From positions 40,013 through 104,012 of the forward strand of contig JAWXUI010000003.1 in the NCBI GenBank assembly GCA_044432805.1: 64,000 nucleotides of DNA, read 5' to 3'. The position numbers were made by a program, and so were the translations under genes. Below the pieces are notes generated by a model, which was not told the origin of the DNA, did not search any database, and saw only the letters and a list, made by a program, of their open reading frames with translations. Source of the DNA: Mycoplasmatota bacterium (GTDB taxonomy: Bacteria > Bacillota_I > Bacilli_A > RF39 > UBA660). This document shows, piece by piece, positions 1 through 64,000 of this stretch (positions are counted from its first letter, which is position 1; each line of letters opens with the position of its first letter).

Positions 1-825
1 ATCTCCATGTGTAATACTTTCACCTTTTATTAATCTTCTCAATATAGCACATCCCGTGTCAAAGAAAGGAATCGCTAATATTAAAAGAGGAACAATTAAA
101 GAAGATAATGTAACATTTTTAAATCCCAATAATGCTATTATAGAAATTATAAAACCCATAAACATTGAACCTGTATCTCCTGCAAATATACTAGCTGGAT
201 AAAAATTATAAACTAAAAATCCAAGTGTTGAACCAAGCATTACAAAAGTCAAAACAAAGTCTAATCCTAATTTATTTTGTAAAACCGCTATTATTCCAAT
301 AGTTAAAAAATAAATTGAACTTATTCCACCAGATAGTCCATCCATTCCATCAATTAAATTAATGCTATTTACACAAGCTAGAATAAATATTATGGTGATT
401 GGATAAGCTAATATTCCAAAGTCTATGTATATTCCAAAGGCACTTACATCACTTAATAATATTTGTCCATAAAATACAATTACAAATGCTGCTAGTAACT
501 GACCTATTATTTTTGATATAGCTCCTAATTCCACTATATCATCTATTATACCTGTTAATACTATTGAAAAACTACCAATTAATATAGCATTCATAATTGG
601 ACTCGGTTCTCCAAAAATCATATAGCCTATTAAAAAACCAATAAAAATCGCTAAACCTCCCAATTTAGGCATTTCTTTATTATGTATATGTCTATTTCTC
701 GGTTTATCTGTCGCGCCTATTTTAAAAGCTAATTTTTTCATAATCGGAATTATAGCCACCACAGATAAAAAAGGAATAAATACCATTAAAAATATTTTTA
801 TTATTAATTCATCACTCATCGATAT
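1..825 (-). CDS. tagO: Partial UDP-GlcNAc:undecaprenyl-phosphate GlcNAc-1-phosphate transferase (TagO/WecA, MraY-like GT4). The N-terminus is in the window and the C-terminus lies beyond position 1.
   Basis: The reverse-strand translation starts at ATG 823-825, preceded by a GAGGTG RBS. It reads MSDELIIKIFLMVFIPFLSVVAIIPIMKKLAFKIGATDKPRNRHIHNKEMPKLGGLAIFIGF...NSINLIDGMDGL...FAGDTGS. These motifs and its overall similarity to B. subtilis TagO match the MraY/WecA/TagO family. It was not in the ORF track because there is no in-window stop. Confidence 0.7.
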   Translation of the reverse strand, partial: MSMSDELIIKIFLMVFIPFLSVVAIIPIMKKLAFKIGATDKPRNRHIHNKEMPKLGGLAIFIGFLIGYMIFGEPSPIMNAILIGSFSIVLTGIIDDIVELGAISKIIGQLLAAFVIVFYGQILLSDVSAFGIYIDFGILAYPITIIFILACVNSINLIDGMDGLSGGISSIYFLTIGIIAVLQNKLGLDFVLTFVMLGSTLGFLVYNFYPASIFAGDTGSMFMGFIISIIALLGFKNVTLSSLIVPLLILAIPFFDTGCAILRRLIKGESITHGD

Positions 826-909
826 CACCTCTTATATTCTACCATTTTTTTACATAAATTAAAACATTTAAAAACTATTGAATAAATCAATAGTTTATTA
901 ATTAATTTT

Positions 910-2070
910 TTATTCACCAAATCCGGTATAAGATAATGACAATCCTCCTACCGTATTTGCACTGTGCTCGTTATGTCCATATTCACCAAAGGTAAATACC
1001 ATCAAAAATTCTTTATCGCCTGTTGCTTTTTTAACTTCCGGATAAATTTTTTTTTCTAACTCATTTAACGATAATCCTAGTCTACGACCGCCACAATGTA
1101 CTAAAAAATATGACGTTGGAATTAGTTGCTCATTTAGTTTATTAACAGTCGTTGAATTTGCTTTTAAAATACCTTTTGGTGTATTTGAAAGTAATATAAC
1201 TGCAGTATTTTCAACTAAATTAGCGCCTACATTAATCGATAAATCATCGTTTGCAAACATAGGATGTCTTACAGCTGTAATGTTACCAATAGGATCTTTC
1301 ACACCTAATGGCGAACAAATTGATTCAACTAAAATATTTCCTTCTTTTAATTCTTCTAAAGATTTATCCGTCCATTTAGAATACACTTCAGTCGCCGGCT
1401 TATTATCAATCTCTACTAATGTTCTTTCGTTTCTTACTTTTGTAATTACTCCTACTTTACTAGTTTCGTTATATGCTCCTGTATAAATATTTTTCATAAT
1501 ACTATCTGTATAAAATACAGCTACGGCACAACCTTGATTATAAGTTTTTCCATTACATATTATACTCCAGTTTCCTTCTACCGTATTATCAGCAGCCGAG
1601 CCACCAAATACAGGAACTTTTCCTATAACATCTTGAATACCTTTCATATATTCTTCTTCGCTTCCAGGATCGGCAGTCATAAAGAAATAATCAGGTTCTA
1701 TATCATCACCTTTTATTTGTGATATTGCTTCTTGTGCAATTCTTCTTCCAATTTCTCTTGGTGTTTCTTTTGTTTTTTTACTTCCAGATACTCCAACTTC
1801 AACATTTTTTCCAAACGTCATCATTCCAGCATATCCAGTTTCATTATTTAAATAACCATCTTGCGTACAAATTGCGGCAGATGATGTGCATCCAATATAT
1901 TTAGAATTTGGACAAACACTTTCTATTCCACTAATTACATCTTTTTGATTATATACACAAGAGGTAAAAATCAATCCTACTTCTTGTTTATTTAACAATG
2001 CTTTTAAAGCTGTTTCTCTACCTGCTTCAAAGGCGTTTATATTATTACTATAACCTACTTTTGTTTTCAT
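910..2070 (-). CDS. FIST-domain protein (putative ligand-sensing domain protein), co-oriented with and directly downstream of an Fe-ADH gene.
   Basis: 386 aa. The N-terminus, MKTKVGYS...AFEAGRETALKAL, and the C-terminal segment, LVHCGGRRLGL...FLMVFTFGEYG...HSANTVGGLSLSY, resemble the FIST_N and FIST_C profiles. There is a 9-nt gap to the upstream ADH stop. Confidence 0.5.
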   Translation of the reverse strand: MKTKVGYSNNINAFEAGRETALKALLNKQEVGLIFTSCVYNQKDVISGIESVCPNSKYIGCTSSAAICTQDGYLNNETGYAGMMTFGKNVEVGVSGSKKTKETPREIGRRIAQEAISQIKGDDIEPDYFFMTADPGSEEEYMKGIQDVIGKVPVFGGSAADNTVEGNWSIICNGKTYNQGCAVAVFYTDSIMKNIYTGAYNETSKVGVITKVRNERTLVEIDNKPATEVYSKWTDKSLEELKEGNILVESICSPLGVKDPIGNITAVRHPMFANDDLSINVGANLVENTAVILLSNTPKGILKANSTTVNKLNEQLIPTSYFLVHCGGRRLGLSLNELEKKIYPEVKKATGDKEFLMVFTFGEYGHNEHSANTVGGLSLSYTGFGE

Positions 2071-2078
2071 TAGTCCTC

Positions 2079-3218
2079 CTAATAAGCTCTTTTAAATAAC
2101 TCTTTTATCTCATTTAATGTTACATCAATAGGATTTCCTGGCGTACATGGATCTACTAAAGCTTTTTGTGATAACATTTCAATATCTGATTCTAACACAT
2201 TAATTTCTCTTAATGTTTGCGGAATATTTAATTTTATTGATAATTCTTTAATTGCATCAACAACTGTTTTTACAACTAAATCATCTTCTATATCCATATT
2301 AAGATTAAACGCTAATCCCATTTTTTTAAATTTTTCTATTTGATTTTTTCCGTTAAATTCCATAATAGTTGGCAATAACATTGCATTGGCTACTCCATGA
2401 GGTGTGTTATATACTGCACCTAATTGATGGGCCATTGAATGAACTATACCAAGTCCTACATTACTAAATCCCATACCAGCTATATATTGTGCTGTTCCCA
2501 TTTTTTCCATTGCTTCAACATTACCATTAACCGCTTCGAATAGATTTTCATATATTAATTTCATTGATTCTAAGGCAAACATATCTGACATAATATTTGC
2601 GCCTTTTGTAATATATCCTTCCATTGCATGTGTTAACGCATCAAGACCTGTTGCTGCTGCTACACTTTTTGGCATTTTCAATAAAAATTCAGTGTCGACA
2701 ATTGAAACGATTGGTAAGTCATTTGGGTCTACACACACCATTTTTACTTGTCTTTCTTTATCAGTTATTACATAATTTATTGTTACTTCTGCTGCAGTAC
2801 CTGCTGTTGTGGGTAAAGCTATTAAAGGCATATTTCTGTTTTTTGTATTTACTGCACCTTCAAGACTAACAACATCATAATGTTCCTCATTAGTCATTAT
2901 AATAGAAATACATTTTGAACAGTCAATTACACTTCCTCCACCGACAGCTATAATGTAATCTGCATTACTTTTTTTACAAACTTCTAATCCATTATGAACG
3001 TTTTCGATAGTTGGATTTGGCATTACATCACAAAATGTTTCATAATCAAATCCCCATGTATCTAGTAACGATGTCACCATTTTAGTAACACCAGCTTGTT
3101 CTAAGGTTCTATCACTTACAACTAAAGCTTTTTTAAAATGTCTTTTTTCTATTTCAGGTTTTAAATTTTCTCTTGCATTAACTCCAAAATATGAAGTTTC
3201 ATTTAATATAAATCTCAT
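2079..3218 (-). CDS. Iron-containing (group III) alcohol dehydrogenase, of the lactaldehyde reductase / 1,3-propanediol dehydrogenase type.
   Basis: 379 aa with the GGGSVIDCSKCISII motif (GGGSxxD) and conserved His residues (HSMAHQLG). Confidence 0.85.
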   Translation of the reverse strand: MRFILNETSYFGVNARENLKPEIEKRHFKKALVVSDRTLEQAGVTKMVTSLLDTWGFDYETFCDVMPNPTIENVHNGLEVCKKSNADYIIAVGGGSVIDCSKCISIIMTNEEHYDVVSLEGAVNTKNRNMPLIALPTTAGTAAEVTINYVITDKERQVKMVCVDPNDLPIVSIVDTEFLLKMPKSVAAATGLDALTHAMEGYITKGANIMSDMFALESMKLIYENLFEAVNGNVEAMEKMGTAQYIAGMGFSNVGLGIVHSMAHQLGAVYNTPHGVANAMLLPTIMEFNGKNQIEKFKKMGLAFNLNMDIEDDLVVKTVVDAIKELSIKLNIPQTLREINVLESDIEMLSQKALVDPCTPGNPIDVTLNEIKELFKRAY

Positions 3219-3313
3219 ATATCTTACCTCCTACTATAAGTATAATTTTTATTCTGTTATCAGTCAATGTTTATTTATTGAATATGTAAATAAATAAGTA
3301 AAGAAAAAACACC

Positions 3314-5287
3314 TTAATCTTGGTGTTCTTCTATATTTTTCAATAATTCTTCTTTATTCATTTTTGTATAACCTTTGATATTTTTTTCTTTAGCTAAATT
3401 TTTTAACTCTTCTAAAGTTAAATCATCTGTACTAGATTTTTCTTTTTCTTCTTTAGGCATACAACCATGTTTTTCTAAATAATCTATTTCTTCTTTTGTA
3501 ATAGTCTCATGCTCTAATAAAGTATTGGCAATAAGATCTAATAAATCTTTATTTTCTTTCATTATTTTTTCTGTTTTTTTATAGCATTCATCTATTATCT
3601 TTCTTTGTTCTTGGTCTATTTCAAATGCAACTTGTGAAGAAAAGTTTCTTGTTTTATTATAATCTCTTCCTAAGAAAACACTTGATTCTTGGTGTTCAAA
3701 TTGAACTGGTCCAAGTGAACTCATTCCGTATTCTGTTATCATTGATCTTGCAATTTTAGTGGCTTTTTCAAAGTCATTATGCGCTCCTGTTGTAACTTCA
3801 TTGAATACTAATTCTTCTGCTACTCTTCCTCCTAATAAACCACTTATATTATCTAATAATTGTTTTTTAGTTTGTAAGAAAGTTTCTTCTTTTGGCAACA
3901 TTAAATTATATCCACCAGCCATACCTCTTGGTACGATTGTTATTTTTTGTACATCATTAGCACCATCTAAACGTAATCCTATAACTGCGTGTCCTGCTTC
4001 GTGATAAGCAACAACTTTTTTCTCTTTTTCGTTATATTTGTGACTTTTTTTAGCAGGTCCCATCAATACTCTGTCATGAGCTTCATCAAGTTCTGACATT
4101 GTAATTGCTTTTTTCTTTCTTCTAACAGTTAGCAGCGCTGCTTCATTTAATAAATTTTCTAAATCAGCTCCAGAAAAACCAACTGTTCTTCGTGCAATAT
4201 TAGCTAATGCTACATTTTTATCAAATGTTTTTCCTTTTGCATGAACTTCTAAAATTTCTTCACGACCTTTAATATCTGGTAAATTTACTGTTACTTGTCT
4301 ATCGAATCTACCTGGTCTTAATAACGCTGGGTCTAATACATCAGGTCTATTTGTAGCAGCTATTACAATAATTCCTTCATTTGTACCAAAACCATCCATT
4401 TCGGTAAGAAGTTGGTTTAATGTTTGTTCTCTTTCATCGTGTCCTCCACCAACACCTGTTCCTCTTTGTCTACCTACTGCATCTATTTCATCAATAAATA
4501 TTAAACAAGGCGCTGATTGTTTTGCTTGTTTGAACATATCTCTTACACGACTTGCTCCAACACCTACAAATAATTCAACAAAATCTGAACCACTTATAAA
4601 ATAAAATGGAACTTTTGCTTCTCCAGCTACTGATCTAGCTAACAATGTTTTACCTGTACCAGGTGACCCTGCTAATAAAACACCTTTTGGAATTCTTGCA
4701 CCCATTTCTTTAAATTTCTTAGGCATTTTTAAGAAGTCAATTATTTCTGCTAATTCTTCTTTCTCTTCATCTAATCCAGCAACATCTTTAAATGTTACAT
4801 TTGTTCCGCCAACATTTAATTTGGCGCGGCTTTTCCCAAAGTCTAAAGATTTATTTGCTCCACCCATTTGTTTTGTAATAAAATAAAATGCAACTCCTAA
4901 TAATAATAATAGTGGTAATACTTCAACTAAAAATATCAATAAGAAACTTGAACCAGGATCTTTTATGGTATCAATTTCAAATCCATATTCTGTTGATGTT
5001 GATAATAATGAAGCCATTACTTCATCACTTATTGGAGTTTGAAAGAAAAATGTTTCATTTTCTCCGTAACTCATTAGTGTTCCTGTTACCTCATATACCC
5101 CCGAAGTAGCTCTTGGAGTAATATTTATTTCAACTATTTCTTTGTTTTCTGCATAATTTAAATATTGATCATATGTTATATAATTTACTTTTTGATTTAA
5201 AATATTAAACAAATAAAATACTCCAATCAAAATAAAAAACAAAATAAAATATGATGTAAAACTTTTTTTCATTGTCTTTTTTGTCAT
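3314..5287 (-). CDS. ftsH: ATP-dependent zinc metalloprotease FtsH.
   Basis: 657 aa with an N-terminal TM helix, a Walker A box (GSPGTGKT), an AAA second region of homology, and the HEAGHA zinc motif. Confidence 0.95.
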   Translation of the reverse strand: MTKKTMKKSFTSYFILFFILIGVFYLFNILNQKVNYITYDQYLNYAENKEIVEINITPRATSGVYEVTGTLMSYGENETFFFQTPISDEVMASLLSTSTEYGFEIDTIKDPGSSFLLIFLVEVLPLLLLLGVAFYFITKQMGGANKSLDFGKSRAKLNVGGTNVTFKDVAGLDEEKEELAEIIDFLKMPKKFKEMGARIPKGVLLAGSPGTGKTLLARSVAGEAKVPFYFISGSDFVELFVGVGASRVRDMFKQAKQSAPCLIFIDEIDAVGRQRGTGVGGGHDEREQTLNQLLTEMDGFGTNEGIIVIAATNRPDVLDPALLRPGRFDRQVTVNLPDIKGREEILEVHAKGKTFDKNVALANIARRTVGFSGADLENLLNEAALLTVRRKKKAITMSELDEAHDRVLMGPAKKSHKYNEKEKKVVAYHEAGHAVIGLRLDGANDVQKITIVPRGMAGGYNLMLPKEETFLQTKKQLLDNISGLLGGRVAEELVFNEVTTGAHNDFEKATKIARSMITEYGMSSLGPVQFEHQESSVFLGRDYNKTRNFSSQVAFEIDQEQRKIIDECYKKTEKIMKENKDLLDLIANTLLEHETITKEEIDYLEKHGCMPKEEKEKSSTDDLTLEELKNLAKEKNIKGYTKMNKEELLKNIEEHQD

Positions 5288-5299
5288 TGTTTCCTCCTT

Positions 5300-6610
5300 T
5301 TAATAGTACCTAATTATTATATCATACTTTTCATTCATTGATTTACATAAATTTGATTTTTTTAATCCTGGAATCCATATAACTTCTTCATTGCTATCTA
5401 CTAATATTGGGTATGATTTTCTATCGTCTATACTGATTTTACTATCTATAAATATATCTTTTACTTTTTTTGTTCCATTTAAACCTTTTACTTTTATTTT
5501 ATCTTTAATTTGCTTTGTTCTAATATAAAGTGGTAACTTTATATCTTCATAGTTTATCCTGCAAATAAAATTTGAATCTGAATCACTTTCTTTTATTACT
5601 TCTATAATTCTATCGTTTATTAGTACCATCTTTTCTTCTAATTCAAGATGGTATCCTTGTTCTTTTACTTGTTTTTTAAAATAAACTTTATCATATGTTT
5701 TTACAGCTTTTATATTATTAGGTAAATCAATCTCTTTATTAGAGTCTTTTGTATTGATTAATTGATTAATAAGCAATACATGTATATTATTTATTAAGTG
5801 TAATTGTTCTTTGTATTCTTCTTCTAATATTTTTAAAATTACTTTTTTACCAATAAAATTATCAATTTCAACATACTTATTTATATCTAAATATTCATTA
5901 TAAATATTTTTATATTCTTTTGAAACTATTTTATCTAAATAATTGTTTGTTTCTTTTAAATTTATGCTGAATTCATGAAATTTTTCATGAACATTTGGAT
6001 TTTCACTTTTTAAAAAAGGTAAAATGTTATTTCGATATCTATTTCGAGTATATTTGTTACTTGCATTTGAATCATCTATTCTAAAAGGAATTATATTACT
6101 TTCTAGATAATCCAATATTTCTTTTTTATTTACATCAATTAAAGGTCTAAAAATGGTATAATCTTCTTCTGTTTTTGTTTCATCAAAGCCTGCATATCCC
6201 TTTAATGTAGAACCTCTTACTAATCTCATTAAAATAGATTCAATCAAATCATCCCCGTGATGGGCAGTTATTAAATATGAAGCTTTGTATTTTTTTATTA
6301 AACTTTCAAAAAATTCATATCTTATTTTGTGTGCTTGTGAATGGAAATTATCTTTTGTATATTCTTCGATTATTTTTATTTCCAATGTTAAACTATTTTT
6401 TTTACAGAAATCCACTACAAATTCTTGATCTTTTATTTGTCCTTCTCTTCCACTATTATGATTTACGTGAGCGCATATTATTTTTATTTTTTTGTTTGTT
6501 TTTAATAACAAATCCAATATACACATGGAATCCGGTCCACCCGAAAGCGCTAAAACAACTGTGTCTCCGTTTTTTAATTTATTATTTAATTTTTCTTGGA
6601 TTTCTTTCAT
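5300..6610 (-). CDS. tilS: tRNA(Ile)-lysidine synthetase.
   Basis: It carries the SGGPDSM PP-loop motif. The likely start is MKEIQEK at 6608-6610, with a GGAG RBS 9 nt upstream. The ORF-track start at 6628 would overlap ung. The tilS-ftsH synteny matches Bacillus. Confidence 0.85.
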   Translation of the reverse strand: MKEIQEKLNNKLKNGDTVVLALSGGPDSMCILDLLLKTNKKIKIICAHVNHNSGREGQIKDQEFVVDFCKKNSLTLEIKIIEEYTKDNFHSQAHKIRYEFFESLIKKYKASYLITAHHGDDLIESILMRLVRGSTLKGYAGFDETKTEEDYTIFRPLIDVNKKEILDYLESNIIPFRIDDSNASNKYTRNRYRNNILPFLKSENPNVHEKFHEFSINLKETNNYLDKIVSKEYKNIYNEYLDINKYVEIDNFIGKKVILKILEEEYKEQLHLINNIHVLLINQLINTKDSNKEIDLPNNIKAVKTYDKVYFKKQVKEQGYHLELEEKMVLINDRIIEVIKESDSDSNFICRINYEDIKLPLYIRTKQIKDKIKVKGLNGTKKVKDIFIDSKISIDDRKSYPILVDSNEEVIWIPGLKKSNLCKSMNEKYDIIIRYY

Positions 6611-6611
6611 A

Positions 6612-7250
6612 TTAATCACTCCAATCAATCTTTTTTTCTAAATTTTCATTAATTTTACTAAATGGTTTGCTACCTAAAAATCCCCTTGATGCTGATAATG
6701 GTGAAGGATGTGCACTTGTTATTATTACATGTCTTTTATCAATTAATTTAACTTTTTCTTTTGCACTATTTCCCCATAAAATAAAAATAACTTTTTCTTT
6801 TTCACTTAATTTTTCTATAATTTTATCAGTAAATATTTCCCATCCTTTTTTTCTATGACTAAAAGCTTTATCCTTTTCTACAGTTAAGACAGTATTTAGT
6901 AATAAAACTCCTTGTTGTTCCCATTTATTTAAATTTGTATTCTTTTTTTCTATATTTAAATCGCTTTTTAATTCTTTAAATATATTTCTAAGTGAAGGTG
7001 GCATTTTGCTATTTTCTAATACTGAAAAAGCAAGTCCATGTGCTTCATTTTCTCCGTGATATGGGTCTTGTCCTAAAATAACAACTTTTACATCTTTGTA
7101 TGATAATAAGTTTAATGAATTAAAAATCTCATCATATTTGGGATATATAATTTTATTTTTATATTCATCATTTATAAAATTCATTAATTCAAGAAAATAA
7201 TCTTTATTCATTTCATCTTTTAATATTTCATTCCAGTCGTTATATAACAT
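6612..7250 (-). CDS. ung: Uracil-DNA glycosylase (family 1).
   Basis: It carries GQDPYHGENEAHGLAFSV and the C-terminal HPSPLSA motif. Confidence 0.9.
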   Translation of the reverse strand: MLYNDWNEILKDEMNKDYFLELMNFINDEYKNKIIYPKYDEIFNSLNLLSYKDVKVVILGQDPYHGENEAHGLAFSVLENSKMPPSLRNIFKELKSDLNIEKKNTNLNKWEQQGVLLLNTVLTVEKDKAFSHRKKGWEIFTDKIIEKLSEKEKVIFILWGNSAKEKVKLIDKRHVIITSAHPSPLSASRGFLGSKPFSKINENLEKKIDWSD

Positions 7251-7283
7251 AAAATCACCGTAATTATTATATCACAAACTATT

Positions 7284-8477
7284 TTAAATATCATTTTTTA
7301 GTTTTATTAACGAATATAAATTTATAATTACTAATGCTACAACAAAAAAATCAATCATTTTCCATATAATGTTTGCATTTAGCATTGAACTTATAAATAT
7401 AGTTATTAATGTTATAATTTTTAATTTTGTTTTATGATTTAGTGTAATAAACTCTAAACTTTTTTCGCTATAGAAATATCCAGTTATTATAGTTGAAAAA
7501 GAGAAAAGTAATATACATATTATTAAAAAGTAGTTTCCAAAATAATTTAAGTGAAAAGTAAATGCTTGCATCACTAAATCAAGGCCGCTTTTTATATTAA
7601 AGTTTTGATAATCACTCGTTATTATTACAAAAGCTGTCAACGTGCAAATTAAAAAAGTCGTTATATATATACCTAATGTTTGAATATAAGGTTCATCTTT
7701 ATTTTTAGAATTAGACGATGCTATTACGGAAGTTCCCAGCCCTGCCTCATTTGCAAAAATACCTCGTTGTATTCCTATTATCAAACACGGAAAAAACCCG
7801 GATATGGATTTAATATTTAACCCATCTTGAAAAATAGAGCATATAATTTTAGGAATGTTTTCAAAATTAGAAAAAACTATTCCAAAACATATCGTACAAT
7901 AAAAAACAAGCATAAAAGGAACAAGTTTATTTGATAATTTTTCAATATTTTTAATTCCGCTAAAGATTATTATCGTACAAATTATCGTTAATATAATTGC
8001 AATTACATTTATATTTGTATCAAATAAAAATAAAATAGACGAAGTAATTGTGTTTGCTTGTATTGCTATAAAACCAAAGATAAAAGTAATTATTATTAAA
8101 ATAGAATAAATATATGCTAGAAAACTATTTTTTAATCCATTTTTTATATAGTAACTTGGCCCGCCTGTAACATCATTACTATATTTAATTCCCATCTTAG
8201 TTTCAAGAAAACAAATTGGTGCACATATCAATGCAGAAATCCATATATATAGAATTGATCCTATACCTCCATAATATATACTAAGCGCGACTCCGACGAT
8301 ACTACCAACACCTATTCGTCCTCCTAATACAAGCATTAACGATGAAGAGTTTTTAATTTGTCTTATCATTTTTATCAAGTTAAATTGTTCATACTTTATT
8401 TTTTTGCTAAATATTATACTAGAGTAAACAATCAACAATAAAGCTATACCCCATAATAATTTAATAACCATGTCCAT
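7284..8477 (-). CDS. Polytopic membrane protein, probably an alanine/glycine:cation symporter (AGCS family).
   Basis: 397 aa with many predicted TM helices. The segments GGRIGVGSIVGVALSIYYGGIGSILYIWISAL and FANEAGLGTS resemble AGCS signature regions. It is shorter than typical AGCS proteins. Confidence 0.45.
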   Translation of the reverse strand: MDMVIKLLWGIALLLIVYSSIIFSKKIKYEQFNLIKMIRQIKNSSSLMLVLGGRIGVGSIVGVALSIYYGGIGSILYIWISALICAPICFLETKMGIKYSNDVTGGPSYYIKNGLKNSFLAYIYSILIIITFIFGFIAIQANTITSSILFLFDTNINVIAIILTIICTIIIFSGIKNIEKLSNKLVPFMLVFYCTICFGIVFSNFENIPKIICSIFQDGLNIKSISGFFPCLIIGIQRGIFANEAGLGTSVIASSNSKNKDEPYIQTLGIYITTFLICTLTAFVIITSDYQNFNIKSGLDLVMQAFTFHLNYFGNYFLIICILLFSFSTIITGYFYSEKSLEFITLNHKTKLKIITLITIFISSMLNANIIWKMIDFFVVALVIINLYSLIKLKNDI

Positions 8478-8535
8478 TTTATCACCTAGTAAAATATATT
8501 TATAAAAAAAAAGTTAATTACTAAGTATTAACTTT

Positions 8536-9645
8536 TTACACATTAAATCTAAAAGTACATATATCTCCGTCTTGCATTATATATTCTTTACCTTCTAAAC
8601 GCATTCTTCCTGCTTCTTTTACTTTTAATTCTGTTCCATGTTTTAATAAATCATCATAACTCATCGTCTCTGCTTTAATAAAACCTCTTTCAAAGTCTGT
8701 ATGAATAATTCCTGCACATTGTGGAGCTTTCATTCCCTTTTTAAAGGTCCATGCGCGGCATTCTTGAACACCAGCTGTAAAGTAAGTTGATAACCCTAAC
8801 AAATCATATGTTGCATATATTAATTTATCTAATCCACTATTATTTATGCCTAAATCTTTTAAAAATTCAATTTTATCATCGTCATTTAATTCACTTAATT
8901 CAGATTCGATTTTAGCACATACCGTTATAACTGATGAATTTTCTGATGATGCATATTTTCTTACTAAATCAACGTATTCATTTCCATCAACAATTAAATC
9001 TTCTTCACTTATATTAGCCATATATATTATAGGTTTATTAGTTAAAAAATGAAATGCGCTTATTATCTTTTGATCTTCTTCATCTAAATTTAATTTTCTA
9101 ATTGGTTCATTTTTTTCTAAACATTCTTTTATTTTAGTTAATAATTCAACTTCTTTTAAAGAGTCTTTATCCTTTGATTGAGCAGCTTTTTTACCAATAC
9201 GGCCAAGCCTATTTTCAGCTATTTCTAAATCTGCTAACATAAGTTCTACATTTATAATTTCTATATCTCTTATTGGGTCAACGTTGTTTTCTACATGTAT
9301 TATATTTTTATCTTCGAAACATCTTACAACTTCTACAATTGCATCTACTTCTCTAATATGTGATAAAAATTTATTACCTAGTCCTTCACCAGATGCAGCA
9401 CCTTTAACTAATCCTGCTATATCTGTAAATTCGTAAGTTGTTGGTACAACACTTTCTGTTTGATATAAATTTTGTAAAAATTCTAATCTTTTATCTGGAA
9501 CTGTCACTACTCCAACATTTGGATCTATTGTTGCAAATGGATAATTTGCTGCTAAAATATTTTTTTTAGTAATTGCATTAAACAAAGTTGATTTACCAAC
9601 ATTTGGTAAACCTACTATTCCTGCTGTTAAACTCATTTTTTTCAC
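8536..9645 (-). CDS. ychF: Ribosome-binding ATPase YchF (Obg-family GTPase).
   Basis: It has a GLPNVGKST P-loop, a C-terminal TGS domain, and is 369 aa long. Confidence 0.95.
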   Translation of the reverse strand: MKKMSLTAGIVGLPNVGKSTLFNAITKKNILAANYPFATIDPNVGVVTVPDKRLEFLQNLYQTESVVPTTYEFTDIAGLVKGAASGEGLGNKFLSHIREVDAIVEVVRCFEDKNIIHVENNVDPIRDIEIINVELMLADLEIAENRLGRIGKKAAQSKDKDSLKEVELLTKIKECLEKNEPIRKLNLDEEDQKIISAFHFLTNKPIIYMANISEEDLIVDGNEYVDLVRKYASSENSSVITVCAKIESELSELNDDDKIEFLKDLGINNSGLDKLIYATYDLLGLSTYFTAGVQECRAWTFKKGMKAPQCAGIIHTDFERGFIKAETMSYDDLLKHGTELKVKEAGRMRLEGKEYIMQDGDICTFRFNV

Positions 9646-9741
9646 TCCTTTTATTATTCAAAAAGAAAACTAATATAAATTAGTTTTTTTATAAATAAAT
9701 TTCTTTTCTATTATTACATAAATTTTATAATAAGTAAAATA

Positions 9742-11250
9742 TTATATTGTTGGATACGTATTTATTCCTATTGGAAATCCTACTAAATACCAAGCAAGTA
9801 TAATCGCTAACCACAAAAGTATGAATAATCCAACGGTAGGTAATATTTTCTTCAGCGTTTCTAAAATGGATATTTCATCGTTATTATCAAATACATCTAA
9901 AAATGCTATCATTAATATAAAATAAGCAAATAGTGGAGTTATACTTTTTCCTATTCCATCCGCTGCTTTGAATATGAATGTCGTAAAATTAGGTGTTATA
10001 TTAGCACGCATTAGAAGAGGAACTAATATAGGGGACATTAGTTCCCACTTTGCAATACTTGACGGAATTATTAAACTTAATAAAATTGTTAAGAAAAATA
10101 ATATTATAATTAATACAAAGCCTGTAATTTCTAAAGTACTTAAAAAATCAATCAAATTAATTGCTATAACTGTATGTAAATTTGTATAATTTAATATAGT
10201 TATTAGTAATGTATAAAATAACAATAATGTTATTGGATATCCTAATTTGTCAAAATTTAAGTTTAATCCTTTATTAAATTCCTTGTTATTTTTAATATTT
10301 CCAGATATTCTTCCATGAATAAATGAAATAAGTATAGTTATTCCAAAGAGTACTATTGGAAATGATTTAATAAATGGCGACTCATCACCTAATAATGATA
10401 AAATATATGAATCATTATCTTGTAATAATATTCCGGATAAAGGCAAATTAGGTATTATCATATAAATGTATAGTACAAAACATATTGCTAATGTTATAAG
10501 TGTTACTTTATTTGCTTTCTTTGAAATTTTATATTCTTTCAATTCCTCTTTTTTATATTTTGATAATCTTGGAATTAATATTTTCTCAATAATCATAGTT
10601 CCAAAAATAGCAAGTATGATTGTTGATGCATACATAATAAAATATTCAGAAAATATATTGTAAACAAATGTTTTATCAATATCTAATGCAGCTGATAATT
10701 GTGTTAAACTTCCTAAATAACAATCGTTCGAACTTATTATTAAACTTGTTCCATAACCCATTGTTAATCCCAAAAAAGACGTTAATACACCTATAATTGG
10801 ATTTCTTCCAATGTGTTTGTATATTATTGCAAAAAATGGAATCAAAAAGATAAATGAATATTCTCCTAAAAAAGAAAATATTATAGATATTATTAACGTT
10901 ATAAATGTAATAAACTTATATTGTGTATTTTTAAATTTACTTGCTAATAATTGTGCAAGCCCACTTGCTTCAAATATACTCAATGTCGCAAAAGATATAA
11001 GTAATAATATGATTGGCTCTAACAGCGTAAAATTATTTAATAAATTATTAAATATATATTTTACTCCATCTAATGAAAAAATATTGTTTACCACGACTAA
11101 TGTTGTTTCTAGAGTGCCCGAAGAAATTATCGTTTGATTAGCCTGTAATCCAAATATTTCTCCGAAAAAACTAGCAAAAATTACTAATAAAGATAAAAAT
11201 AGCATCGCTAAAATAGGATTACATTTTTTCTTTTCCTGCTTTTTTTTCAT
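9742..11250 (-). CDS. AbgT-family (p-aminobenzoyl-glutamate / antimetabolite) transporter-like membrane protein.
   Basis: 502 aa and polytopic. The N-terminal region (…FTLLEPIILLL…FEASGLAQ…) resembles AbgT conserved segments, and the size fits. Confidence 0.45.
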   Translation of the reverse strand: MKKKQEKKKCNPILAMLFLSLLVIFASFFGEIFGLQANQTIISSGTLETTLVVVNNIFSLDGVKYIFNNLLNNFTLLEPIILLLISFATLSIFEASGLAQLLASKFKNTQYKFITFITLIISIIFSFLGEYSFIFLIPFFAIIYKHIGRNPIIGVLTSFLGLTMGYGTSLIISSNDCYLGSLTQLSAALDIDKTFVYNIFSEYFIMYASTIILAIFGTMIIEKILIPRLSKYKKEELKEYKISKKANKVTLITLAICFVLYIYMIIPNLPLSGILLQDNDSYILSLLGDESPFIKSFPIVLFGITILISFIHGRISGNIKNNKEFNKGLNLNFDKLGYPITLLLFYTLLITILNYTNLHTVIAINLIDFLSTLEITGFVLIIILFFLTILLSLIIPSSIAKWELMSPILVPLLMRANITPNFTTFIFKAADGIGKSITPLFAYFILMIAFLDVFDNNDEISILETLKKILPTVGLFILLWLAIILAWYLVGFPIGINTYPTI

Positions 11251-11258
11251 AAATCCTC

Positions 11259-11447
11259 CTATAAAGATATAACTTTTTTTAACTTTTTATTAAAATCTAT
11301 TCTTGTTAACATGATGCTTCTGTTACATTTCAAACATTTTATTTTAATGTCTGCACCTACTCTTGTTATTTGCCATTCATTAAAACCACAAGGATGTGGT
11401 TTTTTCATAACAACTATACTATTTAATTTATATTCTTTTTGCATCAT
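11259..11447 (-). CDS. DUF951 (YyzM-like) small protein.
   Basis: It reads KEYKLNSIVVMKKPHPCGFNEWQITRVGADIKIKCLKCNRSIM and carries the PHPCG…KC.xC motif of B. subtilis YyzM. The start is uncertain among 11477, 11447 and 11444. Confidence 0.6.
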   Translation of the reverse strand: MMQKEYKLNSIVVMKKPHPCGFNEWQITRVGADIKIKCLKCNRSIMLTRIDFNKKLKKVISL

Positions 11448-12231
11448 GTACCACCAATTGACTAAATGGAATTTCAATGTTATTTTTTTGAAGAGTTTCT
11501 ACTATTTCTTTTTTTAATAATCTCTCAATACCAAAGTGTTCCATTGTTTTGGTTTCAGCAGTTATCTTATATTCTATTGATGAATTTTTTAATGAATTTA
11601 CACCTAAAAATTTAATTTCACCAATAATCAAATCATTTTCTTTGTTTACTCTTTCTAACATTTTATTAATAACTTTTTCGAGTTTTACATTATCGGTATC
11701 ATAGGCAACCTCAAATTCTACTACTGCTAGAGAATTATTTACACTATGATTTATTACTTCTAAAATATTTCTATTTGCTATGTATTTTACTTCTCCTGTA
11801 TAAGCTTTTACTTTAGTTGTTTTGGCACCTAGTCCAACAACGTCACCTCTAAATGTATCTATTGTTACATTATCTCCAATAGAATAGTGTCCTTCAGCTA
11901 TAATAAAAGCACCTGCCAAAAAGTCTTTTAAAACATCTTGAATCGCTAACCCAATAACTATCCCTAAAACACCAAGAGATGCTATTATTGATTGCGTATT
12001 AACTCCATAAACCTCTAAAATCAGAAGAGCTGCTATAACTATAATAAAATATTTTAAAACATTTATCACGACCATTTTAATAGTTTCTGTTTTTTTATCA
12101 ACTTTTCTTGTTTTGAAAAATCCTTTTACTAGTTTTTTTGCTAGTTTAAATAAAACAAAAGAGCCTAATATAATTAATATTGGCGCAACAATTTCTTTAA
12201 TTAAAACATATTTAAAAATAAAATCTAACAT
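11428..12231 (-). CDS. Small-conductance mechanosensitive channel (MscS family).
   Basis: 267 aa with three N-terminal TM helices and an MscS beta-domain (GDVVGLGAKTTKVKAYTGEVKYIANRNI). Confidence 0.75.
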   Translation of the reverse strand: MLDFIFKYVLIKEIVAPILIILGSFVLFKLAKKLVKGFFKTRKVDKKTETIKMVVINVLKYFIIVIAALLILEVYGVNTQSIIASLGVLGIVIGLAIQDVLKDFLAGAFIIAEGHYSIGDNVTIDTFRGDVVGLGAKTTKVKAYTGEVKYIANRNILEVINHSVNNSLAVVEFEVAYDTDNVKLEKVINKMLERVNKENDLIIGEIKFLGVNSLKNSSIEYKITAETKTMEHFGIERLLKKEIVETLQKNNIEIPFSQLVVHDAKRI

Positions 12232-12235
12232 ATTA

Positions 12236-13114
12236 TCATTCCTTAATATCTAAAATTTCTAAAATCCTATTTAAATCCGCTACATTTGAGTAAGTAATTT
12301 CTATTTTTTTGTCTTTTACTTTAACTTTTGTGTCTAGTTTTTCTCTCATGATGCTTTCTACATATTTATATTTAGGATTTTGTGGTTTTTTTTCTATTTT
12401 ATTCTTCTTTTTAAATGTATTAGTCATTTCTTCTATGTCTCTTACATTTATTTTTTCTTCAACAATTTTATTTGCTATTTGTAAAATTTGTTCTTTATCT
12501 TCTAATTTGCTCAATAATCTAGCATGACTCATACTTAATTTTTTCGAGTTAATTAAATCTTGAACTTCTTCTGGCAGATTTAATAATCCTAACATATTTG
12601 TTAAATGGCTTCTACTTTTTCCTACTTTTTTTGATAATTGTTCTTGAGTAAGAAGTAATTTATCGATTAATGATTTATATGCAAAAGCTTCTTCTATTGC
12701 ACTTAAATTTTCTCTTTGCAAATTTTCTAATAGCGCTATTTCCATCATTTGATCATCGGTAAATGGTCTTATTATTGCTGGAATTGTTTCTTTTTTCGCT
12801 AATTGAGATGCTCTAAATCTTCTTTCTCCGGCTATTATTTCATATCCTTTTATACTTTTCTTTACTATAATAGGTTGAAATACACCGTGTTCTTTTATAG
12901 AATTTGCTAAATCATTTAAAGCTTCTTCGTTAAAAATTTTTCTTGGTTGATATGGATTTGGTCTTAATTGAGTTAATTTCAACTCTGTTATTTCTTCCTT
13001 TGGTGTTGTTTCGTATATGTTTTTTTCTATTGACGCCATATCTAAATTATCAGTATTAAATAATGATTCTAATCCTCTTCCAAGGGCCTTTTTTTTATTT
13101 TCCATTTCTTTCAA
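12236..13114 (-). CDS. parB: Chromosome partitioning protein ParB/Spo0J.
   Basis: It has a ParB N-domain (GERRFRA), an HTH, and GLESLF at the N-terminus. It sits downstream of parA. Confidence 0.9.
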   Translation of the reverse strand: MKEMENKKKALGRGLESLFNTDNLDMASIEKNIYETTPKEEITELKLTQLRPNPYQPRKIFNEEALNDLANSIKEHGVFQPIIVKKSIKGYEIIAGERRFRASQLAKKETIPAIIRPFTDDQMMEIALLENLQRENLSAIEEAFAYKSLIDKLLLTQEQLSKKVGKSRSHLTNMLGLLNLPEEVQDLINSKKLSMSHARLLSKLEDKEQILQIANKIVEEKINVRDIEEMTNTFKKKNKIEKKPQNPKYKYVESIMREKLDTKVKVKDKKIEITYSNVADLNRILEILDIKE

Positions 13115-13880
13115 TCACTTCCTTTGCTAAGTTAAGGTATGCTTCTGTTCCTTTACTATGTGGATCATATGCGATGATTGGTTTCCCATGTGATGGAGAT
13201 TCTGATAATCTAACTAATCTTGGAATAATAGTATCATATACTCTTTCTTTAAAATAACTTTTTATATCTTCTACAACTTCAATTCCTAAATTAGTTCTAT
13301 TATCTAACATCGTCAATAAAACTCCTTCTATATCTAATGTTGGATTAAGATTTTTTTGCGCTAACATAATTGTATTTAACAATTGCATTATTCCTTCTAA
13401 TGCGAAAAATTCACATTGAACTGGTATAATAACCGAATCTGCTGCAGTTAAGGCATTGGTTGTTAATATACCTAATGAAGGAGGACAATCAATTATTATA
13501 TAATCAAACATTTCTTTTGTTATATCTAAATATTTTTTTAATTGATTACCTTTTTCAAATCCGGGTTCAATACGACTTTTTTCCATTAATTCAATATCTG
13601 CCCCAGCTAATTGAATAGTCGCCGGAATAACAAATAAATTTTTAAATTTTGTTTTTACTATTACCTCTTTTAGTTCTGCTTGGTCAATTAATAAATCATA
13701 TGCACTATGCTTTATGTCTGCTTTATTAATCCCTATTCCTGTTGTTGCATTACCTTGAGGATCTAAATCAACTAATAATACTTTTCTTTTTAAAACACCT
13801 AACGATGCGGCTAAATTTATACTCGAAGTAGTTTTTCCTACTCCACCTTTTTGATTTACTAATGCTATTACTTTTCCCAT
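13095..13880 (-). CDS. parA: Chromosome partitioning ATPase ParA/Soj.
   Basis: It carries the KGGVGKTT deviant Walker A and is 261 aa long. Confidence 0.95.
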   Translation of the reverse strand: MGKVIALVNQKGGVGKTTSSINLAASLGVLKRKVLLVDLDPQGNATTGIGINKADIKHSAYDLLIDQAELKEVIVKTKFKNLFVIPATIQLAGADIELMEKSRIEPGFEKGNQLKKYLDITKEMFDYIIIDCPPSLGILTTNALTAADSVIIPVQCEFFALEGIMQLLNTIMLAQKNLNPTLDIEGVLLTMLDNRTNLGIEVVEDIKSYFKERVYDTIIPRLVRLSESPSHGKPIIAYDPHSKGTEAYLNLAKEVIERNGK

Positions 13881-13952
13881 TATACCACCATTTTCTAACT
13901 CTATTTAATTTTATCAAATTTAAAGTTTTTTTTCAATTGATTTCATACTTTA

Positions 13953-13982
13953 TTTAAAAAAACTCAATCATATGATTGAGAA
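13953..13982 (-). terminator. Hairpin (CTCAATCATATGATTGAG) flanked by an A-run and a T-run; an intrinsic terminator after the noc-like gene that may act bidirectionally.
   Basis: An 18-bp palindrome at 13963-13980 has AAAAAAAA upstream and TCTTTTTT downstream, in the parA-noc intergenic region. Confidence 0.55.
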
Positions 13983-13989
13983 ATCTTTT

Positions 13990-15411
13990 TTATTTTTTTG
14001 TTATTTTAAATGTTGCTTGATAAAGATTTGGTAAATCCATTTCATCTAAATCTAAAACGTAACCATATCCTTCGATTGTTTTTGCACATTCTCTAATAGC
14101 ATTAACAACTGTTTTCATATTAACACCTTCAACTATTGGGGTTTCATATGGTTTAATTTCAATTTCTTCTGTATCTCTTAAAGCATAATTATTATATACT
14201 GGTGTTACTATTGGCGCTACTTCTTCTTTAGGAGTATCATCCAATGGTTCATAAAACTTTGAATAATCAATTTCTGTTGGCACCGGAGTGACAATTGGAC
14301 TTTCCTCAGTCTTTGATAATGCGTTATCATTAGATTCTAAGAAAGGTGATGTTTGTTCTGAATTTTCAACAACTGCTTCTACCGGTTTAAATAATGGTTC
14401 TGGTTGAACATTATTTATTAATGATATTTTTTCTTCTACTTTAGGAACTATTACTTCTTCTTCTGGCATCATATTGAAAAATCTACCAGGTTTAACCGCT
14501 TCTTCTATAGTTGGTACTTGTTCAACTTTAACTTCTGGCGTTGATGATTGTAACAATGTATCCATATTAGCTAAAGGTTTTGGTTGATATATATCTTGGC
14601 TATTATTTAATAAACTTTCTATTGAAATAATATCACTTGAATTTGTTTCTTGCATTGGATTCATTGTTATATTGCTTTCTGGACTTACAATTTCTGGTAT
14701 TGTAAATTTTGCTTCATTTTCCATTGTTTTCATTTCCTCATTTTGTTCAGGTTTGATTTGATTTTCTAAACTAACTATATTTTCAGGTGTCTTTATATTT
14801 TGATTTGAACCCGACAATATTTCAGTTATTAAAACATCTGTTTTTTTAACTGTTAATCTTTCCTTAACTATTCTTTCTAAAACTGATATTTGATCACTTT
14901 CTTTTTTTAATCTCAATAAAGATCTTGCATGCCTTTCAGATATTTCTTCTTCTAAAAGTGCTTCTTGTACTTCGTCTGATAATTCTAATAGTCTTAGTTT
15001 ATTTGCAATTGTAGGCTGTTTTTTTCCTAGTTTAATTGCTAAATCTTGTTGTGTTAGATAATTCATATCTAATATTTTTTTATATGAAATAGCTTCTTCA
15101 ATTGGAGTTAAATTTTCTCTTTGGACATTTTCAATTAGCGCGACTTCACTGCTTGTTCTATCATTCATATCAGTAACTATTGCTGGAATTTTTTTTCTTC
15201 CTGCTAATACTGAAGCTTTGTATCTTCTTTCTCCAGCAATTATTTCATATTTATCTCCTAATTTTCGAACAACTATCGGTTCTATTACACCATGTTCTTT
15301 TATCGATTTTGCTAATTCATTTAAACTTTCTTCATTAAATTTTATTCTTGGTTGAAATCTATTTGGTAATATTTCTTCAACATCTAATTCAGAAAATATT
15401 CTTTCATTCAT
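13990..15411 (-). CDS. noc: Noc-like ParB-family protein with a long low-complexity insertion.
   Basis: The N-terminal ~210 aa (…PNRFQPR…GERRYKA…TIANKLRLLELSDEVQEAL…ISERHARSLL) and the last ~40 aa (VVNAIRECAKTIEGYGYVLDLDEMD…YQATFKI) align to B. subtilis Noc. About 240 aa rich in E, P, V and T lie between them. Its position between parA and rsmG matches noc. Confidence 0.8.
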   Translation of the reverse strand: MNERIFSELDVEEILPNRFQPRIKFNEESLNELAKSIKEHGVIEPIVVRKLGDKYEIIAGERRYKASVLAGRKKIPAIVTDMNDRTSSEVALIENVQRENLTPIEEAISYKKILDMNYLTQQDLAIKLGKKQPTIANKLRLLELSDEVQEALLEEEISERHARSLLRLKKESDQISVLERIVKERLTVKKTDVLITEILSGSNQNIKTPENIVSLENQIKPEQNEEMKTMENEAKFTIPEIVSPESNITMNPMQETNSSDIISIESLLNNSQDIYQPKPLANMDTLLQSSTPEVKVEQVPTIEEAVKPGRFFNMMPEEEVIVPKVEEKISLINNVQPEPLFKPVEAVVENSEQTSPFLESNDNALSKTEESPIVTPVPTEIDYSKFYEPLDDTPKEEVAPIVTPVYNNYALRDTEEIEIKPYETPIVEGVNMKTVVNAIRECAKTIEGYGYVLDLDEMDLPNLYQATFKITKK

Positions 15412-15537
15412 ATTTACACCTCTTTTTATTCTTCTACTTTATAATAATACTACATCTTGGGAAATAAATCAATTTGTTTTGGGAAATATTTTTGTTTTTT
15501 AAAAAAAACTGCATTATGCGGTTCTTTTTTTATTTGT

Positions 15538-16239
15538 TTACAAAGGATTTTTTTTAATTTCTTTGTTTTCTCTTGGATAATTTTTATTGTCTTTAATTTT
15601 TCTAATTTTGATTAATGTTCTATTACTTTTTTCAATGGGTAATTGAAAATTTTGAGTTTCAATTATATCACAATTTATTTTTTTTGTGGCTTTTATTGCA
15701 TTATCCATTTCTTCATTCATATTGGCTTTCATCGGTATAAAAAATCCAGTTTCTTTTAAGACAGGAATGCAATATTCTAATAAAACATTCAATGGCGCAA
15801 CAGCTCTTGCAGTGACTAAATCAAATTTATTTCTATTGTTCTTGGCGTAATCTTCTATTCTTGAATGTACACACTCTATTTTTTCCAAGTTTAATTTTTC
15901 AATCACATCATTTAAAAATTTTATTCTTTTATTTAATGAATCAACTAATGTAATATTTAATTTAGGAAATAATATTTTTATAACTATTCCAGGAAAACCA
16001 GCTCCTGTTCCAACATCGCATAAAGAATTATAATCATTGAAATCGATTATTTTACACAATGTAGAACTATCATAAAAATGTTTTAAATAAACTTGTTCTT
16101 TTTCAGTTATCCCAGTTAAATTCATTACTTTATTGTATTCAATAAGCATGTCATAGTAAATTTCTAATTGCTCCAACTGAATATTTAATACTTCTATTCC
16201 GATTATTTTTAATTCTTCTATAAATTCATTTTTATTCAT
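15538..16239 (-). CDS. rsmG: 16S rRNA (guanine527-N7)-methyltransferase RsmG (GidB).
   Basis: It has a GTGAGFPG SAM motif and lies downstream of mnmG. Confidence 0.9.
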   Translation of the reverse strand: MNKNEFIEELKIIGIEVLNIQLEQLEIYYDMLIEYNKVMNLTGITEKEQVYLKHFYDSSTLCKIIDFNDYNSLCDVGTGAGFPGIVIKILFPKLNITLVDSLNKRIKFLNDVIEKLNLEKIECVHSRIEDYAKNNRNKFDLVTARAVAPLNVLLEYCIPVLKETGFFIPMKANMNEEMDNAIKATKKINCDIIETQNFQLPIEKSNRTLIKIRKIKDNKNYPRENKEIKKNPL

Positions 16240-18140
16240 TATTTTCTTCCTTTTATGTAAACCATTAAAATTGATATGTCACTTGGATTTACACCACTTA
16301 TTCTTAATGCTTGTCCAATTGATGTTGGTTTTATTTCTTTTAATTTTTGACGAGCTTCACTTGCAATATTAGTTACTAAATCATAATTTATATCGTCTGG
16401 TATTTTTTTCTTATCTAAATCAGTCATTTTATTTGCTTCTTTTATTGCTTTAGTTATATATCCTTCATATTTATTATTTATATGAACTTGATTAATTACT
16501 TCTTTATCAAATTCTAAATTAATAAAGTGATTGATATTTTCTATTTTTATTTCTGGTCTTTTTAATAAATCATATAAAGTGATTCCGTCTTTTAGTAATG
16601 CTGTTGGTATAGTTTTTAAATAATCTTGAACAATTACAGTTGGAGTTATTTTTTTTGTTTTTAATAAACAAGTTAATTTTTCTATATCTTTTTCTTTTTC
16701 TATTAATTTATTATAATCATTTAATGAAACCATACCAATTTCATAACCATATTTTCTTAATCTTAAATCGGCATTATCTGTTCTAAGTAATAATCGATAT
16801 TCAGCTCTTGAAGTTAATAAACGATAAGGATCTATAACTCCTTTTGTTACTAAATCATCTATTAATACACCTATATATCCTTCATCTCTTTTTAAAATAA
16901 GAGGTTGTTTATTATTTATTTTAGCTGATGCGTTTATTCCGGCCATTAATCCTTGGCACGCTGCTTCTTCATAACCACTTGTACCATTAATTTGACCAGC
17001 AGTAAATAAATTACTAATTTTTTTTGTTTCTAAACTTTGTTTTAGTTGAGTTGGATTTATCGCATCATATTCTATTGCATATCCATAATGTAATATTTTA
17101 GCATTTTGTAATCCTGGTAAACTTTTTATCATCTTATCTTGTATTTCATTAGGCATACTTGTCGAAAATCCTTGTACATATATTGAATTACCATATATTT
17201 TATCATCATCTATAATGGTTTCTGGTTCTAAAAACAACTGATGTTTTTCTTTTTCACTAAATCTTACAATTTTATCTTCAATTGACGGGCAATATCTAGG
17301 ACCTACTCCTTTTATATCGTTTAGTCCGCCATACATACTTGATTTCCCAATATTTTCTCTTATTATTTCATGAGTCTCTTTTGTTGTATAAATCAAATGA
17401 CATGGAACTTGCTTGTTAATATCATAATATATTTTATTATCATATGAAAATGTTAATTCTTCTAAATCGCCATTTTCTATTCTTGTTTGTGAATAATCGA
17501 TTGAATTTTTATCTATTCTTTGTGGTGTTCCTGTTTTTAATCTTATTATTTCAAAACCTAATTTTTTTAAATTATCACTTAAGAAATTACTAGGTTTTTC
17601 TCCGTGCGGTCCTTTTCTAGTTCTTGTGTTTCCAACTAAAATATCTGATTTTAAATATGTTCCAGTTGTTAAAATTACTGATTTTGAAAATATTTTTTCA
17701 CCATTTTCCAATATAACTCCTATTATATTGTTATTTTCAATTAACAAATCTTCAACTATTGCTTCTTTCATAAATAAATTAGGTGTCTTCTGTAATTTTT
17801 TAATCATTTCTTTTGGATACAAAACTTTGTCGCCTTGTGCTCTTAGTGCTTGAACTGCCGGTCCTTTACTGCTATTTAGCATTTTTATTTGCATATGTGT
17901 TTTATCTGCAATTTTCCCCATAAGTCCGCCTAAAGCGTCTATTTCTCTTACTACAATACCTTTTGCTGAACCTCCGATAGAAGGATTACATGGCATGTCA
18001 GCTATATTTTTTAAATTACCTGTTATAAGTAATGTCTTATTTTTTAAAGTTGCTGATGCGCACGCGGATTCACATCCTGCATGTCCACCACCAACTACGA
18101 TTATATCAAAATCCATATTTCCTCCTATTTTCCTAAGCAA
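16239..18140 (-). CDS. mnmG: tRNA uridine 5-carboxymethylaminomethyl modification enzyme MnmG (GidA).
   Basis: 633 aa with the FAD-binding motif VVGGGHAGCES. Confidence 0.95.
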   Translation of the reverse strand: MLRKIGGNMDFDIIVVGGGHAGCESACASATLKNKTLLITGNLKNIADMPCNPSIGGSAKGIVVREIDALGGLMGKIADKTHMQIKMLNSSKGPAVQALRAQGDKVLYPKEMIKKLQKTPNLFMKEAIVEDLLIENNNIIGVILENGEKIFSKSVILTTGTYLKSDILVGNTRTRKGPHGEKPSNFLSDNLKKLGFEIIRLKTGTPQRIDKNSIDYSQTRIENGDLEELTFSYDNKIYYDINKQVPCHLIYTTKETHEIIRENIGKSSMYGGLNDIKGVGPRYCPSIEDKIVRFSEKEKHQLFLEPETIIDDDKIYGNSIYVQGFSTSMPNEIQDKMIKSLPGLQNAKILHYGYAIEYDAINPTQLKQSLETKKISNLFTAGQINGTSGYEEAACQGLMAGINASAKINNKQPLILKRDEGYIGVLIDDLVTKGVIDPYRLLTSRAEYRLLLRTDNADLRLRKYGYEIGMVSLNDYNKLIEKEKDIEKLTCLLKTKKITPTVIVQDYLKTIPTALLKDGITLYDLLKRPEIKIENINHFINLEFDKEVINQVHINNKYEGYITKAIKEANKMTDLDKKKIPDDINYDLVTNIASEARQKLKEIKPTSIGQALRISGVNPSDISILMVYIKGRK

Positions 18141-19471
18141 AATCTACTAAATAATTGATCTATTAATTCTTCTTCATATGTTTCTCCAGTTATTTCTCCT
18201 AGTGTTTTCCATATGTTTCTTAAATCTATTTCTATCATGTCTATTGGCATTTCTTTTGTTATTCCATCTTCTACTTCATTTATTAAATTATAAACTCTTT
18301 TTAAAATAGATAAACTTCTTGCATTGGTTAAATATGTCATATCTTGTTGTTCTAATTTTTCTAAATTAAATAATTTTATTATTTTTTCTTTCAATAACTC
18401 AATTCCAATATTTTTTAATGCACTTATTTCAATAAATTCTTCAAATTCATAATTTAATTTTTTTTCTAAATCTATTTTATTTATTAAGATAATGTGTTTT
18501 TTATCTTTAACTTCTTTTAACAAAGTTTTTTCTTCTTCATTAATTTCCTCATTATTATTAAATACAAAAAGCACTAAATCGGCTTCTCTCATTGCTCTTA
18601 AACTTTTTTCTATTCCTATTTTTTCGACTATTTCATCTGTTTTTCTTATACCAGCTGTATCTATAAGATTTAATAAAATGCCATCGATTGTTATATTACC
18701 TTCTACTATATCTCTAGTTGTTCCTGGAATATTAGTAACTATTGCTTTATTATTATCCAACAAATTATTTAACAAACTACTCTTTCCAGCATTAGGTCTT
18801 CCTATAATAACAGTTTTGATTCCTTCTTGAATTATTTTTCCGTCATTACTTTCTTTTAATATTTTACTTATTTGCTCTTTTATTATTTTTATATTAGGTA
18901 ATATTTTTTCATTTGTTAATTGTTCAATATCATCATATTCTGGATAATCTATATTTACTTCAATATTGGCAACTATTTCAATAATTTTTTCTCTTAAGTT
19001 AGTTATTAATTTTGTTACTTTACCACTTATTTCACTTATCGCTAATTCTCTAGATTTTTCTGATTTAGCTTCAATTAAATTCATAATTCCTTGGGCTTCT
19101 ATTAAATCTATTCTTCCGTTTAAATATGCTCTTTTACTAAATTCACCCGGCTGAGCTAAAGAACAACCTTGATTTAATAGTTCTTCTAATATTTTTTTTG
19201 TTGTATATATTCCCCCATGGCAATTTATTTCTACAACATCTTCCATTGTGAAAGTTCTAGGTGCATGCATAACAGTTACTAAAACTTCGTCAATTACTTT
19301 ATCGTCGGCAATAATATGTCCGTAGTTAATAGTATGAGTTTCTACATTCTCTAAATTTTTTCCTCTAAATATTTTTGAAACTGTTTTTATAGATTCATCT
19401 CCACTAACTCTAATAATACTTATTGACCCACTTCCTGAAGCCGTTGCAATAGCACATATTGTTTCGTTCAT
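18125..19471 (-). CDS. mnmE: tRNA modification GTPase MnmE (TrmE).
   Basis: It has the GRPNAGKSSLLN G1 motif and the C-terminal CLGK. Confidence 0.95.
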   Translation of the reverse strand: MNETICAIATASGSGSISIIRVSGDESIKTVSKIFRGKNLENVETHTINYGHIIADDKVIDEVLVTVMHAPRTFTMEDVVEINCHGGIYTTKKILEELLNQGCSLAQPGEFSKRAYLNGRIDLIEAQGIMNLIEAKSEKSRELAISEISGKVTKLITNLREKIIEIVANIEVNIDYPEYDDIEQLTNEKILPNIKIIKEQISKILKESNDGKIIQEGIKTVIIGRPNAGKSSLLNNLLDNNKAIVTNIPGTTRDIVEGNITIDGILLNLIDTAGIRKTDEIVEKIGIEKSLRAMREADLVLFVFNNNEEINEEEKTLLKEVKDKKHIILINKIDLEKKLNYEFEEFIEISALKNIGIELLKEKIIKLFNLEKLEQQDMTYLTNARSLSILKRVYNLINEVEDGITKEMPIDMIEIDLRNIWKTLGEITGETYEEELIDQLFSRFCLGK

Positions 19472-19544
19472 AAAATCACCTCTTAATCTGTAAAATTATA
19501 CATTATTCTTGTAGTTTAGTCAAATTATAAAAAAAAGAAAATTA

Positions 19545-20156
19545 TTAATTTTCCTTATATTTTATAGTTATAAAACGTTCGTTTCCTTGTCCTTCACTAA
19601 CGCTTTCAACATTTGGTTTTTCTACTACTAAAGAATGGATAAGTCTTCTTTCATATGAATTCATAGGATCTAATTTAACATCAATTTTTGTTTTTTGTAC
19701 TTCTTTAATTATTTTTTCTACTTCTCTTAATAAATTTTGTTGTTGTTTTTCTTTATAGTTGGAAGCGTCAATGTTAAATTTAATCATAATATTTTGTTGC
19801 AATAATGCTTTTTTTAATAATAATTGAATACTATTTAAAGTTTTTCCTTCTTTTCCTATTAAATAATTATTATTTTCAGATACAATATTTATATTTAATA
19901 TTTCTTTATTATCTCTTACTTCTATTATTGGTTCTATATCTAAATAAGCACATAATCCTAATATAAATTCTTTTATATATTGTTTTACATCATATTTTTT
20001 TACAACTGTTATTATTTGTTTTTTCCCTTTTAAAATCTTTGTTTCTTCTTTTGCATTTAAAACATAAATATCTTCATTTCTACAATTTAATGTTTCAAGG
20101 CAAATTTCATAAGTTTTTTCTAAAGTTTTTCCTTCGAATACATACTTTTCTATCAT
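19545..20156 (-). CDS. jag: Jag/KhpB RNA-binding protein (KH and R3H domains).
   Basis: 203 aa, located downstream of yidC, with a C-terminal R3H-like segment (ERRLIHSLV). Confidence 0.8.
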   Translation of the reverse strand: MIEKYVFEGKTLEKTYEICLETLNCRNEDIYVLNAKEETKILKGKKQIITVVKKYDVKQYIKEFILGLCAYLDIEPIIEVRDNKEILNINIVSENNNYLIGKEGKTLNSIQLLLKKALLQQNIMIKFNIDASNYKEKQQQNLLREVEKIIKEVQKTKIDVKLDPMNSYERRLIHSLVVEKPNVESVSEGQGNERFITIKYKEN

Positions 20157-21071
20157 TTATTTTCTCCTTTTTACAATTAAATTTTGCATTATTGTAAATG
20201 AACTATTAGTTATCCAATAGATACCAATCGCTGTAGACACAAAACAAGCTGAAAATGAAATCATTACAATCATTACTTTTTGCATTGTTTGCATTTGTTT
20301 TGCTTGATCTCCACTCATTTGAGCGCCTGAATTAAATTTAAATGAAAAGTGTGTCGCTGCTATAACACCAATTATTATGAATAAATAAATAAAATTACCA
20401 TTTGTAACTCCAGTTAATGAAGTCATTCCCATATTCATTCCCAAAAATTCACCTTCAAATACTGCTGGTAATCTATTAAGAGCTTCAAAGAATGCAAAGA
20501 ATAACGGAATTTGAATAAATGCAAATAAACATCCTGATAATGGATTTATATCATATTTTTTATAAATAGCCATAGTTTCTTGACTTTTTTGCATCATTGA
20601 TTCTTGATCTGTCTTATTTTTATATTTTATTTCTAGTGCTCCTATTTCTGGTTGCGCCATTTTTAAACTTTCTGATTGCTTCGCTTGCTTTTGAGTTAAT
20701 GGATACATTACTGTTCTAATTAATAATGTTGTTAATATTATTGCAAATCCATAGTTACTTAATAAATTTCCTAAAAATATAATTAGTACTGCTAACGGTT
20801 TTACAAAGATTGTATTCCAAATACCTTCGTATTCTCCACCTGTTATGCTTAATTCACTACACATTGGTAAAGAAGTTATATCTTTATTATTTTCTTCATA
20901 AAGTTTTAATGTTTCTTCATTTTCCGGTTGACACAATATATTTGATACTAATTGTTGTCCGGTTTCTGGATTTTTTAATTTATTATTATCTTCGTCTTCT
21001 AAATAAGTAGTACACCCTGTTAAAGTCAAAGCAAAAAACAAGATTGTAATTAATTTTAATTTATTTTTCAT
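20157..21071 (-). CDS. yidC: Membrane protein insertase YidC/SpoIIIJ (lipoprotein type).
   Basis: It has an LTGC lipobox and the YidC core TM region. Confidence 0.9.
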   Translation of the reverse strand: MKNKLKLITILFFALTLTGCTTYLEDEDNNKLKNPETGQQLVSNILCQPENEETLKLYEENNKDITSLPMCSELSITGGEYEGIWNTIFVKPLAVLIIFLGNLLSNYGFAIILTTLLIRTVMYPLTQKQAKQSESLKMAQPEIGALEIKYKNKTDQESMMQKSQETMAIYKKYDINPLSGCLFAFIQIPLFFAFFEALNRLPAVFEGEFLGMNMGMTSLTGVTNGNFIYLFIIIGVIAATHFSFKFNSGAQMSGDQAKQMQTMQKVMIVMISFSACFVSTAIGIYWITNSSFTIMQNLIVKRRK

Positions 21072-21410
21072 TTATTTCTCCTCTATGAGATTCGCTTTTT
21101 TAATCAAATAAAAAATCTCGTTTTCTATCTCTTGGTATGTTAAATCTAAAATACCTTTCCTTACCATTATAATACACTTAAATTTTTTTTCATAGTTTTT
21201 TTTATCTAAAATACTTTTTATCTGTCTTCTTATTCTATTTCTTGTAACCGCATTACCTATTTTTTTGCCTATTGAAAACCCAAATAAATAGTTATCTTTA
21301 TTGTCTTCTAAAAAAAACGTTACATTTTTAGAATATATTTTTCTTCCAGTTTTAATAATTCTACTATATTCATTATTTTCTTTAACTATGTTTATTTTTT
21401 TCATATTCAC
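21072..21410 (-). CDS. rnpA: Ribonuclease P protein component.
   Basis: 112 aa and basic, lying downstream of rpmH. Confidence 0.85.
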   Translation of the reverse strand: MNMKKINIVKENNEYSRIIKTGRKIYSKNVTFFLEDNKDNYLFGFSIGKKIGNAVTRNRIRRQIKSILDKKNYEKKFKCIIMVRKGILDLTYQEIENEIFYLIKKANLIEEK

Positions 21411-21454
21411 CTCTAAATATATGTAAAAAAAACCACTTTATTAGTGGTAATTTA

Positions 21455-21577
21455 TTAATGCGATAATACTTTACGACCTTTTCTTCTTCTAGAACTAATC
21501 ATTTTAGTTTTAGCACGAGCCAAGAATCCTTGTTTTTTACTTCTTTTTCTATTGTTTGGTTGAAATGTTCTTTTCAT
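21455..21577 (-). CDS. rpmH: 50S ribosomal protein L34.
   Basis: The reverse translation [40 protein letters not shown] is preceded by an AGGAGGTG RBS. It is too short for the ORF track. Confidence 0.9.
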
Positions 21578-21715
21578 AATTACACCTCCTGAATATGACA
21601 ATTTCCCTTTGCCATATAATTATATAGACAAAAATATATTTTGTCAAACAATTTTAACAAATATTAATAATAAAACTACATATTGTACAAATAACACATT
21701 TAAAAATAATGTTAT

Positions 21716-21963
21716 TTTTCCACACATTTCAACAACTTGTTTGATAAAAAGTTACATTTCAACAGTCTTTTCCACATTTTATTTTGTCTTTATAGATTAT
21801 ATTAAAACGCTTATTTGTTTTATCAACATATATTGTGGATAAGTTATTTACATAAAGTTTTGAAAAGTGGATAATTATTAATAACTTTTCCACAGATGGT
21901 GTTGAAAAATATATTTAAAGCTTATTTTATATCACTTACTACTGTGGAAAACAAAGTGGATAA
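21716..21963. promoter_or_regulatory. oriC upstream DnaA-box cluster, also containing the dnaA promoter region.
   Basis: Seven 9-mers match TTATCCACA with at most one mismatch. TTTTCCACA occurs at 21716 and 21768. TGTGGATAA (perfect reverse complement) occurs at 21834. AGTGGATAA occurs at 21866. TTTTCCACA occurs at 21886. TGTGGAAAA occurs at 21944. AGTGGATAA occurs at 21955. Confidence 0.8.
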
Positions 21964-22057
21964 GTTTTTTTTGTTTTTTTTACTTTAATTTTCTTTGACA
22001 TTCCATATAATTAAAGGTAAAATTAACTTAATTACTCGATGTGTTAGGAGGTGTCAT

Positions 22058-23407
22058 ATGGATTTAGACGCTTTGTGGAATAAATTTTTAAGTTCAATAG
22101 AGGATAAATATTCTTCTATTATGTTTGAAACATACTTTAAAGAAACAAAATTACATAGTTTAAAAGATAATAAAGCTTTAATAATTGTTCCTATGCACGT
22201 TCACAAAAAATACTTAAAAGAATATCATAATGAAGAAAATGAAGACATTTTTTCAAAATTAACGGGAAGTTATTTTAATTTTGAGTATCTATTGGAAGAA
22301 GAAATTGAAGAAAACATAACTATTGATGTTAATTCTGTTGGCGTTCCTTCGTATATTAGTATAGAATCAAATTTAAAACCAGAATATTCATTTGAAAATT
22401 TTATTGTTGGAAATTCAAATAAATTTGCCCATGCAACATCTTTAGCAGTAGCTGAAAAACCCGGATTTATGTATAATCCTTTATTTATATATGGACAAAG
22501 TGGGTTAGGAAAAACACATTTAATGCATGCAATCGGAAATTATATCTCAAATAATTATAAAAAAAATGTACTTTATGTAACAAGTGAACAATTCGTTAAT
22601 GATTTTATTGATTTGCATAGAAATAATAAAGAAAATAACTTTTTGGAAGTTAAAAACTTTAAAAACAAGTATCGAAATATCGATGTATTAATGATTGATG
22701 ATATACAATATTTGCAAATAGCTAACAAAGCACAGCAAGAATTTTTTAATACATTTAATGAATTACATGGAAATAATAAACAAATAATAATATCATCTGA
22801 TAGATCTCCAGATGATTTAAAATCTTTAGAAGATCGTTTAAAAACAAGGTTTAACTGGGGATTAACAATAGACATTTTACCACCGGACTTTGATTTACGA
22901 ATGGCGATTATTAATAAAAAAATAGAAGGTAATACACTAGCAAGAGACTTTTCCACAGAAGTAAAAGAGCTAATTGCTAGTAATTGTACGAGTGACGTTA
23001 GAAAATTAGAAGGTGCTATTACTAGAGTTTTAGCTTATGCTACAATGATGAATGGTTCTAAAATTAATTTAGAATTAGCAACTGAGGCACTAAAAGACTA
23101 TTTTGTTAAAAGTATTGTATCAAAAAATAAAATAGATCAAGTACAACAATTAGTGTCTAGTCATTATAATATAACGGTTGAGGACATGAAAAGTAAAAAG
23201 AGAGTTGCTAAAATTGCTGTTCCTAGACAAATTGCTATGTATATATGTAGAATTTCAATAGGAGAGTCTTTACCAAAAATTGGAATTGAATTTGGTGGAA
23301 AAGATCATACAACAGTCATGCATTCTGTGGATAAAATAAAAAAAGAGTTAAAACAAAACACAGAATTACAAAAAATAGTGAATAAAATAATTGATCAAAT
23401 AAAATAA
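22058..23407 (+). CDS. dnaA: Chromosomal replication initiator DnaA.
   Basis: The start MDLDALWNKFL follows a TAGGAGGTG RBS. The track start at 21995 has no RBS. It has a Walker A box (GQSGLGKTH) and a C-terminal DNA-binding domain. Confidence 0.95.
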   Translation: MDLDALWNKFLSSIEDKYSSIMFETYFKETKLHSLKDNKALIIVPMHVHKKYLKEYHNEENEDIFSKLTGSYFNFEYLLEEEIEENITIDVNSVGVPSYISIESNLKPEYSFENFIVGNSNKFAHATSLAVAEKPGFMYNPLFIYGQSGLGKTHLMHAIGNYISNNYKKNVLYVTSEQFVNDFIDLHRNNKENNFLEVKNFKNKYRNIDVLMIDDIQYLQIANKAQQEFFNTFNELHGNNKQIIISSDRSPDDLKSLEDRLKTRFNWGLTIDILPPDFDLRMAIINKKIEGNTLARDFSTEVKELIASNCTSDVRKLEGAITRVLAYATMMNGSKINLELATEALKDYFVKSIVSKNKIDQVQQLVSSHYNITVEDMKSKKRVAKIAVPRQIAMYICRISIGESLPKIGIEFGGKDHTTVMHSVDKIKKELKQNTELQKIVNKIIDQIK

Positions 23408-23408
23408 A

Positions 23409-23540
23409 AGTGGAAAACTTTACTTATTAACAATTTTATCCACAGGAAAAAAACTAAAAAAGTATTTGTTTTATATAAGTAAACTTCACTTTTCCACTTT
23501 TTCCACACTAATAATAAAAACAATATAAAATAATAATTAA
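23409..23540. promoter_or_regulatory. oriC downstream DnaA-box cluster plus an AT-rich unwinding element between dnaA and dnaN.
   Basis: AGTGGAAAA occurs at 23409. TTATCCACA (perfect) occurs at 23436. TTTTCCACT occurs at 23490. TTTTCCACA occurs at 23499. A ~35-bp nearly pure AT tract follows. Confidence 0.7.
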
Positions 23541-23553
23541 TATAGGAGGATTT

Positions 23554-24669
23554 ATGAAACTAAAAATTAAACAAAATATTATTATGGAACATTTGAATTA
23601 TGTAATAAAAGGAATATCGAACAAAAATTTGATACCTATATATAATTGTATAAAATTAGAATTAAAGGATGAAGGTTTATATCTATTAAGCACTGATAGT
23701 GATATTGTAATAAAAACTTTTATACCAAAAAAAGATATAGAAGAAGTAATTGAATTAGGAGAAGTTGTTATCTCTGGTAAATATATATATGAAATAATAA
23801 GAAAATTATCAGGATTTATAAATATAGAAGAAGTTGTCGATTCAAAATTATTCATATTTACAGATAATTCTAGTTTTAATCTAAACTGTAATCCAGCATC
23901 AGATTATCCAGATATCGATTTAGAAGGAACAAAAACACCAATTATCTTAAGAAAAAAAGTATTTAAAACAATTATTTCAGAAATTGCATATGCTGCATCT
24001 ACTAGAGAAGATAATATATATACTGGAATTAATTTAAAAATTAATCAAGATAATTTAGAATGTATTTCTACTGACTCGCATAGATTAGCATTAAAGAGAA
24101 TAAAATTAACTGAAACTATAGAAAATAGTATAAATATTATTATTCCTACAAAAAATTTAAATGAACTAATTAAATTATTTAAAGAAGAAGATGGAGAATT
24201 AGAACTCCACATCTTTAATAATAAAATTATTTTTAAATTTGATGACATTATTTTTAAAACAAGCTTAATTAACGGAAAATATCCAGATGTATCGAAATTA
24301 ATTCCAAATGAATTTTCTTTAACTATGACTACTAATCTAAATGATTATTATGATGCCATAGACAGAGCAAGTTTATTAACAAAAGAATCTGAAAAAAACA
24401 CTATAAAATTTGAAAGTAAAAATAATAAAGTTATTATTTCGTCAACAATACCCGAAATAGGTAGAGTAGAGGAAACTATTGAAGTAAATAAAGATAGAAA
24501 TGAAGAAATAAAAATTGCATTTAATTCAAAATATATGATAGATGCTCTTAGAGTGTTAGAAAGCGAAAACATTCAATTATTATTTAATGGAGATATAAAA
24601 CCAATAATTATAAAAACTCCTGATAATGAATCTCTAATTCAATTAATAGTGCCGATAAAAACATATTAA
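23554..24669 (+). CDS. dnaN: DNA polymerase III beta sliding clamp.
   Basis: 371 aa with a three-domain clamp, preceded by a GGAGGA RBS. Confidence 0.95.
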   Translation: MKLKIKQNIIMEHLNYVIKGISNKNLIPIYNCIKLELKDEGLYLLSTDSDIVIKTFIPKKDIEEVIELGEVVISGKYIYEIIRKLSGFINIEEVVDSKLFIFTDNSSFNLNCNPASDYPDIDLEGTKTPIILRKKVFKTIISEIAYAASTREDNIYTGINLKINQDNLECISTDSHRLALKRIKLTETIENSINIIIPTKNLNELIKLFKEEDGELELHIFNNKIIFKFDDIIFKTSLINGKYPDVSKLIPNEFSLTMTTNLNDYYDAIDRASLLTKESEKNTIKFESKNNKVIISSTIPEIGRVEETIEVNKDRNEEIKIAFNSKYMIDALRVLESENIQLLFNGDIKPIIIKTPDNESLIQLIVPIKTY

Positions 24670-24692
24670 AACTCATTTTTTGAGTTTTTTTT
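24668..24692 (+). terminator. Intrinsic terminator after dnaN.
   Basis: The stem AAACTCA / TGAGTTT, with a TTTTT loop, is followed by a T-run. Confidence 0.5.
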
Positions 24693-24764
24693 ATGCATCG
24701 ACATAATTTGACAAATTTCTACAATTAAAAAGAGTATAAGAAAAGTGATTTTGAAGGAGGATTT

Positions 24765-25220
24765 ATGAAAAATAAATATGAAATCAACAGCACTACTTGT
24801 GCAATAATACCATTAGATGTTAATACATCACAGATAATTGAACACGATGATACTTTCTTAGTAACTCAAAATTCATTAAACATAATAGATGAAAGTTGTA
24901 AATATTTTGGTAGTTCTTATGAAGGAAGAAAGGTAGGTACAAAGGCATTAACGGGTATCAATTATAAAACCCCAATTATAATTGAGGAAACAAAAAGCAT
25001 TATATTTTTTCCGACCTCATCACCAAGATTAAATTTAAGTACTTGGATTAATATTAACTATGTAGAAGAATATAAAAAAAACAAAGAATTTTCTAATATT
25101 TTATTAAAAAATGGACAGGTTATTGAACTAAATTTATCTATAGGATCACTAGAAAATCAGATATTAAGAGCAACAAGATTAGAATCGATATTAAGAAAGA
25201 GAAAAAACATTGAAAATTAA
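24765..25220 (+). CDS. comK: ComK-family competence transcription factor homolog.
   Basis: It aligns with B. subtilis ComK: YEINSTTCAIIPL vs YEVNGATIAVLP, CKYFGSSYEGRKVGT vs CRFFGSSYAGRKAGT, IFFPTSSP vs FLFPTLSS, and NGQVIELNLSIGSLENQILRATRL vs NGKTMELPISYNSFENQVYRTAWL. It has a GGAGGA RBS. Confidence 0.8.
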   Translation: MKNKYEINSTTCAIIPLDVNTSQIIEHDDTFLVTQNSLNIIDESCKYFGSSYEGRKVGTKALTGINYKTPIIIEETKSIIFFPTSSPRLNLSTWININYVEEYKKNKEFSNILLKNGQVIELNLSIGSLENQILRATRLESILRKRKNIEN

Positions 25221-25341
25221 GCAATTTATGCTTTTTTTTTATTTAAATGCCTTATTTTGTGATATAATTAAATATGTGTATAGGTATATATAATTTTTGA
25301 TTTATATAACAAAAAGACTGTTATAACGAAGAAGGTGTTTA

Positions 25342-26427
25342 ATGTATTTAAAAAACATTAAAATAAATAATTTTAGAAATTATGAAAGTACAAATCTAAA
25401 TTTGTCACCAAATATCAATATTATATATGGAAATAATGCTCAAGGAAAAACAAATTTACTGGAAAGCATTTATTTTCTTGCCATTACTAAGTCACATAGG
25501 ACAACAAATGAATCAAAATTAATTAGAACAGGAGAAGAGACATTATATTTAAAAGGTGATTTAAAAACAAATAAAGGTGATTATTTGTTAGAATTAGGTT
25601 TTGATAAAATTAAGAAAAAATTAAAAATCAATAAAAATATTATAACGAAAAAAAATGAATATATAACATATATGAAATTAGTTATCTTCGCACCAGAAGA
25701 CATGAAATTAGTAAAAGATGGACCAATCGAGCGAAGAAAATTTTTAAATGTCGCTATTAGTCAAGTAAATAGCAATTATTTAATAATTTTAAATGATTAT
25801 AATAAATTATTAAATATAAGAAATGACTTATTAAGAAAATATCAAAAAGGTGAACAAGTTGATGAATATTACTTCGAAATTATAACGCAACATATGATTA
25901 AGCGCGGAAAAAATGTAATAAAAGCAAGAAATATATTTATAGAAAAACTAAATTACCATATAAAAAAAATATATATGGATATTTTTCCTGATAATTTATT
26001 AGAGTTAGAATATAAAACTAATATAAAAGATTATGAAAATGATTTAAAAATCAACAAAAATTTAGAAATCAAAAGTGGTAATACCATTATAGGGCCGCAT
26101 AAAGATGATTTAATCTTTAGTATAAATAATGAAAATATAAAAGTTTATGGTTCACAAGGGCAGCAAAGAGTTGCTGTTTTAGCGTTAAAACTTGCACAAT
26201 TAAAAATTTATGAAAATTTAATGGATGAAAGTCCAATATTGTTATTAGATGATGTTTTTAGTGAATTAGATGATATTAAAAAAAATAATTTGTTAAAATA
26301 CTTAAAAAAAGAAACGCAAGTAATAATAACTACAACCGATTTAAAAAATATAGATAATCAAATAATCCAAAAAGCAAAAAAAATACAAATAAACAAAGGA
26401 AATATAGAAAATATAGAGGTGGAATAA
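25342..26427 (+). CDS. recF: DNA replication and repair protein RecF.
   Basis: It has a GNNAQGKTN Walker A box and an SMC-like signature near the C-terminus. Confidence 0.9.
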
Positions 26428-28352
26428 TGGAAGAAAATAAACAACACTATGATGCGTCAGATATACAAGTTTTAGAGGGTTTAGAAGCAGTAAGAAAAAG
26501 ACCCGGAATGTATATAGGGACTACAAGTGCAAGAGGCTTACATCATTTAGTATGGGAAATAGTAGATAACGCAATAGACGAAGCTTTAGCTGGTTATTGT
26601 GATGATATTGAAATAATAATCAATAAGGATAATTCTGTAACAGTAAAAGACGATGGAAGAGGAATTCCAACAGGAATACACGCAAAAACAGGAATTTCAA
26701 CTGTAGAAACAGTATTTACTGTACTTCATGCCGGTGGTAAATTCGGTGGAGGCGGATATAAAGTCTCAGGTGGATTACATGGTGTAGGAGCTTCTGTAGT
26801 AAATGCACTAAGTGAATGGGTTGAGGTTAAAGTATATCAAAATCAAAAAGTTCATTATATAAAATTTGCGGATGGTGGAAAAACATTAAAACCAATGGAA
26901 ATAATAGCTGAATGTGCCGAAAATAGAACTGGAACAACAGTAACTTTTAAACCAGACCCTAATATTTTTAAAGAAACACATGTGTTTGATTATGAAATAT
27001 TAAAAGCAAGAACAAAAGAATTAGCGTTTTTAAATAAAGGTCTTAGAATTATTTTAGTAGATGAAAGAGAAGCTGAATTAAAAAAAGAAGAATTTTATTA
27101 TGAAGGTGGAATAAGCGCATATGTTGAAATGCTTAATCAAAATAAGACGGTAATTCACGAACAAGTTGTCTATTTAGAAGGAGAAAAAGATAACATTTCT
27201 CTTGAAATAGCAATGCAATATAATTCAGGATATGCACAAAATATCTATTCTTTTACAAATAATATTAATACACACGAAGGTGGAACACATGAGGATGGAG
27301 TTAAATTAGCGTTAACTCGTATAATAAATACATATGGTAAAAAGAACAATATAATAAAAGATAAAGATGAAAGTTTATCAGGTGATGATGTAAGAGAAGG
27401 ATTAACAATGATCGTTTCTTGTAAACATCCAGATCCACAATTTGAAGGACAAACCAAAACAAAATTAGGTAATGGCGAAGTAAGAAAAATAGCTTCAGAC
27501 ATTGTAAGTGAAGGCTTGGAACGCTTTTTATTAGAAAACCCTACAACTGCCAAAATAATTGTAGAAAAAGCAATGACTGCCGCAAGAGCAAGAGTTGCTG
27601 CAAAAAGAGCTAGAGAACTAATTAGAAAAAAAACAGATTCAGATTTTACAACAGATTGGGGTAAATTAGCAAAATGTTCGTCAAGAAATCCAGAAGAATG
27701 TGAATTATTCATAGTCGAAGGTGATTCAGCAGCAGGAGCAGCAAAAGGTGGTAGAGACGCCGCAACACAAGCAATACTACCGCTTAGAGGTAAAATATTA
27801 AACGTAGAAAAATCAAGATTAGACAAAATACTAGCAAATGCAGAAATTAGAAGTTTAATAACAGCATTAGGTACTGGAATCGGAGATGATTTCAATGTTG
27901 ATAACTGTAGATATCATAAAATAATCATCATGACAGACGCTGATGTAGATGGTTCACACATCAGAACATTGCTTTTAACACTATTTTACCGCTTTTTTAA
28001 GCCGGTTATTACTAAAGGATATGTATATGCTGCCCAACCACCTTTATTTAAGGTTACACACGGGAAAACAATTATGCATTTCTTAACAGAAGAAGAAAAA
28101 GATGAATATTTAGAAAAATTACCATCTAATGTTAAGCCACTTGTAGCTCGTATGAAAGGGCTTGGAGAGATGGATAAAGAAGAATTAAGTGAAACAACAA
28201 TGCATATTGAAAATAGAATATTAAGAAAAATAACAATAGAAGACGCAATGTTAGCAGATGAAATATTTGATATTTTAATGGGAGAAGCAGTTGAGCCAAG
28301 AAGAAATTTTATAGAAGAAAATGCGTTAAATGTAGATAATTTGGATATATAG
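26427..28352 (+). CDS. gyrB: DNA gyrase subunit B.
   Basis: 641 aa with GHKL ATPase and Toprim motifs (EGDSAGG). Confidence 0.97.
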
Positions 28353-28361
28353 GAGGAAACA

Positions 28362-30803
28362 ATGGATAGATTAGAATTAATAAATATAGAAAAAGAAGTA
28401 AAAGATTCATTTTTACAATATTCAATGAGTGTTATTGTTTCCAGAGCATTGCCTGATTTAAGAGATGGATTGAAGCCAGTTCATAGAAGAATATTATATG
28501 CAATGTATGAAGATAAATATACTCCAGATAAACAATATGTTAAAAGTGCCAAAACAGTAGGTAATGTAATGGGTAAATACCATCCTCATGGAGATTCAGC
28601 TATCTACGATTCGATGGTTAGAATGGCACAAGACTTTAGCTACAGACACACGTTAGTAGATGGACATGGAAACTTTGGGTTTATAGACGGATCGACAGCA
28701 GCTGCGTCAAGATATACTGAGTCAAGATTATCTAAAATTTCAATGGAAATGCTTAGAGATATAGATAAAAAAACTATTGATATGGTAGCTAATTATGATG
28801 CATCAGAAGAAGAACCAACAGTATTACCAAGTAGATACCCAAATATACTAGTAAATGGAACAACAGGAATAGCGGTTGGAATGGCAACTAACATACCACC
28901 TCACAATTTAGGAGAAGTAATAGATGCATGCGCAGCTTATATAGATAATCATGATATTGATTTAGATGGTTTATTAGAGCATATAAAAGGTCCGGATTTT
29001 CCTACCGGAGGATCAATTCTTGGTAATTCAGGAATAAGAAAAGCATATGAAACAGGAAAAGGTTCAATAGTTATAAGAGGAAAAGTAGACATTGTAGAGA
29101 AAAATGGAAAAACCCAAATTGTTATAACAGAAGTACCTTATCAAACTAATACATCAAACTTACAATTAAGAATAGCAGAGCTAGTAAGAGACAAAGTGTT
29201 AACTGGAATTGCTGATTTAAGAGATGAAACATCATTAAAAAATGGATTTAAATTGGTAGTTGAAATAAAAAAGGAAGCAAATGCTTCAGTTATTTTAAAT
29301 AATTTATATAAACACACTCAATTACAAACATCTTATGGAATAAATCTATTAATGTTACATAATGGAAGACCTCATACATTTGGCTTACAAGAAATCATAA
29401 AACATTATATAGACTTTCAAAAGGAAATTATTTTTAGAAGAACTAGACATAATTTAAACAAAGCAGAAGAACGTTTCCATATTTTATCCGGGTTAAAAAT
29501 AGCGCTTGATCATATTGATGAAGTAATTAAAATCATTAGAGAATCAAAAACAGACTCTATTGCAAGAGAAGAATTAATTTCTAGATTTTCATTAGATAAA
29601 ATACAAGCAGAATCAATACTAGAAATGAAATTAAGAAGATTAACTGGTCTAGAAAAAGATAAAATAATAAACGAATTAGAACAATTATCTATATTAATAG
29701 CTGATTTAAAAGATATTTTATCAAGTGAAGATAGAGTTTATCAAATAATAAAAGAAGAAATGTTAGAAATCAAAAGAAAATTTTCAAATGATAGAAGAAC
29801 AATAATTGATATGACAGCGATTGAATTTATCGAAGATGAGTCACTAATACCTGTTGAAAATATCATGATAACACTTACAAATAAAGGTTATATTAAGAGA
29901 ATCACAACAGAAACATATAGAACACAAAACAGAGGTGGAGTTGGAGTTAAAGGAATGGCTACAAATGAAGAAGATTTTGTAGAAAAAATGATAACAATGA
30001 CAACACATGATTACATTTTATTCTTCTCTAATAAAGGAAGAGTATATAGAATAAAAGGATATGAAGTTCCTTTATATAGTAGACAAGCAAAAGGATTGCC
30101 AATTATTAATTTATTACCATTAGAACCAGAAGAAACAATAACTTCTATGTTAATGGTAGAAAACAAAGACCAATCTCCATATATTGTGTTTTGTACACAA
30201 AATGGTTTAGTCAAAAGAACAGAGTTAAAAGAATTTGACAGAATTAGGACATCAGGAAAAATAGCGATAACTTTAAAAGAAGATGATAGCTTAATTGGTG
30301 TTAAGAAGACAAACGGTGATAACGAAATATTAATTGCATCATCAAATGGTAGAATGATTCGCTTCAACGAAAAAGAAATCAGAGTAATGGGAAGAACTGC
30401 ATCTGGAGTAAAAGGAATTGATATTGATAGTGGCAAATGTGTTGGAATGGAAGTTACTTCTGAAAATAATGAAGTTTTGGTAATTACTGAGAACGGATTT
30501 GGTAAAAAAACAGATATAGAACAATATAGAAAAACACATAGAGGCAGCAAAGGAGTTAAAGCTCTTAATGTCACAGAAAAAAATGGTAATATAGTAACAT
30601 TTAAAATTGTTTCAGGGAATGAAGATCTTATGATAATGACTAATAATGGAATAATCATAAGGGTTTCTCTTGAACAAGTATCTTCTACAGGAAGAGTTGC
30701 ACAAGGAGTGAAAATAATTAATCTTAAAGATAACCAAAAGGTTAGTACTATAGCTTTAGTTGAAAAAGCGACTATAGAAGAAGAAATAATTACAGAAATT
30801 TAA
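28362..30803 (+). CDS. gyrA: DNA gyrase subunit A.
   Basis: 813 aa with the active-site region and the GyrA-box beta-pinwheel repeats. Confidence 0.97.
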
Positions 30804-30815
30804 TAAAACAAGTAA

Positions 30816-30858
30816 GTTAAATATTTCCCGGGAAATATTTAACTTTTTTATTTTTTTA
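30816..30858 (+). terminator. Intrinsic terminator after gyrA: a 28-bp perfect palindrome followed by a T-run.
   Basis: GTTAAATATTTCCCGGGAAATATTTAAC at 30816-30843 is followed by TTTTTTATTTTTTT. Confidence 0.7.
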
Positions 30859-30989
30859 AATAATACACTAATATACTTGAATAAAAACTTAATGGAACAT
30901 GAAAATATGGTGTAAAAAGCATATAAATTTAAAAACAAGGCCAATATTTAGTGTCGTTTTTTAATTTTTAATAGAAAAAGAAATTGTTA

Positions 30990-31975
30990 ATAATAAAATC
31001 ATGTAAGGTTTCACGTGAAACTTTACAAAAGAATTAGGGAAGATTATTTTAATAAAATTATTAATCAACGACTACAGATACAAAAAACAGTGTAAAATAG
31101 ACATTAATTACCAAAAAACACACTATTTTTAATCAAAACCAATAAAACATAAATAAATTCAATATAAATCAATAAAAAATTTTACGATAAATATTTTTGA
31201 AGAATTAATCAAGGATGTTTTGACTAGAACAACAATTAATGAATATTAATACAAAAACAGTTGGTAATTGTTATAAATAACTTTGTTTCTAACTAAATTT
31301 GATAAAAAAATGAGAATGTCGACAATGAAATTATGCAAAGTTTCACGTGAAACATTCTAAAAAAATTAGATGAACTTGTTTTAATTGAAACAAAATTCAA
31401 TAAATATCGAGAAAAAACAAAGAAAAACAGATGGTAATTGTTATAATTAGTTTATATTTGACTTAAATTAACAAAAAAATAAGTTGTTTGGATACAACTT
31501 ATTTTAATTTTTGTCATTAAACGCAACGTAAAAATAATGAACTTTTAAAAACAATAATATTTATTAAAGTTTTTTTATTTTTTATAAAAAAGAACCTGCT
31601 GACAACAAAATTATGCAAAGTTTCACGTGGAACATTCTAAAAAATTAATTGAACTTATTTTGATTAAAATAAAAAATAATGAGTATTGAAACAAAAAACA
31701 ATAAAAAACAGATGATAATTGTCTTATTATTAACTTAAATTGACGAAAAAACAAAATAATAAGCAAAAAAATAAATTATTTGAATATAACGGTTTTGATT
31801 TTATTATTAAGTACGATGGAAATACAAAGAACTTTTAAATAACAATAATCTTTGGTGCCTTTTTTTAAAATTTTTGATAAAAAAATCCTGTTAAAAATAA
31901 AATTATGCAAAGTTTCGCGTAAAACGTTCAAAAAATCAATAAAAATAGACAATAATTATTATGAATTTATCTTTT
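30990..31975. repeat. Diverged tandem repeats (3-4 units of ~280-330 bp), each containing a 14-bp palindrome GTTTCACGTGAAAC or a near variant.
   Basis: Palindrome copies lie at 31008, 31340, 31620 (GTTTCACGTGGAAC) and 31913 (GTTTCGCGTAAAAC). The flanks are conserved: AAATTATGCAAAGTTTCACGTGAAACATTCTAAAAAA. Secondary conserved blocks also recur: AAAAACAGATGGTAATTGTTATAAT, GAACTTTTAAAAACAATAAT and TTGACTTAAATTAAC. There is no ORF of at least 60 aa. Confidence 0.6.
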
Positions 31976-32111
31976 TTTAACTAAAATTAATATATTTTTT
32001 GAAATAATGATTAAAAAACGCAAAAATCAAATTTAAATTAAACTTGAATTTATTCCCACTATTATATTTAAAAAGTAATACTTGCAAAAAAATGATAATT
32101 AAGGTATATTT

Positions 32112-32190
32112 ATTATGCGCAACATTAATGTTTGAACCAGGTCAGAATTGAAAAATAGCAGCCTTAAAAACCTCTTGGTGTGTGTGCTTT
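32112..32190 (+). ncRNA. ffs: Putative small (4.5S-type) signal recognition particle RNA.
   Basis: CCAGGTCAGAATTGAAAAATAGCAGCC matches the conserved SRP RNA domain IV, which is GGUCAG on one side of the apical stem, a GNRA tetraloop, and AGCAGCC on the other side. TTGCAA-N17-TATATT lies upstream at 32083-32111. The 3' end has a GU-rich partner strand and a T-run. Bacillus places scr in the same tadA-dnaX neighbourhood. Confidence 0.5.
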
Positions 32191-32208
32191 TTTTATTGAG
32201 GTGAAAAA

Positions 32209-32625
32209 ATGTGTGAAAAATATATGAAAATAGCATTAAAAGAAGCAAAAAAAGCATACAAAAATAAAGAAATACCAATTGGTGCTGTAATTATAAAGGA
32301 TAATAAAGTTATTTCTAAAGCACATAATTTAAAAAACAGTAAAAATATAGTAACAAAACACGCTGAAATTATAGCTATAGAAAAAGCTTGTAAAAAATTA
32401 AAATCATGGAGATTAATAGATTGTGAATTGTATGTTACTCTGGAACCGTGTATGATGTGTACAGGTGCTATTCATCAATCAAAAATAAAAAAAGTTTATT
32501 ATTCTCTGGATTCGGAAAAATTTGGATTTTTAAAAAAATTTGGCAAGGTTCCTTATGAAAAAGGAATATTAGAAGAAGAATCATTAAAATTGTTGAATTC
32601 ATTTTTTTTGAAGAAAAGAATTTAA
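32209..32625 (+). CDS. tadA: tRNA-specific adenosine deaminase TadA.
   Basis: It carries the HAEIIAI and PCMMC zinc motifs of the CDA fold, with a GAGGTG RBS. Confidence 0.9.
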   Translation: MCEKYMKIALKEAKKAYKNKEIPIGAVIIKDNKVISKAHNLKNSKNIVTKHAEIIAIEKACKKLKSWRLIDCELYVTLEPCMMCTGAIHQSKIKKVYYSLDSEKFGFLKKFGKVPYEKGILEEESLKLLNSFFLKKRI

Positions 32626-32709
32626 TGATTTTTTTTGTGTAAAAAAACAAAAGTAACCTTATTTATAAAGGTATAATCGTGGTATAATATAAATAGTGAG
32701 GTGATCTGT

Positions 32710-34353
32710 TTGTATCAAGCTTTATATAGAAAATATAGACCGTCAACATTCGACGAAGTTGTAGGACAACAAGTGATAGTTAAAATTTTAACCAATGCTA
32801 TAAAAAACAATAGAGTTTCACATGCATATTTGTTTACAGGACCTCGCGGGACAGGAAAAACAAGCATCGCTAAAATATTTGCGAAAACAATCAATTGTGA
32901 AAAACTAAATGGAGTTAACCCTTGTAATGAATGCTTGAGTTGCATAGAAATAAGTAAAAAGCAAAATAACGATATAATTGAAATAGATGCAGCATCAAAC
33001 AATGGTGTTGATGAAATCAGAGAATTAAAAAACAAAATATCATTAACCCCAACAATTAGCAAATATAAAATCTATATAATTGATGAAGTTCATATGTTAA
33101 GTACAGGAGCATTTAATGCGTTGTTAAAAACTTTGGAAGAACCACCGAAACATGTAATATTTATTTTGGCAACAACGGAGCCACATAAAATACCGTTGAC
33201 TATTCTTTCAAGGTGTCAGCGATTTGACTTTAAAAAAATAGATGAAGAGAGTCTTATTCAAAGATTAACGCTAGTTGCAAAAGAAGAAAGTTTAAATATT
33301 TCGATTGAAGCAATAAAAGAAATAGCTAAAATATGTGACGGTGGAATGAGAGATTCTCTTAGTTTATTAGATAAAGCGAGTTCTTATTGTGATGAAAAAA
33401 TCGAAGTAAGAGATATTCACGAAATCAATGGAACAATAACAGAAAACGAAATAATAGAATTTATGACAAAAATATTTAAGAATGATAAATTATCAATTTT
33501 TGAAAAAATAGATCAATATGATGCTACTGGCAAAGATTTCGTAAAAATAGTTGAAGAAATAGTTGAATATTTAAAAAATATACTATTATATATAGAAATA
33601 CCTGATTTTTATAATAGTGTAAAAAATACACAAATATATAATGAGTTAATAAAAAATAGTAATCAAACAGAGTTATTATTTATAATAGAAAGCTTTTTAA
33701 ATTCAATTAACTTAATAAAGAATTCAGACAATCCAAAACTTCAATTAGAATTAGAAATAATAAAAATGTTGGCTATAAAATCTCATTGTCAGAAGAAACA
33801 AAGTGGCGTAGAAAAAGTTGGAGTAATAGAAGAACAAATTAAACCAATCAAGAAAGTTGATTATGTTCCAGAAACAAAACAAATTAATCTGGATTTAAAG
33901 AACAAACTAGAAAAAATAAAATCGTTACGTATTAATAATGCACTTTCGGAATTTAGCAAAAATGAAACTATAAATGTAAGTAAACATTTAGAAGAACTAA
34001 CTTCATATATATTAAATAAGGAATTTTCTTATGAAGTTGGGATCATATTGGATTCAATGCTAAAAGCTGCCAGTGCTAAATATTTGGTGTTCATATGTAA
34101 AACAGAAGAAGAATCAGATGATTTTAATGAGAATTTATTAAAAATAGAAAAAATAATAGAAATTATATTAAAAAAACAATATAAAGTTATATCCACTTAT
34201 GAAAATGATTGGGAAATTATAAAGAATCAATTCAATAAAAAAGAAATTATTTATTCTTATAAAGAAGATAATCAGGAAATTGTCGATATTATAAAAGGTA
34301 AAGAAGAAAACGAAATTAATAAATATTTTTCGGAAATAATAGAATTTGAATAG
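32710..34353 (+). CDS. dnaX: DNA polymerase III subunits gamma/tau.
   Basis: It reads YQALYRKYRPSTFDEVVGQ and has GPRGTGKTS. The probable TTG start is at 32710, 5 nt after a GTGAGGTGA RBS. The track GTG start at 32701 lies inside the RBS. Confidence 0.88.
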   Translation: MYQALYRKYRPSTFDEVVGQQVIVKILTNAIKNNRVSHAYLFTGPRGTGKTSIAKIFAKTINCEKLNGVNPCNECLSCIEISKKQNNDIIEIDAASNNGVDEIRELKNKISLTPTISKYKIYIIDEVHMLSTGAFNALLKTLEEPPKHVIFILATTEPHKIPLTILSRCQRFDFKKIDEESLIQRLTLVAKEESLNISIEAIKEIAKICDGGMRDSLSLLDKASSYCDEKIEVRDIHEINGTITENEIIEFMTKIFKNDKLSIFEKIDQYDATGKDFVKIVEEIVEYLKNILLYIEIPDFYNSVKNTQIYNELIKNSNQTELLFIIESFLNSINLIKNSDNPKLQLELEIIKMLAIKSHCQKKQSGVEKVGVIEEQIKPIKKVDYVPETKQINLDLKNKLEKIKSLRINNALSEFSKNETINVSKHLEELTSYILNKEFSYEVGIILDSMLKAASAKYLVFICKTEEESDDFNENLLKIEKIIEIILKKQYKVISTYENDWEIIKNQFNKKEIIYSYKEDNQEIVDIIKGKEENEINKYFSEIIEFE

Positions 34354-34368
34354 AGAGAAGGAAATAAA

Positions 34369-34665
34369 ATGAATATACAAGCTATGATGAAACAGGCACA
34401 GAAAATGCAAAAAGATATGATGAGTGCAAAGGAAGAAATAAATAAAACTGTTTTTAAAGAACAAACTTCTTTTTTAACTTTAGAAGCTACAGGAGACAGA
34501 AAAGTAACAAGTGTAAAAATAGACACTGATTCCTTAGAAAAAGATGATTTAGAAATGTTAGAAGATATGATTTTAGTAACAGTAAATAAGTTAATGGATA
34601 GTATAGAAAAAGAAACAGAAAAAAAATTAGGTAAATATACACAAGGAATGCCAGGTCTTTTCTAA
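34369..34665 (+). CDS. ybaB: Nucleoid-associated protein YbaB/EbfC.
   Basis: It starts MNIQAMMKQAQKMQKDM and sits between dnaX and recR. Confidence 0.9.
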   Translation: MNIQAMMKQAQKMQKDMMSAKEEINKTVFKEQTSFLTLEATGDRKVTSVKIDTDSLEKDDLEMLEDMILVTVNKLMDSIEKETEKKLGKYTQGMPGLF

Positions 34666-35267
34666 TGAGTTATCCAAAGTCGATAATTAATCTAATTGAG
34701 TGTTACAAAAAATTACCCGGGGTTGGAGAAAAAACAGCCGAAAGATTAGCTATAGCCACAATGGATTTTGATGATAATTTGATAAATTTATATTTAGAAT
34801 CAATAAAAGATGTAAAAACAAAAATTGTCAGATGTGAAAAATGTAATCATTTAAGTGAATCAAATATTTGTTCTATTTGTGGTGATAATACAAGAGATAA
34901 TAGAATCATATGTGTCGTCGAAGAGCCTAAAAATGTCATAATGTTTGAAAAATTAGGGTCATATAGAGGCTTATATCATGTCCTAGATGGATTGATATCT
35001 CCAATGGATGGAGTGAATCCAGATGATTTGAAAATTAATTTATTGTTGGAAAGAATAGAAAAAGAAAACATTGAAGAATTAATATTAGCTCTAAAACCAA
35101 GTATAGAAGGAGAAACAACCTCTTTATATATACAAAAAATATCAGAAAAACAAAATATAAAAATTTCAAAAATAGCGCATGGTATTCCGATCGGAGCAGA
35201 TATGGAATATGTCGACCCATTAACTTTAGAAATGGCGCTAGAACAAAGAAAAAATTTAAAAGAATAA
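34665..35267 (+). CDS. recR: Recombination protein RecR.
   Basis: It has the HhH motif LPGVGEKTAERLA, a C4 zinc finger and a Toprim domain. Confidence 0.95.
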   Translation: MSYPKSIINLIECYKKLPGVGEKTAERLAIATMDFDDNLINLYLESIKDVKTKIVRCEKCNHLSESNICSICGDNTRDNRIICVVEEPKNVIMFEKLGSYRGLYHVLDGLISPMDGVNPDDLKINLLLERIEKENIEELILALKPSIEGETTSLYIQKISEKQNIKISKIAHGIPIGADMEYVDPLTLEMALEQRKNLKE

Positions 35268-35303
35268 ATAATACAAGCAAACATAATATTTAATGGTGAA
35301 AAC

Positions 35304-35492
35304 ATGATAAAAAAAACAGTTAAAATAATTGAAAAGCTAATTATGAGTTTAATAATTTTATATACTTATAATTTGTTAGCTACTCCAATAAATTTAATTA
35401 TACCAATAAATATAATGTCAATAACAATAATAATGATATGTGGAACAAAGTCATTATTTTCTTTAATAACGATTTTATTACTAGTATATTGA
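35304..35492 (+). CDS. Small hydrophobic (two-TM) hypothetical protein.
   Basis: 62 aa and almost entirely hydrophobic, with a GGTGA RBS 6 nt upstream. It occupies the post-recR position where Bacillus has the small membrane proteins yaaL and bofA. Confidence 0.3.
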   Translation: MIKKTVKIIEKLIMSLIILYTYNLLATPINLIIPINIMSITIIMICGTKSLFSLITILLLVY

Positions 35493-35500
35493 GGTGATTT

Positions 35501-36388
35501 ATGGAAAAATATAAGCAAACACAAAGGACAGCATACAGAATAATAAAGAACACAATAAAAAGCAATAAAATAGGACATGCATATCTGATAGAAAAAAACG
35601 GATTTAAAGAAATAGATGATTTTGTTAAATCGTTTATTATAAGTATAATTCAAGAAGAAAATACGGATCAAAAAAAAATAATAAATTCTATTTTAAAAGA
35701 TGAAAGTCCGGATATATATATTGTTGAAACAGAAGGAAAAAATATAAAAAAAGAACAAATAATCGATTTGCAAATAGAATTTAAAAAAACTCCTTCTCAA
35801 ATAAAATATAAATTTTATGTTATAAAAGACGTTTCCAAATTAAATGACTCATCAGCCAATAGTTTGTTAAAATTTTTAGAAGAACCAGAAGAAAATATAA
35901 TAGCAATATTGTTAATAGATGATATATATAAATGTTTAAAAACAATAACATCAAGATGTCAAATAATTTCATTAAAACAAGAAACCGATAATTTAGATGC
36001 AAAAAAAATATTAAATATAAAAGAAGAAGATTATGAACAAAAAATGAATTGCGTATTGAATTTCATAAATTTTAATGAAGAATATAAAATGAATTCGATA
36101 TGTAAGACATCTGAAATTTTAACTGAATTCAAAGATAATATTAACTTGTTTTTGAATATTATAGAACTTTTTTACAAAGAAATATTTAATCTACAAATAA
36201 GAAATAAAATAGATTATTTAGAAGATTACGAAAATTCAATAAAAAAACTATCAGAAAAAATACCAAATGAAAAAGTAATTCATAAATTATATATAATTTA
36301 TGAAGCAAAAACAAAAATTAAATTTAATGCAAATAGTAATCTTTTGTTAGATAAAATGATAATAGATTTTGAAGGGGGTGCGAAATGA
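35501..36388 (+). CDS. holB: DNA polymerase III delta-prime subunit.
   Basis: It has the HAYLI motif and a truncated AAA+ fold. It is followed by ricT, as in Bacillus. Confidence 0.8.
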   Translation: MEKYKQTQRTAYRIIKNTIKSNKIGHAYLIEKNGFKEIDDFVKSFIISIIQEENTDQKKIINSILKDESPDIYIVETEGKNIKKEQIIDLQIEFKKTPSQIKYKFYVIKDVSKLNDSSANSLLKFLEEPEENIIAILLIDDIYKCLKTITSRCQIISLKQETDNLDAKKILNIKEEDYEQKMNCVLNFINFNEEYKMNSICKTSEILTEFKDNINLFLNIIELFYKEIFNLQIRNKIDYLEDYENSIKKLSEKIPNEKVIHKLYIIYEAKTKIKFNANSNLLLDKMIIDFEGGAK

Positions 36389-37161
36389 AGATAATATCTT
36401 TACAATTCAAAGAAAATGGGAAAACATATTATTTTGATCCGGGAAAATTGAATATAAAAAAGAACTTAACTGTAATAGTAAAAACTAATAATGGCTTACA
36501 ATTTGCAAAATCAACAACCAATATCTTTGAAATAGAAGACAATAAAATAAAACAAGAAATAAAACCAGTACTAAGAATTGCAACTAAAGCAGATTATCAA
36601 AAACACTTAAAAAATATAGATGATGCAAACGAAGCATTAATTGTTTGTAAAACATTAATAGAAGAATTAAAATTAAAAATGAATGTTTTAGAAGCAACAT
36701 ATACTTTTGATAGAGATCAGTTAGTATTTAAATTTGTTTCTGAAAATAGAGTAGACTTTAGAGAATTAGCAAAAAAATTAGCTGGAATTTATAGAGTTAG
36801 AATAGAATTAAGACAAGTAGGAATAAGAGACAAAGCACGAGAAGTTGGTGGACATGGGATTTGTGGTAGACAATTATGTTGTGCATCATTTTTGAATGAA
36901 TTTGAATCAGTAACAATAAATATGGCAAAGAATCAAAATATTGCGCTTAACCCAACAAAAATAAACGGTGTTTGTGGTAGATTAATGTGCTGTTTAAAAT
37001 ATGAAAATGATAATTATGTAAGCAATAAAAAGCAATTACCAAAAATTGGACAAACTATAGAGTTGGAAGAAGGAAAAGGAATTGTTAGGGAAGTAAATGT
37101 TTTGCAAAGTAAAATTAAAGTGCAATTAGGAAATAAAACTATTATAGAAAAGAAAATATAA
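36385..37161 (+). CDS. ricT: PSP1-domain protein RicT (YaaT).
   Basis: It carries the Cys-rich motif GHGICGRQLCC…CGRLMCC. Confidence 0.85.
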   Translation: MKIISLQFKENGKTYYFDPGKLNIKKNLTVIVKTNNGLQFAKSTTNIFEIEDNKIKQEIKPVLRIATKADYQKHLKNIDDANEALIVCKTLIEELKLKMNVLEATYTFDRDQLVFKFVSENRVDFRELAKKLAGIYRVRIELRQVGIRDKAREVGGHGICGRQLCCASFLNEFESVTINMAKNQNIALNPTKINGVCGRLMCCLKYENDNYVSNKKQLPKIGQTIELEEGKGIVREVNVLQSKIKVQLGNKTIIEKKI

Positions 37162-37163
37162 AG

Positions 37164-37883
37164 ATGGAAGTTAAAAATTATTTGCTTGGTTATAAAAATT
37201 TATATATAATGCAAAATACAGAAATGTTTAATTTTTCTATCGATTCAGTTCTATTACCTAATTTTGCTACAATAACAAAAAAAACAAAAAAAATTTTAGA
37301 TATAGGTACAGGAAATGCACCTATACCAATCATACTTTCTACTAAAACTAAAGCAAAAATAACCGCCATAGAAATACAAAGAGATGTTTATAAATTAGCA
37401 AAAAAATCTCTAGAACTTAACAAATTAGAAGAAAAAATAGAATTATTAAATGAGGATATAATTGATTATGCAAAAGAATGTCCGACAGATACATTCGATT
37501 TAATAACGTGTAATCCTCCGTTTTTTAAATTAAATTCTGCTAGCAAATTAAATGATAATGATTATAAAACAATTGCTCGTCATGAAATAAAATTAAATAT
37601 CTTTCAAGTATGCGAAATAGCAAAAAAATTATTAAAAAATAACGGTTATTTAGCTATAGTTCATAGGAGCGATAGAATGATGGATATAGTAACGGCAATG
37701 AGAAGTAATAATATTGAACCTAAAACTATACAGTTTGTTTATCCAAAAAACACTGAAAATTCTAATGCTATTTTAATTGAAGGAATAAAGAATGCAAAAC
37801 CAGGGCTAAAAATAAAACCACCATTAGTAGTGCATAACGATAATGGTAAATATACAAAAGAAATAGAAAGTTATTTTAAATGA
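37164..37883 (+). CDS. tRNA1(Val) (adenine37-N6)-methyltransferase (YabB/TrmN6-like).
   Basis: It has the DIGTGNAPIPI SAM motif and the NPPF motif. The N-terminus aligns with B. subtilis YabB. Confidence 0.75.
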   Translation: MEVKNYLLGYKNLYIMQNTEMFNFSIDSVLLPNFATITKKTKKILDIGTGNAPIPIILSTKTKAKITAIEIQRDVYKLAKKSLELNKLEEKIELLNEDIIDYAKECPTDTFDLITCNPPFFKLNSASKLNDNDYKTIARHEIKLNIFQVCEIAKKLLKNNGYLAIVHRSDRMMDIVTAMRSNNIEPKTIQFVYPKNTENSNAILIEGIKNAKPGLKIKPPLVVHNDNGKYTKEIESYFK

Positions 37884-37890
37884 GGTAAAT

Positions 37891-38724
37891 ATGTCGCAAA
37901 AAAGTTATGATAATACACCAACGTTATATTTAATACCAACACCAATTGGTAATATGCAAGATATAACATTGAGAGCTATAGAAACATTTAAATTCGTTGA
38001 TGTAGTGTTCACAGAAGATACAAGAGATACAGGATTGCTATTGAACCAACTTGAAATAAAAAAGAAAATGGTTCCTAGTCATAAATTTAATGAAGAAATC
38101 AGTAAAAATAAAATGCTAGAATATCTAAAAAACGGACAAAATGTAGGATTAGCTAGTGATAGAGGAACACCAGCGATAAGTGACCCTGGATATATTTTAG
38201 TAAAACATGCAATTGATAATGGATTTAATGTTGTATCATTACCGGGTGCAACAGCGCTTATTCCAGCGTTGATTATGTCAGGAATAAATCCACAACCATT
38301 TCTATTTTACGGGTTTCTTAACAATAAGGAAGGTAAAAAAACAGAAGAACTTCTTGAATTAAAAAATAATAAATCAACACTTATTTTTTACGAATCACCA
38401 CATAGAATAGAAAAAACTCTTGAAATTATGCAAAAAAGTTTAGGAAATAGAAACATAAGTATTTCCCGGGAAATATCAAAAAAATACGAAGAAGTTTATA
38501 GAGGCACAATAAACCTTGTCAAACAAGAAGTAGAAAATGTTAAGGGTGAGTTAGTAATAGTCGTTGAAGGAAATTTAGAAAAACAAAATTTTGATAATAT
38601 AACCGTAATTGAGCACGTTAATTTGTTCATAAAAGAAGGAAAAACAAAAAATGATGCTATAAAATTAGTTGCAAAAGAAAGAAATGTTCCAAAAAGTGAA
38701 ATTTACAACCAATATATTAAATAA
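37891..38724 (+). CDS. rsmI: 16S rRNA 2'-O-ribose C1402 methyltransferase RsmI.
   Basis: It starts TLYLIPTPIGNMQDITLRA and has a tetrapyrrole-methylase fold. Confidence 0.9.
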   Translation: MSQKSYDNTPTLYLIPTPIGNMQDITLRAIETFKFVDVVFTEDTRDTGLLLNQLEIKKKMVPSHKFNEEISKNKMLEYLKNGQNVGLASDRGTPAISDPGYILVKHAIDNGFNVVSLPGATALIPALIMSGINPQPFLFYGFLNNKEGKKTEELLELKNNKSTLIFYESPHRIEKTLEIMQKSLGNRNISISREISKKYEEVYRGTINLVKQEVENVKGELVIVVEGNLEKQNFDNITVIEHVNLFIKEGKTKNDAIKLVAKERNVPKSEIYNQYIK

Positions 38725-38733
38725 AAATAAAGA

Positions 38734-38759
38734 AAAAATATTTCCCGGGAAATATTTTT
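38734..38759 (+). terminator. A 26-bp perfect palindrome between rsmI and pth, possibly a terminator or attenuator.
   Basis: The sequence is AAAAATATTTCCCGGGAAATATTTTT. It shares its core with the gyrA terminator. Confidence 0.5.
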
Positions 38760-38778
38760 GTTGTAAGGAGACGATAAA

Positions 38779-39339
38779 ATGAAATTAATTGTAGGATTGG
38801 GAAATCCGGGAAATGAATATAATAGAACGAGACACAACGTAGGATTCGAAATTTTAGATAATTATGCAAAAAAACATAATTTCGAAATAAAAAAAGAAAA
38901 ATTTAACGGATTATATGAAAATATAGAAATAAATCATGAAAAAATTATATTTTTAAAACCACAAAGTTTTATGAACTTATCAGGAACTGTAGTGAAAAAA
39001 TATTTAGACTACTTCAAAATAGGAAATGAAGACCTTTTAGTTATTCACGATGATTTAGATATTTCTTTGGGAAATATTAAATTAAAGGAAAAAGGAAGAT
39101 GTGCTGGACATAATGGCTTAAGAAATATAGAACAATGTATAAATTCACAAGAATTTAAAAGAATAAAAATAGGTATCTCTAGAAATGATAATATAAAATC
39201 GCATGTTTTAGGTAAATTTTCGGTGGATGAGCAAAAAAAAATAGATAATATTGTTCCAAAGTTATTTGAAATTATAGATTTATTTAATATTGAAAAATTT
39301 GACAATATTATGAATAAATATAATATAAAGAACAATTAG
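38779..39339 (+). CDS. pth: Peptidyl-tRNA hydrolase.
   Basis: It starts MKLIVGLGNPG…RHNVGF. Confidence 0.95.
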   Translation: MKLIVGLGNPGNEYNRTRHNVGFEILDNYAKKHNFEIKKEKFNGLYENIEINHEKIIFLKPQSFMNLSGTVVKKYLDYFKIGNEDLLVIHDDLDISLGNIKLKEKGRCAGHNGLRNIEQCINSQEFKRIKIGISRNDNIKSHVLGKFSVDEQKKIDNIVPKLFEIIDLFNIEKFDNIMNKYNIKNN

Positions 39340-39352
39340 AAAGAAAAAAGTT

Positions 39353-42300
39353 ATGTTTGAAAAAATATTTGAAGAAGAAAAAGCAAAAAACATTATAGGT
39401 ATAACAGATGAATTAAAGTGTATATATATAAATAAACTATTTAAAAATAACAAATCAAAATTAGTTGTAACAAACACCTTGTATGAAGCTAATAAATTGT
39501 ATAAATCCATTTCAAATTATCAAAAAAATGTTTACTTATTTCCAATGGATGATTTTTTAACAAGCGAAGCATTAGCAATATCACCTGAATTACTTTATAA
39601 TAGATTAAATACTATAAAAGAAATATTAGGTAATAAACAAATAATAGTCGTTACTAATTTAATGGGATATTTAAGATATTTACCAAAAAAAGACACATTT
39701 GAAAAGTCAAAAATAAAGTTAGAATTAAATCAAACTATAGAACCGAGTACTTTAATAAAGGAATTATTTGATATAGGATATAATAAAGAAATAACTTTAA
39801 ATAAAACCGGAGACATTGCAATTCGGGGTTTTGTCGTGGATATATTTCCGTCTAATGAACAAAATCCAATTAGAATAGAATTTTTTGGAGATGAAATAAC
39901 TTCAATTAGAACATTTGACATAAATACTCAGTTAACAATAAAGGAAATTAAAGATATAATAGTCTTTCCAAATGCTGAATATATAAATAGAGAAACTCCA
40001 GAAACAAAATATAAAAATATTATTAATAAAGAAGGTAAAAATAATATAACTACGTATTTTAACGAAGTAGAAACAATATATATTAATTTACACGAAATAA
40101 AAAACTCATATAAAAATTTATTAGAAGAAATGATTGAATATAAAGAGCAAAATAATGATAAAGATTTTAATTATATGAATTTTTTCGAAGAATTGTATAT
40201 TGACGCTTATGTTTTAGAAACAAATCATAATATAACAAATGAAATATATTCAAACTACGAATCCAAAACAATCGAACCATTTACAAACAATCTAGAACTG
40301 TCAAAACAGAGATTAGTAAAATATTTAACTAAGAATAGAGTTATTATTTGTTTAAGCAACAAATATATAATCAATAATTTAATAGATAAATTTGGAGATA
40401 TAGCAATATTTACAGATGAAAATAATATAGAAGTGTCTAAAATAAATTTAATCATTAAAAATATAGAAAATGGATTCTATTTAAATAATTTAATGGTAAT
40501 AAGCGAAAATGAAATATTAAATAAAAAATGCGAAAGAAATAATTACAAATCAAATTTTAAAATAGGATCAAAAATCAAAAATATTTCAAAATTAGAAATA
40601 GGTGATTTTATAGTTCATAGTAATCATGGAATTGGAAAATATTTAGGTATAAAGAAGATAAGCAAAAATAATTTAGAAAAAGATTATATTGAATTATTAT
40701 ATAAAAATGATGATAAATTATACATACCTGTTGAAAAAATAGATACAATATTTAAATATTCATCAAAAGAAGGAATGACACCACCTCTAAATAATTTAAA
40801 TGGAGTTGAATGGCAAAAAACAAAATTAAAAACTAAAAAACGAATAGAAGAAATGACCATGGAATTACTAGATTTATACGCAAAAAGGGAAGCAGCGATA
40901 GGGTTTCAATTTTTGAAAGATGATGAAAATCAAGTTTTATTTGAAAGTCAGTTTAGATATAAAGAAACACCGGATCAAAATAGAGTTATAAATGAAATAA
41001 AAGAAGACATGCAAAAATCCAGACCAATGGATAGACTACTTTGTGGAGATGTAGGTTATGGAAAAACAGAAGTTGCATTTCGAGCAATAATGAAAGCGAT
41101 ACTCTCAAATAAACAAGCTGCTATACTGTGCCCAACAACAATATTGTCAAAACAACATTTTGATAATGCGATTGAAAGATTCAAAACATTTCCGATAAAT
41201 ATAAGTGTAATAAATCGTTTTTTAAAAACAAAGGAATTAAACAAAGAAATCGATAAAATAAAAGAAGGAAAAGTAGATTTGATAATAGGTACCCATAGAA
41301 TATTAAGTGATGATATTAAATTTAAAGATTTAGGATTATTAGTTATAGATGAAGAACAAAGATTTGGAGTTAAACACAAAGAAAAGATAAAACAATTAAA
41401 AAATAATATAGACGTCTTAACTTTGTCAGCTACTCCAATCCCAAGGACTTTACAAATGTCTATGACAGGAGTAAGAAATTTGTCATTAATTGAAACTCCG
41501 CCAGTAAATAAATTACCAATATCAACTTATGTAATGGCAGAGAATAATCAAATAATAAAAGATGCCATTAATAAGGAATTAATAAGAAATGGTCAAGTAT
41601 TTATTTTATATAATAGAATAGAAGATATTGAAAGCAAAAGACAAGAAATAAAAAATCTAGTTCCAGAAGCTAAAATAGCTATAGCTCATGGAAAACTAAC
41701 AAAAGAAAAATTAGAAGAAATAATGTTTGAATTTATAAACCATCATTATGATGTATTATTATGTACGACTATTATAGAAACAGGCATAGATATCCCAAGA
41801 GCAAATACATTAATTATATATGATGCAGATAGATTTGGTTTATCTCAACTTTATCAAATAAGAGGAAGAGTTGGAAGATCAAATAGAATTGCATACTGTT
41901 ATTTAATGTATGATAAAAGAAAAATATTATCTGAAATTGCAACGAAAAGATTGAATGTCATAAAAGATTTTACTCAATTAGGAAGTGGATTTGCTATTGC
42001 AATGCGTGATATGTCTTTAAGAGGTGCTGGTGATATTTTAGGTCAACAGCAAGCAGGGTTTATTGACTCTATTGGAACTGAATTATTTTTAAAGATGTTA
42101 AATGAAGAAATACAGAGACAAAAGGGTATAGAAATAAAAGAAGATGAAAATATATTACCATTAATAGATGTTTCAACAAGTATAAGTGATGATTATGTAA
42201 TGGAAAGCGAATTAAAAATAGAAATACATAAACTAATTAATCAAATTAACGATAAAGAATCTTTAGAATTTATAAAAGAGCAAATAGAAGATAGATTCGG

Positions 42301-42604
42301 AAAAATAAGCGATGACATGATAATATATATGCACCAAGAATGGTTTGAAAAATTATCTAAAGATATAAAAATAGAAAAAGTAAGCCAAAATAAGAATAGT
42401 GTAGAAATAACACTAAGCATAGAATTAACAAAAAAGATAGATGGGGAAAAACTTTTTATGGATGTTATGGATTTATCTAGGATGTTTAGATTTTCAATGA
42501 AATTTAATCGCCTAATTATAACTCTAGACACTATAAAATTAGATAAACATTTTATATATTATTTAATTAATCTAGTAAAGATAATAAAAAATTCAATTAA
42601 CTAA
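39353..42604 (+). CDS. mfd: Transcription-repair coupling factor.
   Basis: 1083 aa with a UvrB-homology region, a DEEQ superfamily 2 helicase core and a TRG motif. Confidence 0.95.
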   Translation: MFEKIFEEEKAKNIIGITDELKCIYINKLFKNNKSKLVVTNTLYEANKLYKSISNYQKNVYLFPMDDFLTSEALAISPELLYNRLNTIKEILGNKQIIVVTNLMGYLRYLPKKDTFEKSKIKLELNQTIEPSTLIKELFDIGYNKEITLNKTGDIAIRGFVVDIFPSNEQNPIRIEFFGDEITSIRTFDINTQLTIKEIKDIIVFPNAEYINRETPETKYKNIINKEGKNNITTYFNEVETIYINLHEIKNSYKNLLEEMIEYKEQNNDKDFNYMNFFEELYIDAYVLETNHNITNEIYSNYESKTIEPFTNNLELSKQRLVKYLTKNRVIICLSNKYIINNLIDKFGDIAIFTDENNIEVSKINLIIKNIENGFYLNNLMVISENEILNKKCERNNYKSNFKIGSKIKNISKLEIGDFIVHSNHGIGKYLGIKKISKNNLEKDYIELLYKNDDKLYIPVEKIDTIFKYSSKEGMTPPLNNLNGVEWQKTKLKTKKRIEEMTMELLDLYAKREAAIGFQFLKDDENQVLFESQFRYKETPDQNRVINEIKEDMQKSRPMDRLLCGDVGYGKTEVAFRAIMKAILSNKQAAILCPTTILSKQHFDNAIERFKTFPINISVINRFLKTKELNKEIDKIKEGKVDLIIGTHRILSDDIKFKDLGLLVIDEEQRFGVKHKEKIKQLKNNIDVLTLSATPIPRTLQMSMTGVRNLSLIETPPVNKLPISTYVMAENNQIIKDAINKELIRNGQVFILYNRIEDIESKRQEIKNLVPEAKIAIAHGKLTKEKLEEIMFEFINHHYDVLLCTTIIETGIDIPRANTLIIYDADRFGLSQLYQIRGRVGRSNRIAYCYLMYDKRKILSEIATKRLNVIKDFTQLGSGFAIAMRDMSLRGAGDILGQQQAGFIDSIGTELFLKMLNEEIQRQKGIEIKEDENILPLIDVSTSISDDYVMESELKIEIHKLINQINDKESLEFIKEQIEDRFGKISDDMIIYMHQEWFEKLSKDIKIEKVSQNKNSVEITLSIELTKKIDGEKLFMDVMDLSRMFRFSMKFNRLIITLDTIKLDKHFIYYLINLVKIIKNSIN

Positions 42605-42610
42605 AAAAAA

Positions 42611-42637
42611 GGAACCTAAAGAGGTTCTTTTAATCTA
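42611..42637. terminator. Bidirectional intrinsic terminator between the convergent mfd and CBS-pyrophosphatase genes.
   Basis: AAAAAAAA GGAACC TAAAGA GGTTC TTTT: the hairpin is flanked by an A-run on one side and a T-run on the other. Confidence 0.6.
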
Positions 42638-44258
42638 TTTTATTTTCTAAAATATAAGGAATAACTTGTAATTTTCTTGAAACGACACCGGGCAGAAATG
42701 TTCCTTGTTTAATTTCTTTCAAATTAAAACTTTTTTCTAACAATTCTTTAGCAGAATTATTGAATAAGACATAAGAACCATTATTTAAAATATCAGTTAT
42801 AAATAGGGCAGTAAGAACTTGTTCATTATGGATACTAATAGATTCAATTGTTTTAATAAAGTCTTCTTTGTTCTCTAAAATTTCTTCTGGAACAGTTGTA
42901 CTAATTTGTCCTATTCCTATTTTCGAATTAAACAATGGGTAAATTTTATAATCTTGGTGTATAATTTCATCTACTGACTTATCTTTTAAAGTGGAACCAG
43001 CTTTTATTAATTTGAAACCATATTCTTTATAATCGATGCCAGCTATTTTTGATAATTTTTCTACAGCATCAATATCTAATTTAGTAGTGGTTGGAGATTT
43101 TAAAATTAATGTATCAGAAATAATGCCAGATACCATTAATCCCGCTATATTTGATGGTATATTAATGTTATTTTCATTAAATATTTGGAAAATAATAGTG
43201 TTGGTAGACCCAACCGGCATATTTCTAAAACTAATAGGCATAGTAGTTGCAATATTACCAATATTATGGTGATCAATTACTTCTAAAATTTCAGCTTCTT
43301 CAATTCCTTCTATAGATTGAGAAATAGTATTATGATCAACTAAAATAACTTTCTTTTTATTTATTTCATTTAAATCAGACAACCTTATAATACCATAGCA
43401 TTTATTTTGCTTATCTATAACAGGATAATAACTGTGTTTTGTTTTGTTTGCCAAAGCAATAAAGTCACTTACATTATCTAAAATATCAACAGTTTTATAA
43501 TCAAACTTAGATGAAATAGTACTTATTCTATTAGATAAACTTATAATTTTAGAAACCTTTAAAGTTAAAAGCGAAGTTTTTATAATATTTACTTTGTTCT
43601 TATAAGCGATTTCTATATGTTTTTCTTTTATTTGCGAATCACCAGTTAGTATTATAAGTTTAACTTTGCTATTAACTGCATATTCTATAATGCTATGTCT
43701 ATCACCAACAATTAAAATATCATTTTCATCTAAATTGACATTTTCCATAAAAGTTGTACTCTTTAATGAAGCAATTACCAAATTACCTTTAATGTTATTA
43801 TCAAATTTTAAAACAGAAGTAGCGTTTAAAACATCTTTAATATCATCAAAATTAGTATCTAATTTATCATAATTACCTTCTAATTGATCTTTTGCAATTG
43901 ATTTCATACTTAGAATTCCATTAAAATTATTATCAACATCAACAACAGGTATTTTGCTCAAATTTTCTTTTTGCATCATTTGATAACCTTTAAAAATAGA
44001 AAAATTTTCATTTATAAAATAGTCTTTAACATAATTTACGTCTTTTAATTTAATCTTAACATCGTTTAAAAATTTTGGCTTATCTATTCCAAAATAATCA
44101 AGTGCAAAAGTTGATTCATTATTAATGTCACTTATTGCAACTGCTTCAGTATTAAATCCTAGTTTGTTTTTTAGATATGATAAAGCAATTGAAGCACTTA
44201 TACTATCCGTATCCGGTTTTCTATGTCCAAATATATATGTTTTTTCCAAAAATATCAC
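42630..44258 (-). CDS. ppaC: CBS-domain-containing family II (DHH) inorganic pyrophosphatase.
   Basis: It has the N-terminal DHH motif GHRKPDTDSI, a central tandem CBS insert and a C-terminal DHHA2 domain. The 542-aa length fits CBS-pyrophosphatases. Confidence 0.75.
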   Translation of the reverse strand: MIFLEKTYIFGHRKPDTDSISASIALSYLKNKLGFNTEAVAISDINNESTFALDYFGIDKPKFLNDVKIKLKDVNYVKDYFINENFSIFKGYQMMQKENLSKIPVVDVDNNFNGILSMKSIAKDQLEGNYDKLDTNFDDIKDVLNATSVLKFDNNIKGNLVIASLKSTTFMENVNLDENDILIVGDRHSIIEYAVNSKVKLIILTGDSQIKEKHIEIAYKNKVNIIKTSLLTLKVSKIISLSNRISTISSKFDYKTVDILDNVSDFIALANKTKHSYYPVIDKQNKCYGIIRLSDLNEINKKKVILVDHNTISQSIEGIEEAEILEVIDHHNIGNIATTMPISFRNMPVGSTNTIIFQIFNENNINIPSNIAGLMVSGIISDTLILKSPTTTKLDIDAVEKLSKIAGIDYKEYGFKLIKAGSTLKDKSVDEIIHQDYKIYPLFNSKIGIGQISTTVPEEILENKEDFIKTIESISIHNEQVLTALFITDILNNGSYVLFNNSAKELLEKSFNLKEIKQGTFLPGVVSRKLQVIPYILENKID

Positions 44259-44309
44259 TCCAATTTCTAAAACATTATAGCATTATTTTAAAAAAAAACA
44301 AAAAAACTT

Positions 44310-44768
44310 TTAATAAAGTTTCTTTTTTTTAAATTTTGATTCAAATAATTCTTTCAATTCACTGCAGTAATTAACTTTTTTTCTAGCTTTTTGAAGATCA
44401 GTGGAATATTTAAAATATATTTTATCAAAAGTAGAAACAGAAGCTAGTTTATTATTATGATATGCTTCATCACCTCTATAAAGTATGTTATTCATTCTTG
44501 CTTCTAAAGTTTCAATAGAAGATGTAGCTGCACTAATACTTCTGTCAAGCATTTCGATATTAACTAAAAGTTCTTCCTCGCTATATTCATCCAAACTTTG
44601 CTCAATCAAAGCTTCGTTATTGTTTGTTTTTACATATAACAAACTCATTTTTTTAGTTATTTGTTCTAATTCAACACTAGAAATTGTAGGTTTATATTTT
44701 TCTTTAGAAAGTTCATCAATCATCAAAAATAATTGAACTTGTTTATTTATAATTTCAGCCAAATCCAT
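44310..44768 (-). CDS. Hypothetical protein (predicted coiled-coil).
   Basis: 152 aa with a clean ORF. I recognised no motifs. Confidence 0.4.
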   Translation of the reverse strand: MDLAEIINKQVQLFLMIDELSKEKYKPTISSVELEQITKKMSLLYVKTNNNEALIEQSLDEYSEEELLVNIEMLDRSISAATSSIETLEARMNNILYRGDEAYHNNKLASVSTFDKIYFKYSTDLQKARKKVNYCSELKELFESKFKKKKLY

Positions 44769-44869
44769 GTCGCAACTCCTTTAAAATATATAATATAATA
44801 TATATTTAAATAAGTAAAGTATATATTTTTATAAAATGATAAAACTAAAAAAGAAAAAGGAGTAATATT

Positions 44870-45391
44870 ATGGGAACAGGAATAGTAAGAAGAGTAGATG
44901 AACTAGGTAGAATCGTGATACCAAAAGAAATTAGAAAATCATTTAGAATAAAAGATGGTGAAACAGTAGAAATAAGTATAAATGACGAAGGAATTATATT
45001 AAAGAAACATTCTTTTTTAAACAAAATAAATGACATAGCATCTTATTTAGTGTGCTCTATATATAATAATGTAAAACAAACAATAATAATAACGGACTTA
45101 AATAAAGTAATAGCATCTTCAAAAAATGTTAAAAATGATTATTTAAATAAAGAAATAAGTAATGAATTATTTAATATTATAAATAATAGAAAAGATATCT
45201 TAAATAATTATAATGAAAAAATAAAAATAATTAATGAAAAAATACAAATCAACTATTATATTAGACCATTAATAGTAAATGGGGATGTTGTTGGATCGAT
45301 TATATTATTTGATGATAATTTTATAAAAGAAGATACAATAAAAATTGTAACAATAGCGAATGACTTTTTAGAAAAATATCTTGAAATATAA
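44870..45391 (+). CDS. spoVT: SpoVT/AbrB-family transcriptional regulator with a C-terminal GAF-like domain (SpoVT-like).
   Basis: It has the N-terminal swapped-hairpin motif MGTGIVRRVDELGRIVIPKEIR and is 173 aa long (SpoVT is 178 aa). Its position next to mfd matches Bacillus, though a ppaC-plus-unknown-gene insert separates them here. Confidence 0.75.
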   Translation: MGTGIVRRVDELGRIVIPKEIRKSFRIKDGETVEISINDEGIILKKHSFLNKINDIASYLVCSIYNNVKQTIIITDLNKVIASSKNVKNDYLNKEISNELFNIINNRKDILNNYNEKIKIINEKIQINYYIRPLIVNGDVVGSIILFDDNFIKEDTIKIVTIANDFLEKYLEI

Positions 45392-45439
45392 AGATAAATA
45401 TGATATATTAGTTTCATAAAAATTTTGAAAGAAAGAAAT

Positions 45440-45640
45440 ATATTATTCTTTTTAAAGAGAGTTTGTGAATGCTGAAAACAAATAAAAGAAAATATATTAA
45501 ATGGTTCTGGAATCGCTTAATCTAATAGGTTAAGACGTTTAATGCCCGTTAAGCATTTAAGGTGCATATTGCATAAATTAAGGTGGTACCACGTATTACA
45601 CGTCCTTATCTGGAGGTGTTTTTATATGCAAATAAAGGAG
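45440..45640 (+). promoter_or_regulatory. T-box riboswitch leader of metG.
   Basis: The T-box core AATTAAGGTGGTACCACG lies at 45576-45593. It is followed by the terminator hairpin ACACGTCC…GGAGGTGT plus TTTTTA. The metG RBS and start codon follow immediately. Confidence 0.7.
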
Positions 45641-45646
45641 AATTTT

Positions 45647-47200
45647 ATGAAAAAATTTTATTTATCAACAGCAATTGCTTATACTTCTTCAAAACCTCAT
45701 ATTGGAAATACATATGAAATAGTATTGGCAGACGCTATAGCAAGGTTTAAAAGATTAGAAGGATATGATGTTTACTTTCAAACCGGAACAGATGAACACG
45801 GAGAAAAAATAGAGCAAAAAGCAAAAGAAAACAATGTATTAACACAAGAATACGTTGATGAAATTGCACTGGAAGTAAGAAGAATTTGGGATGTTATGAA
45901 CACAAGTTATGATAAATTTGTAAGAACAACAAATCCAAGTCACAAGGAAACTGTTTCTAAAATATTTAAAAAACTTTATGATCAAGGAGATATTTATAAA
46001 GGATATTATGAGGGTCATTATTGTACTCCATGTGAATCTTTTTTCACAGAATCACAATTAGTAGACGGAAAATGTCCTGATTGTCATAGAGAAGTAATAA
46101 CAAATAAAGAAGAAGCTTATTTTTTGAAATTATCTAATTATGCAAAATGGTTAGAAGAATATATAGAAGCAAACCCAAAATTTATTCAACCTGAAAGCAG
46201 AAAAAATGAAATAGTAAATAATTTTATAAAACCAGGATTACAAGATTTATGTGTTAGTCGTACATCTTTTAAATGGGGTGTTCCAGTTAGTTTTGATGAA
46301 AAACACGTAGTATATGTATGGATCGATGCACTTAGCAACTACATTACATTTTTAGGTTATACACCAGAAGAACAAACAGAAACATTTAAACAATATTGGC
46401 CATGTGATGTTCATATAATAGGAAAAGATATATTAAGATTCCATACTATTTATTGGCCTGTTATACTAAAAGCATTAGATTTAGAAATGCCAAAACAAAT
46501 ATTTGGACACCCATGGGTTATGTTTGATAACGATAAAATGAGTAAATCAAAAGGAAATGTTTGTTTTGCTGATGAATTGGTAAATTTATTTGGAGTAGAT
46601 GCAATAAGATATTATTTTTTACACGAAATTCCTTTTGCGCAAGATGGTAATTTTACGTTAGAATTATTAATAGAAAGAATCAACTCTGATTTAGCAAATG
46701 TTTTAGGAAATTTAGTAAACAGAACAATATCTATGTCGCAAAAATATTTTGATGGAGTAGTATTGAATCCTAAAGTGTATGAAGATATAGATTTTGAATT
46801 AATAGATTTAGTAAAAGATACAAAAGAAAAAGCAATTAATTATATGAATGAATATAAAGTTACTGATGCACTTGATTCAATCTTCGATATTTTTAGAAGA
46901 TGTAACAAATATATTGATGAAACAACACCTTGGATTTTGGCAAAAGAAGAGAGCAAAAAAGATAGATTAGCGACAGTTTTATACAATTTATTAGAAAGCA
47001 TAAGACAAGGAGCTGTACTTTTAAGCCCATTCTTACCAGATACGTCACAAAAAATATTTCATCAACTAAACACTCAAAATATGTCAATGGATTCATTAGA
47101 AGATTTTGATGGTTTAGATTTAGAAATAAAATTAAACAATCCAGTACCGTTATTCATAAGAATAGATAAAGAAGAAAGATTAAAAGAACTAGGAAACTAG
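45647..47200 (+). CDS. metG: Methionyl-tRNA synthetase.
   Basis: It reads MKKFYLSTAIAYTSSKPHIGNTYE (a HIGN class-I motif), has KMSKS and CPDC-type zinc knuckles, and follows an AAAGGAG RBS. The track start at 45542 lies inside the T-box leader. Confidence 0.95.
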   Translation: MKKFYLSTAIAYTSSKPHIGNTYEIVLADAIARFKRLEGYDVYFQTGTDEHGEKIEQKAKENNVLTQEYVDEIALEVRRIWDVMNTSYDKFVRTTNPSHKETVSKIFKKLYDQGDIYKGYYEGHYCTPCESFFTESQLVDGKCPDCHREVITNKEEAYFLKLSNYAKWLEEYIEANPKFIQPESRKNEIVNNFIKPGLQDLCVSRTSFKWGVPVSFDEKHVVYVWIDALSNYITFLGYTPEEQTETFKQYWPCDVHIIGKDILRFHTIYWPVILKALDLEMPKQIFGHPWVMFDNDKMSKSKGNVCFADELVNLFGVDAIRYYFLHEIPFAQDGNFTLELLIERINSDLANVLGNLVNRTISMSQKYFDGVVLNPKVYEDIDFELIDLVKDTKEKAINYMNEYKVTDALDSIFDIFRRCNKYIDETTPWILAKEESKKDRLATVLYNLLESIRQGAVLLSPFLPDTSQKIFHQLNTQNMSMDSLEDFDGLDLEIKLNNPVPLFIRIDKEERLKELGN

Positions 47201-47309
47201 TTTTTTTGTAAATTAGTGTAAAATGTCGAATTTAAATGCACTGTTTTTATTGAATTATAAAAGGAATAAGTATATATTTAGTTTAGAGCGTGTTAAAAAG
47301 GGGTATTAA

Positions 47310-47468
47310 ATGCTAAAATCCGAAAATAGGGTGTTGTTGGTAATAGTTGTAACTGCAAGTTGTTTATTAATGATTTCTGCTTTATTCTATACTTTGGAGT
47401 ATATTGATTTGCTATATTTTTTAACTACGATATTTTTAATTATCAAATATTTAATGATTAAAAACTAA
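47310..47468 (+). CDS. Possible small membrane peptide (52 aa).
   Basis: MLKSENRVLLVIVVTASCLLMISALFYTLEYIDLLYFLTTIFLIIKYLMIKN. It has an AAAAGGGG RBS 6 nt upstream and lies in the metG-tatD gap. It is below the ORF-track size cut-off. Confidence 0.25.
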   Translation: MLKSENRVLLVIVVTASCLLMISALFYTLEYIDLLYFLTTIFLIIKYLMIKN

Positions 47469-47509
47469 AAAAAGGTTATAATGTGTTATAATCTTTTTTA
47501 GGTGATTAC

Positions 47510-48265
47510 ATGTACATAGATACTCATTGTCATATTAGCAAAAAAGAATATGATGTAAAATTATTAGCAAAAGAATTAAAAGAAAATATTATATTTATTT
47601 CTGGAAGTGATAAAGAATCTAATCTAGAAGTATTAGACTTATCAAGTGAATATAAAAATTTTCGTGGATTAATAGGTTACCATCCTCTTGATGTAGATAA
47701 TTTAGAGGATAAAGATTTAGAAATATTGGAGCAACAAATAATAAATAATAAGATTATTGGAATCGGAGAAATAGGATTAGATTATTATTACAGAAAAGAT
47801 AACAAAGAAAAACAAATTTATTTTTTCAAAAAACAAATAGAACTTGCAAGAAAATATAATCTACCAATAGTGGTTCACATTAGAGAAAGTATACAAGATG
47901 CATATGATATATTAAAAGAAGAAAAAAATTTAAAAATTGTGGTGCACATGTTTAGTGGAAGTGTTGAAATGGCCAATAATTTTATTAAATTAGGCGCAAA
48001 ACTCGGTGTTGGAGGCGTAGTTACATTTAAAAATTCAAAAAACATAAAATTAATAGTAGAAAATATAGATTTAAAATACATATTACTAGAGACAGACTGT
48101 CCATATATTTCACCAGAACCGTTTAGGGGACAACTAAATACACCATTGAACATACCTATAATTGCAGAAAAAATCGCTGAATTAAAACAAGTTACAAAAG
48201 AAGAAGTTTTCTTAGTGACGACGCAAAATGCAATCGAGCAATTTGACTTAAAAGACATTTTATGA
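47510..48265 (+). CDS. tatD: TatD-family deoxyribonuclease (YabD).
   Basis: It starts MYIDTHCHI and has the conserved His and Asp metal ligands. Confidence 0.9.
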   Translation: MYIDTHCHISKKEYDVKLLAKELKENIIFISGSDKESNLEVLDLSSEYKNFRGLIGYHPLDVDNLEDKDLEILEQQIINNKIIGIGEIGLDYYYRKDNKEKQIYFFKKQIELARKYNLPIVVHIRESIQDAYDILKEEKNLKIVVHMFSGSVEMANNFIKLGAKLGVGGVVTFKNSKNIKLIVENIDLKYILLETDCPYISPEPFRGQLNTPLNIPIIAEKIAELKQVTKEEVFLVTTQNAIEQFDLKDIL

Positions 48266-48295
48266 TATTATTTTAATACATTTGAGGTGAAATAA

Positions 48296-48985
48296 ATGAA
48301 TTTTTATTTACTGGATTTAATTGGTAAATGGATAAAGTTAGCGGCAATAAGTTTTCTGTCGATATTTAACTTTTATAGTTATCAAGAAGTCCAAATTAAT
48401 AACGAAAATATAACCAGCTCATCAACTATAGGTCAAGTTGTATACTACGAAACTGAATATATATATAATAGTAGTCTACCAACAGGAACTACCAATGTAG
48501 TAACATTAGGTCAAAACGGATATTACGTCACAAAAGAAGACGGAACATTACAAGAATTAGAAGCAACCATAAATGAAGTTTTAGAAGTTGGAGCTGGATC
48601 AATTGGAGAATATACTGGATCTTTAACAAATTATGGACCGGACTGTTATGGATGTAGTGCCGTAGGAAATGTTGCTTGCTTTACTAAAGAAGGGCAAAAC
48701 TTAAGTTTATATAACCAAATATATTATGACGATTATCAATATGGAATGGTTAGAATACTGGCAGCAGACCTCTCTCAATTTCCATGTGGGACTATTGTTT
48801 TAGTTTCTAGAGGAACAGAAATGTTTTATGGTGTTGTATTGGATACAGGTAGTGCCATGAGAAATGCATGGGATGAAGGATATGTATTAATGGATTTAGC
48901 GCATTTTTCTTCATATGATGCAATATATAATAATACAATAAACGGAAGCGGTGTGAGCTTTGAAGTCGTAAGATGGGGATGGTAA
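48296..48985 (+). CDS. YabE-like 3D-domain (G5/3D) cell-wall binding protein.
   Basis: It has a C-terminal 3D-domain segment, GTIVLVSRGTEMFYGVVLDTGSAMR, and an N-terminal TM or signal segment. It lies between tatD and ksgA, as yabE does in Bacillus. Confidence 0.6.
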   Translation: MNFYLLDLIGKWIKLAAISFLSIFNFYSYQEVQINNENITSSSTIGQVVYYETEYIYNSSLPTGTTNVVTLGQNGYYVTKEDGTLQELEATINEVLEVGAGSIGEYTGSLTNYGPDCYGCSAVGNVACFTKEGQNLSLYNQIYYDDYQYGMVRILAADLSQFPCGTIVLVSRGTEMFYGVVLDTGSAMRNAWDEGYVLMDLAHFSSYDAIYNNTINGSGVSFEVVRWGW

Positions 48986-49023
48986 ATTCCCTTTTATGTT
49001 GTAAAAAAAGAAAGAGTGATTAA

Positions 49024-49857
49024 ATGAACTATTCTCCTAGAAAAATGAAGGAAAATTTAGAAAATAATAATTTTAAGTTCAAAAAAAACTTCGGCCAAAA
49101 CTTTATAATAGATGAAAATATAGTAAATAGCATTGTTAATAAGGCACAAATAAAAGAAAATTCATTGGTTATTGAAATCGGTCCTGGTGCAGGCTCTTTA
49201 ACTGGTAAATTATGTCAAGTTGCTAAATATGTTTTGTGCTATGAAATAGATGAAAGTATAGAAAACATATTAAATGAAAATTTAAATTGTTATAATAATT
49301 ATGAAGTTATCTTTGATGATTTCTTAAAGAGAAATGTTGAGGAAGATTTAAAAAAATATAACTACGATAACTTATATGTAGTTGCTAATTTACCTTATTA
49401 TATTACAACGCCAATAGTTGTGAAACTTGTAGAAGAAAATATTGATGTGTCTAAAATAGTGGTAATGGTGCAAAAAGAAGTTGGAGATAGATTTAAGGCT
49501 GTTCCAGGGACAAAAGATTATTCTTCGCTTTCTGTGTTCTTAAGTTATTATTTTAAAACTAGTAAATTACTAGATGTATCTAGAAATGTTTTCATACCTA
49601 AACCGAATGTTGATAGCATAGTAGTTGCATTAGAGAAAAAAATGGAATTAAAACACCTAGAAAATAAAGAATTGTTCTTTAAATTAGTAAAAGATAGTTT
49701 TACACAAAAAAGAAAAACATTAAGAAACAATTTAAAAGATTATGATTTAGAAAATATTAAGTTAACATTAGAAAAATACAACTTAGATCTTAGTGTAAGG
49801 GCAGAGCAATTATCGTTAGATATTTTTATTGAAATTTCAAACAATTTATCTAAATAA
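49024..49857 (+). CDS. rsmA: 16S rRNA (adenine1518/1519-N6)-dimethyltransferase RsmA/KsgA.
   Basis: It reads FGQNFIIDENIVNSIV and has NLPYYITTPI. Confidence 0.9.
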   Translation: MNYSPRKMKENLENNNFKFKKNFGQNFIIDENIVNSIVNKAQIKENSLVIEIGPGAGSLTGKLCQVAKYVLCYEIDESIENILNENLNCYNNYEVIFDDFLKRNVEEDLKKYNYDNLYVVANLPYYITTPIVVKLVEENIDVSKIVVMVQKEVGDRFKAVPGTKDYSSLSVFLSYYFKTSKLLDVSRNVFIPKPNVDSIVVALEKKMELKHLENKELFFKLVKDSFTQKRKTLRNNLKDYDLENIKLTLEKYNLDLSVRAEQLSLDIFIEISNNLSK

Positions 49858-49875
49858 TAAATGATTATAAAAGTA

Positions 49876-49904
49876 TTGTTATTTATAAATAAAAGTGCTA
49901 TAAT
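49876..49904 (+). promoter_or_regulatory. Sigma-A-type promoter of the rpsF-ssb-rpsR operon.
   Basis: TTGTTA-N17-TATAAT with an upstream TG (extended -10). A GCTTAAA…TTTAAGC leader hairpin lies downstream. Confidence 0.55.
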
Positions 49905-49972
49905 CTTAAACGAGTATTTATTTACTCCTTGCTTAAAAGATTTAAGCCAAAGACCATAAGGAGGTGTAGAAA

Positions 49973-50263
49973 ATGACAAAATATGAAATCATGTTTATCG
50001 TTAAACCAACATTATCAGAAGAAGAAACAGCTACAGTAGCTAAAAACTTCGAAAACACAATAAATAATAACGGTTCTAAATTATTAGAAGTAACAGACAT
50101 GGGTCAAAAAGAATTAGCTTACGAAATCAAAAAATTTAAAAGTGGACATTATTTTTTAATGACATTAGAATCTTCTGATGATAAAGCAATTAAAGAATTT
50201 GATCGTTTAGCTTTAATTAGTCAAGATGTAATTCGTCATCTAATAACAAAATTAGAAGACTAG
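49973..50263 (+). CDS. rpsF: 30S ribosomal protein S6.
   Basis: It starts MTKYEIMFIVKP. Confidence 0.95.
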   Translation: MTKYEIMFIVKPTLSEEETATVAKNFENTINNNGSKLLEVTDMGQKELAYEIKKFKSGHYFLMTLESSDDKAIKEFDRLALISQDVIRHLITKLED

Positions 50264-50277
50264 AAGTAGGTGCTAAT

Positions 50278-50739
50278 ATGAATAAAGTTATGTTAATAGG
50301 TAGGATAACTACAAAACCAGAATTAAGATATACAAGTTCTAATTTACCGTTTACAAGATTTTCTGTAGCGATTAATAGAACATTTTCAAATCAACAAGGC
50401 CAAAGAGAAACTGACTTCATCAATGTAGTTGTTTGGAGAAAACAAGCAGAAAATGTTTGTAATTTCTTAAACAAAGGAAGTCAAGTAGCTATAGAAGGTC
50501 GATTACAAAGCGGAAGTTATGACGACAAAGATGGTAAAAAAGTTTATACATTAGATGTTCAAGCTGATAATGTTCAATTTTTGGAATCTAAATCACAAAG
50601 TCAAACAAGAGATAGTAACCCAAGTCCATATGATTATCAAAATAATCAAGGATATCAAAGTAATAATGTAAATGTGGATAATGACCCATTTGCTGATTTC
50701 GGTGATAGTGTTGCAATTGATGACAACTTCCTAGATTAA
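50278..50739 (+). CDS. ssb: Single-stranded DNA-binding protein.
   Basis: It has an OB fold and a C-terminal acidic tail ending DDNF. Confidence 0.95.
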
Positions 50740-50753
50740 AGGAGGAAAAAATA

Positions 50754-50972
50754 ATGGCTGAATTTTATAAAAAAAGAAAAAAAATCTGTCAAATGTGTGC
50801 AGGTAAAGATGTAGATTATAAAAACACTGAAGTAATAAAAAAATATGTAAGTGCTGATAAAGGTAAAATTTTACCAAGAAGAGTTACAGGTGCTTGTGCA
50901 AAACACCAAAGACATATTGCTGGTGAAGTTAAAAAAGCTAGATTTATGGCTTTAATACCATTCGTAAAATAA
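50754..50972 (+). CDS. rpsR: 30S ribosomal protein S18.
   Basis: 72 aa and basic. Confidence 0.95.
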
Positions 50973-50998
50973 AGACTATATAGTCTTTTTTTTTTATT
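50973..50998 (+). terminator. Intrinsic terminator after rpsR.
   Basis: AAGACTATATAGTCTT is followed by T10. Confidence 0.75.
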
Positions 50999-51057
50999 AA
51001 TAAAAACACTTTTAAAAGTATGTTTAATTTGCTATAATTTAACAAAGAGGGTGTCTC

Positions 51058-52068
51058 ATGGCGGAGTATATAATAAAAGAGAAAAACGGAGAAAAGATAA
51101 CTGTAAGAGATTTACAGTTGGAAATTTTAACAATCATGGATGAAGTTGACAGAGTATGCCGCAAAAATAAAATCAAATATGCGCTACATGCGGGGTCGTC
51201 CTTAGGAATAGTGAATTACAAGGGTTTTATCCCATGGGATGATGATATAGATGTAATAGTGAACAAAGATGATTATCATAAATTTATAAAAGCATTAAAA
51301 AAGGATTTAAAAAAAGATTTTGTTTTTCAGTGTTATGAAACAAATAAAAAATATAATGTTTTAATTCCTAATATGAAAATAAGAAAGAAAAACACCTTTA
51401 TAACGGAATCAAATACTTTCTTAAAAAATAGATGTAATGATTCAAATGGAATATTTGTCGATGTTATATGGTATGGAAATGTTAGTGAAAATGAAGCGAC
51501 AAATCAAATAAATAGGCTATGGATGAAATTTTTAATGCCGCTCGTAGTATTTTTGGACAATTTACACATCGATTTTAAACCATTGAAAAATTATATAGTA
51601 AGATACGGAGAAAGATTTTCTGATAAAAACAAAGATAGTAAGTATTGTTCTCAAACAATTAGTATTCCTTGGGAAAAATTATTTAATTATCCGAAATTTT
51701 TAAAAGAAGATATTTATCCTTTTAAAGAATACGATTTTGAAGGAAGAAAATATTATTCGTATAATAATATTCCTAAAGTAATGAAAGAGTGGTATGGAGA
51801 AAAATCAGTTTGTCAATTGATAGACGGTAAATATATAGATGTTTATCCTGAAAATAAAAGAGTTCCAAAACATACCGCTGACATAAATTTAAAAAATGGA
51901 TATCATAAAATCGATTACAAAGATATTGCTATGAAAATGTTTGGCTATTTAAGTTTGTTAATGTTTGTTATAACTTTTGTATTAATGAATGATGCAAGCT
52001 TGCCATTTTGTGGTTTAGGAATTATATTTTTGGGAATATCAATTTTGTTATATAACAATAGATTTTAG
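51058..52068 (+). CDS. licD: LicD-family phosphotransferase (phosphocholine or polyol-phosphate transferase family) with a C-terminal TM segment.
   Basis: It reads LHAGSSLGIVNYKGFIPWDDDIDVIVNKDDY and carries the LicD GxLLG…GFIPWDDDxD motif. A TGCTATAAT extended -10 lies upstream. Confidence 0.8.
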   Translation: MAEYIIKEKNGEKITVRDLQLEILTIMDEVDRVCRKNKIKYALHAGSSLGIVNYKGFIPWDDDIDVIVNKDDYHKFIKALKKDLKKDFVFQCYETNKKYNVLIPNMKIRKKNTFITESNTFLKNRCNDSNGIFVDVIWYGNVSENEATNQINRLWMKFLMPLVVFLDNLHIDFKPLKNYIVRYGERFSDKNKDSKYCSQTISIPWEKLFNYPKFLKEDIYPFKEYDFEGRKYYSYNNIPKVMKEWYGEKSVCQLIDGKYIDVYPENKRVPKHTADINLKNGYHKIDYKDIAMKMFGYLSLLMFVITFVLMNDASLPFCGLGIIFLGISILLYNNRF

Positions 52069-52070
52069 AA

Positions 52071-52092
52071 AATTGCAAAAGCAATTTTTTTA
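52071..52092 (+). terminator. Intrinsic terminator after licD.
   Basis: AATTGC AAAA GCAATT is followed by a T-run. Confidence 0.7.
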
Positions 52093-52115
52093 TTTACAAA
52101 AAAATGAAAAAACTA

Positions 52116-52144
52116 TTGCAATTCGACTTTAAATAAGGTATAAT
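52116..52144 (+). promoter_or_regulatory. S10 operon promoter, followed by a ~130-nt structured leader.
   Basis: TTGCAA-N17-TATAAT. The leader has GC-richer stretches (TGTCGACACGCCAGG) consistent with an L4-type autoregulatory leader. Confidence 0.6.
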
Positions 52145-52278
52145 TTTGAATGTGTGACATGCGAAGATGTGTAAGGTTGTCGACACGCCAGGTTAAGTTG
52201 TTAATAAATTTAATTTGAAAGTCGGGTTTTTACGCGGAGCAAGTCTATACAAAGATATAGACGAAAGGAGATACAATT

Positions 52279-52587
52279 ATGTCAAATACGAAAGTTCGCA
52301 TTAAATTAAAAGCTTTTGAACACAAAAGTCTTGATAATGCATGTGCAAAAATTGTTGAAACTGTAAAAAGAGCTGGTGGAGAAATTAGTGGACCAATTCC
52401 ATTACCAACAGAAGTTGAAAAAGTAACAATTTTAAGAGCTGTTCACAAATATAAAGATTCACGTGAACAATTTGAAAAAAGAACACACAAAAGATTAATT
52501 GATATCATTAATCCTACTAACGAAACAATCGAAGCGCTTAAACGCATTGATATTCCAAGTGGTGTTGATATTCAAATCAAATTATAG
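52279..52587 (+). CDS. rpsJ: 30S ribosomal protein S10.
   Basis: It starts [19 protein letters not shown]. Confidence 0.97.
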
Positions 52588-52595
52588 GAGGAAAT

Positions 52596-53324
52596 ATGAA
52601 AAAAGGAATCTTAGGTCGCAAAGTTGGAATGACTCAAGTTTTTGCTGGAACTAAACTAGTACCTGTTACTGTTATTTCAGTTGAACCAAATGTTGTAACA
52701 CAAATTAAAACGATCGAAAACGATGGTTATGAAGCTATTCAATTAGGTTTTCATACCAAAAGAGAAAAAGTAGTAACAAAAGCTTCTATTGGTCATACAA
52801 ATAAAGCTAATACTACACCTAAGCGCTTCTTTAAAGAATTTAGAGATGTAGATACATCAGCATATTCTTTAGGTCAAGAAGTGAAAGTGGACATTTTTGA
52901 ATCTGGAGAAGTTGTAGACGTAACTGGTACTACAAAAGGTAAAGGGTTCCAAGGTGTTATTAAACGTCATGGACAATCAAGAGGTCCTATGGGTCACGGG
53001 TCGCACTATCATAGAGGTCCTGGTTCAATGGGAACAATGAAACCAATGCGTGTATTTAAAGGTAAAAAATTACCAGGTCATATGGGTACTTTAACAGTAA
53101 CAGTACAAAACTTAGAAGTTGTTGGTGTTGATGTTGAAAACAATGTAATTTTAGTAAAAGGAAACGTTCCGGGTGCAAAAGGTTCATTAGTAGTTGTTAA
53201 ATCAGCTGTTAAAAATCCAAACACTGTGAACGCTGCATATGAATTAGTGTCATACAAAAAAGAAGAAGCTCAAGTAGAAGCAACAGAAACAAATGTTGAA
53301 GAAACTGTAGAAGCGGCTAACTAG
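52596..53324 (+). CDS. rplC: 50S ribosomal protein L3.
   Basis: It starts [16 protein letters not shown]. Confidence 0.97.
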
Positions 53325-53336
53325 GAGGTAAATATA

Positions 53337-53963
53337 ATGGGTAAACAAACTGTATTAGATTTAACTGGTAAAAAAGTTAGCGATATCACTTTAAATAAAA
53401 AACTTTGGGCAATAGAACCAAATGACGCTGTATTATATGACGCAATAAGATTAACTAGAAATGCACAAAGACAAGGTACACATGACACATTAACAAGAGA
53501 TGAAGTACGTGGTGGAGGAAGAAAACCATGGAAACAAAAAGGAACTGGACGTGCTAGAGCAGGTTCAATAAGAGCACCACATTGGCGTTCTGGTGGAGTT
53601 ATTTTTGGACCACATCCAAGAAGCTACGCAAAACAAATGAATAGAAAAGAAAGAAGATTAGCTCTTCAATCAGCTTTATCTTATAAAGCACTTGAAAACG
53701 AATTAATCATTATTGACAATTTCAATTTAGAAACTTCAAAAACAAAAGAAGTTAAAAATATATTAAATAATTTAGGAGTTGACAACAAAGTTACACTAAT
53801 AGTTGTTGACGAACTTACAGAGAACATGATATTGGCTACACGTAATTTAAGTAACATTATTTTACAAGTTGCAAATGAAATAAACGTTTTAGATATCGTT
53901 GCTGCTAACAAAATGATTGTTACAACAAACGCTATTAAAACAATTGAGGAGGTGCTTATCTAA
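53337..53963 (+). CDS. rplD: 50S ribosomal protein L4.
   Basis: 208 aa, identified by order and conserved content. Confidence 0.95.
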
Positions 53964-54247
53964 TGATGAGTAACTATAGAGACGTTATTAAAGCACCAAT
54001 TATAACTGAAAAAAGTGCTGATTTAGCGCAAAACCATAACACTATAACTTTTAGTGTTGATGTAAAAGCAAATAAAACACAAATTAAACAAGCTGTTGAA
54101 AAAATCTTTAATGTAAAAGTTGAAAGTGTAAATACAATAAACGTAAAACCTAAGAAAAAAAGAGTTGGACGTTATGTTGGTAAAACTGCGAAAGTTAAAA
54201 AAGCTATCGTAAAATTAGCAGAAGGAAGTTCAATAGAACTTAACTAA
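53963..54247 (+). CDS. rplW: 50S ribosomal protein L23.
   Basis: 94 aa, by order. Confidence 0.95.
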
Positions 54248-54258
54248 GGAGGGAAACT

Positions 54259-55092
54259 ATGGCTATAAAAACATATAAAGCAATGACAAATGGTACTCGT
54301 GGGATGTCAACATTAATAAATGATGAAATCACAAGTACAACTCCTGAAAAATCACTTCTTGTAACATTAAAGAAAAAAGGTGGACGTAATAACCAAGGTA
54401 AAATAACAGTTAGACACCGTGGTGGTGGAGCAAAAAGAAAATACCGTATCATTGATTACAATAGAACAAAAGATGGTGTGGCAGGGAATGTTGCTACTAT
54501 CGAATACGATCCAAACAGAACAGCAAATATCGCTTTAATTAAATATACTGACGGAACTAAAACTTATATATTAGCTCCAAAAGGTTTAAAAGTTGGGCAA
54601 AAAATAGAAAGTGGAGATAAAGCTGACATAATTGTTGGTAACAATCTTCCATTAATTAACATTCCTGAAGGTACAGTTGTTCACAACGTGGAATTAATTC
54701 CAGGACGTGGTGGTAAAATGGCTCGTAGCGCAGGTTCTAGTGTACAAATATTAGGACGTGAAGGAAACCATACATTATTAAGACTTACTAGTGGTGAAGT
54801 TCGTAAAGTATTAAGTGCTTGTCGTGCAACTATTGGTGAAGTTGGAAATGCAGATCATGAATTAGTTAGTATTGGTAAAGCTGGTCGTAAAAGACACATG
54901 GGTATTAAACCAACAGTTCGTGGTTCTGTTATGAACCCTAATGACCATCCACATGGTGGAGGAGAAGGTCGCGCTCCAATCGGACGTAAAGGGCCAGTTA
55001 CTCCTTGGGGTAAACCAGCATTAGGATATAAGACACGTAGCAAGAAAAAATCTTCAAATAAATTAATTGTACGTCGTCGTAAAACTAAATAG
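54259..55092 (+). CDS. rplB: 50S ribosomal protein L2.
   Basis: It reads [15 protein letters not shown]…GGGEGR. Confidence 0.97.
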
Positions 55093-55110
55093 TGAAAGGA
55101 AGATTTAAAA

Positions 55111-55383
55111 ATGGCTAGAAGTTTAAAAAAAGGACCTTATGTTGCAGATCATTTAATGAAAAAAGTAGAAAAGGTTAACAAAGCTGAAAAAAAAGAAGTT
55201 ATTAAAACTTGGTCTCGCCGTTCAACAATTTTCCCTAATTTTATAGGATTAACATTTGCAGTACATAACGGGAAAGAATTTATTCCTGTTTATGTTACTG
55301 AAGATATGGTTGGTCATAAATTAGGTGAATTTGTTCCAACACGTAAATTTGGTGGACATGGTGACGACAAAAAAGGTAAATAA
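55111..55383 (+). CDS. rpsS: 30S ribosomal protein S19.
   Basis: It starts [15 protein letters not shown]. Confidence 0.97.
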
Positions 55384-55408
55384 GTGATTACCAGGAAGGA
55401 GGACTAAA

Positions 55409-55744
55409 ATGGAAGCAAAAGCGATAGCAAAAACAGTAAGAGTTGCGCCTCGTAAAGCCCGTTTAGTTATAGATTTAATTCGTTCAAAAGATGTTGTTGA
55501 AGCGGATAAAATATTAGCAAATATCAATAAAGAATCTGCTAGATTAATTCGTAAAGTATTAACATCTGCTGTAGCGAATGCTGAAAACAACTTAAATTTA
55601 GATAAAACTAAATTAATAGTTAAAGAAGCATATATTAATGAAGGTCAAACAATGAAAAGAATGAAATTTGGTTCTCGTGGACACGTAGATCCAATTAAAA
55701 AAAGAACAAGTCATATAACTGTAATAGTTAGTGAATCAAAATAA
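55409..55744 (+). CDS. rplV: 50S ribosomal protein L22.
   Basis: 111 aa, by order. Confidence 0.95.
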   Translation: MEAKAIAKTVRVAPRKARLVIDLIRSKDVVEADKILANINKESARLIRKVLTSAVANAENNLNLDKTKLIVKEAYINEGQTMKRMKFGSRGHVDPIKKRTSHITVIVSESK

Positions 55745-55760
55745 GTGAGGAGGAGTACTA

Positions 55761-56441
55761 ATGGGTCAAAAAGTTAGTCCAGTCGGTCTTAGAATGGGAA
55801 TCAATAAAACTTGGGAATCTAAATGGTTTGCAGAAAATAAAGATTTTGCTAAATTTTTAAATAACGATGTTCAAATCCGTAAATTTTTAACAAAAAAATT
55901 AAAAGATGCATCAGTTTCAAGTATTATTATTGAAAGAAATCCTAAGAAGACTGAAGTAATTATCAATACAGCAAAACCAGGTGTAGTAATTGGACATGGT
56001 GGAGATGAAATTGAAAAATTAAAAAAACAATTATCGAAATTAGTAAATGAAGATGTACAAATTTCTATTATGGAAATCAAAACTCCAGATTTAGATGCAG
56101 CGCTAGTAGCTGAAAACATTGCACATCAAATAGAAAACCGTGTTTCATTTAGAATTGCACAAAAAAGAGCAATTAGAAACACAATGAAAGCAGGAGCAAA
56201 AGGAATTAAAACTTTAGTATCTGGACGTCTTGGTGGAGCTGATATAGCTCGTGGCGAAGGATATACAGAAGGAACAATTCCACTTCATACTTTAAGAGCA
56301 GATATAGATTATGCTCACAAAGAAGCTGATACAACTTATGGTAAAATCGGTGTTAAAGTATGGATTTATAAAGGAGAAATCCTTCCTGAGAAAACAAACA
56401 AGGGAGGTAATGTAGATGGCCGTAATTCCAAAAAGAACTAA
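55761..56441 (+). CDS. rpsC: 30S ribosomal protein S3.
   Basis: It starts [13 protein letters not shown] and has a KH domain. Confidence 0.97.
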
Positions 56442-56847
56442 GTACCGTAGACCACACCGTTTATCTTATGAAGGTAAATCAAGAGGTAATACTGAACTTC
56501 ATTTCGGTGAATATGGGTTAATGGCTATGGAAGGTGCTTATATTACACAACAACAAATAGAAGCAGCTCGTGTAGCTATGACACGTTATATGAAACGTGG
56601 AGGAAAAGTATGGATTAATATTTTCCCACATCTTTCATTAACAAAAATTCCTTTAGAAACTCGTATGGGTAAAGGTAAAGGTCAACCTGAAGTTTGGGTT
56701 GCTGTTGTAAAACAAGAAAAAATTATGTTTGAAATAGCTGGTGTATCTGAAGAAATAGCACGTGAAGCATTACGTTTAGCTATGCACAAATTACCAATCA
56801 AATGTAAATTTGTAAAAAAAGAAAGTGGTGAAGCTAGTGAAAAATAA
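56416..56847 (+). CDS. rplP: 50S ribosomal protein L16.
   Basis: It starts [15 protein letters not shown] and overlaps the end of rpsC. Confidence 0.95.
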
Positions 56848-57031
56848 TGAATTAAGAAAATTAAGTACAGAAGAATTACTAGCCAAAATCGAAGAATATA
56901 AAGAAGAACTATTTAACTTAAGATTTAGTGCAGCAACAGGTTCGTTAGAAAAACCAGCGCGTATTAATGAATTAAGAAAATTAGTGGCACGTATGAAAAC
57001 AATCATTCGTGAAAAAGAATTAGAGAAGTAG
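56825..57031 (+). CDS. rpmC: 50S ribosomal protein L29. The start is uncertain; a GTG at 56837 is also possible.
   Basis: It reads [22 protein letters not shown]. Confidence 0.85.
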
Positions 57032-57040
57032 GAGGAAACT

Positions 57041-57298
57041 ATGGAAAATAAAAATCGTGAATTTGTTGGTCGTGTAGTAAGCGACAAAAATGAAAAAACT
57101 ATTACAGTATTAGTGGAATCTTATACAAAAGATTCTTTATATCACAAACGTGTTAAAAGCTCAAAAAAATATACTGCTCATGACGAAAAAAACGAAGCTA
57201 AAATTGGAGATGTAGTGCGTATTGTAGAAACAAGACCATTATCAAAAATGAAAAGATATCGCTTAGTTGAAATCGTAGAAAAAGCAATTATCTTATAA
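57041..57298 (+). CDS. rpsQ: 30S ribosomal protein S17.
   Basis: 85 aa, by order. Confidence 0.95.
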
Positions 57299-57325
57299 TT
57301 GTACTCGAAAAAGGAGGATTAAAAA

Positions 57326-57694
57326 ATGGTTCAACAACAATCTATGTTAAAAGTTGCTGATAATTCAGGTGCTCGTGAACTTATGGTTATACGTGTTCTT
57401 GGTGGAAGCAAAGTAAAAACAGGAAACATTGGGGACATAGTCGTAGGGACTGTCAAAAAATCACTTCCAAACGGAACAGTAACTTCTGGTAAAGTAGTTA
57501 AAGCTGTTATCGTAAGAAGTAAACAAGGTCTAAAAAGAGAAGATGGAACATATATCAAATTTGATGATAATGCTTGCGTTATTATTAAAGATGATAAAAG
57601 TCCAGTCGGAACTCGTGTATTTGGACCAGTGGCGCGTGAATTACGTGACCGTGAATATATGAAAATTGTATCACTTGCTAAAGAAGTGCTATAA
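57326..57694 (+). CDS. rplN: 50S ribosomal protein L14.
   Basis: It starts [19 protein letters not shown]. Confidence 0.97.
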
Positions 57695-57712
57695 TCGAAA
57701 GGATGTTAAAAC

Positions 57713-58021
57713 ATGAACTTTAAAAATGGAGATAAAGTAGTTGTTATAGCAGGTAAAGATAAAGGGAAAAGTGGAAACATAACTAAAGTTTTAAGAGAAG
57801 AAAACAAAGTTATCGTAAGTGGAATTAACGTTGTTACAAAACACGTTAAACCAACAGGTAATCAACCAGGACAAAAAGTAACAGTTGATTCACCTATCCA
57901 TGCTTCAAACGTAATGATTGAAGATCCAAAAACAAAAAAACCTACTAGAATAGGACATACTACAGATAAAGCAGGAAAAAAAGTTAGAGTAACTAAAAAA
58001 TCTAACGAAATCTTGAAATAA
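57713..58021 (+). CDS. rplX: 50S ribosomal protein L24.
   Basis: It has a KOW motif (GDKVVVIAGKDKGK). Confidence 0.95.
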   Translation: MNFKNGDKVVVIAGKDKGKSGNITKVLREENKVIVSGINVVTKHVKPTGNQPGQKVTVDSPIHASNVMIEDPKTKKPTRIGHTTDKAGKKVRVTKKSNEILK

Positions 58022-58039
58022 GAAAGAAGGAGGGATATT

Positions 58040-58579
58040 ATGAACCGCCTAAAAGTGAAATATAATAATGAAATCGCACCAAGTTTAAAAGAAAAATTTT
58101 CTTACAAAGGTACGATGGAAATACCAAAACTAGATAAAATAGTTATAAACATTGGTGTAGGTGATGCTACTAATAATTCTAAATTAATTGATGCTGCAAT
58201 AGCAGATTTAGAAATTATTACAGGGCAAAAAGCTGTTCCAACTAAAGCAAAAAAAGCGATTGCTGGATTTAAATTAAGAGAAGGTCAAGCTATCGGTTGT
58301 AAAGTTACATTACGTGGAGAAAAAATGTACAACTTTTTAGATAAATTAATTAGTGTAACATTACCACGTGTAAGAGACTTTAGAGGAATATCTCCTAGAT
58401 CATTTGATGGTAGAGGAAATTATACTTTGGGATTAACAGAACAATTAATATTTTCAGAAATTGAATACGATAACGTAGTAAAAGTTCGTGGAATGGATAT
58501 TGTTTTTGTTACAACTGCTAAAACTAATGAAGAAGCTTATAGCTTATTAAAAGGTTTTGGTATGCCATTTAAGAAATAG
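58040..58579 (+). CDS. rplE: 50S ribosomal protein L5.
   Basis: 179 aa, by order. Confidence 0.95.
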
Positions 58580-58588
58580 GAGGATACT

Positions 58589-58774
58589 ATGGCTAAAACA
58601 AGCATGAAAGTAAAAGCTAGTCGTAAACCTAAATTTAAAGTACGTGAGTATACTCGTTGTCAAAGATGTGGTAGACCACACGCAGTACTTAAAAAATATG
58701 GAATTTGCCGTATTTGCTTTAGAGAATTAGCTTACAAAGGACAAATACCAGGAATGAAGAAATCAAGCTGGTAG
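58589..58774 (+). CDS. rpsZ: 30S ribosomal protein S14, type Z (zinc-binding, 61 aa).
   Basis: It has the [10 protein letters not shown]…CRICFR Cys4 motif. Confidence 0.95.
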
Positions 58775-58790
58775 TGAAGGGAGGATATAT

Positions 58791-59189
58791 ATGAACGTTA
58801 CAGATCCAATTGCAGATATGCTTACAAGAATTCGTAATGCAAATCAAATGCGATATAAAGAAGTTGAAGTACCCGCTTCAAAACTTAAACTAGAAGTAGC
58901 TAGAATATTAAAAGAACAAGGATTCGTTAGTGATTACAAAATTACTAAAGGAACTGTTAATGATACAATTGTATTGAATTTAAAATACAGTGAGAAAAAA
59001 GAACGTGTAATAACTGGATTAAAGAGAATATCAAAACCAGGATTACGTGTTTATGTTAAAGCAACAGAAGTACCAAAAGTATTAAATGGACTTGGAATTG
59101 CAATTATTTCAACATCGAAAGGTGTTATGACAGATAAAGAAGCAAGAGCTAATTCACTTGGTGGAGAAGTTTTAGCTTATGTTTGGTAG
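58791..59189 (+). CDS. rpsH: 30S ribosomal protein S8.
   Basis: It starts [17 protein letters not shown]. Confidence 0.97.
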
Positions 59190-59205
59190 AGAGTGAGGAT
59201 TTTAA

Positions 59206-59739
59206 ATGAGTCGTATAGGTAATAGAATAATTACAATACCATCAAATGTTACTGTAACAGTAGATGGTACTACGGTTTTGGTTAAAGGTCCAAAAGGAGA
59301 ACTTTCTACTGAAATCAATAAAAATATAACTGTAGTTATCACAGAAAACGAATTAAAATTAGAAAGAAAAAATGATAATTTTAAAAAGTTTCATGGAACT
59401 GCAAACGCTAATATTACTAACATGATAGTTGGTGTTACTGAAGGTTTTGAAAAAAAACTAGAAGCAGTAGGTGTAGGATACCGTTTTACTATTAAAGGAA
59501 ATACTTTAGTAGTAGCAGCAGGTTATTCACATCCAGTTGAAATGGAAGTTCCAACTGGAATTGCTATTGAATCGCCAAGTAATACAGAATTAACAATCAA
59601 AGGTTGTGACAAATGTCAAGTTGGTCAATTTGCAGCTGAAGTTAGAGAAATTAGAAGACCAGAACCTTATAAAGGTAAAGGTATTCGTTATGCTGGTGAA
59701 GTTATTATCCGTAAAGTTGGTAAAAAAGCTGGTAAATAA
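59206..59739 (+). CDS. rplF: 50S ribosomal protein L6.
   Basis: It starts MSRIGNRIITIP. Confidence 0.97.
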   Translation: MSRIGNRIITIPSNVTVTVDGTTVLVKGPKGELSTEINKNITVVITENELKLERKNDNFKKFHGTANANITNMIVGVTEGFEKKLEAVGVGYRFTIKGNTLVVAAGYSHPVEMEVPTGIAIESPSNTELTIKGCDKCQVGQFAAEVREIRRPEPYKGKGIRYAGEVIIRKVGKKAGK

Positions 59740-59760
59740 TTAAAGTAAAGGAGAATGGAT

Positions 59761-60123
59761 ATGATTAAAAAAGTATCTCGTAATGAAACACGTCTTGCAA
59801 GACACGCTCGTGTAAGAAACAAAATATCTGGAACTACATCAGTACCAAGATTAAACGTGTTTAGATCAAACAAAAACATTTTTGCTCAAATTATCGATGA
59901 TGAAAATGCAGTTACTTTAGTTAGTGCCTCTTCAATTGATAAAGATTTAAAAATTGAAAACGGTAGTAATATCGAAGCAGCTAAAAAAGTTGGAGAATTA
60001 CTTGCTAAAAGAGCAAAAGAAGCAAAAATAAATAAAGTTACATTTGATAGAGGTGGTTACCTTTATCATGGACGTGTTAAAGCATTAGCAGAAGTAGCAC
60101 GCGAAAATGGACTAGAATTCTAA
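59761..60123 (+). CDS. rplR: 50S ribosomal protein L18.
   Basis: It reads [19 protein letters not shown]. The ATG at 59761 is 9 nt after GGAG, whereas the track ATG at 59755 is too close to the RBS. Confidence 0.93.
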
Positions 60124-60136
60124 GAGGAGGGTAATT

Positions 60137-60640
60137 ATGGAAAAAACAAGAAGAGAACCACGCCCAAAATTGTTTGAAGAAGAAGTTATCAATATTGGTA
60201 GAGTTACAAAAGTTAACAAAGGTGGTCGTACTTTCCGTTTTTCTGCTACAGTTGCTGTAGGAGACAGAAAAGGGCAAGTAGGAATTGGAACTGGTAAAGC
60301 AAACGAAGTACCAGATGCAATTAAAAAAGCCGTTCAAGCTGCTACTAAAAATGTAGTAAGAGTTTCTGTAGTTGATGGAACAATCCCACATGAAGCAATA
60401 GGTGTACAAGGAGCTAGTAAAGTATTACTTAAACCTGCATCAGCTGGTACTGGAGTTAAAGCCGGTGGACCAGTTAGATCAGTTTTAGAACTTGCTGGTG
60501 TTAAAAACATCTTATCAAAATCACTTGGTTCAAGTACAAAAGTTAATATGGCAAACGCAACATTAGAAGCGTTAAAATCTCAAAAAACAATCGAACAAGT
60601 AGCACAACTACGTGGTATGAAAGTTGAGGATTTAGTATAA
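60137..60640 (+). CDS. rpsE: 30S ribosomal protein S5.
   Basis: 167 aa with a dsRBD-like domain. Confidence 0.95.
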
Positions 60641-60641
60641 T

Positions 60642-61085
60642 ATGAAATTACATACATTAAGCCCAAATGAAGGGGCAACAAAAACAAGAAAAAGAGTTGG
60701 TCGTGGAACAGGTTCTGGACTAGGTAAAACTAGTGGACGTGGACAAGACGGACAAAAATCAAGAAGTGGTTATAGCCACAAACCTGGATTTGAAGGTGGG
60801 CAATTACCTTTATATCGTAGATTACCAAAACGTGGATTTTCTAACGCTAAATTTAAAACTAAATATGCAGTAATTAACTTAAGTGATTTAAATAAATTTG
60901 AAGATGGAGCTGTAGTAACTCCTGAATTGTTAAAAAACATGGGAATGTTAAAAAATCAACTAGATGGTGTTAAAGTATTAGGATATGGTACTTTAGAAAA
61001 AAAATTAACTGTAAGTGCTAATAAATTTTCTGCACTTGCAAAAGAAGAAATAGAAAAATTAGGTGGAAAAGTAGAGGTGATCTAA
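60642..61085 (+). CDS. rplO: 50S ribosomal protein L15.
   Basis: It has a Gly/Arg-rich N-terminus. It directly follows rpsE, with no rpmD between. Confidence 0.95.
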
Positions 61086-61086
61086 T

Positions 61087-62355
61087 ATGTTTGCGCAAAT
61101 TAAGCAAATATTTAATCCCAAAAATAGAGATTTGTTAAACAAAATCCTATATACATTTGCAGCCTTATTCATATTTAAATTAGGTACTTCAATTGTTGTG
61201 CCTGGTTATGATCAAAGTGGTATCAATAGTTTAGGATTTCTTGAACTAATAAATATTATGGGTGGTGGAGCACTAGAGCAATTTTCAATATTTGCGCTAG
61301 GAGTAATGCCATATATAACAGCTTCAATTATTATGCAACTAATTCAAATGCTAGAGGTTATTCCTTATTTGACTGAACTTTCAAAACAAGGAGCAACAGG
61401 TAGAAATAAATTAAATTCAATAACTAGATGTGTTGGTATAGGTTTAGCGTTTATACAGGGGTATATGATTTCATTTACATTTGTTCCAAACGGAGACCCA
61501 ATACAACTACTTCAATTTTCATTAGTGCTTACAGCAGGAACTGCTTTCCTACTTTGGTTAGGAGATCAAATTACTGCAAAAGGCATCGGAAATGGTATAT
61601 CATTAATAATTATGGCTGGAATTATTTCAACACTACCAAGCATGTTTGTAAGTGCTTATGATAGCATCGTAAACGGTTTGAGTAGTTCACAATTTATGGG
61701 AATATTATCTTTTATACTATTTGTAGTAGCTTATATAGCGATTGTAATTGGAATTATTTTTGAAGAAACTGCTGAAAGAAGAATCCAAGTACAATATGCA
61801 AATAAAACAACTGGAACAGTTGGTGGAAATAAAAGTTATATACCATTTAAATTAAACTCCGCAGGAGTTGTACCTGTAATATTTTCATCAGCACTTATAA
61901 GTATTCCAAGTGTTATAGCTGAATTTATAAATAGTGAAGGATTAGCTACTTTTGTAACTAACTGGATTAATTATACAAGCGTAACTGGATTTATACTTTA
62001 TGTGTTATTAATTGTAGGATTTGCATATTTCTATGCATTTATGCAATTAAAACCTCATGATATAGCTGAAAATTTACAAAAAAATGGTGGGTTTATTCCT
62101 GGGGTAAGACCTGGAGATGCCACTGAAAAGCATATAACTGATATAATCTCAAGACTTACTTTAGTAGGTGCTATATTCATAGCGATACTTGCTGGAATAC
62201 CAGTTATCTTCGGAACAATTACCGGACTTAATTCAATAACACTAGGTGGTACTGGATTATTGATCGTAGTAGGTGTTGCCCTAGAAACTTATCGTCAAAT
62301 TCAAAGTGAATTAACGACAAGAGAATATGCAAAAGGAAGAAGACGAAGAGCTTAA
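61087..62355 (+). CDS. secY: Preprotein translocase SecY.
   Basis: 422 aa with 10 TM segments and the conserved plug and TM2-TM7 segments. Confidence 0.95.
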   Translation: MFAQIKQIFNPKNRDLLNKILYTFAALFIFKLGTSIVVPGYDQSGINSLGFLELINIMGGGALEQFSIFALGVMPYITASIIMQLIQMLEVIPYLTELSKQGATGRNKLNSITRCVGIGLAFIQGYMISFTFVPNGDPIQLLQFSLVLTAGTAFLLWLGDQITAKGIGNGISLIIMAGIISTLPSMFVSAYDSIVNGLSSSQFMGILSFILFVVAYIAIVIGIIFEETAERRIQVQYANKTTGTVGGNKSYIPFKLNSAGVVPVIFSSALISIPSVIAEFINSEGLATFVTNWINYTSVTGFILYVLLIVGFAYFYAFMQLKPHDIAENLQKNGGFIPGVRPGDATEKHITDIISRLTLVGAIFIAILAGIPVIFGTITGLNSITLGGTGLLIVVGVALETYRQIQSELTTREYAKGRRRRA

Positions 62356-63005
62356 TGAGAGGAATTATATTAATTTCTCCAACAGCCGGAGGCAAAGGTA
62401 CTTTATCTTCTACTTTAAAAGAAAAATACAATATACCACATATTTCGATAGGAAATTTGCTAAGAGATGAAATTTCTAGTAAATCAACTATAGGTAATGG
62501 AATAAATGAAATTATTGGTAAAGGTTTATTAGTAAGTGATGAAATAATTTTCAAACTTATAGAAAATCGTTTATCAAATGATGACTGTAAGAAAGGTTAT
62601 ATTCTAGATGGTTTTCCAAGAACGATAGACCAAGCAATATTTTATGACGATTTATTAAAAAAATTAAATTTACAAAAAAATATAATTTTTGTATTAGATG
62701 TTAAAAAAGAAATATTACAAAAAAGAATATTAGGACGAGTATCTTGTCCCAACTGTGATGCAGTCTATAATGAATTGATTGAGGAATCAAATCCTAAAGT
62801 AAGCGGAATATGTGATAGATGTCAAACAAAATTATTCAAACGGAATGATGATAATTTAGAATCTTTTGAAACAAAGTTAAATATTTACTACGAGGAATCA
62901 AGTAAAATTTTAAAACATTATAAAGAAGATTTTGTTGTCATACGTTCTTTAGATTCTAAAGAAATATTAAACGAAGTTAGTATTATTTTAGAAAGGGTGA
63001 ACTAG
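62355..63005 (+). CDS. adk: Adenylate kinase (zinc-lid type).
   Basis: It has a GGKGT P-loop and a lid with CPNC…CDRC. It lies between secY and map. Confidence 0.85.
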   Translation: MRGIILISPTAGGKGTLSSTLKEKYNIPHISIGNLLRDEISSKSTIGNGINEIIGKGLLVSDEIIFKLIENRLSNDDCKKGYILDGFPRTIDQAIFYDDLLKKLNLQKNIIFVLDVKKEILQKRILGRVSCPNCDAVYNELIEESNPKVSGICDRCQTKLFKRNDDNLESFETKLNIYYEESSKILKHYKEDFVVIRSLDSKEILNEVSIILERVN

Positions 63006-63006
63006 T

Positions 63007-63753
63007 ATGATAAATATTAAATCACCAAGAGAAATTAATTTGCTAGAAATTGCTGGAGAAATAACTGGAGATACACATAATTTTTTAAAAAGTTATATAA
63101 AACCAGGTGTTAGTACAGAAGAACTAGACAAATTAGCTTATGACTACATAATAAGTCGTGAGTGTACTCCTTCATTTAAAGGATATGGAGGATTTCCTGG
63201 ATCAATATGTGCATCAGTTAATGATGAAGTTGTTCATGGAATTCCTTCTAAACGTATTCTTAAAAAAGGAGATATAATATCTATTGACATTGGTGTTTGT
63301 TATAAAGGATATCATGGAGATTCAGCTTGGACTTATAAAGTTGGAACTGTATCAAAAGAAAAAGAGTATCTTTTAGAACATACTAAAAATTCTCTATTTG
63401 AAGGTCTTTCAAAAGTAAAAGAAGGAAATAAAATAGGTGATATAGGCGATGCAATAGAACAATATGCTAATAAATATAAATTAGGTATTGTAAAAGAACT
63501 AGTTGGACATGGAGTTGGTTCAAAACTTCATGAAGAACCAGATATTCCAAATTATGGAAAAAAGAACACCGGGCCTCTCTTAAAAGAAGGTATGGTTTTA
63601 GCAATTGAACCAATGTTAAATTTAGGAACTGCAAATGTTTGCATATTAGATGATGATTGGACAATTGTAACAGAAGATGGAAGTCCGTCAGCGCATTTTG
63701 AACATACCGTTCTAGTGCAAAAAGATGGATATAAAATTTTAACAAAGAGGTGA
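63007..63753 (+). CDS. map: Methionine aminopeptidase type I.
   Basis: It has a pita-bread fold with His/Asp/Glu metal ligands (HGIP, DIG, HG.G, E.M). Confidence 0.93.
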
Positions 63754-63757
63754 TATT

Positions 63758-63973
63758 ATGGCTAAAGACAATACAATCGAAGTAGATGGAAAAGTATTAG
63801 AAATAATACCGGGTGGACAATTCAAGGTAGAACTTGAAAATAAACATACTGTAATAGCTCACGTTTCTGGTAAAATGCGTATGAATCACATTCGTATCTT
63901 ACCAGGTGATACAGTAACTATAGAACTGTCAACATATGACTTAACACGTGGGCGAATAACCTATAGAAAGTAG
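63758..63973 (+). CDS. infA: Translation initiation factor IF-1.
   Basis: 71 aa with an S1-like OB fold. Confidence 0.95.
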
Positions 63974-63984
63974 GAGGGAATTTT

Positions 63985-64000
63985 ATGAAAATAAAACCAT
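63985..64000 (+). CDS. rpmJ: Probable start of 50S ribosomal protein L36, truncated by the window end.
   Basis: A GGAGGG RBS precedes ATG AAA ATA AAA CC (MKIKP…), and rpmJ follows infA in the canonical order. Confidence 0.4.

Follow-up and report, generated by a model that had tools for sequence, protein, structure and literature searches.

In current models, the nucleoid occlusion protein Noc acts by means of an amphipathic helix at its N-terminus, and CTP switches the exposure of this helix. This helix is conserved in canonical Noc (aa 1-14, MKH[PS]FSRFFGLGEK) and is needed for function; in B. subtilis Noc, either F8A or F9A singly abolishes both membrane binding and function, and the NocN-delta-10 variant still binds the nucleoid but is no longer functional (PMC4331003). 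Membrane binding by Noc is weak and depends on avidity, and a heterologous amphipathic helix on a flexible linker can replace the native one (PMC4331003). An N-terminal amphipathic helix was predicted in every Noc homologue examined by Adams 2015, and autoinhibition of canonical Noc via the N-terminal helices alpha1 and alpha2 has been described for the Geobacillus protein (PMC8429893). The Noc specificity code comprises Q173/K179/K184/R201 (Caulobacter numbering), with one permissive Lys being sufficient (PMC7383237).

The 473-aa protein described here (the query) is very probably a Noc-type clamp for Noc-binding sites (NBS) that lacks the N-terminal helix and carries a disordered spacer with conserved motifs, these parts being taken jointly. 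Its sequence marks it as the Noc orthologue, non-canonical in build, of a low-GC Bacilli/'Mycoplasmatota' lineage that is uncultured. The stretch of DNA that we analysed (64 kb, 27% GC; hereafter the window) has the gene order jag-mnmE-mnmG-rsmG-[gene]-soj-spo0J, 6.6 kb from dnaA, such that the query gene occupies the Noc-type slot between rsmG (gidB) and soj-spo0J (Table 1). A sequence-only reading of the locus had proposed a ParB paralogue of the Noc type in which a long disordered insertion separates the DNA-binding core from a conserved C-terminal domain, and Pfam, hhalign and AlphaFold all agree with this description. The same reading gave the length of B. subtilis Noc correctly as 283 aa.

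Table 1. Positions, in the window, of the gene, its parts and associated features
Feature	Position	Strand	Basis or remark
Predicted long-spacer Noc orthologue, complete gene, 473 aa	13990..15411	-	ORF; stop codon 13990-13992
ParB/Noc core, residues 1-203: CTP-binding N-terminal domain and HTH DNA-binding domain	14803..15411	-	Pfam, PDB, AlphaFold
Acidic, proline-rich spacer, predicted disordered, residues 204-430 (~227 aa)	14122..14802	-	net charge -28
Island A, residues 233-244 (FTIPEIVSPE)	14680..14715	-	family motif [FN].IP[TS].PI[IV][ED]
Island B, residues 258-288 (SSDIISIESLLNNSQDIYQPKPLANMDTLLQ)	14548..14640	-	family motif NPGF.D[VI]..IE..A.DI..EKP.A..D.LL
Island C, residues 306-319 (VKPGRFFNMMPEEE)	14455..14496	-	motif [KR]FF[NG][LMIF] and acidic run
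Island D, residues 378-390 (TEIDYSKFYEPLD)	14242..14280	-	family motif PIIITDY.KQYDP[VI][ML]P; upstream of C-terminal domain
Noc-type C-terminal dimerisation domain, residues 431-473, one helix and two strands	13993..14121	-	hhalign, AlphaFold
Shine-Dalgarno AAAGAGGTG, 5-6 nt 5' of ATG	15417..15425	-	sequence; strong
Promoter-like site TTGATT-17-TATTAT of the noc-type gene	15472-15444		
Intrinsic terminator hairpin, then T-run, directly 3' of stop codon	13963..13980	-	
soj (parA) 13095-13880 and spo0J (parB) 12236-13114, directly downstream	12236..13880	-	
Perfect 16-bp predicted NBS TATTTCCCGGGAAATA	30822..30837		within gyrA terminator palindrome
Perfect 16-bp predicted NBS	38460..38475		inside rsmI-like gene (37891-38724)
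Perfect 16-bp predicted NBS	38739..38754		between rsmI-like gene and pth

Noc core, C-terminal domain and binding sites

The core matches ParB_N (PF02195) at residues 7-97 with 113 bits and HTH_ParB at 99-198, and AlphaFold models it with pLDDT values of 85-97. It carries the CTP boxes PNRFQPR, GERRYK and IENVQR. Among 38 homologues PNRFQPR, GERR and ENVQR are invariant, and GERRYKA and IENVQR are the family-wide forms, whereas box II of canonical Noc reads GERRWR. The HTH specificity residues are Q132, K138, E143 and R160, three of which (Q132, K138 and R160) are invariant among homologues, giving a family pattern of Q-K-[N/E]-R; the same positions read Q-K-K-R in canonical Noc and R-M-N-S or R-V-R-G in the ParBs of the same genomes. 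The query matches the Noc specificity code even though position 184, a Lys in canonical Noc, is E or N in the long-spacer proteins. In the subclade of the query, E44 stands at the position of B. subtilis Noc Q68, where the substitution Q68R causes a spreading defect (PMC4331003).

The sequence-only reading had also called the last ~40 aa Noc-like, and the last ~45 aa do prove to be homologues of the C-terminal domain of canonical Noc (hhalign probability 97.8%, E 9.5e-13, 45 columns), with an alpha-beta-beta model at pLDDT ~90. This homology emerged only by profile-profile comparison; the C-terminal domain alone had no match in NCBIfam. For the protein, the top NCBIfam match is the Noc model TIGR04285, at 277.7 bits against a curated cutoff of 315 and over model positions 4-220 of 255 only. 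In a PDB search Noc ranks first at 204 bits, with Spo0J/ParB at 157-169 bits, and a neighbour-joining tree clusters the long-spacer family with canonical Noc and apart from the ParBs of the same genomes. Canonical Noc (B. subtilis YyaA; G. thermoleovorans Noc, PDB 7NFU/7NG0/7OL9; TIGR04285) thus shares with the query the slot from rsmG to soj-spo0J, the ParB N-terminal domain with its CTP boxes, the Q/K/R residues of the HTH and the alpha-beta-beta C-terminal domain, and one difference is that the query scores below the TIGR04285 cutoff.

The sub-cutoff score and the public annotation, which says only 'ParB/RepB/Spo0J family partition protein', would fit another reading, that of an ordinary ParB which binds parS or of an artefact that joins a ParB-like gene to an unrelated ORF by frameshift or assembly fusion. 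However, the identical 473-aa protein is present on at least eight contigs that were assembled independently, flanked each time by the same genes, and it is therefore the product of a real gene and not an artefact; we looked for a frameshift or gene fusion and found neither, the same architecture recurs in hundreds of clusters, and the protein ends in a genuine Noc C-terminal domain. An ordinary ParB would not be expected to have the residues QKER in place of RxxG/S, and the window holds a separate canonical ParB together with a cluster of parS sites at 31.0-31.6 kb. That neighbouring ParB has the parS-type residues R-M-N-S and an N-terminal LGRGL ParA-interaction motif, and the query lacks both, with Q and R at the two parS-type positions (R173 and G201 type) and no N-terminal LG[KR]GL peptide. 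Chromosomal ParB/Spo0J and the query have in common the two Pfam domains, a core that is 47% identical over 183 residues (neighbouring ParB) and, by expectation, the CTP-clamp architecture; only ParB/Spo0J has R-M-N-S, the ParA-activating LGRGL, a short linker and a ParB_C-type C-terminal domain. Contig replication, C-terminal domain homology and the specificity residues have effectively refuted the artefact or ordinary-ParB reading, to which we attach next to no probability. The gene has its own promoter-like site and its own terminator, and is hence probably monocistronic.

Three perfect 16-bp NBS, identical to the site of canonical Noc, are predicted in the window, where none would be expected (100 shuffles), and NBS and parS are the sole recurrent 14-nt palindromes found there. 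Moreover, three relatives (L001, L012, L014) each have one perfect NBS upstream of the gene, at a distance of at most 300 bp. That the NBS might be a mere terminator hairpin was considered and ruled out, since one of the three sites is intragenic and the same 16-mer recurs in relatives. Given the CTP-binding domain, the Noc HTH code, the Noc C-terminal domain and the genomic NBS, the protein should be an NBS-loaded, CTP-gated sliding clamp.

Absence of the N-terminal membrane-targeting helix

Only 7 residues precede the core of the query, and residue 8 pairs with residue 30 of Noc, which means that ~22-30 N-terminal residues are gone, namely the membrane-targeting helix, alpha2 and loop that canonical Noc possesses. 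The sequence-only reading had aligned residues 1-210 with Noc, which holds for the core but passes over this incomplete N-terminus. The 126-nt gap back to rsmG contains five in-frame stops (the upstream translation ends '*SRRIKRGVNM'), making an N-terminal extension impossible. The helix is absent not only in the query but in all ~260 relatives. Among the 148 cluster representatives in which the PNRFQPR motif was located, this motif starts at residue 15-22 in 147 and at residue 34 in the other, as compared with 39-51 in canonical Nocs, whose N-termini do carry the helix with the core S-R-F-F-G-L-G-E-K-E. Hence the earlier assumption of a normal Noc anchor whose reach is altered by the spacer has to be abandoned, because the N-terminal anchor is missing family-wide and the sole anchor-like sequence is in the spacer itself. 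Retention of an NBS-specific CTP clamp without the helix implies either a different mode of membrane binding or another route to nucleoid occlusion.

Alternatively, loss of the helix could have produced a degenerate Noc that no longer performs nucleoid occlusion and is only an NBS-bound nucleoid protein, its spacer being tolerated, fast-evolving filler. The nucleoid-bound yet non-functional NocN-delta-10 is consistent with such an outcome (PMC4331003), as are a 5- to 10-fold higher rate of evolution in the spacer than in the core, the degenerate state of one conserved spacer motif in the query (island B, see below) and E44 at the Q68 position. Nevertheless, strong purifying selection acts on the core, which is 58-76% identical over at least 150 clusters (50% identity level) and 97-99% identical within lineages, perfect NBS are kept, and the spacers retain conserved islands and, within lineages, a fixed length, all of which make functional decay a very improbable explanation.

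A long acidic spacer with conserved motifs

Where canonical Noc has a short basic linker, the long-spacer proteins have an acidic, disordered spacer with motifs, whose length among the 148 representatives is 136-736 aa. The query spacer is 15.5% E, 10.8% P and 8.6% each of N, I and V. Disorder had been predicted from the letters alone and is borne out by pLDDT values below 50 over most of the spacer (residues 204-261, 289-338, 340-372 and 391-423); two AlphaFold models show only disorder and semi-ordered islands, with no folded domain in either, and the spacer has no Pfam match. The term low-complexity proved inapt, as windowed entropy is 3.23 bits in the spacer versus 3.28 bits in the folded core; the spacer is compositionally biased only, and it contains four conserved motifs. 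The recurring patterns noticed at first sight are present (PIVTPV twice, EEV twice, P..E seven times); a check for repeat periodicity at the nucleotide level revealed no tandem repeat in the insertion. Alignment of orthologues confirmed that the insertion is lineage-wide and variable in length. The suggestion of a hypervariable region is appropriate between lineages; within lineages it is not, for there the spacers are of one length and share 86-88% identity.

The four short motifs (islands A to D, Table 1) are enriched 10- to 500-fold over shuffled controls, and an unbiased search of the spacers for overrepresented 4-mers supports them. A regular expression for island A matches 42 of the 148 spacers versus 0.4 in shuffles, and KQYD, from island D (pLDDT 52-60), occurs in 27 versus 0.1. 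The NPGF with which island B begins is found in 67 of 148 spacers (0.8 in shuffles) and is lacking in the query, whose island B is modelled as short helices with pLDDT of 60-68. A profile of island B gave only chance matches in the PDB (E >= 0.26) and no Pfam similarity. Island B always precedes island C, and islands B, C and D are single-copy elements at conserved relative positions. Motifs of the beta-clamp or SSB-tip type were also considered and rejected, as nothing like QL[SD]LF or DDDIPF occurs in the spacer.

Other spacer motifs are repeated, and it is conceivable that aromatic and P-phi-phi-E 'stickers' drive or tune condensates or clamp bridging at NBS, with the motifs being self-association elements, or else that the spacer is an entropic bristle or provides a bigger lumen to pass roadblocks. 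In keeping with this idea, P[IV][IV][ED] is multi-copy (208 occurrences versus 23 expected), the spacers of many homologues contain tandem repeats and abound in F motifs, and the 148 spacers are ~6% aromatic, 11% proline and 19% acidic, all of them net negative, and vary in length ~5-fold between lineages while their termini are conserved. However, uniformly high negative charge opposes self-association, the single-copy islands at conserved relative positions favour specific recognition over generic stickers, and the replacement of the lost membrane link is left unexplained. We therefore consider such a function improbable as the main account of the spacer, and it is in any case compatible with the explanation that we prefer.

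Island C and candidate contacts of the spacer

Island C can be likened to the membrane-targeting core of canonical Noc, R7-F8-F9-G-L in B. subtilis Noc and R310-F311-F312 in the query, with the RFF-type motif being internal in the long-spacer proteins and N-terminal in canonical Noc. The motif is found in 34 of 38 non-redundant homologues and in 60 of 148 spacers, where 0.19 would be expected from shuffles. The hydrophobic moment of the spacer has its highest peak there, basic residues are otherwise very rare in these acidic surroundings, and the 6 residues after the K/R rank in the top 1.3% of hydrophobicity for their own spacer before an acidic run begins. Several features speak against an internal membrane role. 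The island is only 5-7 residues long and is modelled without a helix (pLDDT ~38). A literal [KR][FY]F is missing in 35 of 148 representatives; some of these have relaxed variants (LLGFFGKK, SLFNLF, NFFGI), and others have only repeated motifs of the PSFE/FNPF/FDIF type. Acidic surroundings should, moreover, disfavour binding to anionic membranes.

Island C also resembles the ...KSFFG and ...RLFGG sequences of MinD. With division-site amphipathic sequences more broadly (the C-termini of MinD and FtsA, the N-termini of SepF and Noc) it shares a basic residue followed by a Phe-Phe/Leu face, its shortness and, presumably, weak binding that needs avidity (for Noc, PMC4331003). Those sequences, however, lie at a protein terminus beside a folded domain, whereas island C is in mid-spacer with Pro/Gly and acidic flanks and no predicted helix. 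A further resemblance is to the N-terminal ParA-contacting peptide of ParB, LG[KR]GLxxLF (compare KALGRGLESLFN of the neighbouring ParB). Since island C is like both the membrane core and the ParA-contacting peptide, resemblance alone cannot separate membrane binding from protein binding.

Our preferred explanation is an NBS-loading CTP clamp in which internal island C is the replacement membrane-targeting sequence, a statement that, as a whole, we judge to have an even chance of being right. The R310-F311-F312 motif and its acidic residues would stand in functionally for the lost sequence, and island C would be a weak membrane-binding element separated by ~100-150 residues from the body of the clamp as well as from its dimerisation domain. 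With many clamps present around an NBS after spreading, avidity would allow DNA to be tethered to the membrane with a longer reach, and the acidic spacer would hold the motif off the DNA and greatly enlarge the clamp lumen. Island C would be unable to pack on the N-terminal domain in the way that alpha1/alpha2 do in canonical apo-Noc, which would call for a different gating mechanism. The remaining motifs (IP[TS]xPI[IV]E, NPGF.D[VI]..IE..A.DI and DY.KQYDP) would probably serve partner recruitment or regulation.

It may be, however, that the spacer motifs, including island C, dock proteins and not lipid, the candidates being FtsZ, FtsA, SepF and EzrA, or else Soj, SMC and DnaA. Division or segregation would then be blocked or organised by recruitment, without a DNA-membrane tether, and SlmA is a precedent for direct recruitment of FtsZ. 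Four distinct conserved motifs, the fixed order of islands B and C, a strongly acidic spacer, the similarity of island C to the ParA-binding peptide of ParB and the enrichment of [DENT][IVM]P[STKNA]F (38 occurrences versus 5.3) all suit protein docking, and the intermediate pLDDT and short helix of island B are typical of elements that fold on binding. The search for a partner has been less favourable: none was found, and island B is without PDB or Pfam similarity. Mimicry of the FtsZ C-terminal peptide by the IP[TS]/[IV]PxF motifs is weak, for although these are enriched, F is followed by E, N or D and not by L/M; no ftsZ lies within the window for comparison. A role specific to Soj cannot be general, because several genomes of the family lack soj beside the gene. 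Finally, island C agrees more specifically with the R-F-F-G-L membrane core, which was defined by experiment, than with known protein-binding motifs. On balance we think it unlikely, though by no means far-fetched, that docking replaces membrane contact altogether.

The long-spacer family comprises at least 150 clusters at 50% identity, many of which come from metagenomes of the human and animal gut. Its design is common to hundreds of uncultured gut bacterial lineages and appears to be undescribed in the literature searched, where no account of it was found. Public annotation and the TIGR04285 cutoff miss this entire branch of Noc. The branch constitutes a natural experiment on the importance of the position of the membrane-targeting sequence and of autoinhibition, on how tether length and charge affect DNA-membrane coupling, and on the effect of a very large clamp lumen on ParB-type sliding.

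A broader and more tentative proposal, which we would not yet call probable, is that a large uncultured radiation of Bacilli rebuilt Noc by losing the CTP-gated N-terminal helix and moving its membrane contacts, and possibly its divisome contacts, to spacer motifs, so that engagement would be set by avidity and tether geometry and not by alpha1/alpha2 autoinhibition. As part of the same proposal, where a lineage has no soj-spo0J at its origin, the protein may be the sole chromosome-organising member of the ParB family. Four other family members have the gene after rsmG but no soj-spo0J.

A divergent Noc with a long spacer

The open reading frame described in the sequence-only reading is present exactly as reported (see table), and the gene has a promoter-like site on one side and an intrinsic terminator on the other. 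It is no artefact, because the identical 473-aa protein occurs, with unchanged neighbours, on at least eight contigs that were assembled independently and come from several sequencing runs. Gene order on the reverse strand is jag, mnmE, mnmG, rsmG, the long-spacer Noc gene, soj and spo0J, with dnaA 6.6 kb away. The slot between rsmG and soj-spo0J near dnaA is the classical noc position.

Public annotation lists the product as a generic ParB-family partition protein. Among solved structures it best matches Noc from Geobacillus (204 bits) and from Bacillus (181 bits), with Spo0J/ParB behind at 157-169 bits, and in a neighbour-joining tree of cores the family (the query protein and its long-spacer relatives) clusters with canonical Noc, apart from the ParBs of the same genomes. 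That the protein is an ordinary ParB, or an artefact, is hardly credible. Pfam identifies ParB_N (residues 7-97) and HTH_ParB (residues 99-198), with no match C-terminal to residue 198. The last 45 residues are homologous, end to end, to the C-terminal domain of canonical Noc (hhalign probability 97.8%, E 9.5e-13). The top NCBIfam model, nucleoid_noc TIGR04285, scores 277.7 bits, below its cutoff of 315, and aligns only over model positions 4-220 of 255.

Specificity for NBS (the Noc-binding site) versus parS is determined by Q173/K179/K184/R201, of which a single permissive lysine suffices (Jalal et al. 2020, PMC7383237). The query carries Q132, K138, E143 and R160 at these positions, whereas the neighbouring ParB carries R-M-N-S, and the Q, K and R are invariant across the family. 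One sublineage (L003, L004, P0171) has Q-T-[S/N]-R and hence no permissive lysine at 179 or 184. By the rules of Jalal et al. its NBS binding should be weakened or abolished, and no NBS was found in the short loci of L003 and L004.

Because it has the CTP boxes, specificity residues and C-terminal domain of canonical Noc, together with NBS sites and the same synteny, but lacks the N-terminal membrane-targeting helix and falls below the TIGR04285 cutoff, the query is most aptly classed as a divergent orthologue of Noc and a new architectural variant, of which we found no description in the literature searched. The evidence strongly supports an NBS-specific member of the ParB family whose CTP boxes are intact and which has a dimerising C-terminal domain; such a protein should load at NBS and spread as a clamp. 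The family is carried by uncultured MAGs whose labels read Mycoplasmatota, Bacilli or Firmicutes bacterium. Loci of several relatives encode SpoIIR, ComK, Mur ligase and alanine racemase, which suggests that these are walled Bacillota rather than wall-less mollicutes.

In the query subclade (P0001-P0004, P0258), Glu44 occupies the position of B. subtilis Noc Q68 within ParB box I (HGVI-E-PIVV). Gln stands there in 229 of 236 members of the family and in all 119 canonical Nocs, and Q68R in B. subtilis Noc abolishes spreading (PMC4331003).

Predicted binding sites near the origin

Most tellingly for Noc identity, the 16-bp B. subtilis NBS, TATTTCCCGGGAAATA, occurs in three perfect copies in the window (27% GC), and 100 shuffles of the window contain none. 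An unbiased count of 14-nt perfect palindromes across the window gives just two that recur, NBS (3 copies) and parS (2 copies). In three relatives, whose proteins have 530, 605 and 537 aa, a perfect NBS lies at most 300 bp upstream of the gene. Two of the window's sites (38460-38754) are 279 bp from each other, one on either side of the 3' end of the rsmI-like methylase gene.

Between gyrA and the SRP RNA gene is a 1.3-kb ORF-free stretch made up of a ~280-330-bp direct repeat in four degenerate units. Every unit has a parS-like palindrome with AAATTATGCAA ahead and a promoter-like AACAGATGGTAATTGTTATAAT after it. An NBS and a parS array are therefore immediate neighbours, ~9 kb from dnaA. In four 21-kb loci (L011, L012, L013 and L014, whose relatives have 466, 605, 415 and 537 aa), the gene for the long Noc comes after rsmG, close to dnaA, and uvrB, mscL or an ATPase gene stands after it in place of soj/spo0J. 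No parS with two or fewer mismatches was found in these loci, and in such lineages the long Noc may be the sole ParB-family protein at the origin.

Features of the window and of the family spacer (islands as family motifs)
Feature	Position	Strand	Description
Long-spacer Noc gene	13990-15411	-	473 aa
Shine-Dalgarno AAAGAGGTG		-	strong; 5-6 nt upstream of ATG
Glu44 codon	15280-15282		Q68-equivalent position
ORF-free repeat stretch	30804-32110		four repeat units
NBS	30822		perfect 16 bp; left edge of repeat stretch, within gyrA terminator palindrome
NBS	38460		perfect 16 bp; inside coding sequence of rsmI-like methylase gene
NBS	38739		perfect 16 bp; in 54-bp gap ahead of pth
parS-like palindromes	31007, 31339, 31619		one per repeat unit
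parS-like palindrome	near 31910		degenerate
Small SRP RNA	32111-32196		ordinary RNA element
T-box leader	45416-45610		ordinary RNA element
S10 ribosomal-protein leader	52156-52264		ordinary RNA element
Island A			[FN].IP[TS].PI[IV][ED]
Island B			NPGF.D[VI]..IE..A.DI..EKP.A..D.LL
Island C	query residues 306-319		(P)G[KR]FF[NG][LMIF], then acidic run
Island D			PIIITDY.KQYDP; query version EIDYSKFYEPL

Loss of the N-terminal anchor

A point absent from the sequence-only reading is that the N-terminal membrane anchor of Noc is gone. Canonical Nocs (279-298 aa) begin MKH[PS]FSRFFGLGEKE and have their PNRFQPR box at residues 39-51. In B. subtilis the N-terminal amphipathic helix is needed for function, N-delta-10, F5A, F8A and F9A each lose membrane binding and function, and such a helix was predicted in every homologue that Adams et al. 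examined (PMC4331003). Geobacillus apo-Noc keeps the helix autoinhibited, packed on the N-terminal domain, and CTP is proposed to free it (PMC8429893). Residue 8 of the query pairs with Noc residue 30, leaving only 7 residues before the core, and the 126-nt gap after rsmG contains five in-frame stops, the last 9 codons ahead of the ATG. All 38 non-redundant close homologues begin M..E[RK]KVVEL.LDDILPNRFQPR. Among the best 150 matches from an exhaustive core-only search of 1.84 billion cluster representatives (58-76% identity, 291-982 aa), PNRFQPR could be placed in 148; it starts between residues 15 and 22 in 147 of these and at residue 34 in one.

Loss of the helix might mark a degenerate, non-occluding Noc; we consider this very improbable. 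A large Noc clade without a helix thought essential should surprise specialists, and makes the placement of membrane targeting, CTP gating and tether length directly testable questions.

Spacer islands and a candidate membrane contact

The predicted disorder of the insertion was borne out: in an AlphaFold2 model built with a 38-sequence alignment, pLDDT is below 50 across most of residues 204-430, between a core (1-203) at 85-97 and a C-terminal domain (431-473; one helix, two strands) at ~90. Semi-ordered islands lie at 262-288 and 373-390. A second model, of P0005, a homologue with canonical islands, again has no folded domain in the spacer; its island B forms one short helix (pLDDT ~64). 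Neither spacer nor island B matched Pfam or PDB profiles. The spacer (~204-430) is enriched in E, P, N, I, V, S and T, with net charge -28. However, it is not low-complexity as had been proposed, since local sequence entropy is the same as in the folded core and only its composition is biased; nor does the insertion contain tandem or direct nucleotide repeats.

Length varies among relatives (136-736 aa, median 321, in 148 representatives). The net charge of these spacers is negative in every case (median -13 per 100 aa; ~19% acidic, 5% basic, 11% Pro, 6% aromatic residues), and between lineages they are not alignable and often have lineage-specific tandem repeats. Within lineages, length is fixed (23 of 30 proteins have exactly 466 aa, 34 of 50 exactly 605) and spacer identity is 86-88%, against 97-99% for the core. 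Spacer divergence is ordinary disordered-region evolution and does not make the suggested hypervariable region a locus that varies from strain to strain.

Four islands (A-D) are conserved despite this divergence. An unbiased count of spacers that contain each 4-mer (n = 148) against the mean of shuffles recovered exactly these: NPGF (67 versus 0.8), GKFF (57 versus 0.1), KFFN (49 versus 0.8), PIIE (44 versus 3.5), FNIP (35 versus 2.3) and KQYD (27 versus 0.1). Island B precedes C invariantly. The PIVTPV pattern noticed earlier is real and exemplifies a multi-copy P[IV][IV][ED/T] unit (208 occurrences, 23 expected). That the spacer acts mainly as condensate or bristle appears quite unlikely.

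Island C of the query reads VKPG-R310-F311-F312-N-M-M-P-E-E-E, and the family consensus, KPGKFFNLF.EEE, resembles the canonical membrane core S-R7-F8-F9-G-L-G-E-K-E-E. The motif [KR]FF[GN][LMIF] occurs in 60 of 148 spacers (0.19 expected) and the looser [KR][FY]F in 113 (7.4 expected). Island C is the strongest hydrophobic-moment peak of the query spacer. Across 194 homologues, the six residues after its K/R rank in the top 1.3% of hydrophobicity of their own spacer, and the following ten have mean charge -2.6. The median distance of the island from the clamp body is 146 residues, and from the C-terminal domain 158. Because a flexibly linked heterologous amphipathic helix can substitute for the native Noc sequence, and Noc membrane binding is intrinsically weak and depends on many DNA-assembled clamps (Adams et al., PMC4331003), we infer from sequence that island C may be an internal, avidity-dependent membrane contact, the key step of the mechanism proposed here. 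Nevertheless, the motif is short and not predicted by AlphaFold to be helical, its surroundings are acidic, and a literal match is absent in 35 of 148 representatives, some of which have variants (LLGFFGKK, SLFNLF, NFFGI). Alternatively, the spacer motifs might only dock proteins: island C is also like the ParA-binding N-terminal peptide of ParB, LG[KR]GL..LF. We regard this as possible though doubtful.

With island C as membrane contact, clamp arrays would display many RFF motifs on leashes of ~100-150 residues. Binding the membrane collectively, these would draw NBS-rich, origin-proximal DNA to it. Canonical alpha1/alpha2 autoinhibition would be inoperable, and gating would therefore fall to avidity or another island. 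The acidic spacer would hold the motifs off DNA, two ~230-aa arms would enlarge the clamp lumen, and partner binding is the probable role of islands A, B and D.

Tandem Phe-containing units are absent from the query spacer. Elsewhere in the family, the spacers of P0197, P0129, P0241, P0184 and P0231 are made of many such short units, for example MPSFETPVEQQP (~25 copies), PQFNPFTSQQPQE.., QPVNQFGGMNEVPQMNAS and QGGYQFDASGRVVGEP.

Follow-up and report, generated by a model that had tools for sequence, protein, structure and literature searches.

Core-only ComK in the dnaN-recF gap of uncultured low-GC gut Bacilli, with a conserved promoter array predicted to be of Spo0A type

The competence regulator ComK has so far been studied almost solely in Bacillus and its close relatives, and in B. 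subtilis comK is not adjacent to dnaN. In the 64-kb stretch of DNA analysed here (the window), a comK gene lies between dnaN and recF, with its start about 2.8 kb away from the DnaA-box cluster of oriC (Table 1), which raises the question of whether it belongs to the replication operon and is coupled to replication, or is an inherited neighbour with a control of its own. A sequence-only reading of this DNA had taken the former course, as a ComK-family regulator inserted into the core replication operon. The position between dnaN and recF was confirmed by Pfam-labelled neighbours, and the ribosome-binding site that had been attributed to comK is present as a full AGGAGG. Identical ComK in the same context was found in several independent assemblies, so the locus is not an assembly artefact. 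The sign of the GC skew flips from the 20-22 kb bin to the 22-24 kb bin, with the origin at about 21.7-22.0 kb, and the DnaA boxes clustered at oriC have the form TTWTCCACA, the window's own oriC boxes being uniformly CCACA; the cluster also holds two TTCAACA boxes (21728-21734 and 21758-21764). Downstream, the recF stop and the gyrB start share position 26427, with no remB-like gene between them.

A small gene in the dnaN-recF gap is also seen in the Bacillus order dnaA-dnaN-yaaA-recF-remB-gyrB, where yaaA (rlbA) lies between dnaN and recF and remB between recF and gyrB; the earlier assignment of the Bacillus slot to yaaA or remB is therefore right for yaaA and wrong for remB. The two occupants are unrelated, a ComK domain in the window as opposed to an S4-like protein in Bacillus, and the window has no remB.

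Table 1. Features of the comK locus and its origin-proximal surroundings, in window coordinates
Feature	Position	Strand	Basis or detail
oriC DnaA-box cluster, 5' of dnaA	21717..21966	both	TTTTCCACA / TTATCCACA, read from sequence
dnaN (DNA polymerase III beta clamp)	23554..24669	+	Pfam DNA_pol3_beta domains 1, 2 and 3
Terminator-like hairpin 3' of dnaN	24668..24692	+	AAAACTCA-TTTTT-TGAGTTTT, then T run; RNAfold dG -7.0 kcal/mol
Three direct-repeat boxes, 10-bp period	24697..24723	+	EM motif from 70 loci
-10-like hexamer TATAAG of predicted comK promoter	24735..24740	+	position conserved in upstream alignment
Shine-Dalgarno AGGAGG of comK	24755..24760	+	read from sequence
comK	24765..25220	+	core-only ComK-family protein, 151 aa, ATG start, ORF intact
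Weak terminator-like hairpin 3' of comK	25219..25240	+	AAGCA-ATTTA-TGCTT, then T run; RNAfold dG -4.9 kcal/mol
recF promoter, extended -10	25258..25268	+	TGTG-A-TATAAT
Conserved motif directly 3' of recF -10	25276..25288	+	GTGTATAGGTATA in window, GTGTATAGGAGTAC in clade consensus; comK-recF spacer alignment
recF	25342..26427	+	Pfam SMC_N and ORF table; gyrB, then gyrA follow

The encoded protein is a ComK homolog, as the sequence-only reading had claimed: it matches the Pfam family PF06338 with E=1.2e-41 and 142.4 bits (cut-off 22.3), its residues 3-147 corresponding to model positions 2-151 of 152, i.e. the full length, and it shows 39% identity over 147 residues (E=4e-36) in BLASTP against a reference verified as authentic COMK_BACSU. 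The alignability that had been described over three blocks is real, and takes the form of one contiguous alignment rather than three blocks alone. This alignment covers COMK_BACSU residues 12-157 and leaves five residues of the window protein beyond its end, where the first 11 residues and the C-terminal tail of the B. subtilis protein (residues 158-192, about 35) have no counterpart. The length of 151 residues, as opposed to 192 in B. subtilis, had been put down to a compact homolog; the figure is correct but the compactness is not special, since the Pfam ComK domain has a length of 152, and the missing part is the C-terminal tail. An AlphaFold2 model of the protein has a pLDDT of 93.4. Among the NCBIfam profiles no ComK model matched, and a search of the PDB by sequence did not find a solved ComK structure.

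Within the clade described below, the comK reading frame is intact in 87/87 loci, all 87 proteins fall between 148 and 163 aa, and the alignment contains 18 invariant columns, including those in SC.YFGSSY.GR, the K, P and I of the YK.PI block, IIFFPT and NQ, together with many near-invariant ones. In the wider database 1270 ComK homologs were matched, of which the best 120 are 147-156 aa long. The window protein thus shares with B. subtilis ComK (COMK_BACSU, 192 aa) the same full Pfam domain, the conserved blocks and the character of a small, stand-alone, single-gene DNA-binding regulator, and lacks the tail of the canonical activator. In B. subtilis, the tail (residues 158-192) is disordered and is needed for cooperativity and activity (bioRxiv 10.64898/2026.03.17.710445), and its requirement for activation is also given in a secondary account (Susanna 2006, as cited in PMC3128618). 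By likeness to these cases, a tail-less ComK may not activate transcription at all. A natural example of a tail-less homolog with a conserved core is B. cereus ComK2 (BC5250), which lacks 22 C-terminal residues, coexists with the full-length ComK1 and lowers comG expression (PMC3128618); the window protein differs in that about 35 residues are missing and no long-form paralog is seen in the 64-kb window.

A second difference from B. subtilis ComK concerns the K-box autoregulatory promoter. When K-boxes were defined as AAAA-N5-TTTT pairs with spacers of 8, 18 or 31 bp, no canonical K-box with at most one mismatch and an 8- or 18-bp spacer was found in the 64-kb window, the best match in the region upstream of comK has four mismatches, and no positionally conserved K-box precedes comK across 71 loci. 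K-box-like matches do occur upstream of comK, but they are not conserved in position and are explained by homopolymer runs. K-boxes for autoregulation were thus not found at comK's own promoter. Late competence genes (comG, comE, comF, dprA, ssbB and others) are likewise absent from the 64-kb window apart from one ssb, whose product has a full-length C-terminus, and no genes relevant to MecA/ClpCP or ComS control were found there.

The sequence-only reading had regarded the comK position as an insertion particular to this genome, and the comparison with relatives does not bear this out: dnaN lies upstream of comK in 81/87 loci selected through ComK, recF lies downstream in 79/84, the order dnaN-comK-recF is found in 4/4 contigs chosen via RecF alone, and neighbourhoods labelled by Pfam agree on this order. 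The relatives therefore share the layout, an outcome that the same reading had itself named as telling against a special insertion. The clade is uncultured, about 25% GC, represented by metagenomes only and labelled Mycoplasmatota or Bacilli, with several of the metagenomes coming from human gut. A recent horizontal insertion was rejected on the grounds of composition (comK GC 0.252, similar to that of neighbouring genes) and of co-divergence with DnaN, where ComK and DnaN identities co-vary with r=0.51. These comparisons of gene order and sequence indicate that a large clade of uncultured, low-GC Bacilli from the gut has inherited dnaN-comK-recF as its normal gene order, and that the window comK is the orthologous clade gene, passed on vertically in the dnaN-recF gap. 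In one monophyletic sub-lineage (five non-syntenic loci), the same ComK with the same promoter boxes is found elsewhere, between a DUF2207-like gene and gatCAB (the LemA/gatCAB location), a site that may be ancestral or the result of a move, and the presence of protein and boxes there argues that ComK function is independent of the dnaN-recF slot. The literature search found no paper connecting ComK to RF39 or to Tenericutes, and none that reports a dnaN-comK-recF order.

Membership in the replication operon, as had been proposed, finds no support in the signals on either side of comK. The terminator hairpin that had been described after dnaN is there, and a hairpin with a T run is found at this place in 60/65 dereplicated loci as compared with 2/102 coding controls; a further hairpin with a T run follows comK in 41/65 loci (again 2/102 controls), and is stronger in relatives than in the window. 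Upstream of recF, most syntenic loci share an extended -10 element of the form T(R)TGnTATAAT, which gives recF a separate promoter. In several relatives, lineage-specific genes lie between dnaN and comK, and such insertions point to a transcription-unit boundary there. The exception is L098, a RecF-selected relative in which the dnaN-comK spacer is 29 nt long and holds neither terminator nor promoter, and in which comK is probably co-transcribed with dnaN. Judged from these elements, comK is usually its own transcription unit, in the window and in most relatives, rather than a co-transcribed member of a dnaA-dnaN-recF-gyrB operon.

The region upstream of comK contains a predicted promoter of unusual form, and the earlier statement that no sigma-A promoter is obvious there is wrong. 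Promoter elements were judged by conservation across loci and not by single sigma-70 matches, as a simple sigma-70 scan of the window gave 50 sites against 44.6 +/- 6.4 expected, i.e. no enrichment in this AT-rich DNA; for the same reason the lone match TCGACA-16-TACAAT was given no weight on its own. What is conserved is the TATAAG -10 behind a triple array of boxes, with the EM consensus from 70 loci reading TTCGACAAAA TTCGACAAAT TTCGACAAAT. In the window the boxes are ATCGACA (24697-24703), TTTGACA (24707-24713) and TTCTACA (24717-24723), each one mismatch away from TTCGACA, and they lie, in this order, 31, 21 and 11 nt 5' of the -10, covering roughly -24 to -50. A properly spaced -35 is missing, and three -35-like hexamers are present at non-canonical spacing instead.

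This array is found mainly at comK. It scores 33.2 bits in the window, where the next best site reaches 14.8, and of the 83 triple-array matches in 1.08 Mb, 71 precede comK by no more than 220 nt. The density of exact TTCGACA is 4.6/kb in front of comK as compared with 0.028/kb elsewhere, an enrichment of about 160-fold, and the step from one box to the next upstream of comK is 10 bp in 33 cases and 20 bp in 13. At least two boxes are present in 42/71 loci, as opposed to about 1% of control windows, and 12/71 loci have no box within one mismatch. The array also precedes comK in all five non-syntenic loci, and two of the RecF-selected loci, which are out of sample, give it scores of 27.7 and 26.9 bits; in the RecF-selected locus L100 a convincing array was not found. 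Some relatives carry extra boxes in the comK 5' UTR, and the rnpA-dnaA (oriC) spacer ranks second among the locations of tandem boxes.

Read on the other strand, TTCGACA is TGTCGAA, the Spo0A box, and the array becomes TGTCGAA-N3-TGTCGAA-N3-TGTCGAA, a likeness that was recognised post hoc, after motif discovery. The core 0A box is TGTCGAA, in which G2, C4 and G5 are contacted, and it is conserved from Bacillus to Clostridioides (PMC3485338). Spo0A binds tandem boxes 3 bp apart, can serve as activator or repressor, and binds to origins as well (PMC2731898). Both the 0A-box core and the tandem spacing of 3 bp (10-bp period) of Spo0A-controlled promoters are thus found at comK, and as its boxes have the form of phased tandem 0A-type sites, comK is predicted to be switched by Spo0A~P. 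The best reading of the locus, with a probability of roughly one half, is that of a core-only ComK which is typical of its lineage and subject to Spo0A-type control. As to whether Spo0A would be available, RF39, ML615J-28 and RFN20, which are uncultured orders of Bacilli, are predicted to keep sporulation genes, and spo0A is named for the RFN20 families CAG-631 and CAG-449 (PMC10868615). The window's metagenome-assembled genome may belong among these orders, and this literature is applied to it by likeness. The window itself encodes an intact SpoVT (SpoVT_C E=1.5e-19).

In the mechanism proposed on this basis, dnaN transcripts would end at the dnaN terminator, comK would be read from its own promoter to its own terminator as a single-gene unit, and recF-gyrB-gyrA would start from the separate extended -10 promoter. 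Spo0A~P would switch comK as cells enter stationary phase or sporulation, more likely by activation than by repression, although boxes at -24 to -50 could repress instead. ComK would in turn bind DNA elsewhere in the genome and control a regulon for competence or for a K-state-like condition. Such a circuit would amount to a simplified form of the gate in B. subtilis, where the comK promoter is directly controlled by Spo0A~P (PMC3297582). Several 0A-type boxes lie around the comK promoter in both cases (sites A1-A3 and R1-R2 in B. subtilis), and the 5' UTR boxes of some clade relatives are reminiscent of the repressing sites. The B. subtilis sites, however, are degenerate (up to 2/7 mismatches), dispersed and intermingled with those for ComK and Rok, whereas the window has a compact, phased triple array of putative boxes with a 10-bp period and no K-boxes. 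Tandem TGTCGAA-type boxes with a 3-bp spacer are also known from the Spo0A promoters of abrB, phage phi29/Nf A2c and spoIIG (PMC2731898; PMC3485338). These promoters differ from the window in having two boxes rather than three, and the window box nearest the -10 lies inside the spacer region. One -35-like hexamer in the window is 21 nt from the -10, a resemblance to spoIIG with its 22-nt spacer.

The alternative with which the locus was introduced holds that comK sits in an origin-proximal replication operon and that competence is coupled to replication or origin dosage, with stalled forks raising comK copy number. Its position about 2.8 kb from the DnaA-box cluster, the maintenance of that position across a deep clade and the probable co-transcription with dnaN across the terminator-free 29-nt spacer of L098 fit this proposal, as does a precedent in S. 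pneumoniae, where comCDE likewise places a competence regulator near oriC and where origin-dosage control of competence was reportedly demonstrated by Slager and colleagues in 2014. The pneumococcal system, however, is of another protein family (a LytTR response regulator system), and the dosage effect is said to have been shown experimentally there; in the present clade the coupling is an analogy and is unsupported. Terminator-like hairpins on both sides, a separately conserved comK promoter, a recF promoter and lineage-specific genes inserted after dnaN all speak for insulation, and together with the sub-lineage that has the same ComK and boxes at an unrelated locus they argue that the position is not essential. 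As gene order around oriC is conserved in general, its persistence is weak evidence for a selected position, and the proximity of comK to the origin is best read as inherited gene order and not as evidence of co-regulation with the replication genes. Replication coupling is on balance unlikely. That comK is instead a neutral relic, decaying or function-less and hitch-hiking in a conserved neighbourhood, would agree with the lack of the tail on which activation depends in B. subtilis, with the want of late competence genes in the 64-kb window and with the apparently reduced genomes, but it is extremely improbable in view of intact ORFs in 87/87 loci within a narrow length range, 18 invariant and many near-invariant columns, a conserved promoter architecture and RBS, and a confident structure prediction.

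Two further explanations accept the array and assign it to another protein. The boxes could be ComK's own operators, its specificity having changed to TTCGACA repeats, such that ComK would regulate itself, act at oriC and/or recF and serve as a repurposed regulator of replication or repair; the sequence-only reading had likewise offered a repurposed ComK as its alternative. The array does accompany comK wherever the gene is located, canonical K-boxes are found neither in the window nor conserved upstream of comK, tandem boxes recur in the rnpA-dnaA spacer, the comK-recF adjacency is very tight (79/84 loci) and B. subtilis ComK is autoregulatory (PMC3297582). Yet the consensus is the well-defined site of another factor down to its 7+3 spacing, ComK dimers bind dyad A/T boxes rather than direct repeats with a conserved CGAC core, and the core, 39% identical to B. 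subtilis ComK, keeps its conserved blocks intact. Weak Foldseek matches of the core to LytTR domains, which bind direct repeats, are non-significant (E at least 0.016), and LytTR sites are said to lie about 21 bp apart; self-recognition is accordingly decidedly unlikely. A composite, in which a tail-less ComK belongs to an origin decision network, would have Spo0A~P or ComK itself throw the switch through the array, with the gene kept next to dnaA-dnaN-recF because its dose or timing is read against initiation. ComK might then act on the oriC-spacer boxes and the recF-gyrBA promoter, and the state of replication would be tied to entry into sporulation and to the uptake or repair of DNA in gut Bacilli with reduced genomes; this is very unlikely. 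Lastly, the boxes might be phased, low-affinity DnaA boxes through which DnaA-ATP controls comK and links initiation status to ComK. The motif TTTTCGACA differs at one position from the local DnaA box TTTTCCACA, comK adjoins dnaA-dnaN, the middle box of the relative L087 is a true TTTTCCACA, and phased arrays of one orientation are said to fill weak sites with DnaA-ATP at E. coli oriC. At the discriminating position, however, C is the rarest base (3%, as opposed to 61-72% G) and the oriC boxes are uniformly CCACA, on which grounds DnaA boxes were rejected as the main identity of the repeats; the array is also kept where comK is far from dnaA, and its period is exactly 10 bp, as in 7+3 tandem Spo0A boxes. 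Control by DnaA is therefore highly improbable.

Whatever factor binds the array, a very large and entirely uncultured clade has one ComK that is tail-less throughout, with more than 1,200 ComK homologs in the database, at a fixed place on the chromosome and behind a promoter that is simple and strongly conserved. Should the Spo0A reading be true, the direct link from Spo0A to ComK would be ancient and not a peculiarity of B. subtilis, and organisms labelled Mycoplasmatota would retain a regulatory core of transition-state and sporulation type. The clade protein would then be a natural 'ComK-delta-IDR' that works without the tail thought essential for DNA-mediated cooperativity, and would offer a ready means of testing that view of the tail. 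If the arrangement is inherited gene order only, the finding is an ordinary one. The phased TTCGACA array provides a specific, searchable signature for further regulon members in complete genomes.

As to structured RNAs, no Rfam family matched the comK flanks or the conserved motif 3' of the recF -10. Across the whole window, the Rfam matches are a T-box, an SRP RNA and an S10 leader only.

The observation of the sequence-only reading, a ComK gene between dnaN and recF, was borne out, but its interpretation was supported only in part. Core-only and typical of its lineage, the comK gene has a conserved promoter of its own, which from its motifs looks Spo0A-controlled, and there is no evidence of co-regulation with the replication genes. 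Precedent exists for every component of the arrangement, and no description of the gene order or of the promoter array was found in the literature.

The ORF is real and of the ComK family, as a Pfam profile check of its product showed (PF06338, E=1.2e-41, 142 bits, positions 2-151 of the 152 in the model); no NCBIfam model matched. Compared by BLASTP with COMK_BACSU, whose sequence was confirmed to be identical to the database entry, the protein shows 39% identity (E=4e-36) in one unbroken alignment of 147 residues (5-146 against 12-157). An identical protein is publicly recorded as MFI3307000.1, 'MAG: competence protein ComK [Mycoplasmatota bacterium]', and the same protein in the same context was found in several independent assemblies. 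The competence role remains an annotation by homology, and none of the late competence genes sought is present within the 64-kb window. The window does carry a stand-alone, full-length ssb (153 aa, acidic C-terminal tip), with long spacers on either side and outside any rpsF-ssb-rpsR operon.

The neighbours of comK identified by Pfam are dnaN and recF, with gyrB and gyrA further downstream. Since GC skew changes sign at ~22 kb and canonical TTWTCCACA DnaA boxes are grouped at 21.7-22.0 kb and 23.4-23.5 kb, the start of comK lies ~2.8 kb from oriC. Four sources of evidence were used for the order dnaA-dnaN-comK-recF-gyrB-gyrA, which was found in the ORF tables of four species-representative genomes and in five contigs with precomputed Pfam labels. 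In 80 further metagenome contigs the neighbours were scored by tblastn, giving dnaN 5' of comK in 81 of 87 testable ComK-selected loci and recF 3' in 79 of 84. Because these loci had all been picked via ComK, sampling based on RecF was added, and ComK sits between dnaN and recF in all four long contigs taken from the RecF homolog list. Neighbourhoods in the relatives' long contigs were examined to +/-10 kb.

Searches returned 1270 ComK homologs, the best 120 of which are 147-156 aa long and all carry PF06338, and 970 ComK-like clusters of mixed ~150-aa and ~190-aa forms among 1.84 billion cluster representatives. The closest named relatives are long-form Bacillaceae ComKs (40-45% identity), and every short-form ComK sampled is of uncultured origin. 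ComK identities rise and fall with those of DnaN (r=0.51), and the GC content of comK equals that of the adjacent genes; comK is therefore an old, vertically inherited occupant of the slot rather than an insertion confined to this one genome. Two relatives, L001 (CAYJEO010000004.1) and L002 (CAYYCR010000042.1), are titled 'uncultured Muribaculaceae', a label that looks wrong because their Bacilli-type origin region (rnpA-yidC-jag / dnaA-dnaN-comK-recF-gyrBA) closely matches the window.

The idea of comK as one cistron of a replication operon did not hold, as hairpins lie on both sides and comK and recF have separate promoters (Table). In the window and most relatives comK is therefore a single-gene unit that splits dnaA-dnaN from recF-gyrBA. 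Located at the 5' end of the recF transcript or close to it, the GTGTATAGGAGTAC-like motif lies, in some lineages, inside a longer hairpin with an SD-like AGGAG (comK-recF spacers of L001-L090), is absent from the five loci where recF does not follow comK, and matched no Rfam family; possible roles are those of an operator or of a stabiliser of the mRNA 5' end. In six loci (L016, L030, L034, L038, L045, L067) the dnaN-comK junction, and in L064 the comK-recF junction, is occupied by unrelated lineage-specific ORFs coding for 86-230 aa, for example a membrane-anchored Ser/Thr/Asn-rich protein of 203 aa and another protein of 230 aa, and because of these insertions the junctions are regarded as permissive transcription-unit boundaries. 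In the RecF-selected locus L098, the dnaN-comK spacer is 29 nt (2889-2917) and has neither terminator hairpin nor boxes, and comK is probably co-transcribed with dnaN.

Table. Positions of the features discussed, in window coordinates
Feature	Position	Strand	Remarks
Hairpin and T run after dnaN	24668-24692		60/65 dereplicated loci vs 2/102 coding controls
Promoter boxes of comK	24697, 24707, 24717		ATCGACA, TTTGACA, TTCTACA
comK -10 hexamer	24735-24740		TATAAG-type, conserved
Shine-Dalgarno of comK	24755-24760	+	AGGAGG, read from sequence
comK ORF	24765-25220	+	ATG start, 151 aa
Hairpin after comK	25219-25240		terminator-like, weaker; 41/65 loci
recF extended -10	25258-25268		T(R)TGnTATAAT, very conserved
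GTGTATAGGAGTAC-like motif	25276-25288		conserved, ~8 nt 3' of recF -10
oriC boxes	21728-21734, 21758-21764		TTCAACA/TTCGACA-type, 30 bp apart
spoVT	44870-45391	+	intact; 5' of metG T-box leader
ssb	50278-50739	+
gyrA-SRP RNA gap	30804-32110		1.3 kb, ORF-free
SRP RNA	32111-32196		Rfam RF00169
Second ParB-family gene	13990-15411	-	Noc-like position

Alignment of the DNA preceding comK in 70 dereplicated loci showed an array of direct repeats, three at most, with an exact 10-bp period (consensus TTCGACAAAA-TTCGACAAAT-TTCGACAAAT), ending 11 nt 5' of the conserved -10, which is often preceded by TG. A scan of 1.08 Mb on both strands at a threshold of 18 bits gave 83 matches, 71 of which fall within 220 nt upstream of comK, and seven more are tandem copies of the same promoter in L036, where the dnaN-comK interval contains 7.5 copies of an 88-bp unit (9183-9846), with a triple array in every copy (~21 extra boxes); this could be a genuine promoter amplification or an assembly artefact. 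For the comK site of the window the score is 33.2 bits; the second-best site in the window reaches 14.8. The density of exact TTCGACA is 4.6/kb over the 150 nt preceding comK and 0.028/kb elsewhere, consecutive boxes are 10 bp (33 cases) or 20 bp (13 cases) apart, and at least two boxes are present in 42 of 71 loci as opposed to ~1% of control windows. The four RecF-selected loci, which lay outside matrix training, gave 27.7 and 26.9 bits in two, a weak match in one and no spacer in the other.

In one monophyletic ComK branch (L011, L024, L037, L043, L073), comK has a different locus, downstream of genes for LemA and a DUF2207-like membrane protein and upstream of a gene for a small Lys/Ala-rich basic protein and of gatCAB. 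The dnaN-recF position is thus dispensable. TTCGACA-type boxes are still found 5' of comK in all five, so the array goes with comK rather than with the replication genes.

Several features fit Spo0A dependence. The comK promoter lacks a canonically spaced -35, it has a -35-like hexamer 21 nt away from its -10, a spacing reminiscent of spoIIG, and many relatives carry additional boxes of both orientations within the 5' UTR. The reverse complement of TTCGACA is TGTCGAA, the 7-bp Spo0A-box core common to Bacillus and Clostridioides Spo0A, which is contacted by the protein at G2, C4 and G5 (PMC3485338). Spo0A~P dimers bind tandem boxes with a 3-bp gap, giving a 10-bp period, and Spo0A~P can activate or repress and also binds replication origins (PMC2731898). 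In B. subtilis, PcomK has five Spo0A~P sites, through which the competence window is opened and closed (PMC3297582). As to the plausibility of Spo0A in this lineage, many sporulation genes are predicted to be kept in RF39, ML615J-28 and RFN20, uncultured Bacilli orders among Mycoplasmatales, and spo0A has been named for the RFN20 families CAG-631 and CAG-449 (PMC10868615). The window SpoVT (AbrB-like N-terminal domain and SpoVT_C, E=1.5e-19) and a weak BofA match after recR in L008 suggest that sporulation regulators are kept in Mycoplasmatota-labelled organisms.

The main alternatives are that the boxes are bound by DnaA or by ComK itself. The boxes are one position away from the local DnaA box, but C is the rarest base (3%) at the position that distinguishes them. 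No canonical K-box was found in the window, nor a positionally conserved one in 71 comK-upstream regions, which would leave a place for these boxes as ComK targets; known ComK sites are, however, dyad A/T boxes and not direct CGAC repeats. For Spo0A control of comK, where the motif match was recognised post hoc, we put the odds at roughly even. The rnpA-dnaA (oriC) spacer is second to the comK promoter for tandem two-box matches, and its boxes, present in the window and in L002, L009, L013, L056, L058, L062, L067 and L088, would fit a Spo0A type, a reading confounded by their likeness to DnaA boxes.

The main difference from B. subtilis ComK is at the C-terminus, which is missing in the window protein. 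In B. subtilis, residues 158-192 form a disordered region (bioRxiv 10.64898/2026.03.17.710445), without which inter-box cooperativity and activity in vivo are lost while single-box dimer binding stays intact (bioRxiv 10.64898/2026.03.17.710445; Susanna 2006, as cited in PMC3128618), and the naturally truncated ComK2 of B. cereus reduces comG expression (PMC3128618). All 87 clade ComK proteins lack the tail; they must therefore either do without its mechanism or act in another way, for instance by repression or by activation from a single box. The AlphaFold2 model of the window protein (24765-25217) is confident (pLDDT 93.4), and no solved ComK structure was found by sequence. Its best Foldseek PDB matches are all LytTR DNA-binding domains (3d6w of B. 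cereus, 4cbv of S. pneumoniae ComE, 3bs1 of S. aureus AgrA), weak but consistent (E 0.016-0.4, TM <=0.59, target-length normalised), which is a weak hint that the modelled core may be LytTR-like.

Elsewhere in the window, the gap between gyrA and the SRP RNA holds four copies of a ~290-bp unit, each with a palindrome (A/G)GTTTCACGTGAAAC(A/T) (~31012, 31340, 31620; degenerate copy ~31912) that we take to be parS-like (B. subtilis parS TGTTNCACGTGAAACA), and because of this likeness the gap may be an origin-adjacent cluster of putative ParB loading sites. The product of the second ParB-family gene combines ParB_N and HTH_ParB with a ~270-residue C-terminal extension rich in Pro, Glu and Val.

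Follow-up and report, generated by a model that had tools for sequence, protein, structure and literature searches.

A predicted tandem parS array between gyrA and the SRP RNA gene as the probable origin-proximal centromere of an uncultured gut bacterium

Directly downstream of gyrA, the 64-kb window (i.e., the whole stretch of 64,000 nucleotides that was analyzed) contains an island in which a 14-bp palindrome, GTTTCACGTGAAAC, recurs in four diverged tandem units. The locus raises the questions of what this palindrome is, which protein may recognize it and whether the other blocks shared by the units have a role of their own. In the first-pass annotation, tandem small RNA genes, an array of binding sites and toxin–antitoxin repeats were all put forward as possible answers.

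The palindrome was found at 31008 and 31340 (both perfect), at 31620 (one mismatch) and at 31912 (two mismatches), in agreement with the four tandem copies annotated before, and the 64-kb window contains no further match. The expectation by chance is 0.12 matches, and four matches were reached in 0 of 100 shuffles. The start-to-start spacing of the palindromes is 332, 280 and 292 bp; the first two values had been given correctly, and the third replaces an earlier figure of 293. A repeat finder recovered four 74-nt copies in register at these same distances (332/280/292 bp), together with secondary blocks common to the units, and TRF returned a period of 292 bp across 31324-31940 with 75% matches. 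The units and their borders are the following:

28362..30803, plus strand: gyrA, left border of the array (1162 bits to the GyrA equivalog)
30958..31997, plus strand: four diverged tandem units (A to D), starting at 30958, 31290, 31570 and 31862
32111..32196, plus strand: SRP RNA gene (ffs), right border, directly after the array

The genes 3′ of the SRP RNA gene are tadA and then dnaX. The array fills a spacer without genes between gyrA and the SRP RNA gene, the exception being a 62-aa ORF with a TTG start on the minus strand (30756-30944), which overlaps the left edge of the array and was judged trivial; the former statement that ORFs of 60 aa or more are missing is, with this exception, nearly true. 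The position just downstream of gyrA, whose end is at 30803, was confirmed, as was the lack of rRNA and tRNA genes at this slot, since none is found in the 64-kb window. No transposase signal was found in the array. Three Logan contigs, independent of each other and derived from different sequencing runs, match the segment 30816-32208 with 0-1 mismatch, so that the array is no assembly artefact. The host genome has a GC content of ~25%.

The consensus of chromosomal parS sites is TGTTTCAC-GTGAAACA (Jalal et al. 2020, PMC7383237). Widened by one base per side, the array motif fits the consensus TGTT[T/C]CACGTG[A/G]AACA, and the palindrome represents the parS core (TGTTNCACGTGAAACA), that is, a predicted loading site of ParB/Spo0J. 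The motif which the first-pass annotation could not place in any known family is the textbook parS consensus (PMC7383237). In detail, the four sites are:

31007..31022, no strand: parS-1, GGTTTCACGTGAAACT, 14-bp core perfect, both outermost bases off the consensus
31339..31354, no strand: parS-2, AGTTTCACGTGAAACA, 15 of the 16 consensus positions, the best site of the array
31619..31634, no strand: parS-3, AGTTTCACGTGGAACA, reverse complement TGTTCCACGTGAAACT, one outer mismatch
31911..31926, no strand: parS-4, AGTTTCGCGTAAAACG, decayed, four mismatches including the central CACGTG

Copies 1-3 show one or two mismatches to the 16-bp consensus, exclusively in the outermost bases, and their 14-bp core matches it, copy 3 being the T/C variant. 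Copy 4 fails, with its four mismatches, and parS-4 is probably not bound by ParB. The reverse complement of parS-3, TGTTCCACGTGAAACT, is the B. subtilis-type T/C variant of parS, a form common in the arrays of the relatives. Palindromes 1 and 2 had correctly been called perfect and palindrome 4 mutated, but palindrome 3 is not a mutated copy, as it represents this variant. The perfect 16-mer is present in none of the four array sites, as opposed to most sites in the relatives, and position 1 is occupied by A or G and not by T. A further sequence, TGTTTTAATTGAAACA at 31377-31392, lies 38 bp after parS-2 and is absent from unit C; it keeps the arms of parS around a scrambled centre and represents a site that has decayed or else a coincidental match.

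The sites of ParB (parS) and those of Noc (NBS) are told apart by positions 1 and 6 of the half-site (PMC7383237). All array palindromes have G at position 1 and A at position 6, and the NBS form (TATTTCCCGGGAAATA, A at 1 and C at 6 of the half-site) was found in none of them, which assigns the array to parS and not to NBS. The Noc site itself, ATTTCCCGGGAAAT, is present in three perfect copies at 30823, 38461 and 38740, all of them outside the repeat cores. The first copy is embedded in a larger element:

30816..30843, no strand: 28-bp perfect palindrome GTTAAATATTTCCCGGGAAATATTTAAC followed by a T-run, the centre of which (30823-30836) is a perfect NBS

Together with its T-run (-12.5 kcal/mol), the 28-bp palindrome looks like the terminator hairpin of gyrA. 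The Logan contigs start exactly at this palindrome, and an NBS right after gyrA is also found in several relatives (loci L025, L029-L034 and L080). The second copy (38461-38474) is placed inside an rsmI-like ORF (37891-38724), where it encodes I-S-R-E-I with the GC-rich codons TCC CGG, and its position, ~7 kb after gyrA, is kept in L002, L004, L006 and L007. The kept position and the GC-rich codons in a 25%-GC genome suggest that the DNA site is selected for in addition to the protein sequence. The third copy occupies 38740-38753.

The elements needed to place the array relative to the origin and to its predicted partners are located in the same window:

21716..21963, no strand: oriC DnaA-box cluster, upstream of dnaA, at the GC-skew switch
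12236..13114, minus strand: ParB/Spo0J, 292 aa, with the N-terminal LGRGLESL and the motifs GERRFRA and ENLQRE
13095..13880, minus strand: ParA/Soj ATPase, 261 aa, adjoining the ParB gene
13990..15411, minus strand: Noc-type ParB paralogue, 473 aa, specificity positions Q/K/E/R, NBS type

The GC skew changes sign at ~21.5-22 kb, and a second DnaA-box cluster is found at 23326-23507. The positions of the DnaA-box cluster and of the skew switch place the array 9-10 kb to the right of oriC. A scan for DnaA boxes gave none within the array of the window. The genes rsmG, noc-like, parA and parB are all present in the window, on the opposite side of oriC from the array.

The best PDB match of the 292-aa ParB is the B. 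subtilis Spo0J structure 6SDK (1e-62). The specificity of the two paralogues is switched by four positions, which are R173/T179/A184/G201 in ParB and Q/K/K/R in Noc (Jalal et al., PMC7383237). Counted from the 6SDK alignment, the respective residues of the 292-aa protein are R/M/N/S and of the parS type: an Arg is found at the position contacting the parS guanine, and there is neither a Lys at 179 or 184 nor an Arg at 201. The 473-aa protein, on the other hand, matches best to Noc structures (7NG0, 2e-59), and its residues Q/K/E/R together with the three perfect NBS show a clean separation of the two specificities. The Noc-type protein is the predicted partner of the NBS sites and not of parS; judged from these residues, the genome thus seems to run both paralogous systems with B. 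subtilis-like specificities.

The alignment of the Noc-type protein to the Geobacillus Noc starts ~25-30 residues into the latter, so that the protein seems to lack the N-terminal helix that targets Noc to the membrane. At its other end, the protein carries a ~270-aa acidic, Pro-rich extension with no Pfam domain. No SMC gene was found in the 64-kb window; a 1083-aa ORF considered as a candidate was rejected, as it is Mfd. The origin region also includes an ORF of the ComK family (Pfam, 1e-41) at 24765-25220 on the plus strand, between dnaN and recF.

The relatives were fetched as GyrA matches from genome and metagenome collections. The closest of them (GyrA identity 60-72%) are gut MAGs labelled uncultured Tenericutes, Bacilli or Mollicutes, Acholeplasma sp. 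CAG:878 and Clostridium sp. CAG:302, which we take to be an RF39-like lineage; the GyrA scan of metagenomes gave no relative closer than 69%. With the presence of at least one parS (one mismatch at most) within 2 kb after gyrA as the criterion, 58 of the 62 loci with 60-72% GyrA identity carry parS after gyrA, in arrays of 1-14 sites, and two or more sites are present in 53 of the 62. The 88 kb downstream of gyrA in these loci contain 242 parS; the remaining 768 kb contain none. In three of the four loci that lack parS, the sequence stops 10-287 bp after gyrA.

The fourth, L103, has 2.4 kb downstream of gyrA and no site. At ~4805-4920 it diverges from a 99%-identical relative (L092), precisely where the NBS palindrome lies, and the sole further match between the two is a 28-bp inverted one, ~3 kb away in L092. 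The locus was not retained as a counter-example and is read as an assembly junction, which looks like a palindrome-mediated misassembly or inversion.

The arrays of the relatives have periods of 28, 37-41, 74, 79-85, ~150-170, ~290 and ~550 bp, within an overall range of 28 to ~570 bp. Only parS and a few adjacent bases are common to the units of the window and the array of any relative; for the secondary blocks, blastn and motif searches in 160 loci gave only chance matches in coding regions. The comparison of the unit with relatives and Rfam which the first-pass annotation had in view was thus positive for parS and negative for the secondary blocks, and Rfam returned nothing in the array. 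More distant genomes (Gemella, Flavobacteriia and others) mostly do not have the feature. Two parS each are found 0.5-1.7 kb after gyrA in L063 (12909 and 13758, Vaginisenegalia) and L077 (13909 and 14069, a Balneolaceae MAG), two unrelated genomes; one of these four sites has a single mismatch. The position of parS after gyrA may, judging from these sites, recur outside the clade.

Among the units of the window, parS with 10 bp on either side shows 72-94% identity, compared with 42-66% for the rest of the unit (Fisher p 1e-3 to 1e-6). This pattern fits a site maintained by purifying selection or by gene conversion, accompanied by decay of the passenger sequence. Conservation also extends to ~12 bp on either side of parS (AAATTATGCAAAG...TTCTAAAAAA), which parS alone does not explain and which could result from recent duplication or gene conversion. 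The secondary blocks described in the first-pass annotation do exist, for instance AAACAGATGGTAATTGT, which occurs three times (31255, 31425 and 31706), but two of them are less regular than had been described: TGTTATAAT is perfect in only one of the four units (unit B, 31438-31446), and the hairpin is intact only in the same unit:

31476..31505, plus strand: AT-rich hairpin of unit B only (-11.5 kcal/mol, z = -3.95), plus T-run

The counterpart in unit C does not fold (0 kcal/mol), and this loss points to the hairpin as a passenger of the duplication. The best explanation for the other shared blocks (TGTTATAAT, the hairpin, GAACTTTTAAA and others) is likewise that they are duplication passengers and not functional parts.

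One block deserves separate consideration, as parS could be combined here with a second, lineage-specific protein site, formed by the AACAGATGGTAATTGT block, by the conserved flanks or by both, into a composite module of the kind met in the relatives. The block occurs three times with at most one mismatch and in the array only, three occurrences at up to three mismatches being reached in 2 of 100 shuffles; in units B and C it follows parS at 83-84 bp, and composite units (parS with NBS and parS with a DnaA box) do occur in relatives. However, it is found in the array of no relative, it has a different offset in units A and D, and recent duplication would be enough to account for its conservation, units B and C being 66-68% identical outside the core. 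A second site of this kind is considered unlikely in the window.

It is even harder to see each unit as a small RNA gene with an extended -10 promoter, a terminator hairpin and the palindrome as its operator. Unit B would fit this description, as TGTTATAAT is followed ~30 nt downstream by the stable hairpin and its T-run. Nevertheless, the -10 motif is perfect in one unit out of four and the hairpin is present in one of two comparable units, and both blocks are absent from all arrays of the relatives. Neither promoters nor terminators are in excess, with 17 promoter-like sites against 13.7 +/- 3.9 in shuffles and 0 terminator-like sites. No Rfam family matches the array at the gathering threshold or at E <= 1, the only matches being the SRP RNA and two chance miRNA ones. 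The proposal of tandem small RNAs with a promoter and a terminator per repeat is very improbable on these grounds.

With its intergenic tandem units of about 300 bp, the island resembles the LDR and SIB loci in layout, and a type I toxin–antitoxin family, in which each unit would encode a small toxic peptide and an antisense RNA, had been suggested by analogy. There is, however, no small ORF conserved in position, frame or length across the units; the candidates all start with TTG or GTG and are not preceded by a Shine-Dalgarno sequence, and the sole peptide string that they share, KLCKVSR, is parS translated. The best-conserved element is a palindrome of the protein-binding type and not an ORF, and toxin–antitoxin repeats can practically be discarded.

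The same applies to a decayed rRNA operon, its promoter region or an insertion sequence: in B. subtilis rrnO follows gyrA, which was the premise for the decayed rrn spacer considered earlier, and the contigs of many relatives end just after gyrA, but the order in all six relatives with full flanks is gyrA, parS array and SRP RNA gene with no rRNA, the array shows no rRNA, tRNA or transposase signal, and the contig breaks are explained by the many MAG contigs that stop inside tandem parS arrays (e.g., L001, L005 and L011-L014). For the sampled relatives, a decayed rrn operon is refuted.

The reading that we prefer, with a probability of about 0.9, is that the island is the origin-proximal centromere of the chromosome, a tandem array of predicted parS sites that would have arisen by repeated duplication of a ~290-bp spacer segment. 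It rests on the identity of the motif, its position, a ParB whose specificity residues fit parS, the presence of a ParA and a clade-wide conservation which concerns the sites only. Of the three options raised at first, the one of a nucleoid protein with an array of binding sites close to the origin was right in kind, the sites being parS and the protein ParB/Spo0J, and the other two are left without support.

The ParABS pathway is established (reviewed in PMC7333895). By analogy, ParB dimers (gene at 12236-13114) would recognize each parS through their helix-turn-helix, bind CTP, close into a clamp and slide onto the flanking DNA, so that a partition complex would be built over the gyrA-ffs-dnaX region beside oriC. 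ParA/Soj (13095-13880) would act on this complex and move it, and the complex would probably load the SMC condensin, by which the new sister origins would be resolved and segregated. Several parS in a row may provide a higher loading rate and redundancy. Slippage or unequal recombination could make and remove copies, which would result in the turnover of the array across the clade.

In a few relatives, parS and NBS are interleaved in one array (L024 6699-6950, L022 12712-13600, L009 12646-12763 and L025 12437-12523). In L024, parS is followed by an NBS 40 bp later, twice, with a third parS thereafter. The predicted loading sites of ParB and Noc are thus juxtaposed in these four arrays. The CAG:302-like relatives (L028-L033, L080, L090-L104, L146, L159 and L163) show another arrangement, with units of ~150-170 bp in arrays after gyrA/ffs and a DnaA-box-like 9-mer (TTTTCCACA, ATATCCACA or TATCAACA) at a fixed distance of +2 to +4 bp after parS. 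Depending on the array, about a third to four fifths of the parS sites are accompanied by this 9-mer, and the density of DnaA boxes is 2.4-4.8 per kb in the array versus 0.3-1.4 per kb elsewhere in the locus.

A broader hypothesis, which we regard as doubtful and put forward tentatively, is that the whole chromosomal centromere of the clade has been condensed into one fast-evolving tandem array between gyrA and ffs, and that the unit has in some members become a composite origin-organizing module, with parS at a fixed spacing to a Noc site (L024, L022, L009 and L025) or to a DnaA box (CAG:302 group, +2 to +4 bp); the array of the window would then be a plain and partly decayed version. If true, the composite module would physically couple the loading of ParB/SMC with membrane tethering by Noc or with the titration of DnaA.

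For the window itself, the result annotates the probable centromere of an uncultured gut bacterium of 25% GC and shows that the trail towards a new family of small RNAs or toxin–antitoxins was a false one. In practical terms, the parS arrays and the adjacent NBS palindrome break MAG and Logan assemblies right after gyrA. The parS arrays of the clade also differ in site number (1-14) and in spacing (28 to ~570 bp) while their locus stays the same, which makes them a natural series. This series bears on the number and the clustering of parS; why the number varies and what drives the clustering is an open question in the field (Jalal & Le 2020, PMC7333895).

In relation to the parS/Spo0J system of B. 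subtilis, the window has the same 16-bp consensus, including the T/C at position 5, the same origin-proximal location and the same gene set (rsmG, noc, soj and spo0J), and its ParB matches best to 6SDK. The parS sites of B. subtilis are dispersed over hundreds of kb, mostly inside genes. On the contrary, the sites of the window form a tandem-duplicated array in one spacer, and there is none in parB or elsewhere in the 64 kb. The Noc-NBS system of B. subtilis is also mirrored by the three perfect copies of ATTTCCCGGGAAAT and the Noc-type protein with Q/K/E/R, while the array itself consists of parS and not of NBS.

Clusters of parS are known from P. aeruginosa, with four sites near oriC (PMC4368675), M. 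xanthus, with 22 sites (PMC3899335), C. glutamicum, with a cluster near oriC (PMC7083940), and S. coelicolor, with 20-23 sites (reviewed in PMC7333895). The clade is similar to these species in having multiple parS concentrated near oriC. In the known clusters one parS is often sufficient, which means that extra copies may be redundant or serve as loading boosters. These clusters are scattered between genes over several kb to tens of kb and are not known to consist of head-to-tail repeats. The sites of the clade, in contrast, are placed in true tandem repeats, the unit of which varies from 28 to ~570 bp between genomes.

Centromeres built of tandem repeats are classic for plasmids, for instance sopC of F with its twelve 43-bp repeats. 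The array resembles sopC in its head-to-tail repeats with one palindrome for a ParB-family protein in each, and L010 (14 sites, 40-41 bp) has a very similar layout. It differs from sopC in having a site and a ParB of the chromosomal type and a location beside oriC, and the units of the window are longer (280-332 bp) and already diverged. Taken together, the parS clusters near oriC and the tandem centromeres of plasmids indicate that the kind of array reported here is already known. Among the titles and abstracts listed in literature searches, no description of such arrays or composite units was found. Compared with the known systems, two features are mildly new: throughout the clade a true tandem array with a fast-changing unit length is strictly located in the gyrA-ffs spacer, and relatives have composite units of parS with NBS and of parS with a DnaA box.
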